Of a stretch of DNA of 64,000 nucleotides, positions 1 through 64,000 are shown in pieces. Where the stretch lies: NCBI GenBank assembly GCA_028289135.1, contig JAQGGW010000003.1, positions 66,015-130,014 of the forward strand, written 5' to 3'. The stretch comes from Candidatus Saccharimonadota bacterium (lineage in GTDB: Bacteria > Patescibacteriota > Saccharimonadia > Saccharimonadales > JACDBH01). The position numbers and the translations under genes were made by a program. Within the stretch, counting starts at the first letter, position 1. Every line of letters starts with the position of its first letter. The notes beneath the pieces are model-generated. The model saw nothing but the letters and a program-made list of their open reading frames with translations, had not been told where the DNA came from and did not search any database.

Positions 1-409
1 CGTCAGCTGCCGGCAGATCGATTTTATTTAAAACTGGGATAATCGTCAGCTCGGCCGCCATCGCCAAATATACATTAGCAAGCGTCTGTGCCTGGATGCC
101 CTGGCTGGCGTCCACCACCAAAATTGCGCCCTCGCAGGCCTCGAGGCTCCGCGAGACTTCGTAGCTAAAGTCAACGTGTCCTGGAGTGTCTATCAGGTTT
201 AGCTCATAATCTTTGTATTTCATGCGCACAGGAGCCAATTTGATGGTAATCCCGCGCTCGCGCTCCAAATCCATTTTGTCGAGCAGCTGGGCCTTCATGT
301 CACGCTTTAAAATGGTACCCGTAAGCTCCAACAAACGGTCAGCCAGGGTTGATTTGCCGTGGTCAATATGCGCGATAATACAGAAGTTCCGGATGTGGTC
401 TTGATTCAT
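1..409 (-). CDS. lepA: Elongation factor 4 (LepA), N-terminal 136 aa; gene runs off the left edge
   Basis: Absent from ORF track (edge). Reverse translation from ATG at 409-407: [28 protein letters not shown]...[16 protein letters not shown]...NKIDLPAAD. GTPase G1/G3/G4 motifs in LepA-typical context. Confidence 0.9.
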
Positions 410-473
410 TAAACATATTATAACAGAGGTAGGAGCTTTTTTAAAGTGGTTAAGCCCCTTGCTTGTCTAACTG

Positions 474-2075
474 CTACCACTCTATGCGGACGGGTTTCAA
501 AACTATCCGCACCGCACTGCGCAGCTTGGCAACAACCGGAATAGCTTCTTCCAGGCTAAACAAAGATGAAAGCCCCAAGTGTACACTCATCGTAACCAGT
601 GTAATAATCCCAAGCTTAAAACCAAGCGTAATCAAACCTTTATCGGCCTTATGAAGCGGGAAAATCTGCACCATAATATATGTCGCCACCACCGAGAAAC
701 CCGTTACAGAAAAAATCCGCCACAGGCCGCCCCAAAAGCGGATATCAAACAGCTTGTGATCTTTTATAAGCATAATCGTAAACAGTACCGCGACTTCGCT
801 GATAGCCACAATCGTCTGTGCGAGCGCCAGGCCAGAGATTCCGTAATGAGTTGGCTTTGACAGCTGCCATGCCAAAAAGATGTTGAGCGCAATCGCGAAA
901 ATAGAAACTCCAAGCGGTGTCCAAGTGTCTTTTTGGGCGTAAAAATAACGTGAAATAATGGCGTAGATAATCCTAAAGAATATTGCGCCGCACAAAAATC
1001 CAAAAATGCCGGTAATCTCGTTGGAACCGCGCGTAAAGATCAGCCGGGCCAAGTAGCCGCGGCCAAAGAAACAGATGACGACCATTGGTATGGTAATCCA
1101 GATCATTGCGCGAAGAATCTTTAAGAAGTCTTGCCTAAAAAGATCCGGCCGACCTTGGCTGAGCCTAGCGGTCAGGCGCGGAAACGCCGCGGTAGCAATG
1201 GTGGTGCCGATTAGCTGTATAGGTACTGTATGCAGCGTGTAGGCGTTCTCGTAATAACTAATGCTGCCAGCTCCCAAACGGCTCCCAAAGTTTGTCTCGA
1301 CAATGGAGTTGATGGAATCTATACCCTGGTCAATCGACCGCGGCGGAAGCTGACGCAAAACTTTTCTAAAATCAGGGTTTTTAAAGTTAATTCTAATTTT
1401 AAATAGAAAATCCAAGCCGCCAAGGCCAAACAAAACAATCAAAAGCTGCAGAATTGCTCCAATCAGCGCGCCGATGCCAAGGCCCACAATGCCGATGTTG
1501 TCGCGGAATATAAAAATACTAATGATGACAGCAAGGTTATAAAACAGCGGCGCGATGGCGTAAAAGAAAAACCGGCCGAATGTTTGCTGGACGGCGGTTA
1601 AGATCCCAGAGATGGTAAACAAAAACGGGTTAAATGACACCAAACGCATAATGACTACCGCGTTATGCTTTTGGTCAGGGGTTAAGCCAGGCGCCACCAG
1701 GTGGACCAGCGGCTCGGCGAATATCAAAATAATAATGCCGACGATACCCATAACAATAGCCAGCATGTTCAGCAGGCTGGTCGCCAGCTCCCAAGCGCCT
1801 TTATTGTCGTTTTTTTCTAGATGGTCCGCAAGAACTGGGATAAAGGCTACACCCAAAGCGCCAGCTGCGATAGTAAAGAAGAAGAAGTCGGGGATCTTAA
1901 AGGCGGCAAAAAAGGCGTCCGTACTCTGGCCGCCAAACTGGGAAAAGTTGGCGTTGACCAGCTTAACTTTTAAAAATCCAAGGATCTGCCCAGATAACGC
2001 GGCAACGATTAACAGGGCGGCAGCGTTACCAAGCGAGATTTTTTTGTTGGCCTTATCAAAGAATCGGTTCTTCAT
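474..2075 (-). CDS. murJ: Lipid II flippase MurJ/MviN family
   Basis: Polytopic 533-aa protein with MurJ-like N-terminus (MKNRFFDKANK...SLGNAAALLIVAALSGQILGFLKVKLVNANF). Start trimmed from 2219 to ATG 2075 because the extra 48 codons overlap the neighbouring gene. Confidence 0.8.
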   Translation of the reverse strand: MKNRFFDKANKKISLGNAAALLIVAALSGQILGFLKVKLVNANFSQFGGQSTDAFFAAFKIPDFFFFTIAAGALGVAFIPVLADHLEKNDNKGAWELATSLLNMLAIVMGIVGIIILIFAEPLVHLVAPGLTPDQKHNAVVIMRLVSFNPFLFTISGILTAVQQTFGRFFFYAIAPLFYNLAVIISIFIFRDNIGIVGLGIGALIGAILQLLIVLFGLGGLDFLFKIRINFKNPDFRKVLRQLPPRSIDQGIDSINSIVETNFGSRLGAGSISYYENAYTLHTVPIQLIGTTIATAAFPRLTARLSQGRPDLFRQDFLKILRAMIWITIPMVVICFFGRGYLARLIFTRGSNEITGIFGFLCGAIFFRIIYAIISRYFYAQKDTWTPLGVSIFAIALNIFLAWQLSKPTHYGISGLALAQTIVAISEVAVLFTIMLIKDHKLFDIRFWGGLWRIFSVTGFSVVATYIMVQIFPLHKADKGLITLGFKLGIITLVTMSVHLGLSSLFSLEEAIPVVAKLRSAVRIVLKPVRIEW

Positions 2076-2103
2076 GCTACTACACAGTATACCCCGGGAT
2101 CGC

Positions 2104-2646
2104 TCAGGATTGCGCGCGTTTTTTGAAGCGGAAAAGTGCCGCCACAAATACGGCAGCAGCGAGCACCGCCGAGCCGGCAATTGGCCACATTTGCTCTGCT
2201 GTTGAAGCCGTTTTTTCAACCTCAGGCATTGTTATATCTTCGGTCGTCTTAAACGTATATGGATGTCCGCCGCTAGCTATAAGCTTAAGAGTAATGTCAT
2301 AGGTGCCAGCATTTTGAAACGTATACAAAGCAGCCGCCGAATGAACACCAACAGTGGCCGGAATATTTGCAACTTGGGCGCCGTTTTTATGGTTAATTAC
2401 CAGGCTAGCTTTTGCCCCTGTCATAACAAAATCTTTTTCTAACAAATAATGAAACACCGTTGGCGTGCCAACTGTCGGGTCATCATCGGGTACGTAGTGC
2501 AAAATTGAGTCAACCTTGCCGGTTGTGTCCTGAACTAACCCATGGGCCAAAACGGTGGACGGCATTAATACAAACAAAACCGCGGCAAAACCAAAAAGTA
2601 GTTTTAGTTGGTTTTTCAAATAAATAAAATACTTAATCTGTATCAC
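2104..2646 (-). CDS. Hypothetical secreted protein with C-terminal TM anchor (N-terminal His after predicted signal cleavage; YcnI/CopC-like topology is only a guess)
   Basis: Signal-like N-terminus ...VLAHG, beta-rich middle, C-terminal hydrophobic helix followed by FKKRAQS. Confidence 0.5.
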   Translation of the reverse strand: MIQIKYFIYLKNQLKLLFGFAAVLFVLMPSTVLAHGLVQDTTGKVDSILHYVPDDDPTVGTPTVFHYLLEKDFVMTGAKASLVINHKNGAQVANIPATVGVHSAAALYTFQNAGTYDITLKLIASGGHPYTFKTTEDITMPEVEKTASTAEQMWPIAGSAVLAAAVFVAALFRFKKRAQS

Positions 2647-2682
2647 GCTAATGTTTATGATACCAAACCTAGAGACCCTACC

Positions 2683-4554
2683 CTAGTACAAGGCCGCGGC
2701 TTTTGGCATGTGAGTCTCTTTTAAGATCGAAAGGACTTCATCTGCTTCAACGGTTTCTTTTTCTAGCAAAGCATCTTTGAGGGCTTTTAGTGACTTCAGG
2801 TTTGCCTTAATTACTTCGCGGGCGCGGGTAGCGGCTTCGGAGATCAATGCTTCAACTTCATCGTCAATAACTTTGGCGGTTTCGTCTGAATAGTCGCGTT
2901 CGTGCACCATGCGTTCGATCATCATGCCTTCTTCAACGTGGAAAACTTGGTTGCGAAGCTTTTTACCCATTCCCTGGTTTACGACCATGTCGCGCGCCAA
3001 AGCAGCTGCGCTCGGCAGGTCTGATCCTGCGCCGGTGGTTACGCGTTCTGGGCCATAGATAACTTCCTCGGCAATACGTCCGCCAAGCATCCGCGCCAGC
3101 ACGTCTTTGAACTCAATAATGCTGTGGTAGCTTTTATCTTCGGCTGGGATAGACCAAGTAACGCCGCCGGTTCCGCCGCGCGGAATGATAGTAACCTTGT
3201 GGATCGGATCGCTGTCCGGCAAAACATGGCCCACAACAGCGTGGCCAGCTTCATGGAAGGCTGTCATTTCCTTCTCTTTGTCGGACATAATCTTGCTCTT
3301 ACGCTCTGGGCCGATGGCGACCTTTTCAAACGCGGAAGTTACATCGGCTTGGGAAATTTCATGACGGTTTTCGCGGGCGGCCAGAATTGCTGCTTCGTTG
3401 GTGATGTTGCCAAGGTCAGCGCCGCTGCTGCCAGCGGTTTTTGCAGCCAATGCATCAAGGTCAACGTTTTTAGCGAGCGGCTTTTTGGCAAAGTGGATTT
3501 TTAAAATCGCTTCGCGGTCCTTGCGGTCAGGAAGGCCGATGTTTACGCGGCGGTCAAAACGGCCCGGACGGAGAAGCGCCGGGTCCAAAACATCAGAGCG
3601 ATTTGTGGCAGCCAGAACAATCACGTTGGTGCCTTGTTCAAAGCCGTCCATTTCAACCAAAATCTGGTTAAGAGTCTGTTCGCGCTCGTCGTGCCCGCCG
3701 CCCATACCGCTTCCACGGCGGCGTCCGACAGCGTCAATTTCATCAACAAATATAATGCATGGTGAATTCTTTTTGGCTTTAGCAAACAAATCACGCACGC
3801 GTGATGCGCCAACGCCCACGAACATTTCCACAAACTCCGAACCAGAAATGCTAAAGAATGGCGTGTTAGCTTCGCCAGCCACTGCGCGGGCAAGCATTGT
3901 TTTACCAGTACCTGGAGGGCCGACAAGCAAAACGCCCTTTGGAATCTTGGCGCCGACTGATTCAAACTTTTTAGGAAACTTTAAAAACTCAACAACTTCT
4001 TGGAGGTCTTGCTTGGCTTCGTCCGACCCAGCAATGTCCTTAAACGTTACCTTGTCTTTTTCGTTGCCGTAAAGCCGTGCCTTGCTCTTGCCAAAGCTCA
4101 TCGCCTGGTTGCCCTGGCCTTGTGCCCCGCGGAGAACAAAGAAGAATAATGCACCAAACAGAATAATCGGCAAAATAATTGTAACTGCAGCATTTGCCCA
4201 GAGGCTGCCGGCTTCAGATGCTTTTTTATACTCAACCACTACCTTGCTTTGGTCTAGCCCGTCATCTTTAACCAAACTTTCGTTTGGATCCTTTTGGCTG
4301 CTAATGGTCGCTTTGTCCTGGTTTTTTTCTGTAATCTGTAAATCCGTACCGCTAACTACGATTTTTGAGTATTTGCCAGCATTGGCATCCTGCACCACCT
4401 GGCTTAAAGCCACATTCTTGAGCGTGCTAGGCTGGTTATAGCCCGCGTAAATTACGGCGCCAATTAATAATAAGATGGCGATAAATCCAAAATTCTTTAG
4501 CCCCTTGCGGCGCTTGCTATTCTTCCCGGTCGGTTTAAACGGTTTGTTGTCCAT
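2683..4554 (-). CDS. ftsH: ATP-dependent zinc metalloprotease FtsH
   Basis: Walker A GPPGTGKT, Walker B IIFVDEID, second region of homology, HEAGHA zinc site, N-terminal TM helices. Confidence 0.97.
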
Positions 4555-4634
4555 ATTTTCCCTTAACTAAGTGCTCTTTATTATACAGATACAATTGGCA
4601 CTCGTACAGGCTTATTGCTACTAAGTTATCCCTG

Positions 4635-5540
4635 TTACTTCGATGTAACCAATTTGGCGTGCTTTTTACCGAAGGCTATCGCAAAGTTTTTATCAAGCAC
4701 CAGCGTCGTATCCGGCCGGGCGGTTTTTAGAGCCGTCGTAGCTTTTTCTAAGTTTTTTTTGCTAAATTCACGCTTGCCGTTAACCCGCAGCCACTCGCCA
4801 ACCAGCTCGCGCGCCACGGCGTGCGGCAGCATCGCCACGTCATATCTTCTGAGCGTTTTTGTGCTTGGCTGGACATGCAAGATGGTGTGCAGGCGCTTGT
4901 CGATGGCTTCGTTTAATTCTGCCTGGCGGCGGGTAATACGTTTTAGTTCTTCAAATTTGTCTGGCGCCAGTTCGCGGATGCGCGGCAAAATCATGTGTCT
5001 TATATAGTTGCGCCTAAAATTGAGGTCAGCGTTGGTAGTATCTTCATTCCACTGCAAATTATTGGCATTGGCATAATCTATAAGGTGTTGTTTTGGTAGA
5101 TGCAGCAGCGGCCGTATAATTCCGTCTACCGACTTTAGTGAACTCATCCCTTTCCGCCCTGTGCCTCGTAAAATGTTGTGTGTAGCTGTTTCGAGCACAT
5201 CGTCCATATGGTGAGCGGTAATAATGCCATCTGCGTTAGTGTCTTTTTGGATACTGCGTAAAAATTTATAACGGGCCTGGCGCGCAGCATCTTCACTTGT
5301 CCCAGCCCCCAAATTACCTTCGTTATATACAAACGGCATTTTATACGCCCGCGCCGCCTTTTCGACCAGCCGTCTGTCGATGCGTGAATTTTCCCGGATC
5401 CCATGGTCAAAGTGTGCAACCGTAATTGTAATGCCCGGATATTGGTACAACATATCCAGCAGCGCCATCGAATCCACCCCGCCGCTAATTGCCGCAACGT
5501 AGTGCCCAGGAGCAATCTTGATGGTTTTTACGATATTCAT
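4635..5540 (-). CDS. tilS: tRNA(Ile)-lysidine synthase
   Basis: N-terminal PP-loop SGGVDSMALL; 301 aa; classic position next to ftsH. Confidence 0.88.
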   Translation of the reverse strand: MNIVKTIKIAPGHYVAAISGGVDSMALLDMLYQYPGITITVAHFDHGIRENSRIDRRLVEKAARAYKMPFVYNEGNLGAGTSEDAARQARYKFLRSIQKDTNADGIITAHHMDDVLETATHNILRGTGRKGMSSLKSVDGIIRPLLHLPKQHLIDYANANNLQWNEDTTNADLNFRRNYIRHMILPRIRELAPDKFEELKRITRRQAELNEAIDKRLHTILHVQPSTKTLRRYDVAMLPHAVARELVGEWLRVNGKREFSKKNLEKATTALKTARPDTTLVLDKNFAIAFGKKHAKLVTSK

Positions 5541-5558
5541 TGTTATTATTCTAGCAGT

Positions 5559-5999
5559 ATGACTGTAAACGACGAGACAAAAAGGCCAAAAATTGGCGTA
5601 GGATTAATCCTTATCAAAAACGGCACCCACGTTTTGCTGGCACAAAGAATAGGCAAACACGGCGCCGGTGAATATGGCGGCTTGGGCGGACACATGGAAT
5701 ACGGCGAAAAAGCCGAAGAAACCCTGATGCGTGAAGTGCGTGAAGAAGCTGGGCCGGAGCTTAAGATCACAAAACCTAGGATTATTAGCATCACCAACGT
5801 GACCAAATACGCGCCCAAACATTACGTGGACATCGGTATGACGGCAAATTGGATCAGTGGCGAACCAATTTTAATGGAGCCAGAAAAGTTTGCCTCGTGG
5901 GACTGGTATCCGCTTAATGACCTGCCGGAGCCATTGTTTGAGTTCATAAAAATTTATATAAATGAGCTTGGCAGCAAACATCCGCTGATTGACCTCTAA
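5559..5999 (+). CDS. NUDIX hydrolase
   Basis: Nudix box GGHMEYGEKAEETLMREVREEAG. Start moved to ATG 5559 (MTVNDE...) because the track start at 5403 overlaps tilS. Confidence 0.8.
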   Translation: MTVNDETKRPKIGVGLILIKNGTHVLLAQRIGKHGAGEYGGLGGHMEYGEKAEETLMREVREEAGPELKITKPRIISITNVTKYAPKHYVDIGMTANWISGEPILMEPEKFASWDWYPLNDLPEPLFEFIKIYINELGSKHPLIDL

Positions 6000-6026
6000 A
6001 AATCAGGCTGGCCAAGATGTGGATTA

Positions 6027-6035
6027 TGCTATAAT
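6027..6035 (+). promoter_or_regulatory. Extended -10 box TGcTATAAT, 10 nt upstream of ATG 6046
   Basis: Sequence tgctataat at 6027-6035. No SD between it and the start codon. Confidence 0.4.
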
Positions 6036-6045
6036 TTAGCCTTAC

Positions 6046-7023
6046 ATGGGCTTATTGCTAACGCTTATTGAGGTTATTATTTTTATCGGGATGTCCGCTA
6101 TTTGCAGCGGGCTAAACTTGTCGTTGATGTCGCTGGACGTGTCTGACCTAGAACGCCGCGCCCGCTACGGCAACAAACAGGCCAAAAAAGTCCTGCCGCT
6201 CCGCCGCAATAGCCATCTTTCGCTGGCCAGCATTTTGCTTACAAACGTCGCTGTTATTTCTGCCACTTCACTGGTTTTAGAGCATCGTTTTAACGGCCTG
6301 ATTGCCGGTGTTGCCAGCACACTTTTAATCGTTGTCTTTGGCGAAATCTTGCCGCAAGCGCTGTTTTTAAAACAAGCGCTAAAAATCACTGCCCGTTTTT
6401 CGAGCACGCTAAAGTGGATGAATATCGTTACCTACCCAATCTCAAAACCGCTACAGCTGCTGCTCGACAAGTTGTTTGGCCCCGAGCACACCCGCTTGCA
6501 CTCCCGCCGTGAGCTGGGCATGATCATTGCCGACCACCTGGACAACGACAAAAGCGAGCTCGACGACGACGAAGCCGAAATTATGCGCGGCGCGCTGAGC
6601 CTCAGCGACAAAAGGGTGCGCGACATTACGACCGACATAAACGATGTCTATTGGATGACGCCCGACACCGTAATTGATGCTGCCAAAATTGATGAAATTA
6701 AAGAAGAAAACTGGAGTCGCATTCCGATTTTTGACAAAGAACGAACCAAAACTTACGGCATTTTACTCATGAAAGACCTGGTGGACATAGACTTTGACGA
6801 ACGCAGCTACCGGATAGACGAGCTGCCGCTCAAATCAACCAACATTGTCGGCGGCATGACCGCGCTGGATACCATGTTCCGCAAATTCATCAGCGCCCGC
6901 ACGCACCTAATGCCGGTCGAAAAGAACGACCAGATCATCGGCATCGTCACAATCGAAGACCTAATAGAAGAAATCATCGGCCACGAAATCGAAGACGAAT
7001 CCGACCAAACCCGCGACGCCTAA
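6046..7023 (+). CDS. CNNM/DUF21 transmembrane domain + CBS-pair protein (CorC/TlyC-like)
   Basis: N-terminal 4-TM DUF21-like region followed by a CBS-pair-like region (...IVGIVTIEDLIEEIIG). Confidence 0.75.
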   Translation: MGLLLTLIEVIIFIGMSAICSGLNLSLMSLDVSDLERRARYGNKQAKKVLPLRRNSHLSLASILLTNVAVISATSLVLEHRFNGLIAGVASTLLIVVFGEILPQALFLKQALKITARFSSTLKWMNIVTYPISKPLQLLLDKLFGPEHTRLHSRRELGMIIADHLDNDKSELDDDEAEIMRGALSLSDKRVRDITTDINDVYWMTPDTVIDAAKIDEIKEENWSRIPIFDKERTKTYGILLMKDLVDIDFDERSYRIDELPLKSTNIVGGMTALDTMFRKFISARTHLMPVEKNDQIIGIVTIEDLIEEIIGHEIEDESDQTRDA

Positions 7024-7026
7024 AAT

Positions 7027-7057
7027 AAAAAGTCTCAACCGAAGTTAAGACTTTTTA
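7027..7057 (+). terminator. Rho-independent terminator after the CNNM gene
   Basis: AAGTCTCAAC-cgaa-GTTAAGACTT hairpin (1 mismatch) followed by TTTTT. Confidence 0.5.
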
Positions 7058-7084
7058 ATGGTAGCGATGACAAGATTCGAACTT
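7058..7084 (-). repeat. 27-nt duplicate of the 3' end (T-arm 3' half + acceptor + CCA) of the tRNA-Met at 7242-7318; not a functional tRNA
   Basis: atggtagcgatgacaagattcgaactt occurs identically at 7058-7084 and 7241-7267. No matching 5' acceptor or D arm follows the first copy. Confidence 0.85.
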
Positions 7085-7195
7085 CGAGACCTGAAGAGTG
7101 CCAGTGGCACTCTGAGTTCACATTGTATGGGGTATGTCTGGCAACAAAACGACTTATCCTGCATGATTTTACTTATTGGAAGATGCTAGGGGCAC

Positions 7196-7230
7196 AAAAA
7201 ACCCACTAAAGGCGAAGGCTTAAAGTGGGC
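7196..7230 (-). terminator. Terminator downstream of tRNA-Met (minus strand)
   Basis: Minus-strand hairpin CCCACT..GCC-TTCG-GC..AGTGGG followed by a T6 run (A6 at 7196-7201 on plus). Confidence 0.45.
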
Positions 7231-7241
7231 TTAATTATCTA

Positions 7242-7318
7242 TGGTAGCGATGACAAGATTCGAACTTGTGACCCCAGGCTTATGAGTCCTGTGCTCTAAC
7301 CAACTGAGCTACATCGCC
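7242..7318 (-). tRNA. tRNA-Met (CAU), elongator type, CCA encoded
   Basis: Reverse complement GGCGATGTAGCTCAGTTGGTTAGAGCACAGGACTCATAAGCCTGGGGTCACAAGTTCGAATCTTGTCATCGCTACCA folds as a cloverleaf and closely resembles E. coli elongator tRNA-Met. Confidence 0.85.
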
Positions 7319-7473
7319 ATGATGAACTGGTGAATTATAACAGAATTCGTATCTGTTAGCCAGCAGCTTGACATGTGTTTTTTCTTACAATGTAAACATA
7401 TAATTTACAATAAACTTTAAAGCGATTAGTTTAGGCGATACTTTTCATACACTAAAGAGGTTAAAATAGCTTC

Positions 7474-8355
7474 ATGGCGGGATTTTCGGATATTGTTATT
7501 GTGTATAACCCCAACAGCACTGGCGATAGTAAAGCCATGGCTTTTGAGCTGCGGAAAACACTGCGAAAACAGCTGGCAGATATTCCAATTGAATGCGTCC
7601 CAACAGAATTTGCAGGGCATGCCCGCGAACTTGCCTGCCAAGTTGCAAAGGACAAAAAGCATCCGCTGATTGTTTCGTCCAGCGGCGACGGCGGCTACAA
7701 TGAAGTCGTTAACGGCATTATGGACGCCGGCAAAACAAGTGCCGTTAGCGCCGTGCTGCCTGCCGGCAATGCCAACGACCACAGCCGCACCATGCAAAAA
7801 CACCCGCTGGCAGATGAGATTATAAAAGGCAAAATAACGCATTTGGACCTTATTAAAGTCACGGTAAATTCTGGTAAAAACATAAAATTCTATCACGCGC
7901 ATTCTTACGCCGGCCTTGGCCTTACCCCTGTTATCGGGGCCGAGTTAAACCGTCATGACCTTAACCGGTTCAACGAAATCCTGCTTAGCCTTAAGACTTT
8001 TAGCAAATTCAAGCCGTTTAAAATCCGCCACCGCGGAAAATTGCTTAAACTCGACAGCCTGCTGTTTGGCAACATTAACCAAATGGCCAAAGTTCTTACC
8101 ATTTCGCCCACTAACCGGCCGCAAGACGGCCTGTTTGAAGTTGTCACTTTCCCAAGCAGCACCAAAAGAAACTTAATTAAAAAACTGGTCAAAGCCGCGG
8201 TTTCAAACCTGAGCACAACCAAACGCTTTAGCTCCTACAAATTTGAAGTACCCAAAAAAATCCCAATGCAGCTGGACGGTGAAATTATAGAAATTCCGGC
8301 CGGCAGCAGCGTCCAAATAGAATCCGCGCATAAGGTTTTGGCTACCGTTATATGA
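7474..8355 (+). CDS. Diacylglycerol/lipid kinase family protein (YegS/BmrU-like)
   Basis: DAGK catalytic-domain pattern: NPNSTGDS..., SSGDGGYNEVVNG (GGDG-type loop), PAGNANDH. Confidence 0.75.
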   Translation: MAGFSDIVIVYNPNSTGDSKAMAFELRKTLRKQLADIPIECVPTEFAGHARELACQVAKDKKHPLIVSSSGDGGYNEVVNGIMDAGKTSAVSAVLPAGNANDHSRTMQKHPLADEIIKGKITHLDLIKVTVNSGKNIKFYHAHSYAGLGLTPVIGAELNRHDLNRFNEILLSLKTFSKFKPFKIRHRGKLLKLDSLLFGNINQMAKVLTISPTNRPQDGLFEVVTFPSSTKRNLIKKLVKAAVSNLSTTKRFSSYKFEVPKKIPMQLDGEIIEIPAGSSVQIESAHKVLATVI

Positions 8356-9014
8356 CAAATATGTTTACTTCGCTAAAGACTTTTTTTAAAGTCCAAGAAC
8401 GCGACCAACGCTACGTCAAAGTCCTGATCGGCTCGGCGATTGTTTTTATTTTGTGCTGCATCCAGGTAAAAAATAAATTCTTGTTTAACGGTGCGGAACG
8501 TCCTGTTTTTGAATTTTTTAATAATTTGCCGCAGGCTCTCCATGGCCCGATGATTATCGTTACCCAATTCGGCAGCCTGTTTGGCCTTATTTTTTGGCTG
8601 GCTGTTGCCTTGAGGTTCATTAACAAACGTGCGGCTTTTACATTGCTGCTAACGGCTGTTACCGCCTGGCTTTTGGATGATTTAGTTAAAACAATGGTTT
8701 CCCGTGACCGACCGCTTTTGCTCCTGAATGGCGTCCACATATTTTCTGGGCAGACTTTTAGCGGCTTTGGCTTCCCTTCAGGCCACTCAACCTTCGTTGC
8801 TGCCTGCGCGGTTTTTTTGTATTATCAGCTTGAGCCAAAATACCGTAAATACCTGATTGCTGCCATCTTGCTCGTTGGAATTAGCCGCATGTTCTTAGGC
8901 GCCCATTTTCCTTCCGACGTCTTGGGCGGCTGGGCGCTTGGTTCATTCGTGGCAGCTACAAGCTCTCTAATTTTTGGCATGTCAAAAACTCCCCCAGCAA
9001 ATACCAAGGCATAA
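8352..9014 (+). CDS. PAP2-family phosphatase (membrane)
   Basis: PAP2 motifs KxxxxxxRP (VSRDRP), PSGHS, SRxxxxxHxxxD (SRMFLGAHFPSD). ATGA overlap with the upstream kinase. Confidence 0.85.
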   Translation: MTNMFTSLKTFFKVQERDQRYVKVLIGSAIVFILCCIQVKNKFLFNGAERPVFEFFNNLPQALHGPMIIVTQFGSLFGLIFWLAVALRFINKRAAFTLLLTAVTAWLLDDLVKTMVSRDRPLLLLNGVHIFSGQTFSGFGFPSGHSTFVAACAVFLYYQLEPKYRKYLIAAILLVGISRMFLGAHFPSDVLGGWALGSFVAATSSLIFGMSKTPPANTKA

Positions 9015-9017
9015 GAG

Positions 9018-9026
9018 TGCTACAAT
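9018..9026 (+). promoter_or_regulatory. Extended -10 box TGcTACAAT, 7 nt upstream of ATG 9034 (leaderless candidate)
   Basis: tgctacaat then cctataa then ATG. No SD. Confidence 0.4.
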
Positions 9027-9033
9027 CCTATAA

Positions 9034-9567
9034 ATGGACGACGAAGTTGTAGATATTGTGGACGAATCCGGCAAAGTGCTGCGCCAAGAGTTAAAAGTGG
9101 ACGCGCACAAACATGGCTGGCTGCACAAATGCGTCATTGGTTATCTTAAATATGGTGACGACTGGGCCTTGGTACGACAAGCGGCCGACCGCCAAGACGC
9201 AGGACAACTTGTCGCTCCTGTCGGCGGGCACGTAAAAGCGGGTGAGGCAAACATAGACGGCCTACTGCGTGAAGCTATGGAAGAAATTGGTACAAGCAAC
9301 GTTACATACAAACACATTGGTACTATACGTTTTCACCGCCAAGTGATCGGCCGTGATGAAAACCATCTGTTTTATATCTACGAAATTTCAACCCCCGATA
9401 CCATAAACCTCGGTGCCGAAGCGGTAGCAATTGAGCGTTTCACAAAAGCAAACCTCAAAAAAGCATTGCTAAATGAACCGCAAAACTTTGGCGACGCCTT
9501 TTATTTTAATCTTGAGAAGTTCTACCCCGAATATCTACCTGCTACCTATAAAAAACGCTGGGCTTAA
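9034..9567 (+). CDS. NUDIX hydrolase
   Basis: Nudix box GGHVKAGEANIDGLLREAMEEIG. Confidence 0.8.
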   Translation: MDDEVVDIVDESGKVLRQELKVDAHKHGWLHKCVIGYLKYGDDWALVRQAADRQDAGQLVAPVGGHVKAGEANIDGLLREAMEEIGTSNVTYKHIGTIRFHRQVIGRDENHLFYIYEISTPDTINLGAEAVAIERFTKANLKKALLNEPQNFGDAFYFNLEKFYPEYLPATYKKRWA

Positions 9568-9603
9568 CTTGCCGAAGGCCGCTTCCCTGTTTTAAGCTAA
9601 ATT

Positions 9604-9637
9604 AAAAGCCTCATCTGATCAAGACGAGGCTTTTTTT
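9604..9637 (+). terminator. Rho-independent terminator
   Basis: AGCCTCatc...gacGAGGCT hairpin followed by T7. Confidence 0.6.
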
Positions 9638-9883
9638 AATTATAAAATTTTATAACTGGGCAATATCGTTGTCGATGGCCGCAAATTGGCTATCGCTGGT
9701 TGGTAAAAATTCGTAGGCTAGTTTATCGATTAATGACATTTTATTTTTTCGCTTTCTTAACTTTTTTAGTTTCATATTTTTGTTAATTTCTTTTTTATTT
9801 GATCTTAACACTACGTAGTATACATAATGCTTGTGCTTTTGTCAAGTATATTTATCGAAAGTTACTAAGAACTTAGTTTTATA

Positions 9884-10357
9884 CTAGTAAGCTTTAGGGG
9901 ATGCGCACTTTAAGACTTTGCTACCAATAATGCCCCACTTCTTAGCAAGAACCGGTCCACCCGTACAAGTATTAGCCGCGTCTTGCGCTAGTTGCTTATT
10001 TAGATCTGCTAATTCAGTGTTGAGCCCAATTGACCGAGCTCTAAGTTCATCTGATCTAGAATGTGCTTTTTCAAGTCCCGTGAATAAGGCCCCGAGTTTT
10101 TTAGTTGCAGCATCTGCCTCTTTTAGAGCATCAGTATCCATGCTTTCTCTACGAAGCGGGTTTACGCTCTGTTCGTCCATAATACTTTGAGAAGCTGCGG
10201 TTTCGGCAAAACCCATTGTTGTGTCAATATAAACGCCTTCTAAATTGGCGATTCTGTCTCGCGCTTCTTTCTCAGAAGTTACACAGTCTACCAAGAATGG
10301 ACACACAATGCCCGTAGTAGGGCATAAAGTTGCTGGATTATTTTCTAAAGTGGGCAT
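9884..10357 (-). CDS. Hypothetical protein (Cys-containing ends, coiled-coil-like centre)
   Basis: 157-aa ORF; no recognisable motifs. Confidence 0.4.
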   Translation of the reverse strand: MPTLENNPATLCPTTGIVCPFLVDCVTSEKEARDRIANLEGVYIDTTMGFAETAASQSIMDEQSVNPLRRESMDTDALKEADAATKKLGALFTGLEKAHSRSDELRARSIGLNTELADLNKQLAQDAANTCTGGPVLAKKWGIIGSKVLKCASPKAY

Positions 10358-10526
10358 TGATAACTCCTTATATTATTTAAATAATAACATATTAATGATT
10401 TTAAAGCAATTATTGTTTAGTTACCTCTGTTTAAGGACAAGTATTGCATTGCTTTATACGCTTGATCGTGCTTTACTATGTGTACAGGTACTAATCTGTT
10501 CACACGGAGTTCAAAGATACGGTTCG

Positions 10527-10615
10527 CCTTGATTGTTCTATACAAGAAAGACACGGGCAGTTCGAGAGGTTCAAGAGACGGAGAAGTGGTCGACCTGAAG
10601 TGTTAACAATCAAGG
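10527..10615 (+). promoter_or_regulatory. Structured 5' leader of the RRM gene: 11-bp long-range helix that sequesters the SD
   Basis: ccttgattgtt (10527-10537) is the exact reverse complement of aacaatcaagg (10605-10615). The 3' arm overlaps the AAGGA SD 11 nt before ATG 10627. Confidence 0.4.
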
Positions 10616-10626
10616 AAAATTTATAC

Positions 10627-10923
10627 ATGTACAAACTATTTGTAGGCGGCCTCCCATTCTCGACAACTGATGACGAGATGAAGGATGTGTTCGCTGCTCA
10701 CGGTACTGTTGCATCAGCTGTTGTGGTCAAAGACCGCGATACTGGCCGCAGTAAGGGCTTTGGCTTCGTCGAATTCGAAAACGATGAAGAAGGCAAAGCT
10801 GCTGAGAAGGCTCTTAATGGATCCGACATGGGTGGCCGTTCAATTACGGTCAACGAAGCTCGTCCAAAAGAAGACCGACCTCGCCGCGATTTTGGTGGTG
10901 ACAACAACCGCCGCAGCTGGTAA
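10627..10923 (+). CDS. RRM-domain RNA-binding protein with Arg/Gly-rich tail
   Basis: RNP-2 LFVGGL and RNP-1 KGFGFVEF. Start set to ATG 10627 (MYKLFVGGL) with AAGGA SD. Confidence 0.9.
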   Translation: MYKLFVGGLPFSTTDDEMKDVFAAHGTVASAVVVKDRDTGRSKGFGFVEFENDEEGKAAEKALNGSDMGGRSITVNEARPKEDRPRRDFGGDNNRRSW

Positions 10924-10940
10924 TTTATTACCGGTTTAAA

Positions 10941-10966
10941 GGGCCCCTCTTAGGAGGGGCTTTTTT
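10941..10966 (+). terminator. Rho-independent terminator
   Basis: GCCCCTC-ttag-GAGGGGC followed by T6. Confidence 0.7.
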
Positions 10967-11011
10967 ATTTGGCCGTTTGCCGAGGATGCTATACTACTAC
11001 AGCTTAATTAA

Positions 11012-11605
11012 GTGAGGGTAAAGCAGTTGAAGCATAGGCCATTGGTATTTTTGGACATCGAGACCACAGGGGGGAGCCCGCGATTTTCACGCATTACCGA
11101 AATTGGCGCCTTGCGGGTAGAAGATGGCAAAATTGTTAAAACTTTTAAGCAGCTTATTAACCCCGAAGAACGCGTGCCTAGTTTTATTACCAACCTCACG
11201 GGGATTACCGACGAAATGCTGTGGGATGCGCCGCTTTTTAAGGGCATTGCGGACGAGCTGGAAGTGTTTTTGGATGATGCGCTGTTTATTGCGCACAATG
11301 TTAGCTTTGACTACAACTTTATAAAAATGGAATTTGAGCGGATGGGACTGGCGTTTAATATGGACAGGGCCTGCAGCGCGCGCTTGAGCCGCCGGTTATA
11401 CCCCGAACACAAAAGCCACGCGTTGGACAGGCTGATTGAACGCATGAACATTGACGTTACCAACCGCCACCGCGCCTATGACGACGCTGAAGTAATCTGG
11501 AAGTTTTTTCAGGTGGAGCTTAAAAAGCGCGAGCTGGAGCTGTATAGCGCCGTGAATAAAGTCACTACCTACGCCCGTCCGCAAAAAGTACCTATAACCG
11601 GTTGA
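11012..11605 (+). CDS. DnaQ-like 3'-5' exonuclease (DEDDh)
   Basis: Exo I DIETTG, Exo II HNVSFD, Exo III HRAYDDA. GTG start at 11012; alternative TTG at 11027 after GAGGG. Confidence 0.85.
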   Translation: MRVKQLKHRPLVFLDIETTGGSPRFSRITEIGALRVEDGKIVKTFKQLINPEERVPSFITNLTGITDEMLWDAPLFKGIADELEVFLDDALFIAHNVSFDYNFIKMEFERMGLAFNMDRACSARLSRRLYPEHKSHALDRLIERMNIDVTNRHRAYDDAEVIWKFFQVELKKRELELYSAVNKVTTYARPQKVPITG

Positions 11606-12734
11606 GTACGCCAAGGCCAGTCGGCCCATCGTAGCCGTTTCCGCTTAGGCATAAATAAGTTTTACAGCTTCCGTTATGCCCCGACACAATGTCGCGGACC
11701 ATACTGGCATTAGAGTAAAACCAAGCTGGCTGGTTGCTTAAACGGCCACTAGCAGCCAACATGCCGGCTACCAAAGGAGCGGCCAGGCTTGTGCCGCCAA
11801 CCTTAAACCAACCGCTCCGGCCTTCGTCTGGGTAGCTGTCATAAACTGCGGCGCCAGTAGCAGGATCGGCATCGGCGGCTACATCAGCAATGCTGCGTTT
11901 CTTGCAGCTTGTATCGTGCTGCCAAGTGGGTTTGGATTCGTATTTGCTGCAGCCGCTTCCAGCATCCAGCCAGGCGGTTTCGCTCGTTACTACTGCGCCG
12001 TTCATGTGCAAGTCGGTACCTCCGACTGCGACAACATATGGTGATGCCGCAGGATAACTTGTCCCATAGCCACTGTCGCCAGAACTAGCAACCATAACAA
12101 CGCCGGCATGATTATAATGCCCGTCCGCAGAGGTTTCGGAAGCCGTTTCTGGCCCGCCATATGAATTGGAGACAACTTTTGCATGCAGGCTGGCTGCTTG
12201 GTCAACCGCCTGCCCCAGATCTGCCATGCTAGACGAAGCTGCTTCTATAAAATCTATCCTACAGTGCGGGCATAAACCGTGCACCGACTCCACGTCCATA
12301 CTGGCCTCAACCGCCCAGCCGCTATCTGCTGCCGGGAAGGAGCTTCCACCGCGTTCGTCATACTTTTTAAAACAGCTGGACTGGCTTTCTGATGTACAGG
12401 ACGGCAACGTAGCAATTCCAAATGTACGGCTGTAGGTATTTAGATCATCGGCAATGTGCGGGGCATCATAGGCCACGACAACCGCCACTACTACGCTTGC
12501 CGACCCCTTAACACCGTAGGCGTTTTTAAAGTCTGCCGGTCCATAGCCAACAGGCGTGCTGGATATTAACGGCTTGTTTTTGCTGTCGGTTACAATCTGG
12601 GCATTGCAGCGCGCACTACCTGCGGCGGCTCTTTTCGAACAGGCCTTTTTGGTTTGTGATGCGGCCTGTACATTAGCCGGTGCCATGCCAAATAAGACGC
12701 CCACCACAAGCGTTAAAATAATCCATTTTTTCAT
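11592..12734 (-). CDS. Secreted serine peptidase, sedolisin/subtilase-like (S53/S8)
   Basis: Signal peptide ...ANVQA; SSGDSGYG and GGTSLAAPLVAG catalytic-Ser motif. Confidence 0.7.
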   Translation of the reverse strand: MKKWIILTLVVGVLFGMAPANVQAASQTKKACSKRAAAGSARCNAQIVTDSKNKPLISSTPVGYGPADFKNAYGVKGSASVVVAVVVAYDAPHIADDLNTYSRTFGIATLPSCTSESQSSCFKKYDERGGSSFPAADSGWAVEASMDVESVHGLCPHCRIDFIEAASSSMADLGQAVDQAASLHAKVVSNSYGGPETASETSADGHYNHAGVVMVASSGDSGYGTSYPAASPYVVAVGGTDLHMNGAVVTSETAWLDAGSGCSKYESKPTWQHDTSCKKRSIADVAADADPATGAAVYDSYPDEGRSGWFKVGGTSLAAPLVAGMLAASGRLSNQPAWFYSNASMVRDIVSGHNGSCKTYLCLSGNGYDGPTGLGVLNRL

Positions 12735-12837
12735 CGGATTTCCTCGTAAAATTACCTAACCAGTGGACATAGTTTTATACCGCCCAGTTTTTGATGTCAA
12801 CAAAATATTGGCTAAGTAGTAATTAATACACTAAATT

Positions 12838-14886
12838 TTAAGCATCTTGCTCGGCATAAAGCGACTGCGAAACGCGTTGTATTTTTGGTCGTAGGGTTAC
12901 CTGCCTAAGAACCTTGATGTCCTTAAACTCATTCTTAAAAGCTTGCGGCGTAATGTAGCGGAACATCATAGTGGTCAGCGCTTTTTCTTGTTTGAACGTC
13001 ATTGGTTTAAAGCTAAGCTCGGCCTGGTAGTGGCCTTTTTTAATTTTTGTCATTGTTACCACTTTAGCTTTAAGTGTCAGCCGGCGTTTAACATCAGGGC
13101 CAATACTGACCTCGACATTTTTTTGCCTGATATTTTGTTTACTGGTTATTTCGGCTCCGCGCATACTAATGCTTTTTAGCTGCACTGCGCGGCGTTTGTT
13201 GTCGATGAGCAAAATTGGCAGTTCGGTTCGGAGCTGGTGGGAACTGCGGGATTTTTCGTCGTGGAAATTAACAAAAAACAATACCGAGCCAACAAAGAAT
13301 AAGTTAATTAGGTTCCAGAGCATTGATACGCCGGCCGTACTATGCAGAAGCTGCTGCAGGCTTTTACCCTCGCGCATAAACCAATAAAGCGGCGAAGCCA
13401 GCGCGCCAAACAGCGTGAACGCGAATAGGAAAAGTAAAAACCTGTAAGCGCTGGATTCCTTTTTTAGGCCGCGGATTTTAAGCGAAACTTTAAACTTTTT
13501 CTGGACGTTTATGATGCCTTTGGTAGCCATAATGTTGGCGTAGATATTGGCTATATTAAACTGCTCGGTATAAAGCGGGTGGAAAGTGCGTCGGGAAAAC
13601 AGGTATGTTACCGCGTAGGAAATAATTACAAACGGCAGCGCAACCGCTGTGTACTGCAAAACCGGGATCGTCGCCAAGTTATGCTGCAGCGGCAAAAGCG
13701 CCAGCAGTAAAGCAGGCAACAAAATATAAAAAAGCCGTTGCAGTCCGTTTAGAAAAGCAGCCGTCGAGTTGATGTAGCAAATCCGCTGCATAATGCTCAA
13801 GCCCCGTGCGCGCAGAGGCGAGTCGGCAGAACGGAACAAAAGCCCCAGTGAACCAGCGCCCCAACGCACGCGCTGTTTGTGGTATTCATTTAGATCTTCA
13901 GCCGCGATTCCGTGCGCCAAAATTTCGCTGACAAACAGCGAATTCCAACCTTTGGCGTGCAGCCGAAGCGAAGTGTGGATATCTTCTGTCGCCGTACCGG
14001 TCGCAAAGCCGCCGATTTGGTCAATGGCCGAACGGCGCAGCATGGAGCCGCTGCCGCAAAAAAACGCCGCATTAAATGCATTTTTTGCCGGCTGGATCGA
14101 CTCATAAAACATGCTCTGTTCATTCCAATAATTGCGCTGGCGGGTACGCCTAAATTGGATGCTGTCGCGGTTATAAAAAGTCTGGGGTGTCTGCACAAAG
14201 GCCAGATTTTCGTCCCTAAAATAGCCAAGTGTGCGTTCGATAAAATTAGCCTGCGGTACATGGTCGCAGTCCAAAAATACCATAAAATCCGCATCCGAAT
14301 GTTTGATGCCGTTGTTCATGTTGCCTGCCTTGGCGTGCGTGTTTTCCGTTCGACCCACATGTTTGCCGCCAGCCTTAAGAGTTAGTTTGCGGATGTTTTC
14401 ACGGTTGCCATCGTTTAGCACATAGACATTTCTGACACCATAAACGTTAAGCGCGCCGAGCAATGTCATTTTTACGATTTCCTCGGGTTCGTTGTAGGTA
14501 GTTATAAAAATATCAACCGTCGCGCCTTTTATCGGCGGCTGCCATACCGGATCCAAAATCCGCCGTGTCGTAAAGATAAAAGAAATAGTAAAAGCAATGC
14601 TATAAAGTTCGGCCGAAAGTAAAACGTAACTATACCAAACATGCCAAGATGAAACGGTCGTAAACCGCCAGACTAAATATGAAGTAGCCATCAAAAGATA
14701 CAGCGGCAAAACGGCTTTTAGCACCCGCGAACTGATACCGCCGGTTTCGACCTCATTAAAAACATTTGACCGGTAAATAAGCGTGCGGTTACTTGGCGTT
14801 TCATAATGCGAAACGGTCATTTTTTGGGCAATGTCAAAAACATCCGCACTATTTACCCCTTTAGACCAGCGTTTAAAACCCCTCAT
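12838..14886 (-). CDS. Processive family-2 glycosyltransferase (cellulose-synthase-like) with C-terminal PilZ-like domain
   Basis: GT2 D,D,D,QxxRW signature: TTYNEP, LNDGNRE, FLDCDH, TED, QRVRWGAGS. Multiple TM helices. C-terminal RSSHQLR...KSISMRGAEI resembles the PilZ RxxxR / (D/N)xSxxG motifs, with the first motif non-canonical. Confidence 0.8.
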   Translation of the reverse strand: MRGFKRWSKGVNSADVFDIAQKMTVSHYETPSNRTLIYRSNVFNEVETGGISSRVLKAVLPLYLLMATSYLVWRFTTVSSWHVWYSYVLLSAELYSIAFTISFIFTTRRILDPVWQPPIKGATVDIFITTYNEPEEIVKMTLLGALNVYGVRNVYVLNDGNRENIRKLTLKAGGKHVGRTENTHAKAGNMNNGIKHSDADFMVFLDCDHVPQANFIERTLGYFRDENLAFVQTPQTFYNRDSIQFRRTRQRNYWNEQSMFYESIQPAKNAFNAAFFCGSGSMLRRSAIDQIGGFATGTATEDIHTSLRLHAKGWNSLFVSEILAHGIAAEDLNEYHKQRVRWGAGSLGLLFRSADSPLRARGLSIMQRICYINSTAAFLNGLQRLFYILLPALLLALLPLQHNLATIPVLQYTAVALPFVIISYAVTYLFSRRTFHPLYTEQFNIANIYANIMATKGIINVQKKFKVSLKIRGLKKESSAYRFLLFLFAFTLFGALASPLYWFMREGKSLQQLLHSTAGVSMLWNLINLFFVGSVLFFVNFHDEKSRSSHQLRTELPILLIDNKRRAVQLKSISMRGAEITSKQNIRQKNVEVSIGPDVKRRLTLKAKVVTMTKIKKGHYQAELSFKPMTFKQEKALTTMMFRYITPQAFKNEFKDIKVLRQVTLRPKIQRVSQSLYAEQDA

Positions 14887-15118
14887 ATGTATATGATGTA
14901 ATGCCTATGATTTATAATTAAAATTATTGTTAATAATACCTATTTCGTATCTGTTTGTAAGGTGTAGCGAAAAGTAACGGTCACAGCGCGGCTTATACAT
15001 CGTACCCTCCCATAGACAATAGAGTAATATCTTTTGCTGCTAAGTAGCGTGAGAATTCTAACTGAGTGGCCGTAATGCTTGGTAATATAGTGAAATTATC
15101 TAAATAGGAGAATATAAG

Positions 15119-15292
15119 ATGACTAAATTTGGACCAAAGGCCAGCGAAAAAGTCGGAAAAGCGATGCATGAAATGAAAGAAGGTACGCTAAAAAGCGGTA
15201 GTAATGGCGAGAAAGTTACTAGTAAAAAACAAGCCGTTGCCATAGGCCTTTCTGAAGCCCGCCGCGAAGGCGGCAAAGTACCAAAAAAATAG
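15119..15292 (+). CDS. Small basic protein, 57 aa (resembles the DUF6496-type family from memory)
   Basis: Below the track cutoff. AGGAG SD 8 nt upstream. MTKFGPKASEKVGKAMHEMKEGTLKSGSNGEKVTSKKQAVAIGLSEARREGGKVPKK. Confidence 0.6.
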   Translation: MTKFGPKASEKVGKAMHEMKEGTLKSGSNGEKVTSKKQAVAIGLSEARREGGKVPKK

Positions 15293-15294
15293 CC

Positions 15295-15903
15295 TTAAGA
15301 AAAACTGATGCCTACTAAAGGCTTCATCTCATTTGGATCAACCATATAAACACGGTGGATCTGAATAGAATTATTAATCATTTTAAAAGCACGCGTCGGA
15401 CGGATTAGAATAAAGTTTTTACGAAGATCAATATCTTCAATATAACCGCTTACTTTTTTAGGACCATGTTCGTTTAGGTGTGAACGGCCATGAGCATCGC
15501 GCCAAAACGTATCAATGGGCCACGGCTCGTCAATTAGGACCCGTATGCTAACTTTAAGCCCTCGGTATTTTTCTTTTACTTGCAGCTCTGCTAAAAGAAC
15601 CTGATTATCCGTATAGACGGCCACCTGCAGAGCCTGTGTTTTTTGCAGATGCGCATTTACGCTTGCCTTGGCTATAATGGCCTGTTGCTCTGGCGGTATA
15701 TCGTTTGGCGTTACATAAACATTGTTATGTGCTCCGACAGCTGCAATATTCTGCAGTGCCAAAATTTCATCACGCTCCGCCTGCTGCTTTAAACCTGCTG
15801 CAACCGACTGGTTGGCTACGGCCGAAACAAACTCCTGCATCAGCCCCATGCCATAAGTAACCAGTTCCGTCTTAGCAATCTTCTTCTTAAACATATACCC
15901 CAT
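15295..15903 (-). CDS. Hypothetical protein
   Basis: 202-aa ORF; no motif recognised. Confidence 0.5.
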   Translation of the reverse strand: MGYMFKKKIAKTELVTYGMGLMQEFVSAVANQSVAAGLKQQAERDEILALQNIAAVGAHNNVYVTPNDIPPEQQAIIAKASVNAHLQKTQALQVAVYTDNQVLLAELQVKEKYRGLKVSIRVLIDEPWPIDTFWRDAHGRSHLNEHGPKKVSGYIEDIDLRKNFILIRPTRAFKMINNSIQIHRVYMVDPNEMKPLVGISFS

Positions 15904-15954
15904 TATAACCTCTTCAAACTTCTAATGTCTTCTTAAAACATTCAGCAATTGTGT

Positions 15955-16073
15955 GAGTGCAGCACAGTAGTGCAGTTTGTTCGGAACCCGAGTACCGAAG
16001 CGGAGATGTACGGAATGGTACATTGAGCATCGGAACGGAGGGTTCCGGGCAAAATGTGCACTGTGCTGTGCTC
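15955..16073 (+). ncRNA. Structured element copy 1 (unclassified ncRNA candidate; paralog at 51058-51178)
   Basis: 13-bp closing helix, 11-bp inner helix and apical hairpins. All helices are kept in the second copy by compensatory changes. G-U pairs are consistent only with the + strand. Confidence 0.45.
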
Positions 16074-16321
16074 TACCTTACTCGAGTCATCAAACGTAGG
16101 TTGGCGAGGTAGTGGTCCGGGTCAACGCTCGGGTGAGTCTGCAAATAAGCCATATGCTTATCAACAAAAGACACTAAATGGTCTGGGTGAGCATCAGCGT
16201 TGGCGCTGTAGCTGTCGATGGTTGAATAGCCAATGTCGGTGGCCATGTTTTTTAAAGCTTCCTGAATCTTCGCACCCTCTTCAGACGTGTACAAATCCGG
16301 TCGTTTCTTTGCGGTTGGCAT
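16073..16321 (-). CDS. Hypothetical protein, 82 aa
   Basis: ORF only. Its stop codon abuts the 3' end of element copy 1. Confidence 0.4.
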   Translation of the reverse strand: MPTAKKRPDLYTSEEGAKIQEALKNMATDIGYSTIDSYSANADAHPDHLVSFVDKHMAYLQTHPSVDPDHYLANLRLMTRVR

Positions 16322-16455
16322 ACTAAAACCTTTACTTGTAAATTCTAATGGCTTATTAAAAAACCACCTCTTAATGCCCTTATTATACTCCTTTAACAGA
16401 TAAAAACCTAATCCAGGACTTCACTTTAAAAACGTACTTTGCATAAAAAGTCACG

Positions 16456-16461
16456 TATAAT
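16456..16461 (+). promoter_or_regulatory. -10 box TATAAT, 6 nt upstream of ATG 16468 (leaderless candidate)
   Basis: cgTATAATaaacatATG. Confidence 0.4.
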
Positions 16462-16467
16462 AAACAT

Positions 16468-16797
16468 ATGATCCTGATAAAATACAGATGGTCGAAACAT
16501 TATGAATCCGCCGAGGAAGAACTAGTTGATATTCTGGCAAGCAAAAAAATAGTCGCCGAACGCTGGCACGCCGAGGAGTATGAAGAATTCAAACCTCACA
16601 AACACCCAGCCGATAAACAGCTATGGTGCACGGAAGGCTCGATTGTTTTTAAAGTTAATGACAAAGAAATAACCTTGCAAACTGGGGATGCGTTGGACCT
16701 TCCGGCAAATACAGTTCACGAAGCCAAAGCTGGCTTTAGCGGTTGCGTTTGCTACGAATACCCGCGGATTGCCGACAACCCATCAGTAGAAGCTTAA
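16468..16797 (+). CDS. Cupin-domain protein
   Basis: Small beta-barrel pattern: HKHPADKQLWCTEGSIVF...GDALDLPANTVHEAKAG. Confidence 0.65.
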   Translation: MILIKYRWSKHYESAEEELVDILASKKIVAERWHAEEYEEFKPHKHPADKQLWCTEGSIVFKVNDKEITLQTGDALDLPANTVHEAKAGFSGCVCYEYPRIADNPSVEA

Positions 16798-16863
16798 TAA
16801 CCCGAATAATCGCCAACCAAAACCCGAATAGGTATTTCACTTCGCTGTTTATATAATAGCTCC

Positions 16864-18429
16864 ATGGCAAAATCACAAAAACAATTATCAGTCTCCCCGT
16901 TTGCAAAGTTACGGGTAAAAACCGCCCGGGCAGTCCGCTCTGCTTCGTTATCATCGCAGCCAAGATTTAATAAAGTATTGCTGTCAAAAAGCGGCACAAA
17001 ACTTGCGACCAAGATGAGCCCAATTGCGGCTGCCTTGCAGTTTGAAAGTGCTCTTGGCAATGTGCCAGCTTATATGAAAATTATTAAAAGCAGCGGCTGG
17101 AAAGACAATAAAAAACTGCCTTTAGAAGAACGTTTAAAGCTTTTGCCAGAAACTGACAAAAAAGGCTATATTAATGCCAACACGACGGCCGAGCGTTGCC
17201 GGAATGGCATAATCCCAATGCAAGGCGCGGAAATAGACGAAAGCAGCGGTTCTTCTGGAATTCCTTATAACTGGATCCGGGGAAGCGAAGAGCTCGAAGA
17301 AATGCGCCGAACACTCAGCCGGCTTGCAACATTTATGTATGGCCCTAACATTGCCACAATCAACGGCTTTTCGATGGGCGCCTGGGCAACCGGAACAAAC
17401 GTCAGCATGTCGCTGGTGCGTAACGGGCTTTTAAAATCCACGGGTCCTGATGCCGAAAAAATGATGAGTGTTTTTGAAATCCTCGGCAAAGACCGTACTT
17501 ATGTCATTACTGGTTACCCGCCATTTTTGTTAGAACTTATAGAATTTGGCATTAAGCAAAATTTCCCATGGCACGAATATAAGCTGATCGGCATTGTTGG
17601 CGGCGAGGCAATGAGCGAAACTTTACGTTCGCGTCTTCTCGAATATTTTAAAACTATTACATCTGCTTATGGTGCCAGCGACCTCGACATTGGAGTAGCC
17701 TGTGAGTTTCCACTGAGCACATGGATACGCCAACAAGCCGGTAAAAACCCCGAGCTTGCCGAAAAACTATTTGGCCCAACGCGCCGTTTGCCGATGCTAT
17801 TCCAGTATGACCCGCTGGACTATTTTGTGGAACAAAACGACGCCGGAGAACTGGTCGTGACAGTCAACCGTCCAAGCGCGCTGTCGCCGCGGCTGCGTTA
17901 TAACGTGCATGACATTGGCGGCAAACTGGACTTTGATAGCGTCATCAAAATTTGTGAATCGTTTGGATTAAACCCCTTCAAAGACGCGCCGCTGCCATAT
18001 GCCGGCCAGCACCCGCGTTTGCCGTTTTTGTTTATTGGCGGACGAAGCGACAGCACAATGTCATATTTGGGCGCAAATATTTACCCCGAAGATGTTGAAC
18101 AGGCGGTGTTTGGAGACGCCCCAGAATCTGAAAAAGGTATTATCAAAAACTTTGCCATGGAGCTGGTTGAAAATAAAGAAGGCCAGCCACAGCCATTTGT
18201 CCATATTGAGCTAAATGAAGGTAAAAATTTGGGCGATATAAATGTAGGTGATCTTTCTGAGCGAATTGTAGAAAGACTAAAACAAAACAGCCGCGACTTT
18301 AAAGCGTCCGTAGCCGAAGATCCAAAAGCCGCCGATATTGCAGTTAAAGCCTACCCAGAAAACACCGGGCCGTTTGAAGGCATGAACAAACGTATTAAGC
18401 GTAAATACATAATAGAAAAGGCAAAATAA
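16864..18429 (+). CDS. Adenylate-forming enzyme, PaaK/CapK/coenzyme-F390-synthetase-like
   Basis: P-loop-like SSGSSGIPYNW in place of TSGTTGKP, overall PaaK-like layout. Start uncertain (16864 or ATG 17014). Confidence 0.65.
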   Translation: MAKSQKQLSVSPFAKLRVKTARAVRSASLSSQPRFNKVLLSKSGTKLATKMSPIAAALQFESALGNVPAYMKIIKSSGWKDNKKLPLEERLKLLPETDKKGYINANTTAERCRNGIIPMQGAEIDESSGSSGIPYNWIRGSEELEEMRRTLSRLATFMYGPNIATINGFSMGAWATGTNVSMSLVRNGLLKSTGPDAEKMMSVFEILGKDRTYVITGYPPFLLELIEFGIKQNFPWHEYKLIGIVGGEAMSETLRSRLLEYFKTITSAYGASDLDIGVACEFPLSTWIRQQAGKNPELAEKLFGPTRRLPMLFQYDPLDYFVEQNDAGELVVTVNRPSALSPRLRYNVHDIGGKLDFDSVIKICESFGLNPFKDAPLPYAGQHPRLPFLFIGGRSDSTMSYLGANIYPEDVEQAVFGDAPESEKGIIKNFAMELVENKEGQPQPFVHIELNEGKNLGDINVGDLSERIVERLKQNSRDFKASVAEDPKAADIAVKAYPENTGPFEGMNKRIKRKYIIEKAK

Positions 18430-19412
18430 TGGATACCGCTCTAGAATCTGTGGCTGGCGTAAACCCTGATCACTTGGGTCTACTTAATGCCAGCCTGCGC
18501 GCGCCATCGGCGCATAACGCACAGCCCTGGAAAATAAAGCCGCTTCCTGATGGCAAAACTTATGAGCTGCATTATGACCACAACGACTACCTGCCCGATG
18601 ATCCAGATGACCGCGACGCATACCTAACAATGGGCGCGTTTGTTGAAACCATAGTGCTGGAAGCACCCAACTTTAATTTGGCTGTAACTGTCACTCCAAA
18701 ATTAAGCCGGACTGGCGATGACCTATTTGTAGCCGAAGTCAGCTTTAGCCCGCTTGCACCGGGCGGCCAGACAGACCCGCTTAGCGCGTGGGTTAGTAAG
18801 CGCTCCACCAACCGCAACCACTATACAAAAGATGCATTGACTCCCGAACTTGAGACTTCTCTTAAAGACCTTGGGAATGCCTTGGTTGAACCAAAAATAT
18901 TAAAAGACGTGCTAACTGAAGCAAGTATGAAATCCTGGGCCAACCCGCGGTTCGTACACGACCTAAAAGTCTGGTACCGCAGCGACAAGCATGCTGGCGA
19001 TGGCTATACTTCACCACAGATGCATTTAAGCCCTGTCGTTACCGCGGCTTTAAAGTTTGCTTTTTGGCGTGGTAATTTAAAGTCTAAATTCATGGAACGC
19101 ATCTATTCAACCCGTGATGTTGCAATGTTTACGGCTGCACCAAAAGCCGCCGTGCTGTCAGCTACAGATATGAGCCCCGCTGCTTTATTTGACGCTGGAC
19201 GCCGTTTGTTCCGGTCGTGGGTGACCATCATAGCAGCAGGCTATGTCTACCATCCGTTTTCTATCGCTATCGATGAAAAATCTACCGCCCCGCAAGTCGC
19301 CAAACTTTCTAACACCCCTGTGCCAGTCGCTCTTTACCGCATCGGCAAGTCCAACAAACCGCCGCGAGCAATGTCTAACCGCAAACCGCTCAAAGATGTT
19401 TTGTTATCATAG
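18429..19412 (+). CDS. Acg-family (tandem nitroreductase-fold) FMN-binding oxidoreductase-like
   Basis: SLRAPSAHNAQPWKI N-terminal motif. ~330 aa, collinear by eye with M. tuberculosis Acg (Rv2032). TAATG overlap with the upstream gene. Confidence 0.65.
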   Translation: MDTALESVAGVNPDHLGLLNASLRAPSAHNAQPWKIKPLPDGKTYELHYDHNDYLPDDPDDRDAYLTMGAFVETIVLEAPNFNLAVTVTPKLSRTGDDLFVAEVSFSPLAPGGQTDPLSAWVSKRSTNRNHYTKDALTPELETSLKDLGNALVEPKILKDVLTEASMKSWANPRFVHDLKVWYRSDKHAGDGYTSPQMHLSPVVTAALKFAFWRGNLKSKFMERIYSTRDVAMFTAAPKAAVLSATDMSPAALFDAGRRLFRSWVTIIAAGYVYHPFSIAIDEKSTAPQVAKLSNTPVPVALYRIGKSNKPPRAMSNRKPLKDVLLS

Positions 19413-19421
19413 CCTGCAGGA

Positions 19422-20900
19422 TTAGTAGCCCGAGAAGTAGTCGCTAATTATTTGGCTGGCGTGCACGCCGTGGTGGCGCAGAAGTTCGCGGTATGACTCC
19501 ACCAATCCATTTGGCCCGGAAATATAAAACAAACGTTCTGAGAAATCAGGCACGTGTCCAGCTAATTGTTTTAAGCTCAGTCTGCCTGATGTTATGGGAA
19601 CAAACTTAAGCCCGGGCGTTGAAGTAAATATATCAGTGTAAGCAAGCTCAGCGGCGTCGGAAACCAAATAAAACAAAACGATATCGCGCTGCTCACGGGT
19701 GTCGGTTAAATATTTCGCCATGCTCCTAAATGGCGTAACGCCGACGCCTCCAGCGATAAAAACTAATTTTTTAGACGAATCTGTGGGCAGAGTAAAGTTA
19801 CCGGCAAGCTGGCCGGCAGCAATTTTGTCACCCGGTTTCATATTAAAAAGCGCGCGCTTAAAATTGCTAGGCGGCGCGTAAAATTTGACTCCCATATGCA
19901 CATCCGGTTCGGTTGGCGACGAAGCGATCGTAAAGCTGCGCCGGTTGCCACGCCCGTCACTTTTCATGTTCGGCATCGTCCATTCCATATACTGCCCAGG
20001 CTCAAAACTAAATCGATGATCGGGCTTGAAAACATAGTCATAAACCCTAGGCGAAATTTCATTTTTGGCCTTAAGCGTTAAGTTTAGCTTGAACTTTGGG
20101 TTTAGAATAAAGGCAAATATATTGCCGACCGCCAGCACCATGTGCGGGCTGGTCGAGAGTATTCCAAAGCGAAGCTGCGCGCTAAAAAGCGCACCCACCA
20201 GAAGGCCGTAAAGCAGCTGGTAGTATTCATGAACGGGCATGGTGGCTGGTTCGGTTAACATAACGCTTGCTAGGAATATTAACGGGCCGGAAAGTACCGC
20301 GTTTTTTAGCAGTGTCACCAGTGGTAAGGAGCCTACCACGCCAACCAGTACTAGCATTGCAATACTAGCCGCAACAAATGTTAAAGCCAGCTTAAAACCA
20401 CGTATTTTTCGTAATATTAATAGCCCGAAAATCACCACGAAAGGCAGCATGGTTGGGTTGCCGATCCACCAGGTCACCGACATAAGCCCAGTGAGGCTCA
20501 AAAAAAGCGCGCCAGCAACCGCCGGGTTAAAAATATGCTTATGGTGATATGAAATGAGAAACTTTGAGACAACAGCAACTGCCCCCGCTAACGCCACATA
20601 TGATAAACGCGCAACCGTTGTCGATGGCGGCAAGATGCAGGCCAGGATTAGGGCAGTAATTAAATATGACTCGCTGTTTGTTACGGCGCCGTAAAGTTTT
20701 TCTAGCAGTTTGTTGGTCAGGTAACTAACTGCTACTAAAACAACCGCAACCAAAACAATCCCGAGGCCGGACAACGACAATACGCCCATAAAGCCAAAAA
20801 AGCTGGCCAAAACCAAAAGCAAAATAAGCCCATAGAGCAGCAGGCGGTACATAGTGATGCTGTTTAACAGCTGGTCAACACGCTTAATAATAAAACTCAT
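19422..20900 (-). CDS. Fusion: RnfD/NqrB-like polytopic membrane domain + FNR-like FAD/NAD(P)H oxidoreductase domain
   Basis: N-terminal ~260 aa multi-TM with FNPA motif. C-terminal RSFTIASSP (RxYS-type FAD site) and GGVGVTPF (NAD(P)H site). Confidence 0.7.
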   Translation of the reverse strand: MSFIIKRVDQLLNSITMYRLLLYGLILLLVLASFFGFMGVLSLSGLGIVLVAVVLVAVSYLTNKLLEKLYGAVTNSESYLITALILACILPPSTTVARLSYVALAGAVAVVSKFLISYHHKHIFNPAVAGALFLSLTGLMSVTWWIGNPTMLPFVVIFGLLILRKIRGFKLALTFVAASIAMLVLVGVVGSLPLVTLLKNAVLSGPLIFLASVMLTEPATMPVHEYYQLLYGLLVGALFSAQLRFGILSTSPHMVLAVGNIFAFILNPKFKLNLTLKAKNEISPRVYDYVFKPDHRFSFEPGQYMEWTMPNMKSDGRGNRRSFTIASSPTEPDVHMGVKFYAPPSNFKRALFNMKPGDKIAAGQLAGNFTLPTDSSKKLVFIAGGVGVTPFRSMAKYLTDTREQRDIVLFYLVSDAAELAYTDIFTSTPGLKFVPITSGRLSLKQLAGHVPDFSERLFYISGPNGLVESYRELLRHHGVHASQIISDYFSGY

Positions 20901-20903
20901 ATG

Positions 20904-21806
20904 CTACACATTTTCCGGATTAAAAAACGTTGCCGGAAAGTTGGAAGAATAAACCAGTGAACCGTCTGTTTTAAGCATGGCATAATCAAAATTATAACGC
21001 TTATGCAGACCTTGTACGTCCACAAAATACAGCGCGGTCGTAAGAGCGTCAGCCAGCATAGTGTTTTTAGCCACCACCCACACGGCAGCGATGTGCTGCG
21101 GCGAACTTAAATTTTTAGGGTTTAAAATGTGGCTGTACCCTGCCCAGGCGCGGCGGTTGCCGGCCGATCCACAGATTGCCTGGCCGTTAATGGTCGCGAT
21201 GCCAATGGCTTCTGTCGTGTCATTAGGATTTTCTAAAGCCACCTCCACCGCGCCGTTTTTTGCCAATATATCACCGCCAGCGTTAATAATAAAACCATCG
21301 CAAACTGCAGTGAGCAGCTCACCCAAAATGTCTACCAAATAGCCTTTGCCGAGTGCGCCAAAGTCTAGTAAAAAGGGCTTTTTTAAGTTTAAAACTGGAA
21401 AATTATAATTCATAGCTTCGTCCCATGAGGGCGGCGAAGTAACTTTTTTAGGCCTAAAAGAATAGCTGGCGTCGTAGCCAGCGTCACTTAACGCTTGGCC
21501 AATTAGCGGCGTCATTAAACCTTGGCTTATTTGGTAAAGCTCCTCGTACATGTCCATCATCGGCTTGGCGTCTGCCGGCAAAGTATATTTTCCGGCCGTC
21601 TGCGACATTTTAGTAACTAAAGAATCAGTGCGGAAGCGGGAGTAGTTTTTATCAAATGTTTCAATACGCTGAAGTATCATTTTTTCTATTTTTTTCTCAG
21701 ACTCTGCGGTGTCAAAAAATTCCACAGTCCACTGCGTGCCAATCGCTTCAAAGCTAAGCGTAAAATTGTTAGGCTTTGGCTTGGTTTTCGATTTGGCTAA
21801 TGGCAT
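20904..21806 (-). CDS. apbE: ApbE-family FAD:protein FMN transferase
   Basis: ALGKGYLVD, INAGGDI, SAGNRRAW..SHILNPKN, LADALTTALYF motifs. Confidence 0.85.
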   Translation of the reverse strand: MPLAKSKTKPKPNNFTLSFEAIGTQWTVEFFDTAESEKKIEKMILQRIETFDKNYSRFRTDSLVTKMSQTAGKYTLPADAKPMMDMYEELYQISQGLMTPLIGQALSDAGYDASYSFRPKKVTSPPSWDEAMNYNFPVLNLKKPFLLDFGALGKGYLVDILGELLTAVCDGFIINAGGDILAKNGAVEVALENPNDTTEAIGIATINGQAICGSAGNRRAWAGYSHILNPKNLSSPQHIAAVWVVAKNTMLADALTTALYFVDVQGLHKRYNFDYAMLKTDGSLVYSSNFPATFFNPENV

Positions 21807-22296
21807 CGTTAAAACCTTGCGATGTTAATGAAGAGCCCGAAACGCGTGAAAGTTTGATGCTGGCAATGCTTTTGCCGACAACGAATGACTTATAGTTTTG
21901 GACAAATTCGGTCGCGTATTCCTTGGACTCGCGGCTTATGGCCGAAGCGGCTGCCGAAGTGTCTGTCACAATGCCGTCTTTAAGAGTGACGGTTACCTTA
22001 ATATTTTCTGTATTTTCAGGGGTAGCGTAGTCGGCTGTGGCGGTGTAAGTGCCGTCTTTAAAGCTCGAGGTAGATGTGTCCGTAGTTGGTGTAGTAGTGG
22101 TAGTTGTGTCGGTGGCGGCAGGAGTTGGCGTGGTCGTGTCGGTTGCGGAGCTTGATGATAAGCTTGTGCGGGCCACTGTATTGTCAGAGGCGGTCGATGA
22201 TTTTTTGTGAGTCAAAATAACACCTGTAACAATAAAGACCACAACCAAAAGCACGCTGAGCGTAACGATCAAATCCTTTTTTTTATTCTGCTCCAC
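21769..22296 (-). CDS. Membrane-anchored extracytoplasmic FMN-binding domain protein (flavinylation substrate)
   Basis: N-terminal TM, Thr-rich linker, FMN_bind-like domain with SGSSLTS matching the [S/T]G[A/S][S/T] flavinylation motif. Confidence 0.7.
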   Translation of the reverse strand: MEQNKKKDLIVTLSVLLVVVFIVTGVILTHKKSSTASDNTVARTSLSSSSATDTTTPTPAATDTTTTTTPTTDTSTSSFKDGTYTATADYATPENTENIKVTVTLKDGIVTDTSAAASAISRESKEYATEFVQNYKSFVVGKSIASIKLSRVSGSSLTSQGFNDAISQIENQAKA

Positions 22297-22456
22297 TCGG
22301 ACACCCCTTTTATTACTGATTTAGTTACCAGTATAACTGATGCGGGCTGAAGTGAAGCTGAGAACGTTTATTATTTTTTGAAATAAAAGGCTTGTATTTA
22401 GTAAATTGTGGGATTATATTGGATTTGAATCAATTTAAAAATAAAGTGTAGAAAAT

Positions 22457-22933
22457 ATGGTTACTTACGCCCCTGCGGCAAATGTTTTAGAAAGTGATAT
22501 GTGGACACGTGTTGCTTATTATGCAGCACCTGTACAGAATGCCCTTAGACGTATTGGTGGTTTCGCATCTGGCAATGGTATGACGTTAGAAGAGACATTA
22601 GTAGATGAGACGTTACCAAGTACTATGCATCTTCACGAAGATATAGGAGATACTGGAGCAACCGTAGATATAGAATTTTTGCCAGAGCATGTTTATGGAG
22701 TTGTGGCGAAGCCTGGTGTAAAAATCGAAAATCCGGAGTTAACTGCCGAAACAATTATAAGAAAAGTTGTAATAGCGGCCGAACTAGTGGGCATAACCTT
22801 CTTGCCAACCTGCACTCCGGAAGCACAAGATCATGCTGAAACCATACTCAAGCCAATTAGGGAAAAGCGTTTGGAAGCCGAACGTATAGAGGCTGAGGCT
22901 TTAGAAGCCGTTAGCACCACTGCCGCGGCATAA
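22457..22933 (+). CDS. Hypothetical protein
   Basis: 158-aa ORF; no motif recognised. Confidence 0.45.
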   Translation: MVTYAPAANVLESDMWTRVAYYAAPVQNALRRIGGFASGNGMTLEETLVDETLPSTMHLHEDIGDTGATVDIEFLPEHVYGVVAKPGVKIENPELTAETIIRKVVIAAELVGITFLPTCTPEAQDHAETILKPIREKRLEAERIEAEALEAVSTTAAA

Positions 22934-22945
22934 GTTCTCTCTAAA

Positions 22946-23860
22946 TTAGCAGCCAGTAATTATGATGTTTGTGTTAGAGCTATTGTTGTTTGTGGCGTTG
23001 CCGCTCGAGGCATTTCCGCCGGTTGTGTTTCCATTTGTGCTGGCATCGCCTGTGGTTGAAGACTGATTTGTATTATTAGTTACCGTTATGTTGTTATTGC
23101 TTTGACAGGTGGTATTAGTATTTGTAGTTGTGGTAGTTGTATTACCGCCTGATGGTGGTGTGATAACTGGGCTAGCAGACGTTAGTTTGTTATTTATTAA
23201 CGAAACGGTATTGCTCTTTAATAACGCAAGTGCTGGAAAACTTACAAATATTGAACCGATAAGTAATAAGGCCGAGAGCACCGCTGCAGCACCAAATTTT
23301 GACATAGGCTTTGCGTCTGCTTTTTCGCGAGCCAGGATGAGTGCTGTTTTGTATGGTGCGTATTGGCGATAGTATGCAATGAGTCTTTTGGATTCTTCAA
23401 ACATAACTACAAATGCCGGGATATAGATAATAATTAAAATTCCAACAAGAGTGTGGCTCCACGCCAGGGCCGTACCAATATAGGGAACATGCCACATAAC
23501 TTTACCTTGTACTTGCCCGCCTACAACGGGCATGTCAGCGCTTGGATTGGCATCGCCTTTAGTTATAAAAGACGGAATTATTCCGCCAAGTTTATACATT
23601 TTGATAATACGATGAGAAATTGTAGAACCTTTATGAAGCGAGTTGGCGTAAGTAATTACATCCCCAATCTTTAACGTAGATATTGGGACGCTATGAACTA
23701 GCACGAGTGAACCTGGGTTAATATTTGGTTTCATACTTCCAGTTGGTACGGTGAGGGCCTTCCAGCCCGTCACCGACCAATTGAAGAGTACGATCATCGC
23801 GAAGCAAGCTACCGCGACCGTTACACTAAAACCAATGATGATTCTATGAATCAATTTCAT
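22946..23860 (-). CDS. sipW: SipW-type (S26B, ER/archaeal-type) signal peptidase I with TM-anchored Asn/Thr-rich C-terminal extension
   Basis: N-terminal TM then PTGSMKPNINPGSLVLV (catalytic Ser), GDVITY, SHRII. Extra TM helices and a ~95-aa N/T/S/G low-complexity tail ending ...IIITGC. Confidence 0.75.
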   Translation of the reverse strand: MKLIHRIIIGFSVTVAVACFAMIVLFNWSVTGWKALTVPTGSMKPNINPGSLVLVHSVPISTLKIGDVITYANSLHKGSTISHRIIKMYKLGGIIPSFITKGDANPSADMPVVGGQVQGKVMWHVPYIGTALAWSHTLVGILIIIYIPAFVVMFEESKRLIAYYRQYAPYKTALILAREKADAKPMSKFGAAAVLSALLLIGSIFVSFPALALLKSNTVSLINNKLTSASPVITPPSGGNTTTTTTNTNTTCQSNNNITVTNNTNQSSTTGDASTNGNTTGGNASSGNATNNNSSNTNIIITGC

Positions 23861-23874
23861 TAGTTATTTTTTTC

Positions 23875-24429
23875 TTAGCTCTGGGTTACTTCTGTACCAG
23901 TAAATTCAACACTAAATGGTGAAACAGTTTTGCCACCTTGGCCAGTAGCACTGCTTGAAAGTGTTGCAGTTTCTGAACAGGTAAATACACTACCAGCAGT
24001 TAAAGCATTCGCAGATATTGCTGCAGATCCGCCGTTCCATTGAGCTAGTGTATATGAAACATCACCACCACCACAGTTAATAGTTAGTGTGATATCTGAT
24101 GCCGATATAGCAGAACCACTAAAGTCACCGGGAACATGAGCACTAACATTTAAATCTGATTGACCTGTATTTTTAAGATAAAAAGTAAATGGAGAACTTG
24201 GAACGCCCGGCTTTAATGTTGCAGTCATACCAGTTACGCTATTATCGTTATAGACTTCTGAAACACTACCAATTTGTAGGTGTGCTGTTGCAGAGCTTAA
24301 TGTATTTGGCGATAGTGCTACTGTATTTGAAGTTAATGCCGCAAATGTGATTCCTGTCACAAGACCTGCAGTAACACCCATAACGCCTACTGCGCGCGCA
24401 ATCGGACTAAACTTTGATAATCTACCCAT
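23875..24429 (-). CDS. TasA/camelysin-like secreted protein with SipW-cognate-type signal peptide
   Basis: N-terminus MGRLSKFSPIARAVGVMGVTAGLVTGITFAALTSNTVAL resembles the SipW-dependent signal class. Beta-rich 184 aa. Directly upstream of sipW. Confidence 0.55.
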   Translation of the reverse strand: MGRLSKFSPIARAVGVMGVTAGLVTGITFAALTSNTVALSPNTLSSATAHLQIGSVSEVYNDNSVTGMTATLKPGVPSSPFTFYLKNTGQSDLNVSAHVPGDFSGSAISASDITLTINCGGGDVSYTLAQWNGGSAAISANALTAGSVFTCSETATLSSSATGQGGKTVSPFSVEFTGTEVTQS

Positions 24430-24606
24430 AACCCACCCCCTTATTTAATTTGTACTTCAACCCAGGCAGCCGAAGGGCTGCCTCAAGAAACTCCCACACC
24501 TCTATTCTCGCAATATAGATGTGTACCATTACATTATATAACGCTTGCGGTTATCCTGACCTGCCTCACAGAAACCATGTAAGATTTCTTACTTTTGTTT
24601 AACGGG

Positions 24607-24981
24607 TTATTTTGCCGCGATGACGCTGATTTCGATGCTGGCGCCGAGCGGGAGTTCTTTGACGCAGATTGCTTCGCGTGCTGGCATAAATGATTTGAAA
24701 TAGGTTGGGTATTCTTCGTTGATTTGCGGCATCTGGCCCATGTCTGTCACGTAGATTGTTACCTTTACGATGTCATCCAGCGTTGCTCCGGCTTCGCTCA
24801 ATATTGCGCTGATGTTTTGCATGATTTGGCTCAGTTTTTCTTTTGGAAAGCCCTCAACCAATTTTCCTTCCACTGTATTATGGACTTGGCCGCTGACAAA
24901 AATAAACCCGTTGCTTACAACTGCCTGCGACAATATTGCGTCAGCCTTTGGTGCATTGCTGGCTATAATCTGCTGTTTCAT
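24607..24981 (-). CDS. ridA: RidA/YjgF-family reactive-intermediate deaminase
   Basis: 124 aa; ...VKVTIYVTDM...ARE AICVKELPLGASIEI typical of YjgF/RidA. Confidence 0.85.
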   Translation of the reverse strand: MKQQIIASNAPKADAILSQAVVSNGFIFVSGQVHNTVEGKLVEGFPKEKLSQIMQNISAILSEAGATLDDIVKVTIYVTDMGQMPQINEEYPTYFKSFMPAREAICVKELPLGASIEISVIAAK

Positions 24982-25946
24982 TTTAAGATCCTGACTTTTT
25001 TAAAGTTTTTGCCCGGAAGGCCTTCAATGTTCACATCTTCCCATTCAAATTCGGCGGCGGCCAGCTGTTTTGGTGTTAAAATGATTTCACTAAATTCCTC
25101 ACCCTTAGGTTCAAGCGCACCAACCGCAACCCAAAACTTACCATATGATTTTTTCGTACTGCCGGTTGTAATACAACCCTTAAAATACATTGGACTGCTT
25201 GGAATCATAGTTGGATCATATATATAGCGTTCCATGGTTTTAGTCCGCTCTATGCTTTGGTGAATCAGCTCAGCTTTTTCCCGCCACAATGGATCATCTG
25301 CTTGACCAGGGCTAAGACGTACATTTAGTTCGGTCGCATGTCTCTGATGTTCATTAAGTTCAGGCAACTTCCCTCCAAGCTCCTGCATGACCTTGGCCTT
25401 TGCCTCTTCAAGCTCCGCTAAATATTCATCTTCGTTTTCATAATCATCACCGTATCTTTTATAGATTACATGTACACCACTTGGGATATATTGTTGTAGC
25501 CATGTTAGCATTGCTTGAAACGTTTCCGAATATTGATCTGTTTCTTCTTTTGGTAAATTATTCATGTTTTGTAAAACTACATCTTCTGAATAAAACTCAA
25601 ACTCGACCCCATATTCGTAAACACTTGCAACCGATTTCACCCAACGTAATAAATAAATTGTTGCAAACAGTTCGGCCCAATCAATTTCTGGTGCCTCATC
25701 AAAATGCCATAGCTTATTACCACCAAAAATTAGATTAAATTTTATCGGCTTCTTTTGTTCTACTGACAACTTTATAGCTTTTTTAGCAACTGCGATGGCA
25801 TCTTCATCTGCTTTCAATTTGCGGAATTTTTTTGACATTACTTTCGCATAAATGGCATCTTCAAGAGAGCTACTACCAATGTCTTCTATAATAATTGGCT
25901 CTTTGAGTGTTTGAAGCGTTAATTCGATGTGTTCTTGCGCAGTCAT
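24978..25946 (-). CDS. Hypothetical enzyme-sized protein, 322 aa (family not recognised)
   Basis: Long ORF, ATGA-coupled to ridA, preceded by a structured leader. Confidence 0.55.
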   Translation of the reverse strand: MTAQEHIELTLQTLKEPIIIEDIGSSSLEDAIYAKVMSKKFRKLKADEDAIAVAKKAIKLSVEQKKPIKFNLIFGGNKLWHFDEAPEIDWAELFATIYLLRWVKSVASVYEYGVEFEFYSEDVVLQNMNNLPKEETDQYSETFQAMLTWLQQYIPSGVHVIYKRYGDDYENEDEYLAELEEAKAKVMQELGGKLPELNEHQRHATELNVRLSPGQADDPLWREKAELIHQSIERTKTMERYIYDPTMIPSSPMYFKGCITTGSTKKSYGKFWVAVGALEPKGEEFSEIILTPKQLAAAEFEWEDVNIEGLPGKNFKKVRILK

Positions 25947-26040
25947 AGTGTGTGGAGATGCGAGGCAGACATGAACCTACCGTTGCAGCCCTTCCGGACT
26001 GCCACCTATTCTCGGTCACCGCATCTGTTATATTGTATCA
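25947..26040 (-). promoter_or_regulatory. Extended -10 (TGaTACAAT) plus ~85-nt structured leader (riboswitch-like candidate, class unknown)
   Basis: Minus strand: tgatacaat..AGATGCG-[60 nt incl. GCAGUCC-GGAA-GGGCUGC hairpin]-CGCATCT..ATG. The 7-bp closing helix starts at about the predicted TSS. Confidence 0.3.
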
Positions 26041-26078
26041 CTCTTCATATCTGATAGTTATACTTAACAGCTTGTCGG

Positions 26079-26813
26079 CTATTTTCCAGCCATCCCATAT
26101 CCGCCATCTACTGTGATGACTTGTCCAGTTATAAAAGCAGCTTTATCACTAGCAAGAAAGATCATAACCTCAGCAACCTCTTCTGGTTGAGCCGCTCGTT
26201 CTAGTAAGGCATTTTTTACTTGGGTATGCACGGCTTCAGTCCATGCGTTACTCATGTGGGTCATTGTAAACCCAGGGGCCACAGCATTCACGGCAACATA
26301 CGGAGCAAACTCCTTAGCAAGTACGGCGGTTAGGTTATTTACAGCGGCCTTACTGGCAGAGTAGGCTGGGATACGAGCTGATGACGTGTTTTCAATCCCC
26401 CGCATTGAAGAGACATTTACGATACGGCCAGTTTTGGCCTTAAGCATATAAGGAGCTACTGCCTGAATGAAGTGAACCGTGCCAAGTACATTTACTTTAA
26501 AGACCTCAATCCAATGTTCATCAGAAGATTTTAAGAATGGTTCAGCTGCTGCCATGCCAGCACAATTAATTAAAGCGTCTATCCTTCCTACTTTTTCTAT
26601 TATTTCCTTAACAACAGCTTCAACTGCTAGTTTGTCGGCAACATCGCAAAGCACGTAATCACACTTTAATTCCTGGCTTAAAGCTTTTAGCTCATCAGTC
26701 ATAACGCGACCATGCAAAATAACTTTTGCACCTTGTTCAAATGCTAAACGTGCAGCGGCAGCACCCATACCAACTCGAGATGAACCTGTAATTAAAACAG
26801 TCTTATCTTTCAT
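26079..26813 (-). CDS. Short-chain dehydrogenase/reductase (FabG-like)
   Basis: TGSSRVGMGAA cofactor loop and YSASKAA catalytic motif. Confidence 0.85.
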   Translation of the reverse strand: MKDKTVLITGSSRVGMGAAAARLAFEQGAKVILHGRVMTDELKALSQELKCDYVLCDVADKLAVEAVVKEIIEKVGRIDALINCAGMAAAEPFLKSSDEHWIEVFKVNVLGTVHFIQAVAPYMLKAKTGRIVNVSSMRGIENTSSARIPAYSASKAAVNNLTAVLAKEFAPYVAVNAVAPGFTMTHMSNAWTEAVHTQVKNALLERAAQPEEVAEVMIFLASDKAAFITGQVITVDGGYGMAGK

Positions 26814-26814
26814 A

Positions 26815-26955
26815 CTATTTACTCCAGCCGTTCATTTCTAGAATGTACTTACGCTCGTTATCATACGCGAAGCGCACCTCCATGAGCTGTATATGCGCCA
26901 TATAGTCCCGGATAATTTTCTCAATGTCCATAAAAAGTTCCTTGTTTGCTGTCAT
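26815..26955 (-). CDS. Possible small protein, 46 aa
   Basis: MTANKELFMDIEKIIRDYMAHIQLMEVRFAYDNERKYILEMNGWSK. Stop lies 1 nt before the SDR start. No clear SD. Confidence 0.25.
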   Translation of the reverse strand: MTANKELFMDIEKIIRDYMAHIQLMEVRFAYDNERKYILEMNGWSK

Positions 26956-27034
26956 TGTAAACTGTTAACGGACACTTTTCCATGCGAATTTATATGGCTT
27001 TGACGAAACCGTTTTGAAATTTACTATTCAACAA

Positions 27035-27592
27035 CTATGTAGTTGCAGGTGGCTGATTCAAGTAAGCTTCAGCTCCAAGTTCTCTTAAGCTGACGTCTTT
27101 ACCTAGTACTGGGCTTAAAAGTTCATTTAGCTCATAAGCTTCGTAGGCGGCTCTCATGCCTGGGTCGGTAGCCATCAATACTCGGCCAGCAAATAAACCT
27201 GCATTAAATGCACCAGCCGGACCTTGAAATACAGCAAGCGGCTTACCTTCAGGCATGCCAATCATTGAGCCCAAGGCCCTGTTCATCACATCTGGATTAT
27301 CAGTAATTGAAACTCCCAATACTGGTAATGCCGTCTCTGATGCAACCATACCTGGTAAAGCGGCAGATCCACCAGCACCTGCAATTATTAGTCTTAAGCC
27401 GCGCTCTGCTGCTGTTGCGGCATACTCAGCCATTAGGTGTGGCGTTCTGTGTGCAGAAATAACTCTGTCTTCGTAATGAATGCCGTATTCCATCCCTAAT
27501 GTCCGCAGTGCACGACCTGCGTGTCGCATTACTTTTAAATCACTGTCCGAACCCATAATTATTCCAACTCGTAATTGTTCGCCTGTTGCCAT
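27035..27592 (-). CDS. purE: N5-carboxyaminoimidazole ribonucleotide mutase (PurE)
   Basis: MGSDSDLKVM and AGGSAALPGMVAS motifs. Confidence 0.85.
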   Translation of the reverse strand: MATGEQLRVGIIMGSDSDLKVMRHAGRALRTLGMEYGIHYEDRVISAHRTPHLMAEYAATAAERGLRLIIAGAGGSAALPGMVASETALPVLGVSITDNPDVMNRALGSMIGMPEGKPLAVFQGPAGAFNAGLFAGRVLMATDPGMRAAYEAYELNELLSPVLGKDVSLRELGAEAYLNQPPATT

Positions 27593-27593
27593 G

Positions 27594-28736
27594 CTAAATA
27601 CTTAATTCCCTTCTCGCTAAATTAGCTCTTTCTGAAACTTCTTCCCTTGATGCGCCGAGCACAGTTATATGGCCGACTTTGCGCGCTGGACGAGGAGCTT
27701 TGCCATAAAAATGCGGGTGCGTATCTGGCAAAGCTAGGACTCGGTCAAGTCCTTCGCGTGCTAGAGGTTCATCGCGGGTGCCTAAAATATTGATCATTGC
27801 CGCTGCTGGCGCGCGCATACCTACAGGCCCAAGTCGCATGCCGGTAATAGCACGGATGTGCTGCTCAAACTGCGAAGTAACATTGGCCTCGATGGTGTGA
27901 TGTCCAGAGTTATGGACGCGCGGTGCAATTTCGTTAATCATAACCTCGTCCCCACGCAGGAACATTTCTATCGCAAAGATGCCTGCACCGTGGAATATTT
28001 TCATTGCTTCGTGAGCTATTTCCTCTGTCCGCAGGGCAACCTTTGGGCTGATGTCTGCAGGTGCTACAACGGTATGGCAGATGCTGTCTTTGTGCACCGT
28101 TTCAACCGTTGGATACATGGCTATATTCCCGGCAATATCCCGTCCTAATACTACCGATAATTCCTTATCAAAATCTATAATTCTTTCTGCGTAAACATCA
28201 CCCCAATCACTTCCTAATGCTTCATTCGCAACAACAAGATCGCCCGTATACACATGGTTTTTTCTGCCATCAAATCCATCAGTTCTTTTCTTAAGGATAA
28301 CCGCGCCGCCAAGCGCCTCGCGTGCATCCTCTGCCAGCTCTGAGTTTGTTTTCCACGCTGGCAAGCTGGACAAATCGACCATAGGAGCAACAGGCAAACC
28401 GGCCAGTCTAAGTTCGGATTTTTGCCTATACTTATCCATTATTTTCAGAAGACTAAATGGAGAAGGCTCAACATTAAAGCCCAGCTCTTCCAGCTCGCAA
28501 AGAGTTCGCGCCCCAATATGTTCCACTTCCCAAGTAACAACATCTACTTGGCCCGCAAGCTCCCTAATTGCATCTGGATCTTTTATGTTGCCGTCAATTT
28601 GTCGTGCCCCGGCGTGTGTTGCCGGACAATTTGGAGCAGCTTCAAGCACTGTTACTTGAAAACCTAGCGGACGTGCGGCTTCAGTAAGCATTTGTCCCAG
28701 CTGGCCACCACCTACAATTCCAATACGCTCTACCAT
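27594..28736 (-). CDS. purK: N5-carboxyaminoimidazole ribonucleotide synthase (PurK), ATP-grasp
   Basis: GGGQLGQML N-terminus, ATP-grasp layout, ...APRVHNSGH. Confidence 0.85.
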   Translation of the reverse strand: MVERIGIVGGGQLGQMLTEAARPLGFQVTVLEAAPNCPATHAGARQIDGNIKDPDAIRELAGQVDVVTWEVEHIGARTLCELEELGFNVEPSPFSLLKIMDKYRQKSELRLAGLPVAPMVDLSSLPAWKTNSELAEDAREALGGAVILKKRTDGFDGRKNHVYTGDLVVANEALGSDWGDVYAERIIDFDKELSVVLGRDIAGNIAMYPTVETVHKDSICHTVVAPADISPKVALRTEEIAHEAMKIFHGAGIFAIEMFLRGDEVMINEIAPRVHNSGHHTIEANVTSQFEQHIRAITGMRLGPVGMRAPAAAMINILGTRDEPLAREGLDRVLALPDTHPHFYGKAPRPARKVGHITVLGASREEVSERANLARRELSI

Positions 28737-29062
28737 GGCGCTATCGCCATGGTAGCGTCCTCAAATACCATACAGTGCGGCAAAAGACCTGCACGTACTA
28801 AATGTGGAAAATCTCTATTGTTCTTTGCTGCTTCATGTAAAACATTTATAACAGCTGCTGGATTTATAACATCACCAAAACTAGCAACCTCAATATTAAC
28901 CGCTAGTTGTACATCGGCAACTTCAGGTATAGGGGACGCCATATAGCCCAGCCTGAGTGTATCAAGTGCTTTCTGTATTTCTTCAACATGTCCCCTATGC
29001 ATATACCCTCGCTTGTTTGTTCTTATTCTACGTGGTGTAAGAGTCAATGCAAGCATGAGCAT
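28730..29062 (-). CDS. Hypothetical protein, 110 aa, 7-nt overlap with purK
   Basis: ORF only. Start set to the first ATG (29062); the track start at 29074 is TTG. Confidence 0.4.
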   Translation of the reverse strand: MLMLALTLTPRRIRTNKRGYMHRGHVEEIQKALDTLRLGYMASPIPEVADVQLAVNIEVASFGDVINPAAVINVLHEAAKNNRDFPHLVRAGLLPHCMVFEDATMAIAPW

Positions 29063-29067
29063 TTTAT

Positions 29068-29095
29068 TTGACAATATTTACATAAGTAGTATTAT
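29068..29095 (+). promoter_or_regulatory. Promoter: -35 TTGACA (29068-73), 16-nt spacer, -10 TATTAT (29090-95), 6 nt before the leader-peptide ATG
   Basis: Read directly. Same -10-to-ATG spacing as other leaderless candidates in the window. Confidence 0.5.
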
Positions 29096-29101
29096 ATAAA
29101 T

Positions 29102-29149
29102 ATGGTTCACAACTATATATCTCAGTCATCCCGTCGCACCCGTATATAA
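29102..29149 (+). CDS. Arg-rich leader peptide MVHNYISQSSRRTRI (15 aa)
   Basis: ATG 29102 to TAA 29147-49. Arg codons CGT, CGC and CGT at 29132-29143 lie in attenuator segment 1. Confidence 0.5.
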   Translation: MVHNYISQSSRRTRI

Positions 29150-29218
29150 CGGGACGATGCTTGTAGTTGTGCAAAAATTTAAATAAGCCTTACATCGCCC
29201 CGGCAAACGGGGCTTTTT
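29132..29218 (+). promoter_or_regulatory. Transcription attenuator with mutually exclusive 1:2, 2:3 and 3:4 pairings
   Basis: Segment 1 29132-43, segment 2 29149-59, segment 3 29193-202, segment 4 29208-13. 1:2 forms 10 bp with an internal loop, 2:3 forms 9 of 10 bp (CGGGACGATG/CATCGCCCCG), and 3:4 is the terminator. Confidence 0.55.
29197..29218 (+). terminator. Intrinsic terminator of the arg leader
   Basis: GCCCCG-gcaaa-CGGGGC followed by T5, 16 nt upstream of ATG 29234. Confidence 0.65.
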
Positions 29219-29233
29219 AATGTTGAGGATAAT

Positions 29234-29731
29234 ATGAATTTTGTATTAATTGAGGGATCATTTGATCTAAATAAGATTGGCTATGATTTTTCGGAAGTTA
29301 TAGAAGAAAGCGAGCAAGGTTGCATGTTACCGCTTTCACCGGACACTATAGGCGCAAACATGCTGACTGGCGTTGTGCTGGTTGGCCAGACCGTTGTGGC
29401 TACTTCCGCGATAAAAGAACACGTGACCGTTTTAGATAAAAGAAATCCTGATTTTTGGCAGCCGTACGACTTTGCGCTGCTGGGTGGGTGCGTTACAACA
29501 GAACGGTATAAGAGAATTGGAATTAACACACAGATGATAAAGGAGCTCACACAAAAGTCAGCTGTTCATCCTGGGCTAACGGGTGTAACTGGCTTTTTTA
29601 ACGAACAGTCAGCACAGGTCGTAAAAAGACTAGATTTTACAGATAGTTGTTTTTGGCTTTGGGGTCAAAAAGAAATAAATGAAAACGGAAGAACAAGACA
29701 CAGTCTAATTTTCCCCGCGAAAGCGCAATAA
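29234..29731 (+). CDS. Hypothetical protein, possibly GNAT-like acetyltransferase; first gene of the arg operon
   Basis: GAGGA SD. Weak RxxGxx motif (RYKRIGIN). Function not established. Confidence 0.4.
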   Translation: MNFVLIEGSFDLNKIGYDFSEVIEESEQGCMLPLSPDTIGANMLTGVVLVGQTVVATSAIKEHVTVLDKRNPDFWQPYDFALLGGCVTTERYKRIGINTQMIKELTQKSAVHPGLTGVTGFFNEQSAQVVKRLDFTDSCFWLWGQKEINENGRTRHSLIFPAKAQ

Positions 29732-29758
29732 ATAATGTTCAAGTTAAAGGAGAAAATC

Positions 29759-31018
29759 ATGAAACACGTTAAACCGTATACGAAAGTTGCTTCATACGAA
29801 GCCGAAAAAGGAACATTTAAAAAATGCCTGCTGCTATATTCTGGAGGTTTAGATACTTCGGTCATGCTGAAGTGGATACAAGAACAATATGACTGCGAAG
29901 TGGTGGCGCTTACGATTGATCTTGGCCAAACGGCTGATGATCTTAACGTCATCAAACAAAAGGCTTTAGACCTTGGCGCAGTTGAGGCGATTGTTTACGA
30001 TGCCAAGCTAGAGTTTGCCGAAAAACTTTTAAGCTCGGCTATTAAAGCTAATGCCGACTACCAAGGCGGCTACGCGCTGAGCACACCGCTCGGAAGAGTA
30101 ATAATCTCCGAAGTGGCGGTTAAGATTGCCAAAGAATATGGCTGCCAGGTTGTGGCGCACGGCTGCACCGGCAAGGGCAACGACCAGGTAAGGTTTGAGG
30201 GCTACATTACCACCCTTGATCCAAGCCTCAAGATTATTGCACCAGTTAGAGAATGGGGCATGGGCAGACAAGAAGAGATTGCCTACGCGCACGAAAACAA
30301 CATCCCTATTAAACAAACGGCCGAGGTGCCGTATTCGTACGACGAAAACATGTGGGGCAACACAGGCGAAGGCGGCGAGATTGAAAACCCATCGCTGGAA
30401 CCAAAGCTGCCGGCAATTTTGCAGTGGTGTAAGACAATTGAGGAGACACCTTCTGAGCCAACTTACATTAAGCTAGGCTTTGAAAAGGGCGTGCCTAAAA
30501 AGCTAGATGGAAAGTCTTTGCCGCTGGCCGAGATCATTAGCGCCTGCAACAAATTGGGAGCTGAGCATGGAGTGGGTGTTGTCCAGCTGATCGAAGACAG
30601 ATTGGTTGGGCTTAAAGTTAGGGGAGTATACGAAAACCCTGCAGCCACTATTTTGATTGCTGCTCACAAAAAGTTAGAACAGCTTGTTTCGACCAGGGAA
30701 GAAAATAAATTTAAAACTTTGATTGATACGCAGTGGGCCTACATGCTCTACGCCGCGCAGTGGTTTGAGCCAACGATGCACCATTTAAACGCCTACATCG
30801 ACGACCAAAACCAAAAAGTCAGCGGCACAGTTACCGTTAAATTGTTTAAAGGCAAGACAACGGTTGTGGCGCTGGATTCGCCGTTTAGTTTGTTTAACGA
30901 AAACTTGGCCACATTCGAGAAAAATGCTGCTTTCAACCAAAACGCGTCGCCAGGCTTTATTGAGATCTATAACCTGCCGCAAAAAACAGCCAAAGGAGTA
31001 TACGACTATGACAAATAA
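29759..31018 (+). CDS. argG: Argininosuccinate synthase
   Basis: YSGGLDTS ATP-PPase motif. Start at ATG 29759 behind AAGGAG rather than 29735. Confidence 0.9.
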   Translation: MKHVKPYTKVASYEAEKGTFKKCLLLYSGGLDTSVMLKWIQEQYDCEVVALTIDLGQTADDLNVIKQKALDLGAVEAIVYDAKLEFAEKLLSSAIKANADYQGGYALSTPLGRVIISEVAVKIAKEYGCQVVAHGCTGKGNDQVRFEGYITTLDPSLKIIAPVREWGMGRQEEIAYAHENNIPIKQTAEVPYSYDENMWGNTGEGGEIENPSLEPKLPAILQWCKTIEETPSEPTYIKLGFEKGVPKKLDGKSLPLAEIISACNKLGAEHGVGVVQLIEDRLVGLKVRGVYENPAATILIAAHKKLEQLVSTREENKFKTLIDTQWAYMLYAAQWFEPTMHHLNAYIDDQNQKVSGTVTVKLFKGKTTVVALDSPFSLFNENLATFEKNAAFNQNASPGFIEIYNLPQKTAKGVYDYDK

Positions 31019-32200
31019 ACTGTGGCAAACTGCCGCGTCCGTACAACTTCACCCGACAATTGAAAACTATACGGTCGGGGATGACCATGTCCTAGACCAA
31101 AAATTGATGGGATATGACATTACGGCCAGCAAGGCTCACGCCCAGATGCTGGAAAGCGTGGGCTTGTTAACCATGTCTGAAGCAAATGAACTTACCGACG
31201 CGCTGGATACACTGCAAAAACTTTGGGAAAAGGGTGAGTTTAAAATACAAAAACACCAAGAAGATGGCCACACCGCAATTGAGCAGTATTTAACGGAAAA
31301 ACTTGGTGATACAGGCAAAAAAATCCACACCGTCAGAAGCAGAAACGACCAAGCACTTGTCATGATGAGGTTGTACTTAAAAGACAATTTACAAAAAGTG
31401 GGCTTACAAATATCGCAGGTTGCAACGGCGCTTGAAAAAGCCGCAATAAAGTCCGGCAAAACGCCAATGCCGGGCTACACCCATACCCAAAAAGCCATGC
31501 CGACAACAGTGGCAACATGGCTGATGGCATATGCCGATGGTTTTAAAGACGCTAAAAAGCTTCTTGATTCGACGCTGGAAATTATTGACCAAAACCCGCT
31601 TGGTTCGGCCGCGGGTTTTGGCAGCAGTTTGCCGATTAACAAGGCGCACACCACCAAAACACTGGGATTTAGCAAAACCCAAGACAACCCCATGTACTGC
31701 GGCATTTCGAGAGGTTTGTTTGAGCTGCTCGCCGTTCAGTCTTTAAATTCAGCGATGATTTTAAGCGGTAAATTCGCGGCCGACTTACTCATGTTCACGA
31801 CGCAAGAATTCAACTTTTTTAGTTTGCCCGACTCGTTTACAACTGGCTCGTCGATAATGCCGCACAAACACAACTATGACGTTTTAGAAATCATGAGAGG
31901 CCAGGCTCATATGTTTGGGCCTTTGGTGCAGCAGCTTAACGCCGTGGTTGTGGGTATTGGCAGCGGCTACCACAGGGACCTGCAGCTTACTAAAAAAGTT
32001 ACGTTGGAAGCTTTTGACACTGCCTCTTCTACACTTGAGTCCTGGAGCTTGTTGTCTGCAATTTAGTCGTACATTCAGACGTCTTAGCAAAAGCCATAAC
32101 ACCCGAAATGTTAAGTGTCTCAGAAATAGAAAAGTTAGTGACCGCAGGCACGCCATTCCGTGACGCCTACCAAAAAGTAAAGCAAAACTTTTTAATCTAA
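31008..32200 (+). pseudogene. argH: Argininosuccinate lyase interrupted by an apparent frameshift near 32040 (352-aa ORF to TAG 32066, C-terminal 53 codons in another frame to TAA 32200)
   Basis: Fumarate-lyase fold (GSSIMPHKHN signature). Frame 0 ends ...STLESWSLLSAI*. The frame starting at 32039 encodes VLELVVCNLVVHSDVLAKAITPEMLSVSEIEKLVTAGTPFRDAYQKVKQNFLI*, matching the conserved ArgH C-terminus (..PFREAH..). Confidence 0.7.
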
Positions 32201-32287
32201 GAATTTTTGGGAAGCTAAAAACCGCCCTGACTACGAAGGGCGGTTCGAGATCAAACAAAACTTAATTGTTTTTTATAGAAGCAATAT

Positions 32288-32695
32288 CTACACAGCATGA
32301 GGATTACGCAAATAGTCAATTTCAACCACTGGTGTTGTATGGAAGTAATCAAACCTAGCATCGAACTCATCTTTATATACAGCTTTTTGACGTGCTTCAT
32401 CATATGAAGGATGGTTTAGTTCAGGCACTACATGCAACTTGCTCCCTAATTGAAGAGCTTTTGTTGTGCTCATAAGTAACCAGGCTGGTTCTCCGACTAT
32501 TGGCCTGACTTCCCTATCAATTGGGACTTCGGATATCCGTGTTAGAAGAAGGCCTCCATGACTATTTTCACCATAGGGCTGAGTGGCTGTTTCTGCTTCG
32601 CATTCGAAATCGTATTTCGTTCCACTCTTAGTAGTAACGACTACACGGTCGCCGCTTTCAAGACTTCTGAAATCAAATTCATTTAAGATTGTCAT
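32288..32695 (-). CDS. Hypothetical protein
   Basis: 135-aa ORF from ATG 32695 (MTILNEF...). Confidence 0.45.
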   Translation of the reverse strand: MTILNEFDFRSLESGDRVVVTTKSGTKYDFECEAETATQPYGENSHGGLLLTRISEVPIDREVRPIVGEPAWLLMSTTKALQLGSKLHVVPELNHPSYDEARQKAVYKDEFDARFDYFHTTPVVEIDYLRNPHAV

Positions 32696-32839
32696 GCTAT
32701 ATATTCCTAACTGTCCATATAATAACATAATTACATTAATATATCAATATTTAGCAGAAATAGCTTAGATTTCTGAGTAGGTAAATCGTCTTAAGCTTCA
32801 GAGAGCTCCAAAGCTTGAGCAATTCCTCATTAAGCTAAA

Positions 32840-32868
32840 TTGACAGTTTATCTCTGTTAGAGTATTAT
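32840..32868 (+). promoter_or_regulatory. Promoter of the initiator tRNA: TTGACA, 17 nt, TATTAT
   Basis: ttgaca at 32840-45 and tattat at 32863-68; the tRNA starts at 32912. Confidence 0.55.
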
Positions 32869-32911
32869 AGGAACTGCTTCAATTTACCTTTGGCTAGCGC
32901 CAAGCGAATAT

Positions 32912-32986
32912 CGCGGGGTGGAGCAGTGGCAGCTCGCGTGGCTCATAACCACGAGGTCCCAGGTTCGAGTCCTGGCCCCGCTACCA
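32912..32986 (+). tRNA. Initiator tRNA-fMet (CAU), CCA encoded
   Basis: CGCGGGGTGGAGCAGTGGCAGCTCGCGTGGCTCATAACCACGAGGTCCCAGGTTCGAGTCCTGGCCCCGCTACCA. C1:U72 mismatch and close similarity to E. coli tRNA-fMet. Confidence 0.85.
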
Positions 32987-32998
32987 AGCATTAGCATA

Positions 32999-33026
32999 AA
33001 GACCTCAGTTGACTGAGGTCTTTTTA
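32999..33026 (+). terminator. Rho-independent terminator
   Basis: AGACCTCAG-ttga-CTGAGGTCT followed by T5. Confidence 0.7.
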
Positions 33027-33076
33027 TTTCTCAGTTTTAGGTACATACTTATGCTTAATTAATATTAGGTGGATTT

Positions 33077-33712
33077 ATGAAGAAAAATGAAAAAGGGTTT
33101 AGCATTGTAGAGGTCATTATGGCTTTGGTAATTATTGGTCTGGTTGTTTTTATCGGTTTATATGTCTGGCATAAAAAAGCTTCAAAAACGACCACCACCC
33201 CTTTACCTTCAGCCCAAACAACAAAGACACCTCCAACTAGTTCGGTTACCCCAAAAGCTGTTGACCCTTATGAGGGCTGGCAAACTGTAACGAATCCAGA
33301 CAGGGCTTGGACAAGTATTAAAGTTCCTGCAAGTTGGCAATCAAAAGTATGTGACGGTGGCGCTTATATTGGGCTTGGCTCAGAAAAGAATAAGACGGGC
33401 ATATGCAGTAGCGATGCTGTAGCGCAATTAGGCATATCTTACACGAACGAAACTACAACCAAACCCGTGACAAAAACGGATGATTTAGCAACCTTTACTG
33501 ATGAATCCGTAACCGTTAACGGTGTGAGCGGCCATAAATACACAATGGTAGAAAAATCGCAGCCAGATGCGGTGATGTATGCCGACTTTACGTTCATTAA
33601 ATACGTATTCTCCACTAAAAATAAAACATTTACTGCTTCTTATGCTAGAAGCCCGGAAGAAACTGACTCAAGCGCATTAATTGAGCAGATAGTTAAAAGC
33701 TGGGTATTTTAG
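33077..33712 (+). CDS. Type IV pilin-like protein (prepilin-type N-terminal cleavage/methylation motif)
   Basis: MKKNEKGFSIVEVIMALVIIGLVVF: G/FxxxE motif plus hydrophobic helix. AGGTGG SD. Confidence 0.8.
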   Translation: MKKNEKGFSIVEVIMALVIIGLVVFIGLYVWHKKASKTTTTPLPSAQTTKTPPTSSVTPKAVDPYEGWQTVTNPDRAWTSIKVPASWQSKVCDGGAYIGLGSEKNKTGICSSDAVAQLGISYTNETTTKPVTKTDDLATFTDESVTVNGVSGHKYTMVEKSQPDAVMYADFTFIKYVFSTKNKTFTASYARSPEETDSSALIEQIVKSWVF

Positions 33713-33837
33713 TCTGATACGGTAGATCAACAGATTTCTCTGAATAATACTAACCAACGTATAGATGCCGATCCAAACCAAATTTACTACCGAAAAATAA
33801 TTATTGGGCCAAACCGTTAACATTCCTTTGCCAAAAT

Positions 33838-34224
33838 TCACGTATTGTTTACAGATGTAACGTTCAGCTTGCCATCTGGCTCGGCAGTGGAATTATTCTT
33901 TTCAACTACACTATAGTCTTTTTCTGAAACTATGACTTTTTCTATGCCTTTGACCTGGTGCTTGAGTTTGATTATAAATGCATCCCGGTTTTCGTGAATC
34001 TTTTGGTATGTGCTTAGTTTTATTGGAATCCGGGCTTCGCAGTTCTCGTCTGAACATTCGCACACAAAGTGCAGCATCAAGTCTTCGGTATTAATAAGCT
34101 CGGGGGTATTTTCTTCGATATGCTGAGCCGCCAGCTCGTCAAAGCCGTCTCCAACTTTTTCGTTGGCTCGCCGAAAAATCATCTCATTTTCTAATTGACG
34201 GCGTTCAGACAGAGACATCTTCAT
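33838..34224 (-). CDS. Hypothetical protein with CxC...C cluster
   Basis: 128-aa ORF (…HFVCECSDENCEARIP…). Confidence 0.45.
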   Translation of the reverse strand: MKMSLSERRQLENEMIFRRANEKVGDGFDELAAQHIEENTPELINTEDLMLHFVCECSDENCEARIPIKLSTYQKIHENRDAFIIKLKHQVKGIEKVIVSEKDYSVVEKNNSTAEPDGKLNVTSVNNT

Positions 34225-34552
34225 AACCCAATAGTATCACCTATACGTCGCTATAATTAAATAGAGGCACTTGATGTGCCTCTATTACTGGGGAAGATTT
34301 GCACCCACAGATGTAGCCTACTAACTAACAAACTTTGAACTATCGAACAAAATTACTAACTCGAACGGCTACATATTAACGTGCTGTTTCACTTGATCTT
34401 CCGAGAAATAATTTAACAAATCCAAAATAAATAGTCAATACTAAAATCGAATCAATTCGACAGCGGCAAACTAGAAAAATCCCGCCAAAGAGGACAGGGT
34501 GTTTTAACAATAACTTTCTCTTTCCTAAGTAATTGGTTATGCTAAAACTACA

Positions 34553-35494
34553 ATGCAAAAACACGAACAAGGTTTTAGCGCAATTGAACTTTTGATAATT
34601 ATCATGGTTTTTGGAACCATGCTGTTTGCGGGTTGGTATGTGCGTGGAAAAAACAAAAAAGATGTTCCGAATTTAAGCCCCGGCTCAAGTGCGGCAATAA
34701 TATCTGAAGTAAATAAAACGGTTGCAGATAAGTATCCATCGCTTAGCACATATACCACCGACTGGTTTGCCCAAATGGGCACTAGTGCCAGCATCCCGGT
34801 CGACGGTTATACATTTAGCTTGAGCAGTCAGAACTTCCCCACTACACAATTACTACAAAAAGGGCCAGACCAGCCAGTGAACCCTCCCGCATCCGAAACT
34901 ATAATAAGCGCTAAAGAAGCTGTTGCCAAGACTATGAGCGCGCACGGCTTTAATACAGCGCAGGATAAATACACAATTGCCGCTGTAAATAATGTCATGA
35001 CAAATTCTAGAGTTGATGCGTCTTATGATGTGTATAAATCTGGTGGTACCACCTGCCTGGAGATATATTATTCGTTTAATCCTAACGTAACGCTAAGCTG
35101 TTTTACCGCCGCAGAAGCTGCGTCCATGGCGGCCAAGGCCAAACAATTTGTTTACGCATACACCGCCGCTAATCCGGAAACCGTTAGTAAAATTACTTTT
35201 GGCCCACTAACAATAAAAAGCCAGCACAAATCAGGCGTCTTAGGGCCAAGCCACTTGGCGGGATATGACATCAGCGAAGCCGTTTTTGCCGTTGGCGATG
35301 TAAAGAATATTGCGCTCTACTATAACCACCTAAACGGCCCATGGACTTATATAACCAGGGCAAACGACGAATACGGCTTTACTTGCGGTTCAATGACGTC
35401 CAACCCAACCGTACGCAAAATTATGTACAACCAAATCTGTTTAAGCGCAACTGGCCAGGTCCGGCTCGATACAAACAACCGCGCCCTGCAATAA
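34553..35494 (+). CDS. Type IV pilin-like protein, large (313 aa)
   Basis: MQKHEQGFSAIELLIIIMVFGTMLFAG prepilin motif. Confidence 0.75.
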   Translation: MQKHEQGFSAIELLIIIMVFGTMLFAGWYVRGKNKKDVPNLSPGSSAAIISEVNKTVADKYPSLSTYTTDWFAQMGTSASIPVDGYTFSLSSQNFPTTQLLQKGPDQPVNPPASETIISAKEAVAKTMSAHGFNTAQDKYTIAAVNNVMTNSRVDASYDVYKSGGTTCLEIYYSFNPNVTLSCFTAAEAASMAAKAKQFVYAYTAANPETVSKITFGPLTIKSQHKSGVLGPSHLAGYDISEAVFAVGDVKNIALYYNHLNGPWTYITRANDEYGFTCGSMTSNPTVRKIMYNQICLSATGQVRLDTNNRALQ

Positions 35495-35503
35495 AAACAG
35501 CAC

Positions 35504-36085
35504 TTATTTACGAGTGGTTTTTTTGAGTTCCTGGGCAACTACTTTTGGCAGAACAAAAACCAGCAAAAGCGCGAAACCAAGTTCTCCCACCATTTGCCCA
35601 ACAAACATAAGGCCCAGTATGTGCAAGGCAGACATGAAGCCGATTATTGTGCCGATGAGCATAATTAACCCATAGCCAACGGTTTCGCGCGTGGGGCGCT
35701 TAAACAAAAGCCAGAATGCCAAAAGCAGCTCATAGCCAAACAACGCGATGCTAATGTTGTCGTGTATATCAGTAAAAATAACACCAAACCGGCGCGGGAA
35801 GGTTGTCACAAACACCGACAGCAACAATACACAAAGTATATTTAAGTAACGTGCCAAATGTTTAAACTTTCGGTCAAGTATTAGTAATGATTCGGATGCC
35901 AAGTAAAGATAGATAGAGTCACCCAAAAACGCAATCGCGAAAAATGGCGTCGTACTGTAGTGATTGCCATAATTACTAACGCCGCCGTTTTTAAAAACAA
36001 CACTCGAAGCGATAAAGCTGCATACTATGAGCCATACGAAGAGGTTGATCTGACTCAGCCACAGGTAACGCTTAAGCTTTTGCAT
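35504..36085 (-). CDS. Hypothetical polytopic membrane protein
   Basis: 193 aa, 5-6 hydrophobic helices. Confidence 0.5.
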   Translation of the reverse strand: MQKLKRYLWLSQINLFVWLIVCSFIASSVVFKNGGVSNYGNHYSTTPFFAIAFLGDSIYLYLASESLLILDRKFKHLARYLNILCVLLLSVFVTTFPRRFGVIFTDIHDNISIALFGYELLLAFWLLFKRPTRETVGYGLIMLIGTIIGFMSALHILGLMFVGQMVGELGFALLLVFVLPKVVAQELKKTTRK

Positions 36086-36194
36086 ATTAGTACAAACTAT
36101 AGCGGTTTAGCTGCGATTTTACTATTAATGTCTTTTAATTATTTTTACAATGCTTATGCTTGCTAATTAGCCTGGGCTGAAACACAATAAAAGT

Positions 36195-37304
36195 ATGACA
36201 AAACCCATCAATTACGCAGAGCTCGTCAGTTACGAGGATATGGATCCATTTAAAGTAAGCGCAACCCAAGCGGCTGCTTCAACGGCGGGCAATCTACAGC
36301 AACATGGCTACACAGAAGTGGGCGCAAGCCGGGGCGAATCAGCTTACGTATGGGATGAGGGCGACAAATACCGTGCAGGAGTTATTGAAGGCCTTGGCAC
36401 AAAGAATCTTGCTACCGATGAGGTGGACGCAGACAATCCGGATATGCCTTCGAAATATAAAGCTATAGCCCAGGACAGTATTGCAATGATCGTGAACGAC
36501 CTTATAGTTTGCGGTGCGATACCACAACTATTTTGGGTGCACTTAGCAGCGGGAGAATCAAAATGGTTTACGGACGCACGCAAAACCGATGCATTTAATA
36601 TGGGTTGTGCAGCAGTTTGCAATGAAATTGGTGTAACTTGGGCCGGCGGTGAGTCCCCAACGCTGCCTGACATAATTGTCCCTGGTGCCTCAGAAATATC
36701 TGGTTTTATGATGGGTGAAATTAATCCTAAGAGCCACTATGTTCCAGGAAATACACTAGAAGATGGTGACGCGGTTATCTTGGTAGAAAGCAGCGGTATC
36801 CATGCAAACGGCTTAACTTCAGCAAGGAAGCTTGCAGACAGATTATCGGACGGCTACCAAACAGTACTGCCTGACGGAACCACGTTTGGTGATGCTTTGT
36901 TACAACCAACAAACCTATATTCGAACATGGTACGTGGACTGCTCGAAAGAGGTGTTTCTTTGAAGCGTATGGAAAACATTACTGGTCATGGATGGCGTAA
37001 GCTCATGCGTGCACGCGAGTCATTTACGTACCGTATGCACGAGTTGCCTCCTGCCATGCCGCTATTCGACTTTTTACAGGCCCAGCTCCAGGTTGATAAA
37101 ACGGAAATGTTTGGCAACTATAACATGGGTGCTGGTTTTGCACTTTACACTCCACAAAGTGAAGTGTCGCAAGCTATTGATACGGCTGCGGAACACGGCT
37201 ATACGGCATGGCACGCGGGTAATGTTGAGGCAGGCCCAAAACAGGTAATTATTGAACCACTTAACGTCGTATTCTCGGCTGCTTCACTAGGCGTACGTTC
37301 GTAA
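36195..37304 (+). CDS. PurM-like (AIR synthase-related) protein, divergent
   Basis: Collinear divergent versions of PurM motifs: EGLGTK, VNDLIVCGA, GGESPTLPD, SSGIHANGLTSARK, NITGHGW, NYNMGAGFAL. Confidence 0.6.
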   Translation: MTKPINYAELVSYEDMDPFKVSATQAAASTAGNLQQHGYTEVGASRGESAYVWDEGDKYRAGVIEGLGTKNLATDEVDADNPDMPSKYKAIAQDSIAMIVNDLIVCGAIPQLFWVHLAAGESKWFTDARKTDAFNMGCAAVCNEIGVTWAGGESPTLPDIIVPGASEISGFMMGEINPKSHYVPGNTLEDGDAVILVESSGIHANGLTSARKLADRLSDGYQTVLPDGTTFGDALLQPTNLYSNMVRGLLERGVSLKRMENITGHGWRKLMRARESFTYRMHELPPAMPLFDFLQAQLQVDKTEMFGNYNMGAGFALYTPQSEVSQAIDTAAEHGYTAWHAGNVEAGPKQVIIEPLNVVFSAASLGVRS

Positions 37305-37321
37305 TAAGACTTAGGAAAGTT

Positions 37322-37330
37322 TGCTATACT
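37322..37330 (+). promoter_or_regulatory. Extended -10 TGcTATACT, 6 nt upstream of ATG 37337 (leaderless candidate)
   Basis: tgctatact gacatc ATG. Confidence 0.4.
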
Positions 37331-37336
37331 GACATC

Positions 37337-38281
37337 ATGCAAACAGATGAAAACGTTCAAGCCAAAGGCCTTTTAGATGTTGGTGACGGCCACCAGATTT
37401 ATTGGGAAGATTGGGGCAATCCAAAAGCCGCAGCCATTATGCACTTCCACGGCGGTCCGGGCGGCGGCTTTAATGATTCGCATAAGCTCCTTTTTAACCC
37501 TAAAAAGCACCGGGTTATTTTCTTTGACCAGCGCGGCTGCGGCAAAAGTACGCCTTTTGCCGAGACAAAAAACAACACTACCCAAAAGTTGATAGAAGAC
37601 ACCGAGAAGCTGCGCGAACATCTTAAAATTGAACAGATGTATATTGTTGGCGGATCGTGGGGTTCGACCATGGTGCTTGCCTATGCGATCGCCCACCCAG
37701 ACCGTGTAAAAAGCATGGTCGCTTGGGGGATCTATTTGGGCAGCCAGTTCGAAAACGATTTAATTAGCGCTGGATATTTTAGATATACTTACCCGGAAGC
37801 GTGGGAAAGATTTATCTCACTTGTCCCAAGAGAACATCAGACAGATGGCACTTCAATCACCAAATATTATGCGGGCAAGCTAAACTCTCCGGACAAAACA
37901 GAAGCTTCAAAACATGCTGATGAATGGTCTTTGTGGGAAACTTCAGTACTAACCCTTTCTTATGACAAAACAAAAATGGAACAGCAGACCCTGGGTGATA
38001 TAAACAATGTGCCAGTTGCCATGCTGGAAACGCATTATTTTTTGAACGGCTGTTTTATGCCTGAAAATTACATTTTGGACAATATAGAAAAAATTAAGCA
38101 CATACCGTTTTATGTCGTACAAGGACGTTTTGATAACTGTACGCCGCCAGTCACAGCGTATGAGCTGGGCAAAGTCTACGGAGAAAACATGACGCTTCAA
38201 ATGGTAAACGCCGGCCACAAACGTTCCGATCCTGAACTTCAGGCGGGGCTTCGTGCAGCTATAAATATTTCTTTTGTGTAA
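37337..38281 (+). CDS. pip: Proline iminopeptidase (S33 alpha/beta hydrolase)
   Basis: HGGPGGG and GGSWGSTM nucleophile elbow. Confidence 0.85.
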   Translation: MQTDENVQAKGLLDVGDGHQIYWEDWGNPKAAAIMHFHGGPGGGFNDSHKLLFNPKKHRVIFFDQRGCGKSTPFAETKNNTTQKLIEDTEKLREHLKIEQMYIVGGSWGSTMVLAYAIAHPDRVKSMVAWGIYLGSQFENDLISAGYFRYTYPEAWERFISLVPREHQTDGTSITKYYAGKLNSPDKTEASKHADEWSLWETSVLTLSYDKTKMEQQTLGDINNVPVAMLETHYFLNGCFMPENYILDNIEKIKHIPFYVVQGRFDNCTPPVTAYELGKVYGENMTLQMVNAGHKRSDPELQAGLRAAINISFV

Positions 38282-38338
38282 ATTTTATTAATATAGATCG
38301 TTATCAGCTTTGTCTCAGGACTGAGAGTATAATTGTAA

Positions 38339-38620
38339 GTGTCTGGAGGACACATGCAGTTAACAACTTTCGCACAATATTTTAACCACCCAATGATGCG
38401 CGGCCGCGAAAACGGTATGGGCGCAGGCGCGATGCTTTTTTCATTATTATTTTTAATTCTTATTGTTATGGGAATTATTTACCTGTTCCGTGGTCACGCG
38501 CATTCACATCACCACTTAAGAATGCACGAGCAAACACCCATTGATATAGCCAAAAAGCGCTACGCAGCCGGCGAAATAACCAAAGCAGAATTTGAGCAGA
38601 TTAAAAAAGACCTCGCTTAA
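38339..38620 (+). CDS. SHOCT-domain small membrane protein
   Basis: TM helix plus C-terminal ...AKKRYAAGEITKAEFEQIKKDL. Start uncertain (GTG 38339 or ATG 38354 after GGAGGA). Confidence 0.65.
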   Translation: MSGGHMQLTTFAQYFNHPMMRGRENGMGAGAMLFSLLFLILIVMGIIYLFRGHAHSHHHLRMHEQTPIDIAKKRYAAGEITKAEFEQIKKDLA

Positions 38621-38646
38621 ACTTTAACATTTAGCATTAGCAAAAA

Positions 38647-39156
38647 TCAGGCTGGGTCGCTGTTGTTGGTAGGATCGTTTGCGTGCTCCATGGCGTTTGC
38701 AAAGCTATCGCCCCAACCATATTCGGCCAATGAAACTGTTTCAATGTTTATAAAATAGGCAACGTATGGACCGGCGGCTATTTTGGCAATCGGCGGCACG
38801 TTGTCTTCTCCTGTTTGCCTGGCAGCACGTAAAGTTCCATGATAAATGGCCTGGGCAACGGCTTCGTCAGTTTCTTCGTGCGCTCTTCCCCTTACCTGCA
38901 CGGCCGTCTGGCTTTCGGCATCATAGGCCACCAAAATTACTTTGCTGTGCCGGCTAATATTTTCGTGCTTACGCGTATCCCTTTTTGTGGTAAAAGTAAT
39001 CCGCAGATCCTTTGTGCAAGAAAAAAATATTGTACTTGCGTCTGGTGCGCCAGTTTCGTCAACGGTCGCCAGAACGCCAACAGGATGTGAATCCAAAAAA
39101 TCAAAAATTTTGCTGATGTCTGGCTGGCTTACTTCGTTTAGTGCAGTGGCTTTCAT
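38647..39156 (-). CDS. Pyridoxamine 5'-phosphate oxidase-family (general stress protein 26-like) protein
   Basis: PNPOx-like split-barrel pattern (HPVGVLATVDETGAPDAS...). Start at ATG 39156 behind AGGAG. Confidence 0.65.
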   Translation of the reverse strand: MKATALNEVSQPDISKIFDFLDSHPVGVLATVDETGAPDASTIFFSCTKDLRITFTTKRDTRKHENISRHSKVILVAYDAESQTAVQVRGRAHEETDEAVAQAIYHGTLRAARQTGEDNVPPIAKIAAGPYVAYFINIETVSLAEYGWGDSFANAMEHANDPTNNSDPA

Positions 39157-39324
39157 ATGTATTTCTCCTATTACTATCCACATACTACTCTTTTAAAGGG
39201 AGCCATGCCAAAACACAGGGGTAAATTTTATTGGCAATTGCGGTCGTGTTTCTGCGGTAAGAAAACGTACAACATCGCAGTATTTTTGGGCGTATTATAC
39301 TTGTTGTTAAACAAGGATTTAGAA

Positions 39325-39471
39325 ATGTTATTAACCATTGCAATTATATTAGCGGTGCTTTGGCTGTTAGGCTTTATTACTCATATCGGCGGCGGGCTGA
39401 TTCATATTATTTTAGTTGTGGCGGTGATAGTTTTTGTATACCACCTCATTACCGGCCGTAAGGTTTCTTAA
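39325..39471 (+). CDS. lmo0937-family small membrane protein, 48 aa
   Basis: MLLTIAIILAVLWLLGFITHIGGGLIHIILVVAVIVFVYHLITGRKVS. AAGGA SD. The track's 104-aa ORF is an artefactual extension. Confidence 0.65.
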   Translation: MLLTIAIILAVLWLLGFITHIGGGLIHIILVVAVIVFVYHLITGRKVS

Positions 39472-39482
39472 AGGATATTCTT

Positions 39483-39893
39483 ATGACAACCTCAAAAATG
39501 CTCGGTTTTCTGATTATTTTAGTAATACTTGTTGGCGCTGTAGTTGCCTACTCAAAAAAACCAAAAAGCATTACAACGACAACAACTCCGACCTCGAGCA
39601 CCCAGACCCAAACGCCGGCTTCAAGTACATCGCCTGCTGGGGGTAACATAAAAATGACCAACATGATGTTTACGCCTTCACAAATTTCGGTTGCAAAAGG
39701 CGCCACCGTTACATGGACAAATGACGACACTGTCACACATACAGTCGTGGACGACTTAAGCAATGTTGGCGGTCCTGCAAGCGGCGACATTGCACCGGGC
39801 GCAACTTATAGTTTTACTTTTGAAAAAGCTGGTTCATTCCAGTATCACTGTAGTATCCACAGCTCGATGCGCGGCACTATTGTCGTAAAGTAA
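39483..39893 (+). CDS. Membrane-anchored cupredoxin (amicyanin/plastocyanin-like blue copper protein)
   Basis: N-terminal TM, T/S-rich linker, type-1 Cu ligands H...CSIHSSM (CxxHxxM). Confidence 0.8.
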   Translation: MTTSKMLGFLIILVILVGAVVAYSKKPKSITTTTTPTSSTQTQTPASSTSPAGGNIKMTNMMFTPSQISVAKGATVTWTNDDTVTHTVVDDLSNVGGPASGDIAPGATYSFTFEKAGSFQYHCSIHSSMRGTIVVK

Positions 39894-39898
39894 TCCTG

Positions 39899-41260
39899 CT
39901 AAGACAATTTTTTGTTGGAGATCCCGACGGCAGAAACCAGACCGCCAATTGCAAACAGTGCGGCCACAACTAAGATGCCTTTGTGAAAACTAGCAACGTT
40001 TAAAGTCGGGCCGATAATTACACCAAGAAAAGCAATCGAAACAAGGCCGGCAACCCGCGAGACAGCGTTGTTTATGGCCGATCCAATGCCAGATTGCTTT
40101 GAATTAATCGCGCCAAGGATTGCGGTTGTAAGAGGAGCGACCGTCAGCGAAAGCCCTAGTCCAAAAAGTAAAACACCCGGCAGAAGCTGGCTGGCATAGT
40201 GCACGTGCTGCTGGACGCGGAGCATGGTCAAAAATCCAAGCGACGCAAGCAGCGGGCCGGCAGTCATAAAAAACCGCGGCCCAAATTTGCCGGCCAGCGC
40301 GCCAAAACGGCCAGACAAAAAGAACATAATGATTGTAATCGGCATTAAAGACAAGCCAGCTTCAACCGCTGAAAATTTAGAGACTTGCTGCAAAAAGACG
40401 CTAATTAAAAATGTCGCGAGCGAAAGCCCGCCATAAATTGCCACAGTCGCAATATTGCCAACCGAAAAGTTGCGAACCGCAAACAGGCCAAGCGGCAGCA
40501 TCGGTTCTTTGGTGTTATTTTCGTGCCATAAAAACGCCAAGAATGACAATATGCCAACTATTAAAGGCGCAAGTATGCGCGGACTGCTCCACCCATAACG
40601 CGACTGCTCAATGAGCGCAAAAACCGGCCCGCCCAAGCCAACAATACCTAAGACTGCGCCAAGGCTGTCTATATTAACCTTGTTTTTGATAGCCTCGTGC
40701 GCCAATGAACGCATTAGCCAAAGCGTAATGGCAATCGGTAAAATGTTAATTGCAAAAATAAACCGCCACGACCCAGAGTCGACCAACAACCCGCCTAACA
40801 GCGGCCCTACAATAAACGAAATCCCTGTCCAGCCAGTCCACGTGCCAATCGCCTTGCCTTTGGCAGATCCTTCGAACGCCGACATAATGAGCGCCAAGGA
40901 ACTGGGCACAATCAGCGCGCCGGCAATCCCTTGCAGCCCGCGGGCAATAATCAAAAATAAACTGCTTGGCGCGACCGCGCACAACAACGAAGCCACACCA
41001 AACCCCACAAGGCCTGCCATCAAGATCTTTTTGCGCCCGAACAAATCAGAAAGTGAACCTGCCAGTAAAATTAGCGACCCTAAAGTAATTAAATAGGCAT
41101 CGACAATCCACTGTTGTGCCGCCAGCCCGCCGCCCAAGTCTTTAACAATTGCCGGCAACGCGACGTTGATGATTGAGCTGTCCAAAAAAGCCACAAATGA
41201 AGCTAAAATGCTAATTATTAACACCAGCCGCTGTTGTTTTGTCATGGTTAAAGTATACAA
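39899..41260 (-). CDS. MFS transporter, DHA2 (EmrB/QacA)-like
   Basis: 14-TM-type layout; N-terminus ...ASFVAFLDSSIINVALPAI. Confidence 0.8.
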   Translation of the reverse strand: MYTLTMTKQQRLVLIISILASFVAFLDSSIINVALPAIVKDLGGGLAAQQWIVDAYLITLGSLILLAGSLSDLFGRKKILMAGLVGFGVASLLCAVAPSSLFLIIARGLQGIAGALIVPSSLALIMSAFEGSAKGKAIGTWTGWTGISFIVGPLLGGLLVDSGSWRFIFAINILPIAITLWLMRSLAHEAIKNKVNIDSLGAVLGIVGLGGPVFALIEQSRYGWSSPRILAPLIVGILSFLAFLWHENNTKEPMLPLGLFAVRNFSVGNIATVAIYGGLSLATFLISVFLQQVSKFSAVEAGLSLMPITIIMFFLSGRFGALAGKFGPRFFMTAGPLLASLGFLTMLRVQQHVHYASQLLPGVLLFGLGLSLTVAPLTTAILGAINSKQSGIGSAINNAVSRVAGLVSIAFLGVIIGPTLNVASFHKGILVVAALFAIGGLVSAVGISNKKLS

Positions 41261-41319
41261 CTAAAGAAGTAAGTAATATTACTTAAAAAACTACCGAAAC
41301 AAAATATACTAAGTCCCAA

Positions 41320-41727
41320 ATGGAAAATAACACCGTACCCAAAATTGACATCCCGCTAGACAAAGGTGACGTCCCGCTTAACCAACCATTCCCTAAAGAA
41401 GTAAAAAACGCGCCTATCGTGGAGCTTGCGGAACAAGTTGGACAGGCCGCGGTCGACAGCTCTTTAGGGCTTACTAAACCGGAAGTTAAAAAAGCCGCTG
41501 AAGAACAGAAAGAAGTTAATAACAAACAAAAAGAAAGTAAAAAACGTAAAAAATCTGACTTGCTAGTTAAAATATTAATCATCACCGGGAGCTTTATAAT
41601 TTTAATTGGGCTATTTATATTGCTTTTGAGCGTATGGCTGGGAGTAATAATTATATTGCTAGGAACGGCTCCAATTTTATTCGCGGTTTTTGGACCGCTA
41701 CGCGCCCCAAAAAGATTACTTGCTTAA
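41320..41727 (+). CDS. Hypothetical protein with Lys-rich centre and C-terminal TM helices
   Basis: 135-aa ORF. Confidence 0.45.
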   Translation: MENNTVPKIDIPLDKGDVPLNQPFPKEVKNAPIVELAEQVGQAAVDSSLGLTKPEVKKAAEEQKEVNNKQKESKKRKKSDLLVKILIITGSFIILIGLFILLLSVWLGVIIILLGTAPILFAVFGPLRAPKRLLA

Positions 41728-41745
41728 GGTTTTTTGGCTCTGTAG

Positions 41746-41751
41746 TATTAT
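41746..41751 (+). promoter_or_regulatory. -10 box TATTAT, 6 nt upstream of ATG 41758 (leaderless candidate)
   Basis: gTATTATatatacATG. Confidence 0.35.
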
Positions 41752-41757
41752 ATATAC

Positions 41758-42246
41758 ATGAAGTTATGGCATAGACTGCGGCAAGGCGCATATTTTGTGG
41801 ATGTAGTTCTGCTTGTAGCTGCTGTAATTACAATTATTGGCTTGGCGACATTTGTACGCCTGCATACCACTAAAGCGCCCGACGATGCCGCAAAACAAAG
41901 TACAATGGCCATAAATACAGAGCACATGGACACGCTTAGCCTAGACAATGGCAGCGAAGCAATCGCAACCACTCCTTCATCAAGCGGCGTAGGTGCAAAC
42001 AGCCAAGTAGTTGGACCGGCAAGCTCTTCGGCATCTTCACAGCTCCAGTCCGCCATGACCGCCCCAGAAGCGTCTTCACCTGCCTCAGCCTGCGCGAAAA
42101 GCTGCGATGACACAAAGCTAACCGCCCCTGCGCCTAAAGTAGATACAAATCTCGTCACTGTCCAACCCGTTACCACTTGCGGCGGGCTTGCAGGCAAGGT
42201 AGTTAATAGTTTACTAAACGAACGGCCCGAATGCTTGCTTAACTAG
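41758..42246 (+). CDS. Hypothetical membrane-anchored Ser/Ala-rich protein
   Basis: N-terminal TM, low-complexity ectodomain. Confidence 0.45.
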   Translation: MKLWHRLRQGAYFVDVVLLVAAVITIIGLATFVRLHTTKAPDDAAKQSTMAINTEHMDTLSLDNGSEAIATTPSSSGVGANSQVVGPASSSASSQLQSAMTAPEASSPASACAKSCDDTKLTAPAPKVDTNLVTVQPVTTCGGLAGKVVNSLLNERPECLLN

Positions 42247-42294
42247 GCCGCAAACCTGGACATTTCACCTGATAAACCTTATGCTTAGAGGTAT

Positions 42295-42756
42295 ATGGGA
42301 ATAGAAATTGAAGGACTCACCGCACTACCAGCTACAATAGACCAGCTACCGCTTATTGCCCGACCTAGAGTAATTGTTGAAGGTGCTTCAGTTAATGTAG
42401 AAAATCACATGCGTGGTCGTGACATGCTTATGGGGATGGGTATAGACCCGAATTTAGGCGACCTGATAATTGGTGACCCAAACCCTGAATCTAAATGTGA
42501 GCGTGGTACCCTAGCCGAAGCTTTAGCAATGGGACATGGCGGCCTAGATAGTACATTTAAGGAAGCAGTAAGAGAGGCAGATGAAGAAGGTGTTAGCCGC
42601 GACGTTGCAGCTTTTAGAAGTGTCCGGGCTTTTGCGTCAAAAGTTAAAGATCCAGAAACAGGTGCAGAACAACTGCTAACGGTTGGCCCAGAACCCCGAG
42701 ACAACAGTCAAGACCCGAGCACACAAGAGAGTCTAAAAAAAAATAGCCCAGAATAA
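42295..42756 (+). CDS. Hypothetical protein
   Basis: 153-aa ORF. Confidence 0.45.
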   Translation: MGIEIEGLTALPATIDQLPLIARPRVIVEGASVNVENHMRGRDMLMGMGIDPNLGDLIIGDPNPESKCERGTLAEALAMGHGGLDSTFKEAVREADEEGVSRDVAAFRSVRAFASKVKDPETGAEQLLTVGPEPRDNSQDPSTQESLKKNSPE

Positions 42757-42823
42757 TAACCGAGAAAAAATTTCAACCCAAAAAGACTTAACACATGCAC
42801 TTTCGTTAAAAGAAGAAGTAGCC

Positions 42824-44236
42824 ATGACTCGCCACGCAGTTTTGCAAGAAACTAAAAAACAGAAGCCTGAATTATTACCAAAAATTGCGGCAGGAGTTAT
42901 TGAACAGGCTCTTAAGCCTAGTCATATACCCGATAGTGCGCCTTTAGTGATAATGCCAACTGAGTTCAAACATGACACAGCTGTTAAAAAGCAGCAAAGA
43001 CCGATGAGCAATGATAATATCCCTATTAAAAAAGTTTTTAAACCAAAAGTTCAAGAAGAAATAATATTTATTCAAGATAAAGATATACCAGTGGAAGCTA
43101 CGGTGCAAAATATAGTAAAAGAAGCAGCAAGTTTTAGTGAACTACCGATACTATCCGCCAAAGATATTGTTATTATTCCTGTTCACAATACCGAGTCTTT
43201 AATTGCAACACAAAATTCAGAAAAATTAATCGCAACGAAAAAAGATTTGGTTCCCCGATTGCTACAAGCAACATCAGAAGCTACAATGCCAATTCTTCAA
43301 AGCAAGACTATAGTGAAAGATATTGCTCTTCAAGCAACTGAAGCTCATACTATTAGCAAACCAGATTATACGCCTGAAGATATCTTTAAGGTTAATGAAG
43401 CAGAATTTGGCGAGGTTGTTGTGGCGCAAGAATTAATAGATGAAATCAACTCCGTAAATGCGCCAGCAATAATCAGGGAATTCACGGAAGTAGCAGACGA
43501 TGAAGTGCCAGAATCCATATTTGATGTTCTAACAGATGATGACATAGAAAACATCCTAAATGAAGTTGTCGTCGAATCTACAGATGACCCAAACATTGAA
43601 GCCGGGGTTGCCGAAGAATCAGTGTCAGTACAAGAACAGGAGATTGGAACAGAACCAGCTGTTGATGAACTGGAACAATTGCCAACTCCCACTGTCGAAT
43701 TCTTAGACTTTGTTAGCTTGTTGGATTTGCCGGATTTCCGAACTGAAGAAAACGCCGAATCTGTTGAAATCTTAAAAGAAATGGAAATTAGCCCTTTGCC
43801 GCCAGTATGCATAGAAGTGGTAAATGCTATTCATTTTCTTCAAGAAACCGATCCTGAAAGAGCGATGGCAGCCATTGAAACACTCCACAAGATGAGCCTT
43901 GCGATTGATAAAATAGTTGCACTGCGGCTAAATGGCAGCGAGCTTGCCCCAGATGCCGAGGAAAAACTGCAGGACTTATGCATACAACTGTTTACACAGC
44001 TAGGCTGGGCTCTTGAGCCAGAAAAAATAATGGAATTTATGCAGGGTATGATGCAGGCAAAACAAATAGCCCAGGTTATTTCAGACAGAAAAGCGCCGAT
44101 TACCGAACAAGGGACGCACGAGATTAAAGATGAGCACGACCCCATTTTTGGCGGCCTGATCCAAGAAATTGAGGACTACTTAACACGAGCGATCGGAACA
44201 CACGCTGTTCGTAATTACCAATTTGCACTCGCTTAA
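42824..44236 (+). CDS. Hypothetical acidic protein, 470 aa
   Basis: Long ORF, strongly acidic central region. Confidence 0.5.
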   Translation: MTRHAVLQETKKQKPELLPKIAAGVIEQALKPSHIPDSAPLVIMPTEFKHDTAVKKQQRPMSNDNIPIKKVFKPKVQEEIIFIQDKDIPVEATVQNIVKEAASFSELPILSAKDIVIIPVHNTESLIATQNSEKLIATKKDLVPRLLQATSEATMPILQSKTIVKDIALQATEAHTISKPDYTPEDIFKVNEAEFGEVVVAQELIDEINSVNAPAIIREFTEVADDEVPESIFDVLTDDDIENILNEVVVESTDDPNIEAGVAEESVSVQEQEIGTEPAVDELEQLPTPTVEFLDFVSLLDLPDFRTEENAESVEILKEMEISPLPPVCIEVVNAIHFLQETDPERAMAAIETLHKMSLAIDKIVALRLNGSELAPDAEEKLQDLCIQLFTQLGWALEPEKIMEFMQGMMQAKQIAQVISDRKAPITEQGTHEIKDEHDPIFGGLIQEIEDYLTRAIGTHAVRNYQFALA

Positions 44237-44679
44237 CTGCGGTGGAACAAAAAGTTAAGCCAAGCGTCAAAGTTTGACTGCGCCGATGAACCGCTAGCTT
44301 TGGCGGTTTCTTTAATGGTGTCGTCGGCCGATTTTGGTTTTGGCACGTCAATACTATGAGCCAGCGCTACTTCTTTGGGGATAATAAGCAATTTTTCGCC
44401 AGGGGCTGCTTTATTAAAATGTTTTCTGGCGGCAAGCTCCAGGTATTCGTTGGTGTTTAAATACTGGTTTTTAAGTTTAAGATTATTGTTAGACAACTGC
44501 TGTACGTCGTTGGCTTGCTGCATAGCTGATATTTGTTTTTGGAGGTCGTAGTTGCTTTGGACCACCTTAATGCTGCTCCAGGTTACCAAAAGCGCGATCA
44601 AACCAAAGGCTATCATGCCCAATGTCCGGATATCGCCGAACGATTTTAAGATTTGATTGTTTTTTATTTTATCTAACAT
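44233..44679 (-). CDS. ftsB: Septum formation initiator (FtsB/DivIC family)
   Basis: N-terminal TM, coiled coil, ...EYLELAARKHFNKAAPGEKLLIIP family signature. Confidence 0.75.
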   Translation of the reverse strand: MLDKIKNNQILKSFGDIRTLGMIAFGLIALLVTWSSIKVVQSNYDLQKQISAMQQANDVQQLSNNNLKLKNQYLNTNEYLELAARKHFNKAAPGEKLLIIPKEVALAHSIDVPKPKSADDTIKETAKASGSSAQSNFDAWLNFLFHRS

Positions 44680-44800
44680 GCAACTCCATTATATAACTTT
44701 TGGCGTAATCTGCTATACTCATCTCTGTTAAGCCTCGTTTTCTCCAGTTAATTAAACCAAGACGCTTGCGGCTGTTTGATTAACTGTAAGGAGGCGGCTT

Positions 44801-44859
44801 GGTAAGGTTACTGATGTTGCCGGTCAAACTTGTTTTGCCGGCGGCATAGTAACCTTACC
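44801..44859 (+). other. Long (22-bp) hairpin 15 nt upstream of tRNA-Ile2
   Basis: GGTAAGGTTACT-g-ATGTTGCCGG...CCGGCGGCAT-AGTAACCTTACC. Two U-G pairs fit the + strand. Confidence 0.5.
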
Positions 44860-44874
44860 GTTACACGCTGACGT

Positions 44875-44951
44875 GGGGGTATAGCTCAGTTGGTTAGAGC
44901 AGTCGGCTCATAACTGATTGGTCCTTGGTTCAAGTCCAAGTACCCCCACCA
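44875..44951 (+). tRNA. tRNA with CAU anticodon, probably tRNA-Ile2 (lysidine-modified)
   Basis: GGGGGTATAGCTCAGTTGGTTAGAGCAGTCGGCTCATAACTGATTGGTCCTTGGTTCAAGTCCAAGTACCCCCACCA. Resembles E. coli ileX more than metT. tilS is present in the window. Confidence 0.6.
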
Positions 44952-45048
44952 CAGGTTCATCATCGGATAAAAGCTTAAGTGTGATATATTACAGCCTAAT
45001 TTGCATGATTAGCACATACTGTTATTACTATTCATTAAGGAGACCGCG

Positions 45049-45150
45049 ATGAGTAAAATCAACTGGGCAAAGAAGGCAAAAGAAGAATTTGACGCCATGC
45101 CTGCGCAATATCAGATGGATTGGGAAGAACTTCGCAAACTTGTTTCTTAA
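45049..45150 (+). CDS. Micro-gene, 33 aa: MSKINWAKKAKEEFDAMPAQYQMDWEELRKLVS
   Basis: AAGGAG SD 6 nt upstream and a strong terminator 20 nt downstream. Below the track cutoff. Confidence 0.5.
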   Translation: MSKINWAKKAKEEFDAMPAQYQMDWEELRKLVS

Positions 45151-45170
45151 AAAATCATCAAGAACATAAC

Positions 45171-45200
45171 TAAAAAGCCGCTGTACGAGAGCGGCTTTTT
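45171..45200. terminator. Bidirectional terminator
   Basis: A5-AGCCGCT-gtacgag-AGCGGCT-T5, between the convergent micro-gene and the ABC permease. Confidence 0.7.
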
Positions 45201-45939
45201 AGTTGGCGTCGCGGCGTTGGAATAGGAATGCGCCCACCGCAAGGCCAACAATAATATACAGGCCGCTCACAAGCGCATTTTGGGCTGGTGACACACCTTT
45301 AAAAGCGCCTTGAATGACTACGCCCTGGAGGCTCGAAAATGGCAAATAATGTACTTTGTCTTTAATAAGAGCGGCTAGGATATTCTCTCCCATCAGCGGT
45401 AATAGTAAAAAGGCGACGATGGCACCAATCTGGCTGCGGATAATTGCAACCAGGATAAAAGCATACATCGAATATGCAAATACGCAGTAGGTGCAGCGCA
45501 AAATAACCGACATGTAGTCAAAATGCTGCGGCCCCATAACGTGGCCACCGATTTTGAGGCCTAAAATGGTACAAAGCGGCGAGAAAAACGCGACAAACAG
45601 CCCCATTCCAGCCGAAAAAAGCGCCACCACGAACGCCTTGGCAAAAAATGGTTTGAGACGTTTATTGCTGCTGGTTAAGGAGTACATAACGGTGTTGTAG
45701 CGATACTCATGGCCCAGCTGCATCAGCCCGACAAACGCCAGAATAAGCCCCACAAACAGCACGGCACTTTTAGATTCCCCCGCCAAAAGATCAGGGTTAG
45801 ATAAAGATGGCACAGAAGCCCGTACGCCCTCGATGTAGCCGGCAAATAACGCCGTAATCAGCAAACAGCCGATAACAATAATATAGGTCGTCCGGACGGT
45901 TAGCAGCTTACGCAGTTCGGCTTTTATAGCGTTTTTCAT
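45199..45939 (-). CDS. ABC-2-type transporter permease
   Basis: 6-TM 246-aa protein, ATGA-type overlap with the upstream ATPase. Confidence 0.7.
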   Translation of the reverse strand: MKNAIKAELRKLLTVRTTYIIVIGCLLITALFAGYIEGVRASVPSLSNPDLLAGESKSAVLFVGLILAFVGLMQLGHEYRYNTVMYSLTSSNKRLKPFFAKAFVVALFSAGMGLFVAFFSPLCTILGLKIGGHVMGPQHFDYMSVILRCTYCVFAYSMYAFILVAIIRSQIGAIVAFLLLPLMGENILAALIKDKVHYLPFSSLQGVVIQGAFKGVSPAQNALVSGLYIIVGLAVGAFLFQRRDAN

Positions 45940-46868
45940 GCCTCTTCCTCCGTTTTTGCTTCTGATTCCGGCCCAACGGTTTTATATTCCTGGGCGCCAG
46001 ATGTCATTTCCAAAAATACTTCTTCCAAAGAAGCCGTGTGTGTCAAAAGCTCCAGAACCGGCACGTTGGTGTCATAGGCCAGCTTGCCCAGCTCATCAGT
46101 TGTCGTACCGCTAACCATCAGGCCGCCGTTAACTTTTTCAAAGGCAATTTTGTCACTCTTTAAGCGGCGTTCGAGCTTTGAGCTGCCTTCGACCCGGATA
46201 AATACGTTGGCGTTGCCGCCGTTAGAGATAAGGTTATCAACCGTTGTGCTGGCAATGAGTTTGCCTTTGCCGATGACGATTATGTTGTCGGCCATTAAGG
46301 CCATTTCGCTCAAAAGATGGCTGGAAACAAACACGGCGTTGCCGCGGTCGGCGTAGTCTTTTAAAAACTGGCGCAGCCACGCGATCCCTTCCGGATCCAA
46401 ACCGTTGGCCGGTTCATCGAGCAAAAGGTACTTTGGTTCGCCCAAAATTGCCGCCGCAATGCCCAAGCGCTGGCTCATGCCCAAGCTAAACTTGCCTGGT
46501 TTTTGGTTAGCGACTTCTTTTAGCCCCACAATATCCAGCACTTCGTCGACGCGCGCGTCGCTAATCCCGCCCGCTGCCGCTAAGACACGAAGGTGCCGGC
46601 GCGCAGTGCGGGTTGGGTGAAAAGCCTTGGCCTCAAGCAAAATTCCTACCATCTTCGAAGGTTCTGGGTATTCTTGCAGCGGCTTGCCGTCAAACATTGT
46701 TGAGCCGCCATCGTTGTCGAGCCCAAGCATTAAACGCATAGTCGTGGATTTACCAGCGCCGTTGGGCCCCAAAAATCCAGTTACCTTGCCAGTTGAAACG
46801 CTAAAAGACAAGTCATCAACCGCCAGCTTTTTTTGGTATTTTTTACTGAGGTTTTTAACACTTATCAT
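45936..46868 (-). CDS. ABC transporter ATP-binding protein
   Basis: Walker A GPNGAGKST, signature LSLGMSQR, Walker B LLLDEP. Confidence 0.9.
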   Translation of the reverse strand: MISVKNLSKKYQKKLAVDDLSFSVSTGKVTGFLGPNGAGKSTTMRLMLGLDNDGGSTMFDGKPLQEYPEPSKMVGILLEAKAFHPTRTARRHLRVLAAAGGISDARVDEVLDIVGLKEVANQKPGKFSLGMSQRLGIAAAILGEPKYLLLDEPANGLDPEGIAWLRQFLKDYADRGNAVFVSSHLLSEMALMADNIIVIGKGKLIASTTVDNLISNGGNANVFIRVEGSSKLERRLKSDKIAFEKVNGGLMVSGTTTDELGKLAYDTNVPVLELLTHTASLEEVFLEMTSGAQEYKTVGPESEAKTEEEA

Positions 46869-46916
46869 ATCTAAGGCTAGTATAGCCCTGATATTAAACT
46901 TTTAACAGATACAAAT

Positions 46917-47324
46917 TTAGTCCGTGACGTCTTCGGTGCCGGTATTAATAAGGGCAATCACAATCCAGGCAATTATACCGTAGGCCACCAGGGCAATCAG
47001 AGACTCAAAATCAAAGCGGGAAATGCCGTAATGCGGCTGGTAGTTAAAAAGCCCAACAAACGGAGTGACCAGCGCAGAACTGGCATTATAGATAAAATTA
47101 GCAATGATGTTAGCGGGGTTAGCCCCAACAATGGAAAGTAAAAAGCGCAGGCTCAGCAGAACTGTTACAACAAAGCTGGCCATATAGACAACCCGGGTCA
47201 CCAAGCCGCCAAATACGTCCGTCATACTCCGGTGCACATAGTGGCTGCTCGTTATGCGCGAGTCACGATGGATTAGCCTGTCGTCTGCAGATTGAACTTC
47301 GTGACCGTGTATAAATTGTGTCAT
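46917..47324 (-). CDS. YggT-like membrane protein
   Basis: ...LVTPFVGLFNYQPHYGISRFDFESLIALVAYGII resembles the YGGT repeat. Confidence 0.5.
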   Translation of the reverse strand: MTQFIHGHEVQSADDRLIHRDSRITSSHYVHRSMTDVFGGLVTRVVYMASFVVTVLLSLRFLLSIVGANPANIIANFIYNASSALVTPFVGLFNYQPHYGISRFDFESLIALVAYGIIAWIVIALINTGTEDVTD

Positions 47325-47411
47325 AAATAAATCCTTTACTTAATCCCATTAGTCTACGACGGGCTGCAAAGCAAGGCTGTAAGATATCCGTTTAGGCAGA
47401 TGTGTGAAATA

Positions 47412-48383
47412 TTAAAGCAGCTGCAGCGTCTCTGTGGCGGAGCCGCCGGCCATGATTTTTTCGCGTAATTCTTTGGCGCCGTCAAAGCCGTTTATATAGA
47501 CCTTGCAGAATTTGTTAAGGGTGTGCAACGGGCGCTCGCCGTTCCGCCAAGTGTCCGCAAACAGCGTTACGTGGTGTTTAAAAAGCTCAACCCGCTCCTC
47601 TTTTGTCTTGGACTCCCAGGGTGAAGTTTTGGCAAAAACGTAAGGGTCAGTAAAAATTCCACGGCCGATCATAATCCCGTCGAGTTTATGTTCTTTGGCC
47701 AGCATTTCGCCGTGCTGGCGGCTTTCGACATCACCGTTGCCAACCAGTTTGGTGCTGGGCGCAATTTTGTCGCGCAGTTTTACAATCTCTTCGGCGTCGT
47801 TCCAGTGGGCGGGCACTTTGCTCATTTCTTTGCGGGTTCTAAAGTGTATGGTGAGCATGTCGAGGTTATGGCCTAGCAAAAATTCATGCCATGAAAAGTC
47901 CACTTCGTTAAAGCCAAGCCGTGTTTTGACACTAACCGGCAGTTTGCCGTTAGCGCCTTTTTGGACAGCTTTGATAATTTTACCGGCAAGTTCGGGGTTT
48001 TTGATTAAAGCGCTGCACGCGCCGTTGTTAACTTCGTTTTTGGCCGGGCAGCCCATGTTTATATCAATCCCGCTAAAGTTTACGCCGTCTGGCAGGCCAA
48101 GCTCTTTAGCCAACGAGCCGTCGCCAATCTGGCGGGCAATTGTTTCGAAGTTGTCAGGGTTTAGGCCCCAAAGCTGGGCAATCAACGGCCCTTCGTTAGC
48201 TCTAAAAAGCAGTTTTTTGAGTAGTTTTGGACGGCCCGGGCTCATAAGGCCATCAACATTCACAAACTCCGTAAAATACATGTCGGCCGGGGCACACTCC
48301 TGCACAATTTGCCTAAAAACCGTCTCGGTGACGTCATCCATTGGCGCAAGTACAAAAAATGGTTTCGGCAACGAAAGGGGCAT
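47412..48383 (-). CDS. dus: tRNA-dihydrouridine synthase
   Basis: LAPMDDVTETVFRQ, DINMGCP, TIM-barrel flavoenzyme layout. Confidence 0.85.
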   Translation of the reverse strand: MPLSLPKPFFVLAPMDDVTETVFRQIVQECAPADMYFTEFVNVDGLMSPGRPKLLKKLLFRANEGPLIAQLWGLNPDNFETIARQIGDGSLAKELGLPDGVNFSGIDINMGCPAKNEVNNGACSALIKNPELAGKIIKAVQKGANGKLPVSVKTRLGFNEVDFSWHEFLLGHNLDMLTIHFRTRKEMSKVPAHWNDAEEIVKLRDKIAPSTKLVGNGDVESRQHGEMLAKEHKLDGIMIGRGIFTDPYVFAKTSPWESKTKEERVELFKHHVTLFADTWRNGERPLHTLNKFCKVYINGFDGAKELREKIMAGGSATETLQLL

Positions 48384-48386
48384 AAA

Positions 48387-48650
48387 TTAGCTGCTTATCC
48401 GTGTTCTTGCTTCGTCAAAAACCCTTAGCCCCGCCACTGCGTGAGCACCAAGTTTGGCGGGTTCATGCGGCAAAACTGGCTCTTCTGCCGTTACTTCTAC
48501 CTGCGTTACTATCTCTGCACTTTGGCGCACGATTGCAAAGAATTCAGCTTTCTCAATACCGCGCCTAAAAGCAGCTAAACCGGCATCGTCCAGACCCGCC
48601 GGAGGCGTCAGTTCATAACCTATTGAATTGATAGAGTTTTCATTAGACAT
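48387..48650 (-). CDS. Hypothetical protein, 87 aa
   Basis: ORF only. Confidence 0.4.
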   Translation of the reverse strand: MSNENSINSIGYELTPPAGLDDAGLAAFRRGIEKAEFFAIVRQSAEIVTQVEVTAEEPVLPHEPAKLGAHAVAGLRVFDEARTRISS

Positions 48651-48692
48651 AATATTAAATTATACCACACATTGAACTATTTGTCCAGGTTT

Positions 48693-49043
48693 TTAGCGCT
48701 TACGACTTGTTTTTAATGGATTAGTAATCCAGCCCTGTTTGATACCGTACCGCTCAAGCGCAACTGGTAAAACAAAAGCTATCGTTATAGTCATTAGTGC
48801 TATTAAAATCCCAGTCGTCATACCAATTACAAGCGGAGGAAGACTAGCTTGACCAATAATGCTTATAAGATAAAAAAAGCCAAAGACTACTAATAGGGTA
48901 ATTAGAATATTATAGAGATATAGACGACTTGCCTTCTTACTTAAAGCACGTGAACGCACATTCCATAAACCATTCCTCTGGAAAAGTAGTAATGCGGACC
49001 TGGAGTCGTAATAACGTTTCCACCAGGGTAGCTTTTTGCTCAT
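48693..49043 (-). CDS. Hypothetical membrane protein, 116 aa
   Basis: Two or three hydrophobic helices. Confidence 0.45.
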   Translation of the reverse strand: MSKKLPWWKRYYDSRSALLLFQRNGLWNVRSRALSKKASRLYLYNILITLLVVFGFFYLISIIGQASLPPLVIGMTTGILIALMTITIAFVLPVALERYGIKQGWITNPLKTSRKR

Positions 49044-49069
49044 GGTTTTAATATAACAGTAGGCTTAGC

Positions 49070-50188
49070 TTATTCCCAACGGAAGACACGGAAAGCGATG
49101 AAGTACACCACTATCATCCACACCGCCATAATCCCGAGCTGCGGGCCAAGCTGGGTAAGGTGCTTGCCCTCGGTCGCAATCAAGCGGGCGCCATCAATAA
49201 CAGGGGTAAGCGGGAAAAAGTTGGTAACGCTTTGGAGCCAGATAGGCATTGCAAAGCGCGGGAAGAACGTACCGCTTAAAAACATCATCGGGAAAACTAC
49301 AATGTTAGCTAGCGGCGCGGCTTGGCGCTCGTTTTTGGCCCAACCGCCAATGCTCAAACCAATACCCAAAATAAGCACGATGCTAAAGACCAAGAAAATG
49401 GCTAGTTCGAAGTAGTTGCCAACGACCTTGAGGTGGAACAGTGTCATAGCCACCGCAAACATCACTCCAAGCGTCATAAGGCCCACTACGGCGTTGCCGA
49501 GCATGATAGACAGGAAATACTGCCAAACACGCAACGGAGTGGTGTGGAGGCGGCGGAGGATGCCCATCTTTTTAAGTTCTGGGAAGATGTTGATCGGGCC
49601 AAAAATGCCCGCGCCCAAGATAGCGAAGCCGAGTAAGCCCGCAAATGTGTAGTCAAACGAAGACAAACTTTTGTCATTAAGCTGCTTTGGAACGGCTACA
49701 AAAGGCGTAGTAGTCTTAATAATGCCTGCATTTACAGGGGTAAAGTAGCGTGTCTGCAAAAAGCCCTGGACTGCCTGGCCGGCTTGGGCGCCGTTTTGGG
49801 TATACAAAACTTCGGCCTGGCCACTTGGGTGGCCGTCTTTTAGCTGGCCAAAGTTTGCCGGGAAGATAATCGTCGCGTCCAGCTGGCCGCGGGTCATGGC
49901 TTCTTTCGCGGCTTTTAGCGTATTGATTTTACTGTCAATTTTTAGGATCTTGTCCTTGCCCGCACTGGTTACAAAGTCTTTATAATATTGGCTGTCGGTA
50001 CTGCTAACAACTGCGACTTTAAAGCTTGTGCCAGAGTGGCCTGAAATTCCACCAAATACGAAAAGAAAAATTAGTGGGAACAAAAACGTAAAGAAAATGG
50101 CCGTTTTGTCGCGGAAAAGGCGCTTAAAGTTGGTGACAAAAAACACCCAAACGGTAAACAGCTTAGTTCTCATGCTCATTTTTTTCAT
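49070..50188 (-). CDS. ABC-2-type transporter permease
   Basis: 372 aa; N-terminal TM, large loop, 5 C-terminal TM helices. Confidence 0.75.
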   Translation of the reverse strand: MKKMSMRTKLFTVWVFFVTNFKRLFRDKTAIFFTFLFPLIFLFVFGGISGHSGTSFKVAVVSSTDSQYYKDFVTSAGKDKILKIDSKINTLKAAKEAMTRGQLDATIIFPANFGQLKDGHPSGQAEVLYTQNGAQAGQAVQGFLQTRYFTPVNAGIIKTTTPFVAVPKQLNDKSLSSFDYTFAGLLGFAILGAGIFGPINIFPELKKMGILRRLHTTPLRVWQYFLSIMLGNAVVGLMTLGVMFAVAMTLFHLKVVGNYFELAIFLVFSIVLILGIGLSIGGWAKNERQAAPLANIVVFPMMFLSGTFFPRFAMPIWLQSVTNFFPLTPVIDGARLIATEGKHLTQLGPQLGIMAVWMIVVYFIAFRVFRWE

Positions 50189-50961
50189 ATCGCGGCCAAT
50201 CCCTTTCCAGTCATTTCAATAAATACGTCTTCCAGGTTTGCCTGCTCGACTTTTTGGTTCTTGGTAAAACCCTTGGCCAGCAAGTTCTTAATGAGGTTCT
50301 TAGGCGTGTCGAGGGCGATGATATTGCCGTCGTCCATAATGGCGATCCGGTCACACAACACCTCGGCTTCGTCCATATAATGGGTGGTCAGGATGACGCT
50401 AATGCCGCGGTCACGGACTTCTTCAATGAGCTTCCAGAGGTTGCGGCGGGCTTGTGGGTCAAGACCGGTTGTTGGCTCGTCCAAGAAAAAGACTTTTGGG
50501 TTATGAACAAGCGCTGCGGTGATGCTAAAGCGCTGTTTTTGGCCGCCAGACAGGTTTTCGACGAAGCTGTTTGCTTTGTCGCCCAGGTTAACATCATCCA
50601 AAAACTTTTTAACATCGACTTTTTCGCCATAGGCCGCAGCAAACATCTGGATCAGCTCGCTCAGCTTGGTTTTGTCTTGGAATCCTGGTGCTTGGGGCTG
50701 GACGCCAATAATGGCCCGGACTTCGTAAGGATGCTCAGCAACGTTTAGACCAGCGAGAGTAGCTGTGCCACCGTCGATTTCGCGGAGTGTCTCGATCATT
50801 TCGAGAGTCGTGGTCTTGCCGGCGCCGTTTGGCCCTAATATGCCAAAAACTTCGCCTTTTCTGACTTCAAAGCTAATGCCGTTTACAGCTACTTTGTCGT
50901 CATATTTTTTAGTAAGTTTGTGAACTTTTAGAATTATTTCATCTGAGATATGTCTTGTCAT
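50185..50961 (-). CDS. ABC transporter ATP-binding protein (DrrA-like)
   Basis: Walker A GPNGAGKTT, LSGGQKQR, FFLDEPT. Confidence 0.9.
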   Translation of the reverse strand: MTRHISDEIILKVHKLTKKYDDKVAVNGISFEVRKGEVFGILGPNGAGKTTTLEMIETLREIDGGTATLAGLNVAEHPYEVRAIIGVQPQAPGFQDKTKLSELIQMFAAAYGEKVDVKKFLDDVNLGDKANSFVENLSGGQKQRFSITAALVHNPKVFFLDEPTTGLDPQARRNLWKLIEEVRDRGISVILTTHYMDEAEVLCDRIAIMDDGNIIALDTPKNLIKNLLAKGFTKNQKVEQANLEDVFIEMTGKGLAAI

Positions 50962-51057
50962 AAGTAATAGTATACATGTTAAGTATCCTCATTAAAACCC
51001 TGTTTCAGATTAAATAAATCCTCCATTTGAGAAATGCAGCTAAGTGGAATATGTCAC

Positions 51058-51178
51058 CCGGTGCTTTTCAGTAGTGCAGTTTGGTCGAAGAACGAGCACC
51101 GGATTCGGAGTGTATACAGAAATACATGGAGAAACGGAGCGGAGTTATTCGGCCAAAATGTGCACTGAAAAGTGACGG
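51058..51178 (+). ncRNA. Structured element copy 2 (paralog of 15955-16073)
   Basis: Same conserved blocks and the same three helices with different sequence. Followed 14 nt later by a bidirectional terminator. Confidence 0.45.
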
Positions 51179-51191
51179 CCTAGCGTCAAAT

Positions 51192-51219
51192 AAAAAGAGC
51201 TCCCGAGGGAGCTCTTTTT
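51192..51219. terminator. Bidirectional terminator
   Basis: A5-GAGCTCCC-ga-GGGAGCTC-T5. Confidence 0.75.
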
Positions 51220-51234
51220 ATTTGTAAGCGTTAA

Positions 51235-51435
51235 CTAAGCAGCGCGCTTGACTGTTAGGAAACCGTTACGTGGGTTTTCGTTAACCATCATACCTGCAGG
51301 AACAGCATCAACAGCCTCTGGGCGCTCGTCCTTGCTAAAGTAATAGATTGTCTGCTCTTTGCCGCCGCGTAGAACAACAGCCTTTGAATTTAAGAAGTAT
51401 GTTACCCCTTTTGAGTTTGTGTGCTTGTAAGCCAT
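51235..51435 (-). CDS. Small conserved-looking hypothetical protein, 66 aa
   Basis: MAYKHTNSKGVTYFLNSKAVVLRGGKEQTIYYFSKDERPEAV...; GAGGG-type SD region upstream. Confidence 0.5.
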   Translation of the reverse strand: MAYKHTNSKGVTYFLNSKAVVLRGGKEQTIYYFSKDERPEAVDAVPAGMMVNENPRNGFLTVKRAA

Positions 51436-51678
51436 TTATCTTCTCCCTCTCTTATCATTAGTAATGGTACCCCTAACATACGCCGGGATGTTTTTGTTTG
51501 TCAATGGGGTAACTTCTTAATTTTAGTTAAAATCCTGGTTTTAACAGATTACACCGGTGTTAATAAAATTACTCGAGAGAAGTTATGTGGATAAAGATTA
51601 AACCCCCTTGCCTGCGCTTATGGTTATGCGGTACACTTGGATGCGTAACACTATTTATGTAAAAGAGAGGGAAGAATA

Positions 51679-52299
51679 ATGGATATGGTTAGCCATCCAG
51701 GCCAGCAGTCTGCTGCGCCAACTCCTGTACAACAACAGGCCGCAGGCAAAGGTCCTGCTAAAAAAAGCAAACTATACAAGGGCGAAGGCTTACGGATCTT
51801 AAACGTTGTCCTGCTTATTTTAGTTGCACTTATCATTGGGCTAATTGCTCTTTATGTAGCGCTTAGCAACAACAGCGGCGAAACCAAGTATGTAGACAAG
51901 ACTAAGTTCCAGGCCATCTTCCTAAACGGCGGCCAGGTCTATTTTGGTAAAGTCCACGCAATGAACGAAAAGTACATTACACTCGACAACATTTACTACC
52001 TCCGCGTTAACCAACAGGTCCAGCCAAACCAAAGCACTGCTAGCACTGCAAACCAGGACGTTTCTTTGGCTAAGCTAGGTTGTGAGCTCCACGGCCCAAC
52101 CGATGTTATGGTTATCAACCGCGAACAAGTTCTCTTCTGGGAAAACCTTAAGGCAAGCGGCCAGGTCACAAAGGCTATCACCGCTTACGTAAAGGCTAAC
52201 CCACAAGGCCAGTCATGTGATACTGCTTCAGGCACCGGAACCGGCACAGGTTCTTCAACCGGCACAGGCACGACCACCACTCCTACAGTTACTAAGTAG
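51679..52299 (+). CDS. Hypothetical membrane-anchored protein with Gly/Thr-rich C-terminus
   Basis: GAGGGAAG SD, single TM. Confidence 0.5.
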   Translation: MDMVSHPGQQSAAPTPVQQQAAGKGPAKKSKLYKGEGLRILNVVLLILVALIIGLIALYVALSNNSGETKYVDKTKFQAIFLNGGQVYFGKVHAMNEKYITLDNIYYLRVNQQVQPNQSTASTANQDVSLAKLGCELHGPTDVMVINREQVLFWENLKASGQVTKAITAYVKANPQGQSCDTASGTGTGTGSSTGTGTTTTPTVTK

Positions 52300-52403
52300 T
52301 AGTACAGGTTCGTAGTTAAAGAGGCCCCCTAAAAAGGGTCTCTTTTCTTTTAAATGGCAATTTGGCTATGACTATAACCCTAGCGCTTATATACTGTTAA
52401 GTA

Positions 52404-53024
52404 ATGTCCAACCGTAAACGCAGGCTGCACCATATCCTAATACTGCTCAGGCGGGTTAACTCTTTCCTGCTGCTGGGGCTGTGTATCTTTTTTGCTGTGA
52501 TGGCGGTTTTGGCACTGCGCAGCAATAACCAGAACATGGTTAAGCTCCGCTCGGCGGTATTTGAAGCCGACAAAAACAACAAAGACATTGAGCAGTCGTT
52601 AAAAAACCTGCGCGAATATGTCTATGATCACATGAATACCAACCTGGCCAGCGGCGCCAACGCAGTTAAGCCACCGATCCAACTAAAATACACCTTTGAT
52701 CGCCTCAACGCGGCCAATGCGGCCGCCTACCAAGCCCAGACGAAGCAAGTGTTGGACGACGCCGAGGCCACCTGTGTTGCCCAATATCCTGGGTCGGTGT
52801 TCAGCCAGCCCCGCTCAGAATGCGCCAAGGCTTACGGCGCCGCGCACCCAGTTACCCAAAAGTCCATCCAGGACGACCTCTATAAGTTCGACTTCCTATC
52901 ACCAGCGTGGTCACCTGACCAAGCCGGGTGGAGCATTTTGGCGGCCGGCTTCTTCTTTATGCTATTTGTTGTGCGGGTTTTGAGTTCTTGGGTTATAAAG
53001 CGCGAGCTCGAGAGCAACTCTTAA
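52404..53024 (+). CDS. Hypothetical two-TM protein
   Basis: N- and C-terminal TM helices. Confidence 0.45.
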   Translation: MSNRKRRLHHILILLRRVNSFLLLGLCIFFAVMAVLALRSNNQNMVKLRSAVFEADKNNKDIEQSLKNLREYVYDHMNTNLASGANAVKPPIQLKYTFDRLNAANAAAYQAQTKQVLDDAEATCVAQYPGSVFSQPRSECAKAYGAAHPVTQKSIQDDLYKFDFLSPAWSPDQAGWSILAAGFFFMLFVVRVLSSWVIKRELESNS

Positions 53025-53038
53025 ATTAACTGATACGG

Positions 53039-53044
53039 TATACT
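53039..53044 (+). promoter_or_regulatory. -10 box TATACT, 6 nt upstream of ATG 53051 (leaderless candidate)
   Basis: ggTATACTacttttATG. Confidence 0.35.
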
Positions 53045-53050
53045 ACTTTT

Positions 53051-54349
53051 ATGCACATATTTTTCTCTGGCATTGGCGGTACTGGCATCGGACCATTGGC
53101 GTTAATTGCCAAAGAAGCAGGTTATGAAGTCAGCGGCTCCGACAAGCAAGACAGCCAATATATTAAATATCTGGCCGCACACGGAATTACCAATGTTCAC
53201 ATTGGCCAAACCGAAGAAGCTTTTGCCGCCGCCAACGCCAAAAAGCCGGTGGACTGGTATGTTTACTCATCTGCCCTGCCCAAAGAAAATCCCAACCACC
53301 CTGAGCTGTTATATGTACAGTCTAACGGCATCAAGCACTCCAAGCGCGATGAATTTTTAAACCAGATACTGCGCGATAAAAAGCTCAAACTCGTCGCCAT
53401 AGCCGGGACGCACGGCAAAACCACCACCACCGCCATGACAGTCTGGCTTTTTAAAGAGCTTAAAATCCCAATTAGCTTTTCGGTTGGCGCCAAAACGGCT
53501 TCGGGCGACATGGGCCAGTTTGACCCAGCCAGCGAATATTTTGTCTACGAATGCGACGAATTTGACCGCAATTTCTTGGCCTTTCACCCGTGTATTAGCC
53601 TAATAACAGGGATTGCCTGGGATCACCACGAAGTTTTCCCGACACTTGAGGACTACCAAGAGGCATTCCGGCAATTTATGAGCCAAAGCAGCGCCAACAT
53701 CGTCTGGCAGGCCGACATGGACGTGGCTACCATCCACATGGGCCAGAAAGACACGGTGCTGGACTACGAAGACCGCGAACTGCATGCTATCACCCTAGAC
53801 GGCCTCTATAACCGTCGTAACGCGTGGCAGGCGGTGAAAGCCGTGCACCAGCTGACTCATGAACCACAGGACAAGCTTATTGAAATAATAAACACCTTTC
53901 CCGGGCTTTCGCGCCGCATGGAGCGGATTATCCCCAACCTCTACACCGACTACGCCCACACGCCCGAAAAAGTCGTTGGCGGGATCAACACCGCGCTGGA
54001 GCTGGCAAAACCAGGCGAGCAAAAAGTCGTGGTGGTTTACGAGCCCTTGACCAACCGCCGCATGCACTACACCCGTGACAAACACGCCAAAATTTTTGAA
54101 GGCGCTGCGCGGATTTACTGGGTGCCGAGCTATTTGGCGCGCGAAGATCCAAACCTGCCAATTTTAAGCCCCAAGGAGCTGATCCAATCACTCGACCCTG
54201 ATTTGCAAGAGCTGGCCGAACCTCACAAGCTTAACGAAACACTCAAAAAAGCCATCCAAAAACACCTTAAAGATGGCGACTTAGTCGTGGGAATGAGTGG
54301 AGGCGGCGGAAACTCATTGGACGAATGGCTGCGCAGGGAATTTAAGTGA
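53051..54349 (+). CDS. murC: Mur ligase, UDP-N-acetylmuramate--L-alanine ligase-like (MurC/Mpl)
   Basis: FSGIGGTGIGPLALIAKEAGYEVSGSD N-terminal fold and GTHGKTTTTAM P-loop. MurC versus Mpl not resolvable by eye. Confidence 0.75.
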   Translation: MHIFFSGIGGTGIGPLALIAKEAGYEVSGSDKQDSQYIKYLAAHGITNVHIGQTEEAFAAANAKKPVDWYVYSSALPKENPNHPELLYVQSNGIKHSKRDEFLNQILRDKKLKLVAIAGTHGKTTTTAMTVWLFKELKIPISFSVGAKTASGDMGQFDPASEYFVYECDEFDRNFLAFHPCISLITGIAWDHHEVFPTLEDYQEAFRQFMSQSSANIVWQADMDVATIHMGQKDTVLDYEDRELHAITLDGLYNRRNAWQAVKAVHQLTHEPQDKLIEIINTFPGLSRRMERIIPNLYTDYAHTPEKVVGGINTALELAKPGEQKVVVVYEPLTNRRMHYTRDKHAKIFEGAARIYWVPSYLAREDPNLPILSPKELIQSLDPDLQELAEPHKLNETLKKAIQKHLKDGDLVVGMSGGGGNSLDEWLRREFK

Positions 54350-54882
54350 GCCTATTTATAGTTTTAGTTGGCTTTAATGCTTCTGGCAAGACGACGCTCG
54401 CAAAAAAACTCGAGGCAGATCTGGGCCTCAACATCGTGAGCGGTGACCCATTGCGGCTGCTTATTAAACAAGAGATCCTTTATTTTCATGATTTTGACAT
54501 TAGTATTCCGACCCAAAAAGGCATTCCGACGCGTGAGGTTATACATCAGTACCGCAAAGGCATGAGCAAAGTCCTTTTGTCCGCTAAACAATCTGTTATT
54601 TACGACTCAAACGCGCTAAAAAAGGCCGACCGGCTGGCTATATTCCAAGACGTGACCAATGGAATCGATGGGGTTACAAAAGTTATAATCCATGTCGACT
54701 TGCCCGAGCAAGAATTAATAAAAAGGTTACAGGCACGGCCTGAAGAAAATTGGGTTGAACATTATGAACTGTACAAAAAGCCTACTTACGAACAGCCTAC
54801 CCCTGATGAATGTGACAAACTGCTGGTTTATAACCAAGACAACTACGACGAAATCCGCCTGGCGCTAAAGGGACTTTTGTAA
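54346..54882 (+). CDS. P-loop kinase-like protein (AAA_33/zeta-toxin-like fold)
   Basis: Walker A GFNASGKTT. GTGA overlap with the murC-like gene. Confidence 0.55.
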   Translation: MSLFIVLVGFNASGKTTLAKKLEADLGLNIVSGDPLRLLIKQEILYFHDFDISIPTQKGIPTREVIHQYRKGMSKVLLSAKQSVIYDSNALKKADRLAIFQDVTNGIDGVTKVIIHVDLPEQELIKRLQARPEENWVEHYELYKKPTYEQPTPDECDKLLVYNQDNYDEIRLALKGLL

Positions 54883-54885
54883 CAG

Positions 54886-55626
54886 ATGCAGTATATTCTG
54901 TTGTTTGTTACAGGGCTTTTGGCCGGCGGGATAAATTCGATCGCTGGGGGCGGTATATTCGTTATTATTCCTGCCCTGCTTTTAAGCGGCCTGAACGGCA
55001 AACAGGCCGACGCCAGCAGTTCATTAGCGGTGTGGATTGGGCAGGTAACCAGCTTGTTCGAAAACCGCAAGCTGCTGCCCAAAAACTCTGTTTTAATGCG
55101 GCAGATTATTGGGACTGGCATCGTTGGCAGTGCTGCCGGCGCGCTGCTTTTAATCTGGACGCCCAACGTTAATTTTGAACATGCTTTGCCGTGGCTCAAC
55201 CTGGCCGCGACCGTTTTGTTTATGAGTGGGCCGTGGCTTAAAAAACGCATTGGCAACAAAAAAACTGCCCCTCGCTACGCCTTCCCCCTGTTTTTGCTAG
55301 TTATAAGCATTTACGGTGGCTACTTTGGCGGTGGTTTGGGCATGTTGGTACTAGCTGTTCTGGCAGTTTCGAACACCCAGGATATCCAGCATCAAAACAC
55401 CCTAAAACTCCTGCTCGCCAGCCTTATTAACGCCGTTGCACTAGGCGTGTTTTTGTTTACGCAGCTAATCGTCTGGCGCCTTGCCCTGCCCGCCGGTATT
55501 GGTGCCATGCTGGGCGGCTACGCCGGCGCCCGTTATAGCCGCCACCTCCCGAGCCGGACTGTAAGGAATTTGGTATTATGCATAGGAATTGCGACGACTA
55601 TTTATCTGTTTATAAGGTTCCGCTAG
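54886..55626 (+). CDS. TauE/SafE-family anion exporter
   Basis: 246 aa, 7-8 TM, Gly-rich helices typical of TauE/SafE. Confidence 0.65.
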   Translation: MQYILLFVTGLLAGGINSIAGGGIFVIIPALLLSGLNGKQADASSSLAVWIGQVTSLFENRKLLPKNSVLMRQIIGTGIVGSAAGALLLIWTPNVNFEHALPWLNLAATVLFMSGPWLKKRIGNKKTAPRYAFPLFLLVISIYGGYFGGGLGMLVLAVLAVSNTQDIQHQNTLKLLLASLINAVALGVFLFTQLIVWRLALPAGIGAMLGGYAGARYSRHLPSRTVRNLVLCIGIATTIYLFIRFR

Positions 55627-55629
55627 AAG

Positions 55630-55974
55630 CTAGCGGTTGTCGCCGCTGCCTCTTAAAACATCGCGTTCTTTGCGGCTAAAAAGCTTTTCAATATTTTGCG
55701 TGGCAACGTCTTCCAGCGAAATACCGAGGTAGGTAGAAACAACGCTGATGTACCACAGCACATCGCCTAGTTCTTTAGTCATGTCGGTTTTATCCTCTTT
55801 GCTCAAAACCCCGTTTTTGTCGCGGTAGATTTTTTTGAACTTGTCGGCAATCTCACCAGTCTCTCCCATAAGACCCAAAAGCTGAGCTAAAAAAGCGTGG
55901 GAATCAATCGGCTGTGGTTTGCCGCCAAACACGTCGGTGGTGATCGCTTTTGCTTGGTAGTCGTTAAAATCCAT
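55630..55974 (-). CDS. MazG-like nucleotide pyrophosphohydrolase
   Basis: ...LGLMGETGEIADKFKK...ELGDVLWY... EExxE/D pattern. Confidence 0.75.
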   Translation of the reverse strand: MDFNDYQAKAITTDVFGGKPQPIDSHAFLAQLLGLMGETGEIADKFKKIYRDKNGVLSKEDKTDMTKELGDVLWYISVVSTYLGISLEDVATQNIEKLFSRKERDVLRGSGDNR

Positions 55975-56013
55975 AAGTGCTCCAGTTTATAGTAGACAGT
56001 ATACAGCTTACTG

Positions 56014-58059
56014 TTACCTAAAAATGCCAATTGCAAACAGTGCCACGACAATTATTGCCGCAACCACCCAAACGGCGGGCTCGCTCGCGTAGCGAAGCAG
56101 GTTTTGGTGCTTTAAATGGTCTGGATGCATAACGGGTGGAATGCCCGCGCCAAGGCCTGATTCCTGCGGGCGAGAAGAATAGGTTTCGTCTGTGTATTTT
56201 TGATCAGAAGATGCAAATGAAGCCGCTGCCAAACCGCCAAGCTGTGCGGCCGGCGAACCAACGGCCGGGCCCATTTCACGGCGCGCGTCGGCATGGCTTC
56301 GGTCACCGCGGTGCTCATTAGTTCGGTCTTGTTGTTTATATGTCTCGGCATCATCAGCCCTAGCAGCAGCGTTGTCGTCCGTAAAAATTTCCTTGGCCTG
56401 CTCACGCCTAAATTCCTCGCCATAAGCCACTTCCGGGTCTTCGACCGGTTTGCCGGTTTTTTCGTCGATCTCTATTCGGTGCCAGGCGCTAGTTTCAACC
56501 CGCCGCCCTTGGCCAACTTGGTACATATCTTCGCTCACCGCTTGATCTTCGGGGTTAACCCTTGCCGCTTCAGCCTGGCTTCGTCTTGCTCTTTCGGCGG
56601 CAAAACCCCGAGCCGTCGGATGCGTACTGCGCTCCACCGCTGTTAACGCGGCTTTGGTAGCGGCCACTTCAAGCACTTCGGCAGCCTTTTCGGCCGCCCG
56701 GGCCTTTTCTCTGGAGCTGCCAAGGGGTAAAACCTCCACAACAGATCGGACTAGCTGTTTTTCGACAGATTTAAGAGGCCGTTCTCGTTTAAAAGCTTGT
56801 GTAAGCGACTCCTTTGGCACTTGTGACGCATTTGCAGGGGCTACAGGTGGTGTTGACCTCTTATCCTGCATATCTACTAACCGTTCTTGATTGGTTTTGA
56901 GGGCCTCCATGCGCATCGCAGCAGCGTTTTGCTCGGTTTTTAAGGAGTTAATCTGCTTTTCTTTAGCATTTAGATCTTTTTTAAAACCTCGTGCCTGCTT
57001 TTTTTTGCCATGGCGGCCAATCAGCCAGCCAAATAATAGCCCTGTCAGCACTCCTCTGCGGGTACCTTCACGTCGGCCTTGATACTCGGCGTCTGCCAGC
57101 GCCCTGGCTCGGTCGCGATCGGCGGCCGCGGCGTTATACCACGGGCTTGGCGCACCGCCTCCGCCTCCACCACTCCAGCCCCCACCGCCACCACCACCTC
57201 CTCCGGAACGATAATAATGCGTCGTTGTAACTGGTGGCTCGGGCGGTTCCCCGGCGTCACCTGCCGCTGTCGGCGGTTCAATTTCAGGCGGCTCGGGCGG
57301 GCCTTCGCTTTCCAGACCGCTTTCGATTAATTCTGGCTCAACCGGCCCTGCTTCCTCTTCAGGCTCTTCACCCTCGGCCTCGGGAGCTAGCGGGATTTCG
57401 GCAAATTCTTCGTCCTCATGTTCTGATTCTGGGCGCACTTCGCCGCTCGACGCATGAACGGCGTTACTAGCAGGCAAGTCCTCTTCTTCCCAGTCAGCGT
57501 TTTCAAGCGTGGCATCAGCAACTGGTTCTTCGTGGTTTTTAGGATGCTTGGGATGTTTCGCTTCTGCGGGTTCCGTTGCCGAAGGTTCAGCCGGTTCAGT
57601 AGGCTCATCGGTTTTAACAGCCTCGGCAGCTGGTTTGTTAGCATTAAAATCTGGCAGTTTAGAATCCGGATCAAAGCCAACTTCGTCGTCGTTCAGCTTG
57701 CCTGTGTCATCTGCCAGAGATGCTTCGCTTACTTCTTTGGGTCCTTGTTCGTTTTCGTCGGCGGTTTCTTTTTCGCCGTTTGATTTGCTGCCAAGTTTTG
57801 CCTCGGTGGTTGTCCCGGCTTTTTCGGGCTTGGCGCCAATACTTTCCAGCAGCCTATCCGAAATGCTAAGTCTTGGCTTTTCGTGTTTTTCTTGGGCCTT
57901 TTCGGCGGCCTTAACTTTTTCAATGCTTATGCCGGGCGCATGTCGCGGTGCTGGCTTTTCTAGTTTTTCATTATCATCATCGTCGTCATCTTTTAAAGAT
58001 TCCGCTTTGGCTGCAGCGGCTCGATCTTCTTCACTTGTGTTACGCGGGCTGTTTTCCAT
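56014..58059 (-). CDS. Large acidic low-complexity protein with poly-Gly tract and C-terminal TM
   Basis: 681 aa; E/P/A-rich; SGGGGGGGGWSGGGGGG; internal TM and C-terminal TM. Confidence 0.55.
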   Translation of the reverse strand: MENSPRNTSEEDRAAAAKAESLKDDDDDDNEKLEKPAPRHAPGISIEKVKAAEKAQEKHEKPRLSISDRLLESIGAKPEKAGTTTEAKLGSKSNGEKETADENEQGPKEVSEASLADDTGKLNDDEVGFDPDSKLPDFNANKPAAEAVKTDEPTEPAEPSATEPAEAKHPKHPKNHEEPVADATLENADWEEEDLPASNAVHASSGEVRPESEHEDEEFAEIPLAPEAEGEEPEEEAGPVEPELIESGLESEGPPEPPEIEPPTAAGDAGEPPEPPVTTTHYYRSGGGGGGGGGWSGGGGGGAPSPWYNAAAADRDRARALADAEYQGRREGTRRGVLTGLLFGWLIGRHGKKKQARGFKKDLNAKEKQINSLKTEQNAAAMRMEALKTNQERLVDMQDKRSTPPVAPANASQVPKESLTQAFKRERPLKSVEKQLVRSVVEVLPLGSSREKARAAEKAAEVLEVAATKAALTAVERSTHPTARGFAAERARRSQAEAARVNPEDQAVSEDMYQVGQGRRVETSAWHRIEIDEKTGKPVEDPEVAYGEEFRREQAKEIFTDDNAAARADDAETYKQQDRTNEHRGDRSHADARREMGPAVGSPAAQLGGLAAASFASSDQKYTDETYSSRPQESGLGAGIPPVMHPDHLKHQNLLRYASEPAVWVVAAIIVVALFAIGIFR

Positions 58060-58065
58060 AATTTG

Positions 58066-58701
58066 TTACAGTTCGGTTGGCTGCCCGTCCACCATTTTAA
58101 GAAACGTTATGCCCTGGCTCTTAAAATAGCCTTCCAGCCGTTCGTAGGTGTCGTGTTTCCACTGTTCGTTCCACATCCAGTCGTGGATCGGAATAATAAA
58201 TTTTGGTTTAAGCTCATCCGCTAGCCACACGGCTTCGATAGTTGACCCCCAAGGCGCGTCAACAGGAAGCGCAAGGATTTCTTTGGTAGCGCTAAAGTGA
58301 TGGCTGTCGCCTGGGTGTGATAGTTTGCCCATAAAATGCACGCCAATATTTTGCGCCATCGGCAATAGTGCCAGCGGAGCCATGCTTTCGTGGGCGGCTT
58401 CGAACAATTCAACCGTATCGTCGGGTGTTGACTGAGCGGTTATGCCTTTTTCTTGCAGCGCGGCCACAACTTCAGGGGTAGTAATAATCCGGACATCAGG
58501 GAATTTGGCTACCAGCTCCCCTACAAAATCCTCAGAAAAATGATCGGCGTGCGAGTGGGTAATGATAATCCTGTCAAGACGGGGCATGTTTTGAATGTCC
58601 AGCAGTTTGGCTGCATAGCTCATTGCGCCGGGGTCAAAAAGCGTAACGTCATTTTCAGATTCTATAAGCAGGCAGGAGTGAGCGAATTTTGTTATTTTCA
58701 T
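58066..58701 (-). CDS. MBL-fold metallo-hydrolase
   Basis: HSHADH motif. Confidence 0.8.
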   Translation of the reverse strand: MKITKFAHSCLLIESENDVTLFDPGAMSYAAKLLDIQNMPRLDRIIITHSHADHFSEDFVGELVAKFPDVRIITTPEVVAALQEKGITAQSTPDDTVELFEAAHESMAPLALLPMAQNIGVHFMGKLSHPGDSHHFSATKEILALPVDAPWGSTIEAVWLADELKPKFIIPIHDWMWNEQWKHDTYERLEGYFKSQGITFLKMVDGQPTEL

Positions 58702-58729
58702 ACGCTTATTATACCCCTGTTTGTGCAGT

Positions 58730-59392
58730 CTATAAACCGAGTGTCGTGTCGTTTAGATTACTTTGGTCGTAATCTTTGGTGTCATCGAGTTTTTTTAAGG
58801 ATGTATCGATTGAAGTGTTGGCAGCGTCCGGTGTGCTCGTGGCGACAGAAGCGGTTGGGGTGGTGGAAGCCGCGGATTTTTTAGGCGCATCTTTTTTGAC
58901 AAAGGCAAAGTAGGCAACGACGCCAAGGGCAAGCACAACAAGGATGATTATGGCGACTACTGCCGTCATTGGGCCGCGGGGTTTTTTGATGGCGGTCGCG
59001 GCACTGGGCGCATGGCTTTCTGGAGCGACGGGCTCGGTGGCTGGCTGCGGCTCCATGCCGTCAACGGGCGGTGTTACTGGATCGGTGCTGCTGGCTGGTT
59101 CGGTTTCTGGTGTTGCAGGCGCTGGGTCTGGAGCGACGGTTTCCTGTTCGGGTGCTGGCTCCACGACTTCTGGGGTTTCGGATGGTGCTACAGCAGGGGC
59201 TTCTTCTGTGGGCGCATCCGGGACATCCTCGGTTGGAGTTTCCGTAGGGCTTTCTTCAGTACCTGCTTCTGTTTCAGGCATAGCGCTGTTTTCTGAGGTT
59301 GTTTCCTCGGGCGTAGACTCTGATGAAGTTGCCTCTTGGGGTGTTGTAGGTTCAGCGGATTCTGTTTCTGTGGTTGGTTTAATTTCGTCCAT
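58730..59392 (-). CDS. Pro/Thr/Glu-rich single-TM protein
   Basis: 220 aa low complexity plus a TM helix. Confidence 0.45.
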   Translation of the reverse strand: MDEIKPTTETESAEPTTPQEATSSESTPEETTSENSAMPETEAGTEESPTETPTEDVPDAPTEEAPAVAPSETPEVVEPAPEQETVAPDPAPATPETEPASSTDPVTPPVDGMEPQPATEPVAPESHAPSAATAIKKPRGPMTAVVAIIILVVLALGVVAYFAFVKKDAPKKSAASTTPTASVATSTPDAANTSIDTSLKKLDDTKDYDQSNLNDTTLGL

Positions 59393-59413
59393 AGTTATTG
59401 TCTCCTAAATGAC

Positions 59414-60127
59414 CTAGCTCTTAAGTTTAGCTTTGAGTGCGTTTAAAGTTACCTTTACCGTGTCATTTAGGTAGCTGCGGATGGTTTTGGCGGCGTTAAA
59501 CACTGCAAGCTGGTCTGTCCGGGCGGCTTCCAAAGCTGCCTTAAAGGCAGTTGGGTCGGTCTTGCAGTCCATCTGGCCAAGGTCAGAAAGTGCTTGCTGG
59601 TAGGTGGTATTCGCGGTTTTAAAGCTGACAATTTTAGCTTGCAGCTCGCTGATGTTTGACTGGAGGGCGGTAATGTCTACATCTTGGGCGGAAGCTGCCG
59701 AAACAACACCTTGGAGGTCACTGATAATTTTGTCGTAGGTAGTTTCACGCGCGGTGGTAATAGCGTCGTTGCTGGTAGTTTTGCCTTTTACTACTCCCTG
59801 GGCAGCTACACAGCGCGTAGCTATCCGGGTTTTAACTTCTGTGGTCAATGTTTCTTTCAATTCCTTTTTGTAGGTTTCAAGGCGCGAGCTGCGGCCGGAG
59901 TCTTCGGTGGTTGTGGTTGTTGAATCATCGCTTTTTGTAGTAGTCGTGCTTTTACCTTTATTGTCGGTGCTAGTTGTAGTTGTAGGCGTGGTGGAGTCAT
60001 CGGAATTACTTGTAACTTTATTTTCAGCTTGCATAAACGCTGTGCCCATCGCGTGTACAGCCACTGGCGCGGCAAGTGAAAACATCATACTAAAAGACAT
60101 GACTAAATAGATAAGTTTTTTCTTCAT
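59414..60127 (-). CDS. Secreted Thr-rich/coiled-coil hypothetical protein
   Basis: Start at ATG 60127 (MKKKLIYLVMSFSMMFSLAAPVAVHA signal peptide). Confidence 0.5.
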   Translation of the reverse strand: MKKKLIYLVMSFSMMFSLAAPVAVHAMGTAFMQAENKVTSNSDDSTTPTTTTSTDNKGKSTTTTKSDDSTTTTTEDSGRSSRLETYKKELKETLTTEVKTRIATRCVAAQGVVKGKTTSNDAITTARETTYDKIISDLQGVVSAASAQDVDITALQSNISELQAKIVSFKTANTTYQQALSDLGQMDCKTDPTAFKAALEAARTDQLAVFNAAKTIRSYLNDTVKVTLNALKAKLKS

Positions 60128-60238
60128 AGATCTATTGTACAACATAAGCATTATTAACATAAAAAAATGGGCGTTTTATCCATACTACAAGACTTCGTCG
60201 CGATGTTTTGGGATTCAACAGGACTATACTGGTTATAA

Positions 60239-61078
60239 ATGATACCGTGGCTAATCCGCTCCCTTAAACGTCTGCTGGTCTTTTTGACCGGTGTAGTTGT
60301 AGTGTATCTGGCGGTTTGGAAGTTTTTTCCATTTTTTGACCACCGAGTTCCGGTTGCCTTCGCGCTACTGGCAACGTATTTGTTTACGGCCTATATTTTT
60401 ATACCATCAGGAATACGTTTGTTCAGGCTGTTTTTTGTTCCCAACCACATCCCGCTTTACTGCGTGACCCCTGATGGTTTTGCTAGCGACCCGATTAATA
60501 TTGGCATTATCGGCACCCGCGAACAGATTATTAGTGCCATGAAAGACTCAGGCTGGTCGATGCCCGACAAAAAGAACCTCCAGTCTTTAATAAAAGTTTT
60601 AAATGCCATAATCCGCCGCCGGTCCTACCCAAACACGCCGTTTAGCCAGCTATATTTGTTTGGCCGCAAACAAGACCTGGGCTTTGCGCTGCCGATTGAA
60701 GGAACTTCGACCAACCGCCATCACGTGAGGTTTTGGGCCTGCCACCTGGATGGCCCGGAAGCTTTCCACGAACATGTCCGCTTTTATAGGCGTTTTCATC
60801 GCCCGGTAAATAAGCTTGACGGCCGCCAGCTGTGGGTTGGAGCAGCCAGCAAGGACATCGGCCTAATTCCTATCCGGCATAACGCCCAGATAACGCATAT
60901 GATTGACCCTGACACCGACAGCGAGCGCGATGTTATCGTAGACAGCTTGCGGGCCTCGCATAGTCTTGAGCACACCAGCACCGTTAAAGTAGGCGCGCCT
61001 TATGAGCTGCGCAACCGGACAATTGGCGGCTTTTTAAAAAGCGACGGCAAGATGCGCATTTGTATCTTAAAAAGATAA
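60239..61078 (+). CDS. LssY C-terminal domain-like membrane protein
   Basis: 2 N-terminal TM helices; DPINIGIIG...NRHHVRFW...WVGAASKD pattern. Confidence 0.55.
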   Translation: MIPWLIRSLKRLLVFLTGVVVVYLAVWKFFPFFDHRVPVAFALLATYLFTAYIFIPSGIRLFRLFFVPNHIPLYCVTPDGFASDPINIGIIGTREQIISAMKDSGWSMPDKKNLQSLIKVLNAIIRRRSYPNTPFSQLYLFGRKQDLGFALPIEGTSTNRHHVRFWACHLDGPEAFHEHVRFYRRFHRPVNKLDGRQLWVGAASKDIGLIPIRHNAQITHMIDPDTDSERDVIVDSLRASHSLEHTSTVKVGAPYELRNRTIGGFLKSDGKMRICILKR

Positions 61079-61085
61079 CTTATTT

Positions 61086-61334
61086 TTAGGCTTTTTTGGA
61101 GGCTAAGTAGGTAAAAACCGCGCCAAGGCCGATGAGTTCAAGCAGCATGGAAATAAATACCGTTCCCATGTCCCGCTTGTCGCTGTATGCGCCGGCAATC
61201 ACTGCCACCGAGCTTGTGAGCAGCAGCAAATGCATCAGCCAGCCCTGCACAGTCATCGGCAAATAGCTGCCGCGAACCGGCACAAACCACGCGCCTTTTT
61301 TAAGCTTTGGTAGTTTTTTATTCCAATGTTTCAT
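61086..61334 (-). CDS. Small membrane protein, 82 aa
   Basis: Start at ATG 61334, 1 nt after the upstream stop. Confidence 0.45.
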   Translation of the reverse strand: MKHWNKKLPKLKKGAWFVPVRGSYLPMTVQGWLMHLLLLTSSVAVIAGAYSDKRDMGTVFISMLLELIGLGAVFTYLASKKA

Positions 61335-61335
61335 T

Positions 61336-63444
61336 TTAGTAATAATACCACCTACCGATTCCATCGATGTCATTTACATCCTGGATCTTTTTGGCGTCGC
61401 CGCCCTGCACATTCACCACATAATCAGCTGTCTGCTGGCCGTCGTTTACCCTAAACACCGCGTACTGGTCGTTGAGCCAGAAAACTGGGATTTTTATGCC
61501 GGTCAAAGAGGCTAGTGAAGTGTCTTTTTTTGACGTCTTGTCATAGCTCATCAGCACACTCTTATTATTTGCGTTATCAACCCACAAGCTTTTGCCGTTG
61601 CCATAGCCTTCAATATATAGCCTGTTGGTCGTCGAAGGAGCTTTAGTGGCGGCCAGAGTATTTGGAGCGGCGCCGATTTTATAAGAGTAATATTCGCCAG
61701 AAGCGTTGATTGTCACAGTGTCGTAGTCGGTTCGGAAAATGTTAAAAGTTTCTTTGGAAGTAATCGTAACCGAGCCAGTGCCGTCGGCGCCAACAATAAA
61801 TAAGCCCGGGCTTGGGTTGTCGGCCAGTGCGTTCGACGGTGCGTACAAAATTTTGTCCCCAGCCATCAAAACGTCATTAAATGCATTGGCGCTGGCAATT
61901 TCTTTAACATCGCTGGCGTTTTTAGAATTTACGGTAATTAGGCGGTAGCGCTTTGGATTCGCGCCGCTGGCTCCTGCCGCGATTTTTACGTAGACCAAAT
62001 GGCCATCGCTTGCCCAGCCAACTAGCTGGATCTGTTCGGACTGGTCAATTTTGGCCAAGACTCCGGTTTTTGTATCAATTAAATACAGCGTGCTGAGCAA
62101 ATAGCCGTCGCTGTTACGGGCATTTTCACGGGTTGCAACATAGGCCGCGAGGTCACCATTTTGCTGCACTACCAAAGTTTGGTCAGGACGTTCAATCCCC
62201 GTGCCGGTAACAAGCTTCTTTTCGTTTTTGCCGTCAACGTCAATGGTGTAAATATCATAAGTACCCGAGCGCTTAGAAACAAAAACGTCCTTGCGGTTGG
62301 TCACCATTTTTGCGCTATTCGTCTCTTTGTTGCTGGCCGTGATCTTTAGCGTTTCGTCGCGGTAGCTGGCGGCTACAATCTTGATGCTCAGCTCGTCGGT
62401 GTCGGCCTTGCCGCTGGTGTCGAGCGAAAGTACAATCTTGCCGTTTTTATCAGACACGGCATCGCCCTCGCCGCTTGTTGCCTCTGCTTTTTCAATCGGT
62501 TTGCCGCTCAGAAAATCGGTAACTATAAATGTGTACTGCGTCCCGGATGCGTCCAGTTTTTCTAAACCCTGCGGATTGCTGCCCCAGCCCAAAACTAAAG
62601 GCTTAGAGATGGTGGTAAACGCCCGCTTCGATATCTGAATTGTTTGGTTGCCAAGTTTTAGGTGGTCGAGTTTGGCAAAGCCTTTACTGTCGGTCGCGGC
62701 TGTGATCGCGCCCACCCGGACGGTGACATTTTTAAGCGGCTGCTGAGTGGAACTGTCCACAACTGTAATGCCTAAGGACGAGCGGGCACCGGCTGTATTA
62801 AGCACAAAATAACGGCTGGCGGGCACAACTGCAGCCGCAAGAAGCAGCAAGATTATACCAATAATAATGCCCCAGCGAGCAGCCGGGCGGGCCCACAAAG
62901 CGCGCATAAAATCTTTAAAACCGCGCTTTTTCTTTGGCGGCGATTCGGTACCTTCAACTTTTTTATCTTCTGCCTCAAGCACCGTGTCACCCTCGTGCGC
63001 TACAATATCATCAACCGCGCTAGCAACTTTTGGATCGTCAGCCGCCACTCCATCGCCGTCAACTTGTGCCGCGCCAGCCTCGGGTTTGGTGATCGAATCA
63101 AGCCAGGCTTCCGACTCGGCAGGCGATGGCTCAACCAGAAGATGCTCGGCCTGCTCTTCGACCGCTTTGGAATCCAAGTTATCGACCGTGGCTTTTAGCG
63201 ACTCATTTACTTCTGTGGCGGCCTTTGAAACTTTGCTTACCGGCGGGGCAGTTGGAGGTTCGGGCTTTACCTCGGGCTTGGGGGCCGGCTTTTCGACCGG
63301 TTTTTCTATCGGTTCAACCGGTGGTTCCGGTTCTTTAACTTCCTCGTTTTTTGTCTCGTCCGGCAATGGCCCCATCAATTCCCTGATGCGTTTCATATCA
63401 ACGCCATCTGGCGCCGGGACATCAACATTTTTGGGTTTCTTCAT
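61336..63444 (-). CDS. Single-TM protein with carboxypeptidase-regulatory-like domains and a beta-propeller (TolB/PD40-like) ectodomain
   Basis: Pro/Glu-rich cytoplasmic N-terminus, TM, ITVVDSSTQQPLKNVTVRV-type Ig-like repeats, repetitive beta-strand C-terminal half. Start at ATG 63444. Confidence 0.55.
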   Translation of the reverse strand: MKKPKNVDVPAPDGVDMKRIRELMGPLPDETKNEEVKEPEPPVEPIEKPVEKPAPKPEVKPEPPTAPPVSKVSKAATEVNESLKATVDNLDSKAVEEQAEHLLVEPSPAESEAWLDSITKPEAGAAQVDGDGVAADDPKVASAVDDIVAHEGDTVLEAEDKKVEGTESPPKKKRGFKDFMRALWARPAARWGIIIGIILLLLAAAVVPASRYFVLNTAGARSSLGITVVDSSTQQPLKNVTVRVGAITAATDSKGFAKLDHLKLGNQTIQISKRAFTTISKPLVLGWGSNPQGLEKLDASGTQYTFIVTDFLSGKPIEKAEATSGEGDAVSDKNGKIVLSLDTSGKADTDELSIKIVAASYRDETLKITASNKETNSAKMVTNRKDVFVSKRSGTYDIYTIDVDGKNEKKLVTGTGIERPDQTLVVQQNGDLAAYVATRENARNSDGYLLSTLYLIDTKTGVLAKIDQSEQIQLVGWASDGHLVYVKIAAGASGANPKRYRLITVNSKNASDVKEIASANAFNDVLMAGDKILYAPSNALADNPSPGLFIVGADGTGSVTITSKETFNIFRTDYDTVTINASGEYYSYKIGAAPNTLAATKAPSTTNRLYIEGYGNGKSLWVDNANNKSVLMSYDKTSKKDTSLASLTGIKIPVFWLNDQYAVFRVNDGQQTADYVVNVQGGDAKKIQDVNDIDGIGRWYYY

Positions 63445-63567
63445 ATCTGTTACCTTACCGCTGGTTTTTAGGCTAATTTCTAACCATAAGCATAACAAAA
63501 TTGAGCTTACGAGGCTACCATCAAGACCAAAGTCCGGTCTTAAAAATCATAACTGGTTACGGCTGTA

Positions 63568-64000
63568 CTATTTTTTGCCGCGCTTGGAGCGTGGGACTTT
63601 TTTCTTGCCCTGTGGTCGGACAACGGTCACTTTTGGCATTGTTACAGGTGCGGCTTTATCTGTTTTGTCGGTTTTCTCTTCTTTTTCAGCTTTTGCTGGC
63701 TTGCCGGCCTTTTCAGCTTTTTCTTCAACCGGTTCAGGACGCTTCATTACCCATTTAAATACCGAGCTGGCGATCATAATCAAGACCAAAGAGGCTACAA
63801 CGATAAATACCCACATGAGTGCAAGCGAACCGCCGTGGATCGAGCTTTGCTTAATTGGCTGGCCGGTTTGCACAACACTAATCGGGTGGCTCTGGGTTAA
63901 ACTGTCGGTGCCGGCGCTTTGCTGGAAAGAGCCTGAGTTGCTACCGTTAACGTCTCCATTCGCGCTTTGCGGGTTACTGGTTCCATCGGCATTTTGAACT
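63568..64000 (-). CDS. Hypothetical single-TM Lys-rich protein; reading frame stays open to the right edge (5' end probably outside the window)
   Basis: The track ORF starts at GTG 63873, but the frame has no stop upstream through 63999 (...NADGTSNPQSANGDVNGSNSGSFQQSAGTDSLTQSHPISVVQTGQP...). Confidence 0.45.
   Translation of the reverse strand, partial: VQNADGTSNPQSANGDVNGSNSGSFQQSAGTDSLTQSHPISVVQTGQPIKQSSIHGGSLALMWVFIVVASLVLIMIASSVFKWVMKRPEPVEEKAEKAGKPAKAEKEEKTDKTDKAAPVTMPKVTVVRPQGKKKVPRSKRGKK

Follow-up and report, generated by a model that had tools for sequence, protein, structure and literature searches.

Two copies of a rod-like hairpin of ~125 nt lie on the plus strand of the window (the whole stretch of 64,000 nt that we analysed), and both belong to a strongly conserved structured element that had not been classified before, most likely a small RNA. 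We put at roughly 0.5 the probability that both copies are paralogues of a new family of small, protein-binding structured RNAs of ~125 nt, read from the plus strand and dispersed in the genome. All members known so far come from one small clade of soil and freshwater Saccharibacteria. A covariance-model search of the 64-kb window, run with filters off, gave these two members only. They align end to end at the positions proposed in an earlier sequence-only reading, are 78% identical to each other and both contain the four conserved blocks named there. Their context is also as it was described, with a minus-strand gene that starts to the left (15903; 50961) and a small minus-strand ORF (82 aa; 66 aa) that ends to the right. 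The two copies (bounds from the covariance model), their parts and their neighbours are as follows.

15951–16077, plus strand: copy 1, full element; cmsearch score 128–131 bits, RNA fold −76.2 kcal/mol (z −11.1); orthologous copies in L034 and L036.
15955–15966, plus strand: copy 1 outer stem, 5' arm, pairing with 16062–16073; the variable, covarying part, randomised yet still paired between copy 1 and L034.
15967–15979, plus strand: copy 1 core, 5' block GTAGTGCAGTTTG, pairing with 16050–16061; holds the bulged A, the tandem U-G/G-U and the G of the G-A mismatch.
15980–15989, plus strand: copy 1 inner variable helix, 5' arm, pairing with 16040–16049; covarying (columns 32–43 with 167–176).
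15990–16039, plus strand: copy 1 distal domain, with the CGAGYAC block, the dyad-symmetric helix, GA-containing internal loops and the apical hairpin 16006–16023 (loop GGAATG).
16050–16061, plus strand: copy 1 core, 3' block CAAAATGTGCAC.
16062–16073, plus strand: copy 1 outer stem, 3' arm, which overlaps the stop codon of the 82-aa gene (CTA, TAG on the minus strand, 16073–16075) by its last base.
16073–16321, minus strand: 82-aa gene without Pfam match, convergent with copy 1; 99% identical in L034.
15295–15903, minus strand: 202-aa gene without Pfam match, the next minus-strand gene after copy 1.
51055–51181, plus strand: copy 2, full element; cmsearch score 120–128 bits, RNA fold −55.4 kcal/mol (z −7.3); orthologues in L009 and L025.
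51071–51083, plus strand: copy 2 core, 5' block GTAGTGCAGTTTG.
51154–51165, plus strand: copy 2 core, 3' block CAAAATGTGCAC.
51043–51054, plus strand: 12-nt 5' flank of copy 2, of the GGAATATGTCA type, conserved with the copy-2-type copies L009 and L007 and partly with L025.
51187–51224: intrinsic terminator for both directions (A-run, GC stem, T-run), separating copy 2 from the 66-aa gene.
51012–51018, plus strand: AAATAAA, left copy of a 7-bp direct repeat.
51188–51194, plus strand: AAATAAA, right copy of the same repeat.
51235–51435, minus strand: 66-aa gene without Pfam match, convergent with copy 2.
50185–50961, minus strand: ABC-transporter ATPase gene, whose conserved promoter region sits between the gene and copy 2.

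Each window copy forms one long hairpin that is much more stable than shuffled sequence (z −11.1 for copy 1 and −7.3 for copy 2). On their common structure the two differ by 13 double compensatory and two single changes, with four pairs broken in one copy and 29 identical, so the earlier count of about 10 compensatory changes was slightly conservative. The homologue search that the same reading had called for gave ten further members in contigs of related Saccharibacteria (L001, L004, L007, L008, L009, L010, L025, L033, L034 and L036). In the resulting 12-member alignment, double changes occur at 36 of the 48 base pairs and 95.1% of cells are paired, in agreement with a previous count on eight members. 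When partners were slid by 1–3 columns, 26–47% of cells were paired, and none of 500 shuffles reached the observed values; the proposed structure is therefore supported by covariation. Two weak matches to the model were set aside as non-members: window 19442–19575 (13 bits), which is without the core and lies in or beside coding sequence, and L007 1701–1795 (18 bits), a different, near-perfect palindrome of 95 nt. Pattern matches in L002 (Hungatella) and L005/L006 (a tandem repeat) were due to chance, with no hairpin and no model match, and the exact two-block pattern gave nothing in viral contigs. Coding potential was rejected because of single-base indels between members.

Across the 12 members there are 62 G-U cells versus eight A-C cells, which identifies the plus strand as the selected one, as had been argued from the G-U pairs of the two copies. 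The tandem U-G/G-U is invariant in all 12, and the minus strand folds much worse than the plus strand (−53.6 versus −76.2 kcal/mol for copy 1, −37.3 versus −55.4 kcal/mol for copy 2). DNA energy parameters return the same asymmetry (−36 versus −28 kcal/mol). Given that RNA and DNA parameters favour the same strand, folding energies are not decisive between an RNA and a single-stranded DNA. GC skew in the window is too weak for an argument from replication strand.

The rod begins with an outer stem of 12–15 bp that is free in sequence and kept paired, followed by a nearly invariant core helix of 13 bp (G-C, U-A, a bulged A, G-C, U-G, G-U, C-G, A-U, a G-A mismatch, three U-A and G-C). The 5' core block GTAGTGCAGTTTG is identical in eight of the 12 members. 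In L025, L033, L034 and L036 the differences are either compensated on the other arm or confined to the bulged base or the G-A mismatch, and where the core is altered it covaries (GUAG/CAC to AUAG/CAU, C-G to U-A, U-A to C-G). Beyond an inner helix of 10–11 bp, again of free sequence, lies the distal helix, which is dyad-symmetric (GC / A-A / CCGG-type / A-A / GC) with GA-containing internal loops on its flanks; in L007 both of its strands read GAGCACCGGAGCG. The apical hairpin differs by paralogue and carries variable loops of 6–8 nt (GGAAUG, ACAGAA, UUUAAA and others). In the L033 copy, a 37-nt insertion folds out as a separate side hairpin and the remaining rod is intact.

Palindromes can homogenise their arms without selection, and these genomes hold other long hairpins, such as the one at L007 1701–1795. 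Nonetheless, a functionless palindrome kept complementary by DNA-level correction from arm to arm, for example hairpin-templated repair, is an extremely improbable source of this structure. Such correction would yield perfect Watson-Crick pairs and would not conserve a bulge, G-A and A-A mismatches, asymmetric loops or 62 G-U cells at fixed positions, nor can it account for orthologues that are 93–94% identical. The conserved asymmetries thus argue strongly against it.

With Rfam 15, the whole window gave three tRNAs only at gathering thresholds. At E ≤ 10, copy 1 with 100 nt on either side gave zero matches, copy 2 gave weak matches on the neighbouring terminator only, and L004, L007, L010 and L036 gave no match overlapping the element. 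With six members unmatched at this threshold, the element indeed falls outside known families, and the Rfam searches rule out an identity as tRNA, SRP, 6S, tmRNA, RNase P or a known riboswitch. Size and rod shape do recall the 4.5S/SRP, Y and 6S RNAs, which like the element are single long hairpins of ~100–180 nt with a short, nearly invariant, bulged or non-canonical helix inside freely covarying stems. Some rod-shaped RNAs, such as Y RNAs and the two 6S RNAs of Bacillus, exist as a few paralogues in one genome, and models for 4.5S, Y and 6S RNAs can be less sensitive in bacteria of the candidate phyla radiation. It is very unlikely, however, that the element is a diverged member of such a universal or widespread family missed by current models in this phylum, considering that six members lack any match to Rfam. 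Bacterial SRP (4.5S) RNA is a single-copy essential gene, with conserved symmetric and asymmetric loops and an apical GNRA tetraloop in domain IV, and 6S RNA, of about 180 nt, has a large central single-stranded bubble. Our element has instead several paralogues per genome at variable loci, a variable apical loop of 6–8 nt in place of the GNRA and symmetric loop of SRP domain IV, and, within its 125 nt, internal loops of 1–4 nt only; neither the SRP models nor the 6S model matched it. Moreover, it matches none of the 4.5S/SRP, Y and 6S RNAs in sequence or structure, has no adjacent partner gene, and is phylogenetically narrow, being absent from ~100 kb of more distant Saccharibacteria (filters off and default filters). 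Integron attC sites offer another likeness, as strand-specific folded hairpins of 57–141 nt with extrahelical bases and with structure kept more than sequence. They carry R''/R' boxes (RYYYAAC / GTTRRRY) at the stem base and stand in cassette arrays beside an integrase, whereas the stem base of the element has neither box, its neighbours are ordinary chromosomal genes in mixed orientations, and cassette array and integrase are missing at its loci.

Orthologous copies are far better conserved than their surroundings. Copy 1 and its orthologue in L034 are 93.7% identical over the inner 95 nt, with outer stems that are scrambled yet still paired, compared with 43% and 76% at fourfold-degenerate sites of the flanking genes; copy 2 and L009 are 92.9% identical, compared with 43–68% at the fourfold sites of their flanking genes. 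Orthologues of 93–94% identity next to fourfold sites of 43–76% indicate purifying selection. Additionally, the locus between the 82-aa and 202-aa genes is occupied in the window, in L034 (neighbour protein 73% identical) and in L036 (45% identical), a distribution that points to deep vertical retention.

Other loci have gained or lost the element. The site of copy 2 is cleanly empty in the close relative L033 and filled in the more distant L025 and L009. The segment missing from the orthologous L033 site measures 169 nt and is bracketed in the window by AAATAAA (51012–51018 and 51188–51194), a repeat that could be a target-site duplication or a deletion microhomology. L033 has a copy-2-like element 2 kb away, directly 3' of an ABC permease gene, at a site that is empty in the window and in L025; comparison of this site with the empty window site revealed no direct repeat. 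GFS_5273 (L001) has a copy next to atpC that L037 lacks. Altogether, close relatives were compared at four loci and differ in presence or absence of the element at three, the apparent 2-kb relocation included. One identical outer-stem type is found in two unrelated gene contexts (copy 2/L009 versus L004/L007), and the relative Ga0500643 has two copies in ~60 kb. The flanking genes of L001, L004/L007, L008 and L010 have no homologues in the window or at the other loci.

Polymorphism at three of four loci together with a relocation is the pattern expected of a mobile element and weighs against a small RNA. The main rival, possible but less likely, takes the element for a mobile hairpin of the REPIN, ERIC or bcr1 type that is non-autonomous, a miniature DNA moved in trans by a transposase through recognition of its folded single strand. 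In that case the two inverted blocks would be recognition sites, the hairpin would be kept for mobility and not for the host, and any transcript would be a by-product. The empty and filled sites of copy 2, the displaced L033 copy, the copy missing from L037, the AAATAAA repeat around the extra segment and the outer-stem type shared by unrelated contexts are all consistent with this, as are positions that look 'safe', in that the downstream gene is convergent in all 12 members and, at five independent loci, has its stop codon 0–3 nt away. The 5' core block begins with GTAG, a tetranucleotide typical of REPs, and the enterobacterial ERICs are imperfect palindromes of about 127 bp. ERIC and bcr1 resemble the element in size (~125–155 bp), in forming a long imperfect hairpin if transcribed, in lying between genes, often at 3' ends, and in a position that varies between relatives. 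For bcr1 of Bacillus (about 155 bp) the precedent extends to transcription, to base changes that compensate each other in the RNA and to short direct repeats of 5 bp on the flanks (PMC3184786). REPINs are likewise intergenic, measure ~100 nt, fold in single-stranded DNA or RNA, and consist of two conserved inverted blocks about 70–85 nt apart around a variable spacer hairpin in which compensatory changes are common (PMC3116915); here, the start of block GTAGTGCAGTTTG is 83 nt from that of CAAAATGTGCAC, with a covarying spacer.

Several traits speak against mobility as the main explanation. The blocks are not small palindromes themselves, unlike REP sequences; they pair only with each other and sit in the middle of the hairpin, flanked by a further covarying outer stem of 12–15 bp. 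Presence or absence at orthologous sites is a trait of MITEs, but the outermost 12–15 bp are the most variable part of the element, hence the conserved terminal inverted repeats of MITEs, ERIC and bcr1 are lacking. ERIC and bcr1 also have TA or 5-bp duplications and many copies, whereas a direct repeat is present at one of two testable sites here, the second filled/empty pair being without one, and the 7-bp repeat at copy 2 is equally expected from slippage deletion of a palindrome. REPINs number tens to hundreds per genome around a master sequence and are mobilised by RAYTs. In our case, the 40 window ORFs scanned and the precomputed Pfam tables of related element-bearing loci contain no transposase, the Y1 transposase RAYT included; an IS1595 transposase occurs only in the more distant L031, inside an insertion at the copy 2 site, and L031 has no copy of the element. 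With two copies in 64 kb, 78% identical and with no sign of a recent burst, and no transposase at its loci, this is not a typical repeat family. Moreover, a selfish element at a fixed locus should decay, whereas the orthologues are 93–94% identical, under strong purifying selection, where neutral sites are near saturation, and one locus still has its copy where the neighbour protein is only 45% identical. The sequence-only reading had also considered a mini-element that targets hairpins, and would have taken many copies with conserved termini as the mark of a MITE. Neither idea is supported, given that the outer stem travels with the element between the contexts of copy 2/L009 and L004/L007, the empty L033 site has no palindrome matching it, and the two copies in 64 kb are most variable at their termini. 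The suggested link to the leader of an RRM gene through ACGGAG (10504, 10578) fails as well, since the hexamer occurs nine times on the plus and three times on the minus strand, with ~16 expected per strand. What stands of that reading is an unclassified structured element whose plus strand is selected.

The genes around the element differ by locus (ABC transporter, atpC, HSP20, deaminase, hypothetical proteins and an unannotated protein with the thioredoxin motif CPAC) and none recurs; the element is therefore not a cis-regulator of one gene family. The convergent downstream gene has its stop codon 0–3 nt from the stem at five independent loci, and is abutted in seven of the 12 members. A same-strand gene lies 32–141 nt before the element in six members, and three loci have both neighbours on the opposite strand. 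These opposite-strand genes weigh against a small RNA, since the reverse complement of the element is then probably transcribed as part of an mRNA, certainly not everywhere but at the 82-aa/202-aa locus or more. When co-transcribed, REP, ERIC and Correia elements act at mRNA 3' ends. Co-transcribed intergenic hairpin repeats alter mRNA stability (PMC3184786). The location of all copies at the 3' end of an opposite-strand gene, the abutted stop codons, the same-strand genes upstream and the T-run after the hairpin in L004 might likewise suggest a cis-acting 3'-end element, either a terminator, a read-through insulator, a stabiliser of mRNA 3' ends or a processing site. We regard this as unlikely. 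On the strand of the abutted gene, the RNA would contain 62 A-C mismatches, which is the disfavoured fold. Copy 2 and the L025 copy lie beyond that gene's own terminator and upstream of the next gene's promoter, so that this minus-strand stretch should not be transcribed. Most copies lack the U-tract that directly follows the GC-rich stem of an intrinsic terminator, the T-run being present in L004 only. A terminator scan was blank at copy 1 and found at copy 2 only a 5-bp stem (minus strand, 51188–51173) overlapping the 3' edge of the element. The scan misses the A-run/GC-stem/T-run hairpin at 51187–51224, which we read as a separate bidirectional terminator; it is also there at the empty L033 site and is thus not part of the element. 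Finally, a terminator or insulator needs no invariant asymmetric 13-bp core, no dyad-symmetric helix and no 94% conservation.

The upstream flanks provide evidence against the small-RNA reading too. A consensus scan found no sigma-70-type promoter on the plus strand upstream of either window copy, and no common -10 or -35 emerged when the flanks upstream of the element were aligned, between orthologues or across all 12 members. The flanks of copy 1 and L034 do not align, despite an element that is 94% identical; in L036 the start codon of the neighbour is only 10 nt away, and in L008 a terminator ends ~15 nt upstream of it. For copy 2, the conserved 12-nt flank at 51043–51054 may be a 5' tail of the RNA or a piece of its promoter. 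A search of the window for trans targets, using complements of the apical loops, the internal loops and the core, gave 9-mers only, at chance level.

If the element is a small RNA, as we favour, it would be transcribed as a stable molecule acting in trans as a scaffold for protein binding. Its putative recognition sites would be the invariant, asymmetric core and the distal helix, whose two-fold symmetry suggests a dimeric partner, and the variable stems may be mere spacers that must stay paired. Occasional duplication, or relocation to safe positions at the 3' ends of genes, could produce new copies. Alternatively, mobility and benefit to the host may be combined in a self-dispersing RNA, a small RNP scaffold specific to a Saccharibacteria clade. 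Its paralogues would be copied to new 3'-end sites by a mechanism that recognises hairpins, and its dyad-symmetric helix and invariant core would bind a dimeric protein. We find this rather unlikely; if true, it would represent a new RNA-protein system in bacteria of the candidate phyla radiation and a rare case of a non-coding RNA that is mobile yet selectively maintained.

Saccharibacteria and other bacteria of the candidate phyla radiation have tiny genomes, and to our knowledge very few non-coding RNAs beyond the universal ones have been described for them. An element of 125 nt that is more conserved than the surrounding protein-coding genes and covaries at three quarters of its pairs almost certainly has some function. 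Whichever reading holds, the alignment and covariance model can be used directly for genome annotation and for the design of experiments. Should the element prove REPIN-like, the range of miniature mobile DNA based on hairpins would be extended to this phylum, in a form that is under selection and unusual in its low copy number. As a small RNA with a putative protein partner, it would be a clean starting point for the study of a new RNA-protein interaction in these epibionts.

Two intergenic stretches of the window carry the same element:

15951-16077 (+), copy 1 (w1)
51055-51181 (+), copy 2 (w2)

The copies align end to end with 78% column identity and share the blocks CAGTAGTGCAGTTTG, CGAG[T/C]ACCG, ACGGAG and CAAAATGTGCACTG. 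Each plus strand is predicted to fold into a single long hairpin, at -76.2 kcal/mol in w1 (z = -11.1) and -55.4 kcal/mol in w2 (z = -7.3), matched in neither case by any of 200 shuffles, while the reverse complements are much less stable (-53.6 and -37.3 kcal/mol). On the common structure we counted 13 double compensatory changes and 2 single changes, with 29 pairs identical and 4 broken in one copy. The compensatory changes described in the sequence-only reading are therefore borne out, and its account of the gene context of both copies is correct. The tie it drew between ACGGAG and the leader of an RRM gene is meaningless, as the hexamer numbers 9 on one strand and 3 on the other, where ~16 would be expected on each. 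That RRM-domain gene (10600-10923) does have a long (~240-nt) AT-rich leader (10358-10599), which has no Rfam match, and an RRM gene also lies near the orthologous element in the related locus L034.

At gathering thresholds, Rfam 15 finds three tRNA genes in the whole window and nothing else:

7245-7318 (-), tRNA gene
32912-32983 (+), tRNA gene
44875-44948 (+), tRNA gene

Permissive scans (E<=10) gave no match for w1, only weak matches for w2, mostly on the adjoining terminator, and none overlapping the element in four related loci (L004, L007, L010 and L036). The element is thus unclassified, as had been claimed, and a diverged version of a known RNA is very unlikely.

A covariance-model search for homologues had been suggested; run on the window with a three-sequence model and filters off, it returned w1 and w2 only. 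Pattern scans identified one true relative among GTDB genomes (L001, in the Saccharibacteria MAG GFS_5273) and five among soil and rhizosphere metagenomes of JGI (L004, L007, L008, L009 and L010); three further matches in public collections were due to chance. Fetching loci through homologues of the flanking proteins added L025, L033, L034 and L036, bringing the family to 12. Both sides have changed at 36 of the 48 pairs and 95.1% of cells hold standard pairs, in an alignment that was fitted to the model's structure and is somewhat favourable to it. Sliding the partners by 1-3 columns leaves 26-47% standard pairs, and in 500 shuffles no observed measure was ever reached. Three sequences went into the initial structure prediction; the nine members added afterwards conform to it. 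The element is real and represents a new family, either an unclassified structured small RNA or a hairpin element. It is confined to a narrow Saccharibacteria clade, and ~100 kb of more distant Saccharibacteria contained no copy. Three Logan contigs, L003 (window 10871-16018), L026 (6507-6573) and L028 (1002-1068), end exactly at the hairpin apex, most likely because the assembly stopped at the inverted repeat, and not as a sign of many copies.

The hairpin begins at its base with an outer stem of 12-15 bp, free in sequence, followed by a 13-bp core (5'-GU[A]GUGCA[G]UUUG with CAAA[A]UGUGCAC-3') marked by a bulged A, a tandem U-G/G-U that never varies and a G-A mismatch. The core is identical in eight of the 12 members; its changes, G-C to A-U in L025, L033, L034 and L036, C-G to U-A in L025 and U-A to C-G in L033, are compensated. 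Beyond it lie a helix of 10-11 bp, again free in sequence, and an internal loop with the conserved CGAG in its 5' strand and G-N-A in its 3' strand. The two strands of the distal helix read almost alike (GAGCACCGGAGCG on each in L007), making it two-fold symmetric (GC, A-A, CCGG, A-A, GC). A second GA-containing loop separates it from an apical hairpin of 6-7 bp, whose stem and loop are particular to each copy type. L033 has an insertion of 37 nt that forms a side hairpin without disrupting the rod. An exact 16-mer, GGGGTCCCCATGAAAC, part of a small palindrome, occurs within that insertion (12319-12334, minus strand) and, in L001, ~15 nt upstream of the copy there (1772-1787, plus strand), and is not found in the window; the palindrome may represent another, smaller kind of insertion element in these genomes. 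The copy in L007 is followed ~270 nt downstream by a different hairpin of 95 nt, near-perfect but lacking the family core (L007 1701-1795; -65 kcal/mol, z -11.8).

Summed over all members, 62 G-U cells stand against 8 A-C cells, so that selection for pairing acts on the plus strand, in agreement with the G-U argument made from the two copies and with the poorer folding of the reverse complements. This asymmetry alone cannot tell RNA from single-stranded DNA, since folding with DNA energy parameters also prefers that strand (-36 vs -28 and -30 vs -21 kcal/mol). The tandem U-G/G-U is a typical RNA motif.

Comparison of orthologous copies indicates purifying selection on both sequence and structure, the paralogue-specific apex included. 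Between w1 and its positional orthologue L034 the inner 95 nt are 93.7% identical, against 43% (n = 60) and 76% (n = 33) of fourfold-degenerate sites in the neighbouring 202-aa and 82-aa genes; the outer stems are 37-62% identical and keep their pairing. Likewise, w2 and L009 are 92.9% identical across 127 nt (fourfold sites, 43-68%), and the intergenic DNA surrounding the elements does not align. The 82-aa/202-aa locus is filled in the window, L034 and L036, where the neighbouring protein of L036 is only 45% identical. A palindrome without function is very unlikely.

All copies are intergenic, with no recurring neighbour gene family. All 12 members face a convergent downstream gene, whose stop codon is 0-3 nt from the stem at five independent loci. 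Four of these five stops are TAG, vs 29% among 68 window ORFs (binomial P ~0.03, unexplained):

16073-16075 of the window, abutting TAG stop
1929-1931 of L001, abutting TAG stop
1125-1127 of L010, abutting TAG stop
~12222 of L033, abutting TAG stop

At the window's empty permease site, the same permease gene stops with TAA (49070-49072). At least 32 nt precede the element in every member but L036, where it is 10 nt from the neighbour's start codon. This position would suit a cis-acting terminator or insulator, but neither the favoured strand nor the arrangement at w2 nor the extent of sequence conservation fits, and we regard such a role as unlikely. At w2, as in L025, the 66-aa gene's terminator flanks the element on one side and the conserved promoter region of the ABC gene on the other, and minus-strand transcription of this stretch is not expected. 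On the plus strand upstream of the copies we found no sigma-70-like promoter and no conserved motif. A conserved TTAACATGTATACTATTA stretch directly before the start codon of the ABC ATPase gene (window 50962-50990; equivalents in L025 and L011) suggests a promoter giving a leaderless or near-leaderless mRNA. A Pfam scan of 40 window ORFs showed ordinary housekeeping genes, with no transposase or recombinase among them.

Copies come and go between relatives, as seen across the window, Ga0500643_000009 (L033, L034, L037) and GFS_5273 (L001, L025). The 66-aa/ABC ATPase site holds a copy in the window, L025 and L009. Of the three relatives compared (L033, L025 and L009), L033 is closest to the window at fourfold sites, yet its site is cleanly empty; the more distant L011, L021 and L022 also lack a copy there. 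Instead, L033 has a w2-like copy, 90% identical to w2 over a 72-nt stretch, at a distance of 2 kb, just past the stop codon of the ABC permease gene and at a site empty in the window and L025. The atpC-adjacent copy L001 has no counterpart in L037. At w2 the extra segment measures 169 nt and is flanked by a 7-bp direct repeat, AAATAAA, which fits a target-site duplication or, equally, microhomology remaining after a palindrome was deleted by slippage; no direct repeat is seen at the other filled/empty pair, the L033 permease site. Two members are mosaics, L007 joining the outer stem of w2 to the apex of w1 and L025 the same outer stem to the inner part of L008, suggesting exchange between paralogues. 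This turnover, together with 'safe' insertion sites and a REPIN-like architecture (PMC3116915; for bcr1 and ERIC, PMC3184786), would suit a mobile hairpin, which we consider less probable than a small-RNA function and compatible with it. The gap between the 66-aa and ABC ATPase genes (50961-51235) is, with its orthologues, an insertion hotspot, holding a deaminase gene in L009, a 59-aa ORF in L032 and ~8 kb including an IS1595 transposase and a relaxase in L031.

A family of small structured RNAs fits best, given the conserved sequence and structure at fixed loci, low copy number, divergent paralogues, invariant asymmetric core and two-fold symmetric helix. We put the probability of such a family at about 0.5; its members would be transcribed and would work in trans through binding to a protein that may be a dimer. 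The element merits an Rfam-style description.

Follow-up and report, generated by a model that had tools for sequence, protein, structure and literature searches.

The operon formed by a 165-aa ORF, argG and argH in the window (the whole 64,000-nt stretch of DNA analysed here) is very probably controlled by a Yanofsky-type attenuator that senses charged tRNA-Arg, and the same device appears to be widespread upstream of argG in CPR/Patescibacteria. This reading is built on sequence comparison and modelled RNA folding and involves the following elements, given in order along the DNA:

29068..29073, + strand: −35 hexamer TTGACA, 6/6 match, separated by 16 nt from the −10 hexamer
29090..29095, + strand: −10 hexamer TATTAT, ending 6 nt before the ATG at 29102
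29102..29149, + strand: putative leader ORF, 15 codons plus stop, MVHNYISQSSRRTRI*, no Shine-Dalgarno (SD) motif
29108..29117, + strand: 5' arm of the outer helix P0, CACAACUAUA, codons 3–6, pairs with 29162–29171
29132..29143, + strand: segment 1, putative regulatory Arg codons CGT CGC (ACC) CGT, pairs with segment 2
29150..29159, + strand: segment 2, CGGGACGATG, pairs with segment 1 or segment 3
29162..29171, + strand: 3' arm of P0, UGUAGUUGUG, within the block CTTGTARTTG
29193..29202, + strand: segment 3, CATCGCCCCG, 3' arm of the antiterminator, overlapping the 5' arm of the terminator (29197–29202)
29197..29218, + strand: intrinsic terminator GCCCCG-GCAAA-CGGGGC + TTTTT, stem 29197–29213, T-run 29214–18, 6 G-C pairs, −12.5 kcal/mol
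29234..29731, + strand: first structural ORF, 165 aa, SD GAGGA at 29225–29, an orphan, possibly a divergent GNAT
29735..31018, + strand: argG, argininosuccinate synthase, matched by Pfam and by the NCBIfam equivalog NF001770 (499 bits against a cutoff of 334)
30864..32066 as the listed ORF, + strand: argH, argininosuccinate lyase, Pfam Lyase_1 and TIGR00838

According to the proposed mechanism, the first transcribed nucleotide would be the A of the ATG at 29102 or one adjacent to it, and a ribosome would translate the 15-codon leader behind the advancing RNA polymerase. When Arg-tRNA is scarce, this ribosome would stall with CGT or CGC (29132–37) in its A site, covering segment 1 and leaving segment 2 free. 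Segment 2 (29150–59) would then pair with segment 3 (29193–202) once the latter is made, the terminator hairpin would not form and the polymerase would read into the operon. When Arg-tRNA is plentiful, the ribosome would reach the stop codon (29147–49) and mask segment 2, and if the leader is left untranslated, segment 2 would be locked in P0 and the 1:2 hairpin. With segment 2 masked or locked, segment 3 would pair with segment 4, and transcription would end at the T-run (29214–18). From the sequence features we infer translation of the leader ORF, termination at 29218 and an operon read-through that responds to arginine. Transcription-translation coupling has, to our knowledge, not been demonstrated in CPR bacteria.

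The local elements proposed in the initial annotation could be traced almost to the letter. Both promoter hexamers, placed there 6 nt before the ATG, were confirmed to the base, and TTGACA-16-TATTAT (an 11/12 promoter match) tied for the best score in a 6.5-kb scan. The 15-codon ORF with three Arg among its last five residues was likewise recovered, reading ATG GTT CAC AAC TAT ATA TCT CAG TCA TCC CGT CGC ACC CGT ATA TAA with Arg codons at 29132–34, 29135–37 and 29141–43 and the stop at 29147–49. The mutually exclusive pairings 1:2, 2:3 (9/10 positions paired) and 3:4 were found where they had been placed, with folding backing 1:2, as was the T5 terminator with its GC-rich stem (29197–29218). 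A single distance had to be corrected: the T-run and the operon ATG at 29234 are separated by 15 nt instead of 16 nt. Since the genes upstream of the leader lie on the opposite strand, the terminator cannot be theirs.

The leader mRNA appears to be leaderless, as judged from promoter geometry, which puts its predicted 5' end on or beside the first letter of the leader ATG. This reading, already offered in the initial annotation, is supported by a conserved promoter-to-ATG distance together with the absence of an SD motif, none of which was found before the ATG at 29102. In relatives, the distance from −10 to ATG is 6–7 nt in 17 of 35 leaders, the peak of the distribution. A −35/−10 pair at a distance of 6–9 nt precedes 16 of these 35 leader ATGs versus 1.2% of 9513 other ATG triplets, and SD-like motifs precede only 2 of the 35 versus 19 of 33 genes located after the terminator. 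A second, weaker promoter-like site in the window (29077–29106, 9/12 match) would place the start downstream of the ATG and render the leader ORF untranslatable.

The association of Arg-run ORFs with argG extends well beyond the window. We searched 52 dereplicated 250-nt regions upstream of argG for ATG-initiated ORFs of 8–45 codons with at least 3 Arg per 5 residues and compared the result with 200 dinucleotide shuffles. Such ORFs occurred in 29 of the 52 regions (shuffles: mean 2.2, maximum 6; reverse complement: 1/52), and most of the positive loci belong to CPR/Patescibacteria. No Arg-like enrichment was seen in the same test for Leu (7 vs 4.9) or Ser (6 vs 2.7), which are six-codon amino acids too. 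In the remaining 23 of the 52 loci, some of which have other operon layouts, no Arg-run ORF was found within 250 nt. The Arg codons are of the CGY type in 84% of cases in the leaders versus 21% in argG of the same loci. Within the window itself, a scan for Arg-run ORFs combined with terminators gave three matches, of which the argG leader alone is intergenic; the remaining two seem to be parts of larger ORFs.

A nucleotide search identified leader homologues upstream of argG in other Saccharimonadales, all of which keep the pattern CGY CGY (CGY) xxx (xxx) CGT in frame with the ATG, with synonymous CGT/CGC changes and 3-nt indels among the Arg codons. The stop codon, by contrast, shifts (RRTRI* in the window, RRRSSRTHGSCPSIC* in L010) while the nucleotides of segment 2 are conserved; the constraint therefore acts on RNA in the downstream part and on codons in the Arg run. 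The CTTGTARTTG block that holds the 3' arm of P0 is also kept in relatives, whether translated or not. The closest relative with a full leader (L001, ArgG 82%) has GGAAGCTATC as segment 2 and GATAGCTTCC as segment 3 at the places of CGGGACGATG and CATCGCCCCG in the window. The closest metagenomic ArgG relatives (L082–L084) carry argD-argB/NAGS upstream of argG, with no leader in the DNA fetched, and so had no bearing on the leader of the window.

To quantify the pairings, 15 Saccharimonadales leaders were aligned with MAFFT without fitting to any structure. The antiterminator was paired in 94.7% of alignment cells, with compensatory changes in 9 of 10 pairs; none of 500 shuffles scored as high, and slid registers reached 37–53%. 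RNAalifold independently predicted the same helix. The terminator was paired in 94.3% of cells (compensatory changes in 6 of 7 pairs), and the 1:2 helix, the least conserved of the three, in 77.5% (4 of 8 pairs). The relatives' leaders, named beforehand as the place where the attenuation reading could fail, thus keep both the Arg codons and the alternative pairings, with compensatory changes in all three helices.

Loci with a leader were found in Saccharimonadales, a human oral Saccharibacteria clade, Peregrinibacteria, Gracilibacteria and Magasanikbacteria. The oral clade (L046–L080) includes a Nanosynbacter sp. (L066); for TM7x, absence of argG has been reported (PMC12815258). Leaders that have no detectable sequence similarity to one another, such as MTYRHNIVIVARRRRSDSEG of the oral clade, MDYTKLYLHARRRRYRCAG of Gracilibacteria and MIIYNYINTNLRRRLWA of Peregrinibacteria, share the Arg run and the architecture only. 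A hairpin with a T-run follows the ORF at 10–50 nt in 36 of 37 curated leaders. The kept Arg codons, the helix covariation and the same architecture in other CPR lineages together support the attenuation interpretation of the initial annotation, as far as sequence can indicate it.

The 130-nt leader region folds at −36.2 kcal/mol (z = −3.16), below all 200 dinucleotide shuffles, and its minimum free energy structure holds the 1:2 pairing (29132–36 with 29155–59, and 29139–43 with 29149–53). In isolation, the 1:2 hairpin, the antiterminator span and the terminator have energies of −11.3, −13.1 and −12.5 kcal/mol, respectively. The 10-bp helix P0, absent from the initial annotation, lengthens the 1:2 hairpin to a total of −20.5 kcal/mol; its conservation in relatives is partial, as judged by eye.

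The effect of ribosome position was modelled by folding transcripts cut at the end of segment 3 for 36 leaders from several CPR classes, with shuffled spacers as control. When the second Arg codon occupied the A site, segment 3 paired upstream with a modelled probability of 0.81 in the window (median 0.81); with the stop codon in that site, the value was 0.15 in the window (median 0.12). Shuffled spacers gave 0.39 both as median and in the window (p = 0.01 for the window), and 27 of the 36 loci reached p ≤ 0.05. For the untranslated window leader the modelled value was 0.11; for many relatives, the model has the antiterminator form in the absence of translation, the 1:2 helix not being dominant there. 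The earlier claim that a stall at the Arg codons frees segment 2 applies in the model to the first two codons but not to the third (29141), at which a ribosome already masks half of segment 2. The modelled Arg sensor is minimal, like that of trpL, with two of the three Arg codons placed for antitermination.

Equilibrium folding of the full-length window leader still formed the terminator with P = 0.97 when the ribosome was stalled. We dropped this quantity as the wrong measure, since attenuation is decided before segment 4 exists. Because equilibrium favours the terminator even in the stalled state, the model can hold only kinetically, if segments 2 and 3 pair before the polymerase has made segment 4. 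This is the accepted view for classical attenuators and is assumed here for the Arg leader.

The genes behind the terminator had been described as a GNAT-like/argG/argH operon. Profile matches bear out argG and argH, the latter scoring 273 bits against TIGR00838 (cutoff 279.5; profile positions 9–340 of 455), with its true start probably near 31015. A GNAT-like identity of the 165-aa ORF is weakly supported by sequence: BLASTP against the positionally equivalent ORF of L002, a Pfam-positive GNAT, gave E = 0.07, with GGCVTTERYKRIGINT aligned to GGWVVNPEFRRQGIGT. The same-position ORFs of L010 and L111 showed no significant similarity to it, no Pfam or NCBIfam entry matched, and a search of 5.8 billion proteins returned the self-match alone. 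A single-sequence AlphaFold (AF2) model had a pLDDT of 32 and was unusable.

Several other explanations of the leader have to be weighed against an attenuator that senses charged tRNA-Arg. The alternative between terminator and antiterminator is real and conserved, and any effector could drive such a switch. The CGY repeats and helices might then be the binding site of a ligand (riboswitch) or of a TRAP/PyrR-like RNA-binding protein, with the ORF incidental and untranslated, and the codon bias (84% CGY versus 21% in argG) might reflect a sequence motif instead of coding. We consider protein or ligand control very improbable, because in every case the reading frame of the Arg run is that of an ATG lying 6–9 nt past a −10 element, and indels in or before the run are multiples of 3. 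Moreover, what dissimilar leaders have in common is limited to the Arg run and the architecture, which would be unexpected for an aptamer or a protein-binding site, and no Rfam family matches. An even smaller chance is given to an unregulated arrangement, in which the hairpin and T5 would act as a constitutive partial terminator or mark where a small RNA or micropeptide gene ends, and the Arg codons and overlapping helices would take no part in sensing. The antiterminator, needless for a constitutive terminator, is the best-conserved structure (9/10 compensatory pairs), the enrichment is Arg-specific and tied to argG across lineages, and the device always lies directly before the operon on the same strand. 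These observations outweigh the thermodynamic dominance of the terminator at equilibrium in the window and the consideration that a small RNA, the leader transcript of about 117 nt, would build up anyway.

The regulatory logic would be reversed if free arginine were sensed by the nascent peptide, with an arrest similar to that by the fungal arginine attenuator peptide or TnaC/SpeFL, and high arginine stalled the ribosome. The short upstream ORF before an arginine-metabolism operon would suit such an arrest peptide, basic-residue runs can slow ribosomes, and argG/argH of Saccharibacteria might serve purposes other than plain biosynthesis. Arrest peptides, however, need a conserved peptide, whereas between lineages the Arg run alone is conserved, and residues past it vary with the moving stop codon while the RNA is conserved. 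The modelled geometry, moreover, fits starvation sensing, in which a stall at Arg codons leads to the antiterminator. Of the alternatives considered, arginine-induced arrest is the least credible to us.

With considerably more reserve than for attenuation by charged tRNA-Arg itself, we put forward a broader idea that is possible but doubtful. The leaders may represent a hitherto undescribed, phylum-spanning family of leaderless, Arg-tRNA-sensing attenuators that arose or diversified repeatedly, as could be argued because leader sequences are unrelated between classes. The almost exclusive use of CGY codons would mean that they read the charging of one tRNA-Arg isoacceptor. In CPR/Patescibacteria, such a family might be the principal or even the sole regulator of arginine synthesis, gauging host-supplied arginine or citrulline via translation. 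If this is true, episymbionts with minimal regulatory repertoires could sense these compounds directly through translation.

An Arg attenuator would fill a long-standing gap in leader-peptide attenuation and would be among the first concrete, testable cis-regulatory mechanisms for the barely cultivable, regulator-poor CPR/Patescibacteria. It would imply that transcription and translation are coupled in these bacteria, that leaderless initiation is in use and that argG/argH, leading from citrulline to arginine, constitute a regulated, arginine-sparing route, which bears on metabolic dependence on the host. With the motif, small ORFs and terminators of CPR genomes can also be annotated better.

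Leader-peptide attenuation is a textbook form of RNA-based gene control known for Trp, His, Leu, Thr, Phe and Ile/Val, and arg genes are usually controlled by the ArgR repressor, with T-boxes in some Firmicutes. Scanning positions 28000–30500 against Rfam 15 (E ≤ 10) gave no match to a Trp, His, Leu, Thr or Phe leader or to a T-box, and a scan of 11 leader-bearing loci at gathering level matched no family. Hits to sroH (E = 4.3, over the leader) and to a group I intron (E = 1.4, in the 165-aa ORF) were at chance level and were discarded. In the full-text literature searched, neither an Arg leader peptide for arg genes nor an attenuator in CPR bacteria came up. The initial annotation had known of no described Arg-codon leader for an arg operon and of none in CPR bacteria; that an Arg version of leader-peptide attenuation is undescribed in Rfam 15 and the searched literature fits what could be searched. 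The ARG-box pattern TGAATWWWWATTCA (≤3 mismatches) had no match in 29003–29233, a weak test given that CPR ArgR sites, if there are any, may look different, and its 38 matches window-wide compare with 44.9 expected by chance.

Like the classical trp, his, leu, thr, phe and ilv attenuators, the Arg leader combines an ORF rich in codons for the end product, 1:2, 2:3 and 3:4 helices and an intrinsic terminator just before the first gene, and, as in trpL, the stop codon lies at the edge of segment 2. It differs in that it would sense arginine, appears leaderless and belongs to a CPR host, whereas leaders of enterobacteria carry an SD within a 5' UTR. ArgR/AhrC repression and Arg T-boxes share its presumed purpose of switching arg genes on when arginine is low; the Arg leader has neither an ARG-box-like operator nor a T-box match, and sensing would go through the translation of Arg codons. 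T-boxes were the RNA-level control listed as known for arginine at the date of an earlier publication (PMC1262725).

Leaderless leader peptides have been described in Streptomyces lividans (leuL, trpL, ilvL, metL and thrL), with transcription start sites (TSSs) mapped by RNA-seq, and the eight reported in that work include no arginine-dependent one (PMC8079986). As in the Arg leader, the ORF of these actinobacterial leaders stands at the 5' end of the transcript and is followed by hairpins, in several cases with a U-run, before genes for amino-acid biosynthesis or tRNA synthetases; they belong to another phylum and their TSSs are mapped, while that of the Arg leader is deduced from promoter geometry (PMC8079986). 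The speF leader of Salmonella contains orf34; when arginine is low, ribosomes reportedly pause at two adjacent Arg codons of this ORF and thereby select an alternative mRNA structure, and the position of the ORF stop matters (PMC6386406). As described there, the output comprises RNase G sensitivity, Rho-dependent termination and exposure of the RBS of the ornithine decarboxylase gene. In both systems, ribosome pausing at Arg codons of an upstream ORF would pick the RNA structure; orf34 differs in being a 34-codon ORF within a long leader and in not involving intrinsic termination before arginine-synthesis genes (PMC6386406), the arrangement proposed here for argG and argH.

All elements of the arginine leader that the initial annotation had placed upstream of the argG/argH operon in this Candidatus Saccharibacteria MAG were present in the sequence as described. 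With the neighbouring genes, they are arranged as follows.

upstream of the leader, - strand: purK and purE, opposite in strand to the operon
28730-29002, - strand: small ORF upstream of the leader
29068-73, + strand: -35 TTGACA, 16-nt spacer to the -10
29090-95, + strand: -10 TATTAT (11/12 match together with the -35)
29102, + strand: leader ATG, start of the ORF encoding MVHNYISQSSRRTRI
29132, 29135 and 29141, + strand: Arg codons CGT, CGC and CGT of the leader ORF
29147, + strand: leader stop TAA
29150-59, + strand: segment 2, CGGGACGATG
29193-202, + strand: segment 3, CATCGCCCCG
29197-29218, + strand: terminator GCCCCG-GCAAA-CGGGGC plus T5
29234-29731, + strand: 165-aa ORF, identical to NCBI "JWO47_406 hypothetical protein"
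29735-31018, + strand: argG (NCBIfam equivalog NF001770, 499 bits vs cutoff 334)
30864-32066, + strand: argH (TIGR00838, 273 bits, just under the cutoff of 279.5)

The leader promoter ties for the best match in a 6.5-kb scan, and the leader region folds more stably than all 200 shuffles (z = -3.16). Its arms can form a hairpin of segments 1 and 2 (1:2; -11.3 kcal/mol), an antiterminator of segments 2 and 3 (2:3; -13.1 kcal/mol over its span) or the terminator of segments 3 and 4 (3:4; -12.5 kcal/mol). An outer 10-bp helix absent from the initial annotation (P0; 29108-17 with 29162-71) lengthens the 1:2 hairpin, bringing it to -20.5 kcal/mol. The block just 3' of segment 2 (29160-29171) reads CTTGTAGTTGTG in the window and CCTTGTAATTG in most relatives (columns 81-92 of the leader alignment), and is conserved regardless of whether the leader ORF reaches into it. 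Its partner in the window is codons 3-6 (helix P0) and, in the stalled state, AUAAGC (29183-88); it might serve as a pause site or extend a helix. A whole-window scan returned no other intergenic Arg-leader candidate.

The leader lies in a 231-nt divergent intergenic region (29003-29233), so a + strand terminator there cannot serve an upstream gene. A pattern scan of this region found no ARG-box-like site. Farther downstream, a tRNA-Met gene (32912-32986, +), one of three in the window (also 7242-7318, -, and 44875-44951, +), is flanked by a near-consensus promoter of its own (TTGACA-17-TATTAT, 32840-68) and by a strong terminator (32998-33023).

The 165-aa ORF, first in the operon on the + strand before argG and argH, had been called GNAT-like. 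It weakly resembles the GNAT of one relative's argG locus, L002 (BLASTP E = 0.07, aligned over motif A), but Pfam and NCBIfam profile searches gave no match and single-sequence structure prediction yielded no usable model, so the label is plausible but unproven. Among 5.8 billion proteins, no relative beyond JWO47_406 itself was found. Pfam-positive GNAT ORFs lie between leader and argG in L002 (3467-3985) and L010 (3368-4000). Small ORFs of very divergent sequence separate the Arg leader from argG or argH in several lineages, that of L111 (491-1027) having no BLASTP similarity to the window ORF; it therefore seems that argG/argH share their regulation with an acetyltransferase-like gene that evolves fast. 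The window ArgH ORF covers only TIGR00838 profile positions 9-340 of 455 and appears to be without the usual C-terminal part; ArgH of L111 is likewise short (407 aa).

Relatives were examined through argG loci from species-representative genomes (80) and metagenomes (80), with leader homologues sought by nucleotide search with the window intergenic region and later with a leader profile. This turned up homologous leaders in other Saccharimonadales, immediately before argG or the operon containing it. As the initial annotation had anticipated, the Arg-codon run is kept: all homologous leaders carry the block CGY CGY (CGY) xxx (xxx) CGT in frame with the upstream ATG, differing by CGT/CGC exchanges and 3-nt indels. 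The stop codon position varies (RRTRI* in the window, RRRNRT* in L004, RRRSSRTHGSCPSIC* in L010) while segment 2 nucleotides persist wherever it falls; the run thus acts as coding sequence and the remainder as RNA. The second-closest relative (L081 602-723, ArgG 79%) has a two-Arg-codon leader, MNFFKLDTVVFRRS*, and a weaker terminator, and resembles a pared-down or decaying form of the device. Complete arginine pathways are uncommon in CPR. In three loci with ArgG 73-75% identical (L082, L083 1-4281, L084), argG is preceded by a fuller arginine cluster that includes an acetylornithine-aminotransferase-like gene and a 428-aa acetylglutamate-kinase/GNAT fusion, with no leader within the DNA retrieved.

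The three alternative helices proposed for the window also recur in relatives. In a MAFFT alignment of 15 Saccharimonadales leaders, made with no structure fitting, the antiterminator was paired in 94.7% of cells (compensatory change at 9/10 pairs), the terminator in 94.3% (6/7) and the 1:2 helix in 77.5% (4/8). None of 500 column shuffles reached the antiterminator values, and sliding the antiterminator partner by 1-3 columns reduced pairing to 37-53%. RNAalifold, with the alignment as sole input, returned the antiterminator as consensus structure. L001 (ArgG 82%) is the nearest relative whose leader is complete; its segments 2 (GGAAGCTATC) and 3 (GATAGCTTCC) are perfectly complementary and quite unlike the window's pair.

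Folded to equilibrium, the complete window leader forms the terminator at every ribosome position; the switch must therefore operate kinetically, the usual assumption for classical attenuators. We accordingly modelled the transcript folded to the end of segment 3 only, reading out segment 3 paired upstream.

Modelled probability that segment 3 is paired upstream (window; median of 36 loci)
Untranslated: 0.11; 0.61
A site on second Arg codon: 0.81; 0.81
A site on last Arg codon: 0.17; 0.42
A site on stop codon: 0.15; 0.12
Shuffled spacer, stalled: 0.39 (p = 0.01); 0.39

Stalled-state pairing exceeded a locus's own shuffles at p <= 0.05 in 27 of 36 loci. Judged by modelled pairing per A-site position, only the first two Arg codons would be effective sensors in the window, much as trpL has two Trp codons.

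The promoter geometry predicts a leaderless leader transcript. In 17 of 35 curated leaders the best -10 is placed 6-7 nt ahead of the ATG (6-9 nt in 24), and a -35/-10 pair at the 6-9 nt position precedes 16 of 35 leader ATGs vs 1.2% of the 9513 other ATG triplets in these loci. An SD-like motif is present before 2/35 leader ATGs vs 19/33 first genes after the terminator. This geometry and the scarcity of SD motifs favour the leaderless reading of the initial annotation, but a weaker promoter-like site (29077-29106) would start transcription downstream of the leader ATG. Leaderless leader peptides have a precedent in Streptomyces lividans (PMC8079986).

Defined independently of sequence (a short ATG-started ORF carrying an Arg run, then a hairpin plus T-run 10-50 nt later), the device also precedes argG in lineages whose leaders have no detectable similarity to the window's.

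Human oral Saccharibacteria clade: MTYRHNIVIVARRRRSDSEG
Ca. Saccharimonas aalborgensis: MSYHQFADFRRRLRH
Peregrinibacteria: MIIYNYINTNLRRRLWA
Gracilibacteria: MDYTKLYLHARRRRYRCAG
Magasanikbacteria: MKQILINNNVRRSRHSCESWLA

ATG ORFs 8-45 codons long that have 3 or more Arg within 5 residues occurred in 29 of 52 dereplicated 250-nt argG upstream regions, compared with 1 on the reverse complement and a mean of 2.2 (maximum 6) in dinucleotide shuffles; other six-codon residues stayed near expectation (Leu 7 vs 4.9, Ser 6 vs 2.7). A terminator was located for 36 of 37 curated leaders. At most argG loci labelled non-CPR (Melioribacteraceae, Balneolaceae, one Gammaproteobacterium) the leader was not seen. 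Calditrichia-labelled MAGs (L020 2579-2614, L094 2669-2704) have the Arg-run ORF MICSKARRRNT upstream of argG, with no terminator found, and Gammaproteobacteria-labelled MAGs (L034 3807-3866, L105 2807-2866) have MKNYLLNNRRRMFLSVRVG with a terminator; either the device occurs outside CPR or these bins are mislabelled.

CGT and CGC make up 84% of Arg codons in the leaders (L001-L080 and window 29132-29143) vs 21% in argG of the same loci, where AGA/AGG/CGA dominate. This bias could reflect selective sensing of one tRNA-Arg isoacceptor, the CGY reader; a requirement for GC-rich sequence in segment 1 could explain it equally well.

Arg-run enrichment, helix covariation and ribosome-position modelling together support the attenuator interpretation, and the window leader and its relatives very probably act by ribosome-mediated transcription attenuation. 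Judged by sequence, we file them as a new, Arg-specific family within this known kind, apparently leaderless and widespread in CPR/Patescibacteria. The window leader matches no Rfam leader family, and, as the initial annotation had supposed, a full-text search covering few subscription journals turned up neither an Arg leader peptide for arg genes, though an earlier description may exist, nor an attenuator in CPR. RNA-level control known for arginine in a 2005 survey consisted of T-boxes (PMC1262725), and TM7x, the first cultured Saccharibacterium, was reported without argG and argR (PMC12815258). The nearest Arg-codon sensor is orf34 of Salmonella speF, where pausing at two Arg codons is reported to alter mRNA structure and RNase G sensitivity (PMC6386406). 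Every sequence-testable defining feature of ribosome-mediated transcription attenuators was found in the window leader, which shares parts and logic with the classical trp, his, leu, thr and phe attenuators.

Follow-up and report, generated by a model that had tools for sequence, protein, structure and literature searches.

The 64-kb window (the whole stretch of DNA that was analysed) carries genes for an ABC ATPase with an ABC-2 permease, Dus, a MurC-like ligase, MurJ, FtsH, a TilS-like protein, a GT2 glycosyltransferase, an RNase T-like exonuclease, purE/purK, argininosuccinate synthase and a pilin-like protein. The first-pass annotation had placed the second copy of a structured element upstream of an ABC exporter operon, and this neighbour was identified correctly: the 258-aa minus-strand ORF encodes an ABC ATPase and is followed by an ABC-2 permease. 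The minus-strand order around copy 2 is the gene for a 66-aa protein, a bidirectional terminator, the element, a TATACT hexamer and the ATG of the ABC ATPase. Every match to the 66-aa protein that bears a taxon name is from Candidatus Saccharibacteria. These names, and the one genome match of the exact element core (below), identify the window as part of a Saccharibacteria (CPR) chromosome. Two covariance models, R1 (built from Saccharibacteria copies) and R2 (built from the whole family), each matched exactly two copies in the window. Loci outside the window are designated L001 onward, and the features considered here are as follows.

50185 to 50961, minus strand: ABC transporter ATPase gene, the first in the ABC-2 exporter operon (PF00005, E = 3e-28).
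50969 to 50974, minus strand: TATACT, a −10-like hexamer conserved in L005 and L027; 7 nt separate its end from the ATG of the ABC ATPase.
51050 to 51057, plus strand: unpaired 5′ flank (U)AUGUCAC, conserved in copy 2, L005, L027 and L003.
51058 to 51178, plus strand: copy 2 rod, comprising P1, a bulged A (51073), the basal core, a variable P3, the apical module and an apical loop (51116 to 51121); 133.8 bits with R1 and 101.6 bits with R2.
51071 to 51083, plus strand: 5′ half of the basal core, GUAGUGCAGUUUG, invariant in 8 Saccharibacteria copies.
51093 to 51144, plus strand: apical module, a diverged form of the family-wide pseudo-two-fold unit.
51154 to 51165, plus strand: 3′ half of the basal core, CAAAAUGUGCAC.
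51187 to 51224, both strands: bidirectional intrinsic terminator, with the hairpin and U-tract that define one; not part of the element.
51235 to 51435, minus strand: gene for the conserved 66-aa Saccharibacteria protein (1526 homologues; synteny), with the element just beyond the gene's terminator on the opposite strand.
15951 to 16076, plus strand: copy 1, the 3′ foot of which overlaps the stop codon (16073 to 16075) of a minus-strand 82-aa ORF.

The hairpin proposed for copy 2 is real. In the minimum free energy (MFE) fold of 51050-51182 (+), 51058 pairs with 51178 in one irregular hairpin, a rod of 121 nt (51058-51178 (+)). The MFE of the + strand was −55.4 kcal/mol, compared to −32.0 ± 3.5 for dinucleotide shuffles (z = −6.7; 0 of 200 shuffles were as good), and that of the minus strand was only −37.3 kcal/mol. 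For copy 1, the limits of which are 15951-16076 in the fold, the corresponding values were −76.2 kcal/mol on the + strand (z = −9.9) and −53.6 on the minus strand. The fold confirmed that copy 2 shares its architecture with the copy first placed at 15955-16073. Both contain GTAGTGCAGTTTG and CAAAATGTGCAC at a spacing of exactly 70 nt, and the exact 14-mers AGTAGTGCAGTTTG and CAAAATGTGCACTG are each confined to the two copies within the window. Mean column identity between the copies is 74%; their closing helices differ in sequence, with pairing kept by covariation. In the basal core of copy 2, 51071-51083 pairs with 51154-51165 via the bulged A, tandem U.G/G.U pairs and a 1x1 G.A mismatch. L027 has the variant AUAGUGUAGUUUG / CAAAGUAUGCAU, in which the changes are compensatory and pairing is retained. 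P6 of copy 2 is UUC/GAA in place of GC/GC, and the (U)AUGUCAC flank is common to copies at two different loci. An alternative register of the closing helix, GUCAC with GUGAC, exists in copy 2 as had been noted, but it is not conserved: the syntenic copies have GUGUC (L005) and GUACC (L027), and both keep the CCG/CGG extension of the main register.

Each window copy is flanked by minus-strand genes, to which it is antisense. The distances first given for copy 2 were correct: the terminator core is ∼14 nt away and the ATG of the ABC ATPase (50961) is 97 nt away. An overlap with the promoter or 5′ untranslated region (UTR) of the ABC operon had been suggested. This was not borne out: the conserved TATACT stands between element and gene, and a deaminase gene intervenes in L005. 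The generic promoter scan did not call TATACT, its sole match there being 50961-50933. The arrangement TATACT-N7-ATG suggests a leaderless or very short-leader ABC mRNA that would start well away from the element, and with TATACT in that position the element would not be in the ABC 5′ UTR. Copy 1 likewise has a promoter-like sequence, AAGACA-18-TATAAT (15931-15902), between it and the next gene.

A minus-strand 5′-UTR riboswitch or leader of the ABC exporter operon would be in keeping with the position of both window copies upstream of minus-strand genes. However, the minus strand folds much worse, promoter-like sites separate the element from both downstream genes, and no Rfam riboswitch match was found. 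Furthermore, the gene on the 3′ side of the element is on the opposite strand in 9/9 Saccharibacteria loci and in 33/39 alphaproteobacterial loci (genes called by GC3), and the genes next to it differ from locus to locus and are mutually unrelated. Strand energetics, promoter position and context thus effectively refute an ABC leader, and riboswitches and 5′ leaders in general were rejected on orientation and neighbourhood. Relatives with the same 66-aa/ABC synteny can be entirely without the element, and nothing suggests that it regulates the ABC operon.

The perfect palindrome reported after copy 2 was confirmed, with 18-nt arms (51187-51204 and 51207-51224) that are 100% complementary and 51192-51219 as the core. 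The designation of this palindrome as the element's own terminator did not hold. It is a generic bidirectional terminator 10 nt past the stop codon of the 66-aa gene, which it most plausibly serves, and at least four bidirectional terminators of the A-run/stem/T-run type are present in the window (51187-51224, 45168-45204, 7026-7057 and 9604-9634). The equivalent terminator in L005 has a T-run only on the strand of the 66-aa gene; the syntenic locus L027, like copy 2, has a bidirectional terminator; and in L004 a terminator lies upstream of the element. No terminator was seen at copy 1, L001, L003 or L006. A U-tract follows the rod in L002 alone among the 9 Saccharibacteria copies, on which ground the rod was rejected as an intrinsic terminator, and none was seen on either strand in the inspected alphaproteobacterial examples. 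Because the terminators are generic and are mostly lacking at other copies, the terminator next to copy 2 is a coincidence of position.

A discrete + strand transcript of 140 to 160 nt had also been proposed. Such an independently transcribed sRNA, acting in trans or as a cis-antisense RNA and ended by 51187-51224, would be consistent with the + strand as the structured strand, with the bidirectional terminators after copy 2 and L027, and with a weak TTGAGA-17-TATGTC just upstream of copy 2. However, this −35/−10 pair is not conserved in L005 or L027, and a scan for sigma-70-like promoters found none on the + strand upstream of either window copy. The terminator pattern (L005, L004, the U-tract in L002, and the four copies with none) argues against the sRNA as well. 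The upstream flanks of the copies are not conserved, and the element is only 6 to 23 nt from the neighbouring gene in several loci; in gene transfer agent (GTA) clusters it is wedged between genes, as little as 6 to 23 nt upstream, and in L036b ∼14 nt separate it from the next gene's start codon. The element probably does not represent an independent sRNA gene with a promoter and terminator of its own, and we regard the transcript as quite unlikely. On sequence grounds (the negative + strand promoter scans, the unconserved upstream flanks and the narrow gaps), a stand-alone or GadY-type sRNA was rejected. To annotate copy 2 as an sRNA that ends in a terminator of its own, or as an antisense regulator of the exporter, would be a misreading, if a tempting one.

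Pattern scans and the two covariance models revealed ∼50 further copies beyond the window. The element is an unannotated family of rod-shaped, strand-specific elements of ∼125 to 140 nt, found in some Saccharibacteria and many Alphaproteobacteria. Genome and metagenome collections were scanned with an exact-core pattern, which under-samples Saccharibacteria variants with a diverged core, such as L027; it matched one copy in a Saccharibacteria metagenome-assembled genome (MAG) (L001, the only genome match of the exact element core) and five JGI metagenome contigs (L002 to L006). A search with the 66-aa protein led to syntenic loci, among which L005 and L027 have the element in the same place and L028 has a truncated copy. 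At L007, L017, L021, L029, L031 and L032 the gene order is the same, only small terminator hairpins are present, and the element is absent. Because some relatives with the same synteny are without it, the Saccharibacteria element is confined to a subclade and is polymorphic in presence. Three matches were discarded, L033 as having no hairpin, L034 as a coding low-complexity stretch and L035 as a 39-nt tandem array.

A scan of a viral-contig collection with the apical module yielded 39 loci with G+C contents of 46 to 73%. R1 gave full-length matches to nearly all of them (21 to 69 bits), and the 14 strongest R2 matches among the capsid loci scored 83 to 115 bits. The phage GenBank collection gave zero matches. 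The alphaproteobacterial carriers are Rhizobiales, Sphingomonadales and Rickettsiales-like, with many copies inside RcGTA-like clusters; one low-GC contig with the element (L043) has a terminase most similar to those of Rickettsia and Tisiphia endosymbionts. BLASTN against plasmids located the element on large replicons, plasmids and chromids among them, in Sphingobium, Shinella, Allorhizobium ampelinum S4, Agrobacterium vitis, Phyllobacterium, Ensifer adhaerens, Rhizobium sp., Bosea, Aminobacter and Novosphingobium. Culturable carriers include A. ampelinum S4 (pAtS4e, ∼476.92 to 477.05 kb), Sphingobium herbicidovorans MH (pMSHV, ∼10.77 to 10.91 kb) and Bosea sp. F3-2 (pB32-1, ∼294.7 to 294.9 kb). 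In total, 23 to 28 of 72,556 plasmid records carry it, each in 1 to 5 places, and there are 2 copies per 64 kb here. The family spans several alphaproteobacterial orders and one Saccharibacteria subclade, at low copy number throughout.

All copies have in common the pseudo-two-fold module GAGCACCGGAGCG..GUAC-loop-GUAC..GAGCACCGGAGCGCAG. In the alignments, the alphaproteobacterial copies included, its apical unit reads C-GA-GC-A-CCGG-A-GC-GGA-G [stem-loop] U-GA-GC-A-YCGG-A-GC-GCA-G. From the base upward the rod consists of a variable P1, a 3x3 loop (in Alphaproteobacteria), a 5′ bulged A and a short helix with G.U pairs; then a G.A mismatch or GA/GCA loop, a variable P3, a GA/GNA loop and the series GC, A.A, CCGG, A.A, GC; and at the top a GNA/GA loop, a GUAC-type stem and a variable apical loop. 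The conserved non-Watson-Crick features are the bulged A, the tandem G.U pairs, the A.A mismatches flanking CCGG and the repeated 2x3 GA/GNA loops. A reading of these loops as K-turns was rejected on inspection, as it needs a register shift that breaks the well-covarying P3. A CsrA sponge was considered on account of the 5 to 6 GGA motifs per copy and was rejected, the apical GGA loop not being conserved (copy 2, L005, L001). Coding potential was rejected because differences in apical loop length are not multiples of 3; two ORFs on the + strand, 15957-16112 and 16054-16326, are spurious.

RNAalifold analysis of 8 Saccharibacteria copies gave 48 pairs, 27 of them with double (compensatory) changes. 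In a model-based alignment of 49 distinct sequences, 91.5% of cells were standard pairs (58.9% when shuffled), 43/48 pairs had changed on both sides, and the covariation score was 0.724, compared to 0.177 for shuffled sequences and ≤0.124 when the 3′ partners were slid by 1 to 3 columns, this alignment having been fitted to the structure. In an independent MAFFT alignment of 41 copies, 19/20 predicted pairs had compensatory changes. The hairpin is under strong structural selection, and its covariation support is as strong as that for many accepted RNA families. It is nonetheless absent from Rfam 15, which at the gathering threshold matched only 3 tRNAs in the whole window. E-value scans of copy 2, copy 1, L003 and L036 returned terminator-like and plant-miRNA-hairpin noise far below threshold; SRP, 6S and Y RNAs, riboswitches and phage capsid downstream elements were rejected on zero Rfam matches. 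No description of the element was found in literature on Saccharibacteria/Patescibacteria noncoding RNAs, rhizobial repeats, RcGTA sRNAs or the module sequence.

The + strand, named as the structured strand in the first-pass annotation, proved to be so from fold energies and from the excess of G.U pairs over A.C mismatches. It was the better folder in 9/9 Saccharibacteria copies, by 8 to 23 kcal/mol, and in nearly all of 38 alphaproteobacterial copies, and model scores for the two strands differed by roughly 50 to 65 bits. In the + strand folds G.U pairs outnumbered A.C 1x1 mismatches (57 versus 3 and 172 versus 16; 229 versus 19 in total), and single mismatches were overwhelmingly purine-purine (A.A, G.A, G.G). 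Two other causes of the asymmetry were considered and rejected. The known mutation biases, which act as C-to-T changes on the sense or leading strand, would make G.U pairs commoner on the gene-sense strand, the opposite of what was observed. Transposition of the IS200/IS605 type reportedly puts the structured strand on the lagging-strand template. For co-oriented genes this template is the gene-sense strand, and the GC skew of the window and gene orientation agree, so that single-stranded DNA (ssDNA) transposition of this kind also predicts the opposite polarity. Since both predict the opposite, the asymmetry must reflect selection on a single-stranded + species. The selected conformer is the single-stranded + strand.

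The copies are found at the ends of genes, with the 3′ foot usually touching or overlapping the stop codon of the opposite-strand gene; in most alphaproteobacterial loci the offset between this stop codon and the 3′ end of the model match is −17 to +1 nt. Annotated records agree, including those of Bosea (after a solute-binding protein gene), Allorhizobium S4 and Sphingobium (after dmpG). The exceptions are in Phyllobacterium, where L080 is in the sense orientation within an operon and L078 is between divergent genes. L036 is an RcGTA-like cluster (terminase, portal, prohead protease, HK97-type capsid, connector, DUF2460 and GTA_TIM) with two copies. In GTA clusters the element is found after the capsid gene, with a second copy after the gene upstream of DUF2460. 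The capsids adjoining elements are 59 to 98% identical to one another. Only 16/80 RcGTA capsid loci have the element, which rules it out as an integral part of the cluster; sampled capsid loci without it have other, unrelated palindromic repeats in the same spacer. The element is one of several hairpin repeats that occupy GTA spacers.

This position raises the possibility that the gene-sense strand is the active one. As a cis element in the mRNA of the gene that ends at its foot, an intercistronic or 3′-UTR stem-loop, it would block 3′-5′ exonucleases or attenuate read-through, with the result that the upstream cistron (capsid, solute-binding protein or the 66-aa protein) is expressed more strongly. 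That strand is certainly transcribed in operons, its hairpin is still very stable (−37 to −95 kcal/mol), and copies occur immediately after the stops of genes for which high expression is expected (capsid, substrate-binding protein, atpC). However, selection has acted on the other strand, with its ∼12-fold excess of G.U over A.C and its purine-rich loops, and the known mutation biases predict the opposite asymmetry. Moreover, a generic barrier hairpin needs no sequence module conserved across phyla, and no U-tract follows the hairpin on the gene-sense strand. A primary role for the gene-sense hairpin is therefore improbable in our judgement.

Copy 2 and the syntenic copy in L005 are 92% identical, compared to 70% identity at third codon positions of the 66-aa gene and 55% at those of the ABC ATPase gene, and the terminators that adjoin the two copies are unrelated in sequence. 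L027 is a mosaic copy, with the P1 of copy 2, an interior like that of L004 and 72% identity overall; the P1 type of copy 2 recurs at a second locus (L002/L003). L001 and L027 are strongly divergent copies from the same MAG. The identity of the syntenic copies relative to third positions, together with the mosaic, points to purifying selection or to homogenisation by copy exchange, and whichever process applies, the elements are not decaying neutrally.

The element is present or absent among close relatives and uses insertion hot spots common to other palindromic repeats. Terminal inverted repeats with target-site duplications, or a transposase, were not found in the window or the fetched loci, and none of the ∼56 window ORFs scanned had a Y1_Tnp domain. 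Repeat element refers here to behaviour and not to a mechanism of mobility; the family might disperse by conversion between copies or through a mobilising enzyme. Miniature inverted-repeat transposable elements (MITEs) were rejected: flanks of independent loci are without direct repeats, no transposase is nearby, and the conserved part is apical and basal-internal with ends that vary and covary, the reverse of a MITE. An integron attC site was rejected as well, there being no cassette array and, by inspection, the foot (GTTTGGT/GTTTGTT and CAAAATG) not fitting the RYYYAAC...GTTRRRY boxes.

It is possible that the element is a non-autonomous mobile hairpin recognised as ssDNA (REPIN/RAYT, IS200/IS605-derived or attC-like). 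The + structure would then serve mobilisation rather than the host, and the location and direction of copies would be due to targeted insertion or to the selective removal of harmful insertions. The presence/absence polymorphism at syntenic sites, the hot spots common to unrelated palindromic repeats, the same P1 subtype at two loci, the mosaic copy, and the lack of promoter and terminator are all consistent with this, and the patchy distribution across phyla suggests horizontal spread. Single-stranded DNA recombinases also use G.T wobbles and extrahelical bases (attC, IS608), with which the conserved irregularities of the rod would fit. On the other hand, copy number is low, copies within one genome are divergent (74% identity here; L001 versus L027), the syntenic copy is conserved far above synonymous sites, neither target-site duplication nor transposase was found, and the IS200/IS605-type strand placement is the opposite of that observed. 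Taken together, we consider a mobile hairpin unlikely.

The reading that we favour, to which we assign a probability of roughly 0.4, is that the element is a REP/ERIC-like dispersed hairpin that would be made as + strand RNA by incoming transcription, would bind a dimeric protein through its module and would act at the 3′ boundary of the gene it faces. The rod would be transcribed from its 5′ side, within the 3′ UTR of an upstream gene on the same strand or by antisense read-through. The symmetric module would be bound by a dimeric protein, a partner postulated purely from that symmetry, and the complex might set a boundary or direct processing where the facing gene ends, stopping or cleaving transcripts that would otherwise run antisense into it. 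The weaker complementary hairpin would stay in the facing gene's own 3′ UTR as a decay barrier. We infer that the active species is RNA rather than ssDNA, that it has a protein partner and that it has a boundary function. Within operons (GTA clusters, ABC operons and both window copies) no source of + strand transcription was visible, so that an RNA role there depends on assumed antisense transcription; a role as ssDNA is also possible.

The position of the structured strand, facing an opposite-strand stop with no promoter visible, and the conservation of copy 2 and L005 far above synonymous sites make the element a puzzle, for which the REP stabiliser, MITE and sRNA models each account in part only. 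One speculative and rather doubtful answer is a "gene-end guard," an RNA or ssDNA module in which the GA/GNA-A.A-CCGG-A.A core would recruit a conserved dimeric protein to cut or terminate antisense transcripts running into highly expressed genes. Were this true, Alphaproteobacteria, GTA clusters included, and Saccharibacteria would share a factor-dependent, orientation-specific boundary element that is undescribed as an RNA family. The two phyla are very distant, and one is the genome-reduced, largely uncultured Saccharibacteria. The element also occurs in GTA clusters of model Alphaproteobacteria, in which genetics is possible, and solving the puzzle could bring to light a new partnership of a protein with RNA (or ssDNA) at the ends of bacterial genes.

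Several known systems resemble the element in part. In Rhizobiales, the RIME1/2, Bru-RS1/2 and Br-REP1 repeats are, like the alphaproteobacterial copies, intergenic palindromic sequences of roughly 100 to 190 bp. To our knowledge, none has been reported from Saccharibacteria. Type I copies of the element contain CTAG, which is the kind of site that IS711 uses in Bru-RS. The alphaproteobacterial branch may already have a name, RIME and Bru-RS having been compared by description only. Br-REP1 of Bradyrhizobium, CCGGAATCTCGAGATTCCGG (PMC5082802), is clearly different in sequence from the element. The malE-malF REP and the puf hairpin are placed, like the element, just after the stop of a more highly expressed upstream cistron, but these stabilisers act on the gene-sense strand and have no conserved module. 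An antisense RNA encoded in an intercistronic spacer can direct processing, as is known for GadY; GadY has its own promoter, whereas none was found for the element.

The REP/BIME and REPIN-RAYT systems are likewise extragenic palindromes at gene 3′ ends, often a few nucleotides from stops, and form strand-specific imperfect hairpins with long-term vertical persistence. The basal core of the Saccharibacteria copies, like a REP, begins with GUAG, which is confined to their 5′ arm and is not found in alphaproteobacterial copies. However, REPs are 20 to 40 nt in length, and REPINs consist of two near-identical inverted REPs in tens to hundreds of copies, whereas the element has a low copy number in the window and the replicons searched, no RAYT was seen among the window ORFs scanned, and its arms differ in a fixed way (GUAGUGCA versus GU-GCACA). 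It was rejected as a REPIN on these fixed differences between the arms, which include invariant U.G/G.U pairs and the bulged A.

The enterobacterial ERIC/IRU elements are imperfect palindromes of ∼127 bp in transcribed intergenic regions. For ERIC, constraint at the RNA level has reportedly been suspected, and effects on the stability of flanking mRNA are said to occur. The element is like them in its similar size, single long imperfect hairpin, low to moderate copy number, location at gene ends and in operons, and sequence conservation across genera. It differs in host phyla, in its strong orientation bias to the facing gene and in its pseudo-two-fold apical module, and has no evident sequence relationship to the ERIC consensus as represented by the primer sequences. 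The closest analogues in kind are ERIC and REP/REPIN elements. Among dispersed intergenic hairpin repeats, the element is unusual in its cross-phylum pseudo-symmetric core, its low copy number and its antisense polarity to the facing gene.

Two promoter-like sites on the minus strand of the window lie close to, or overlap, the start codon of a gene:

50961-50974 (-), TATACT-N7-ATG, a -10-like hexamer 7 nt ahead of the ABC ATPase start codon
15894-15931 (-), AAGACA-18-TATAAT, promoter-like, its -10 overlapping the first ATG of a 202-aa gene

The TATACT-N7-ATG arrangement of the ABC ATPase was kept in three genomes, that of the window and those of the syntenic Saccharibacteria loci L005 (8935-8960) and L027 (10436-10450). 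Because these -10-like hexamers are positioned 7 nt from start codons or overlap them, the sequence suggests that leaderless mRNAs occur in the window's Saccharibacteria lineage.

The ABC gene is neighbored by a gene for a 66-aa protein (51235-51435, minus strand), in which no Pfam domain was found. This protein has more than 1,500 close homologues, the best 120 of which are 83 to 100% identical, and its gene almost always adjoins the same MurC-like and ABC/Dus neighborhood. It is a small, very conserved Saccharibacteria protein without an assigned function. The 66-aa/ABC junction is rearranged in two relatives, L005 and L031, of which L031 has the same gene order but lacks the element:

L005 8394-8870, inserted cytidine/deoxycytidylate-type deaminase gene
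L031 10255-18100, ~8-kb island encoding an IS1595 transposase and a Replic_Relax protein

Perfect bidirectional terminators, laid out as an A-run, a GC-rich stem and a T-run, are a recurring type in the window (51187-51224, 45168-45204, 7026-7057 and 9604-9634). At 51052-51075 (+), a 7-codon mini-ORF, AUG UCA CCC GGU GCU UUU CAG UAG (MSPGAFQ*), runs across the conserved 5' flank of the element, its stop codon being the UAG within the core motif GUAGUG. Its start and stop positions are conserved in four copies (window copy 2, L005, L027 and the metagenome contig L003); the mini-ORF is probably incidental.

In RcGTA-like clusters (L081-L160), the capsid-g6 spacer, which follows the GTA capsid gene, serves as a hot spot for large palindromic repeats of several unrelated families, including CCCTCCCCC...GGGGGAGGG and GTCATCCCGGC...GCCGGGATCC types. 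Examples are:

L082 2796-2860
L088 2784-2900
L115 2730-2870

Two matches to the apical-module pattern, a tandem array of the 39-nt unit GCTGCAGCCGGCCTGCAGATCATCCTGGAGCACCGGAGC (L035 3300-3554) and a low-complexity stretch rich in CCGGAGC (L034 1170-1640), were rejected as family members, the pattern having been matched by chance.

At the Rfam gathering threshold, the window yielded nothing beyond three tRNA genes (7245-7318, minus; 32912-32983 and 44875-44948, plus), none close to the element. It also carries purE, a purK-like ATP-grasp gene, an AIR-synthase-related gene and argininosuccinate synthase (27035-28736, minus; 36195-37304, plus; 29735-31018, plus); Saccharibacteria are usually regarded as lacking de novo purine and arginine steps.
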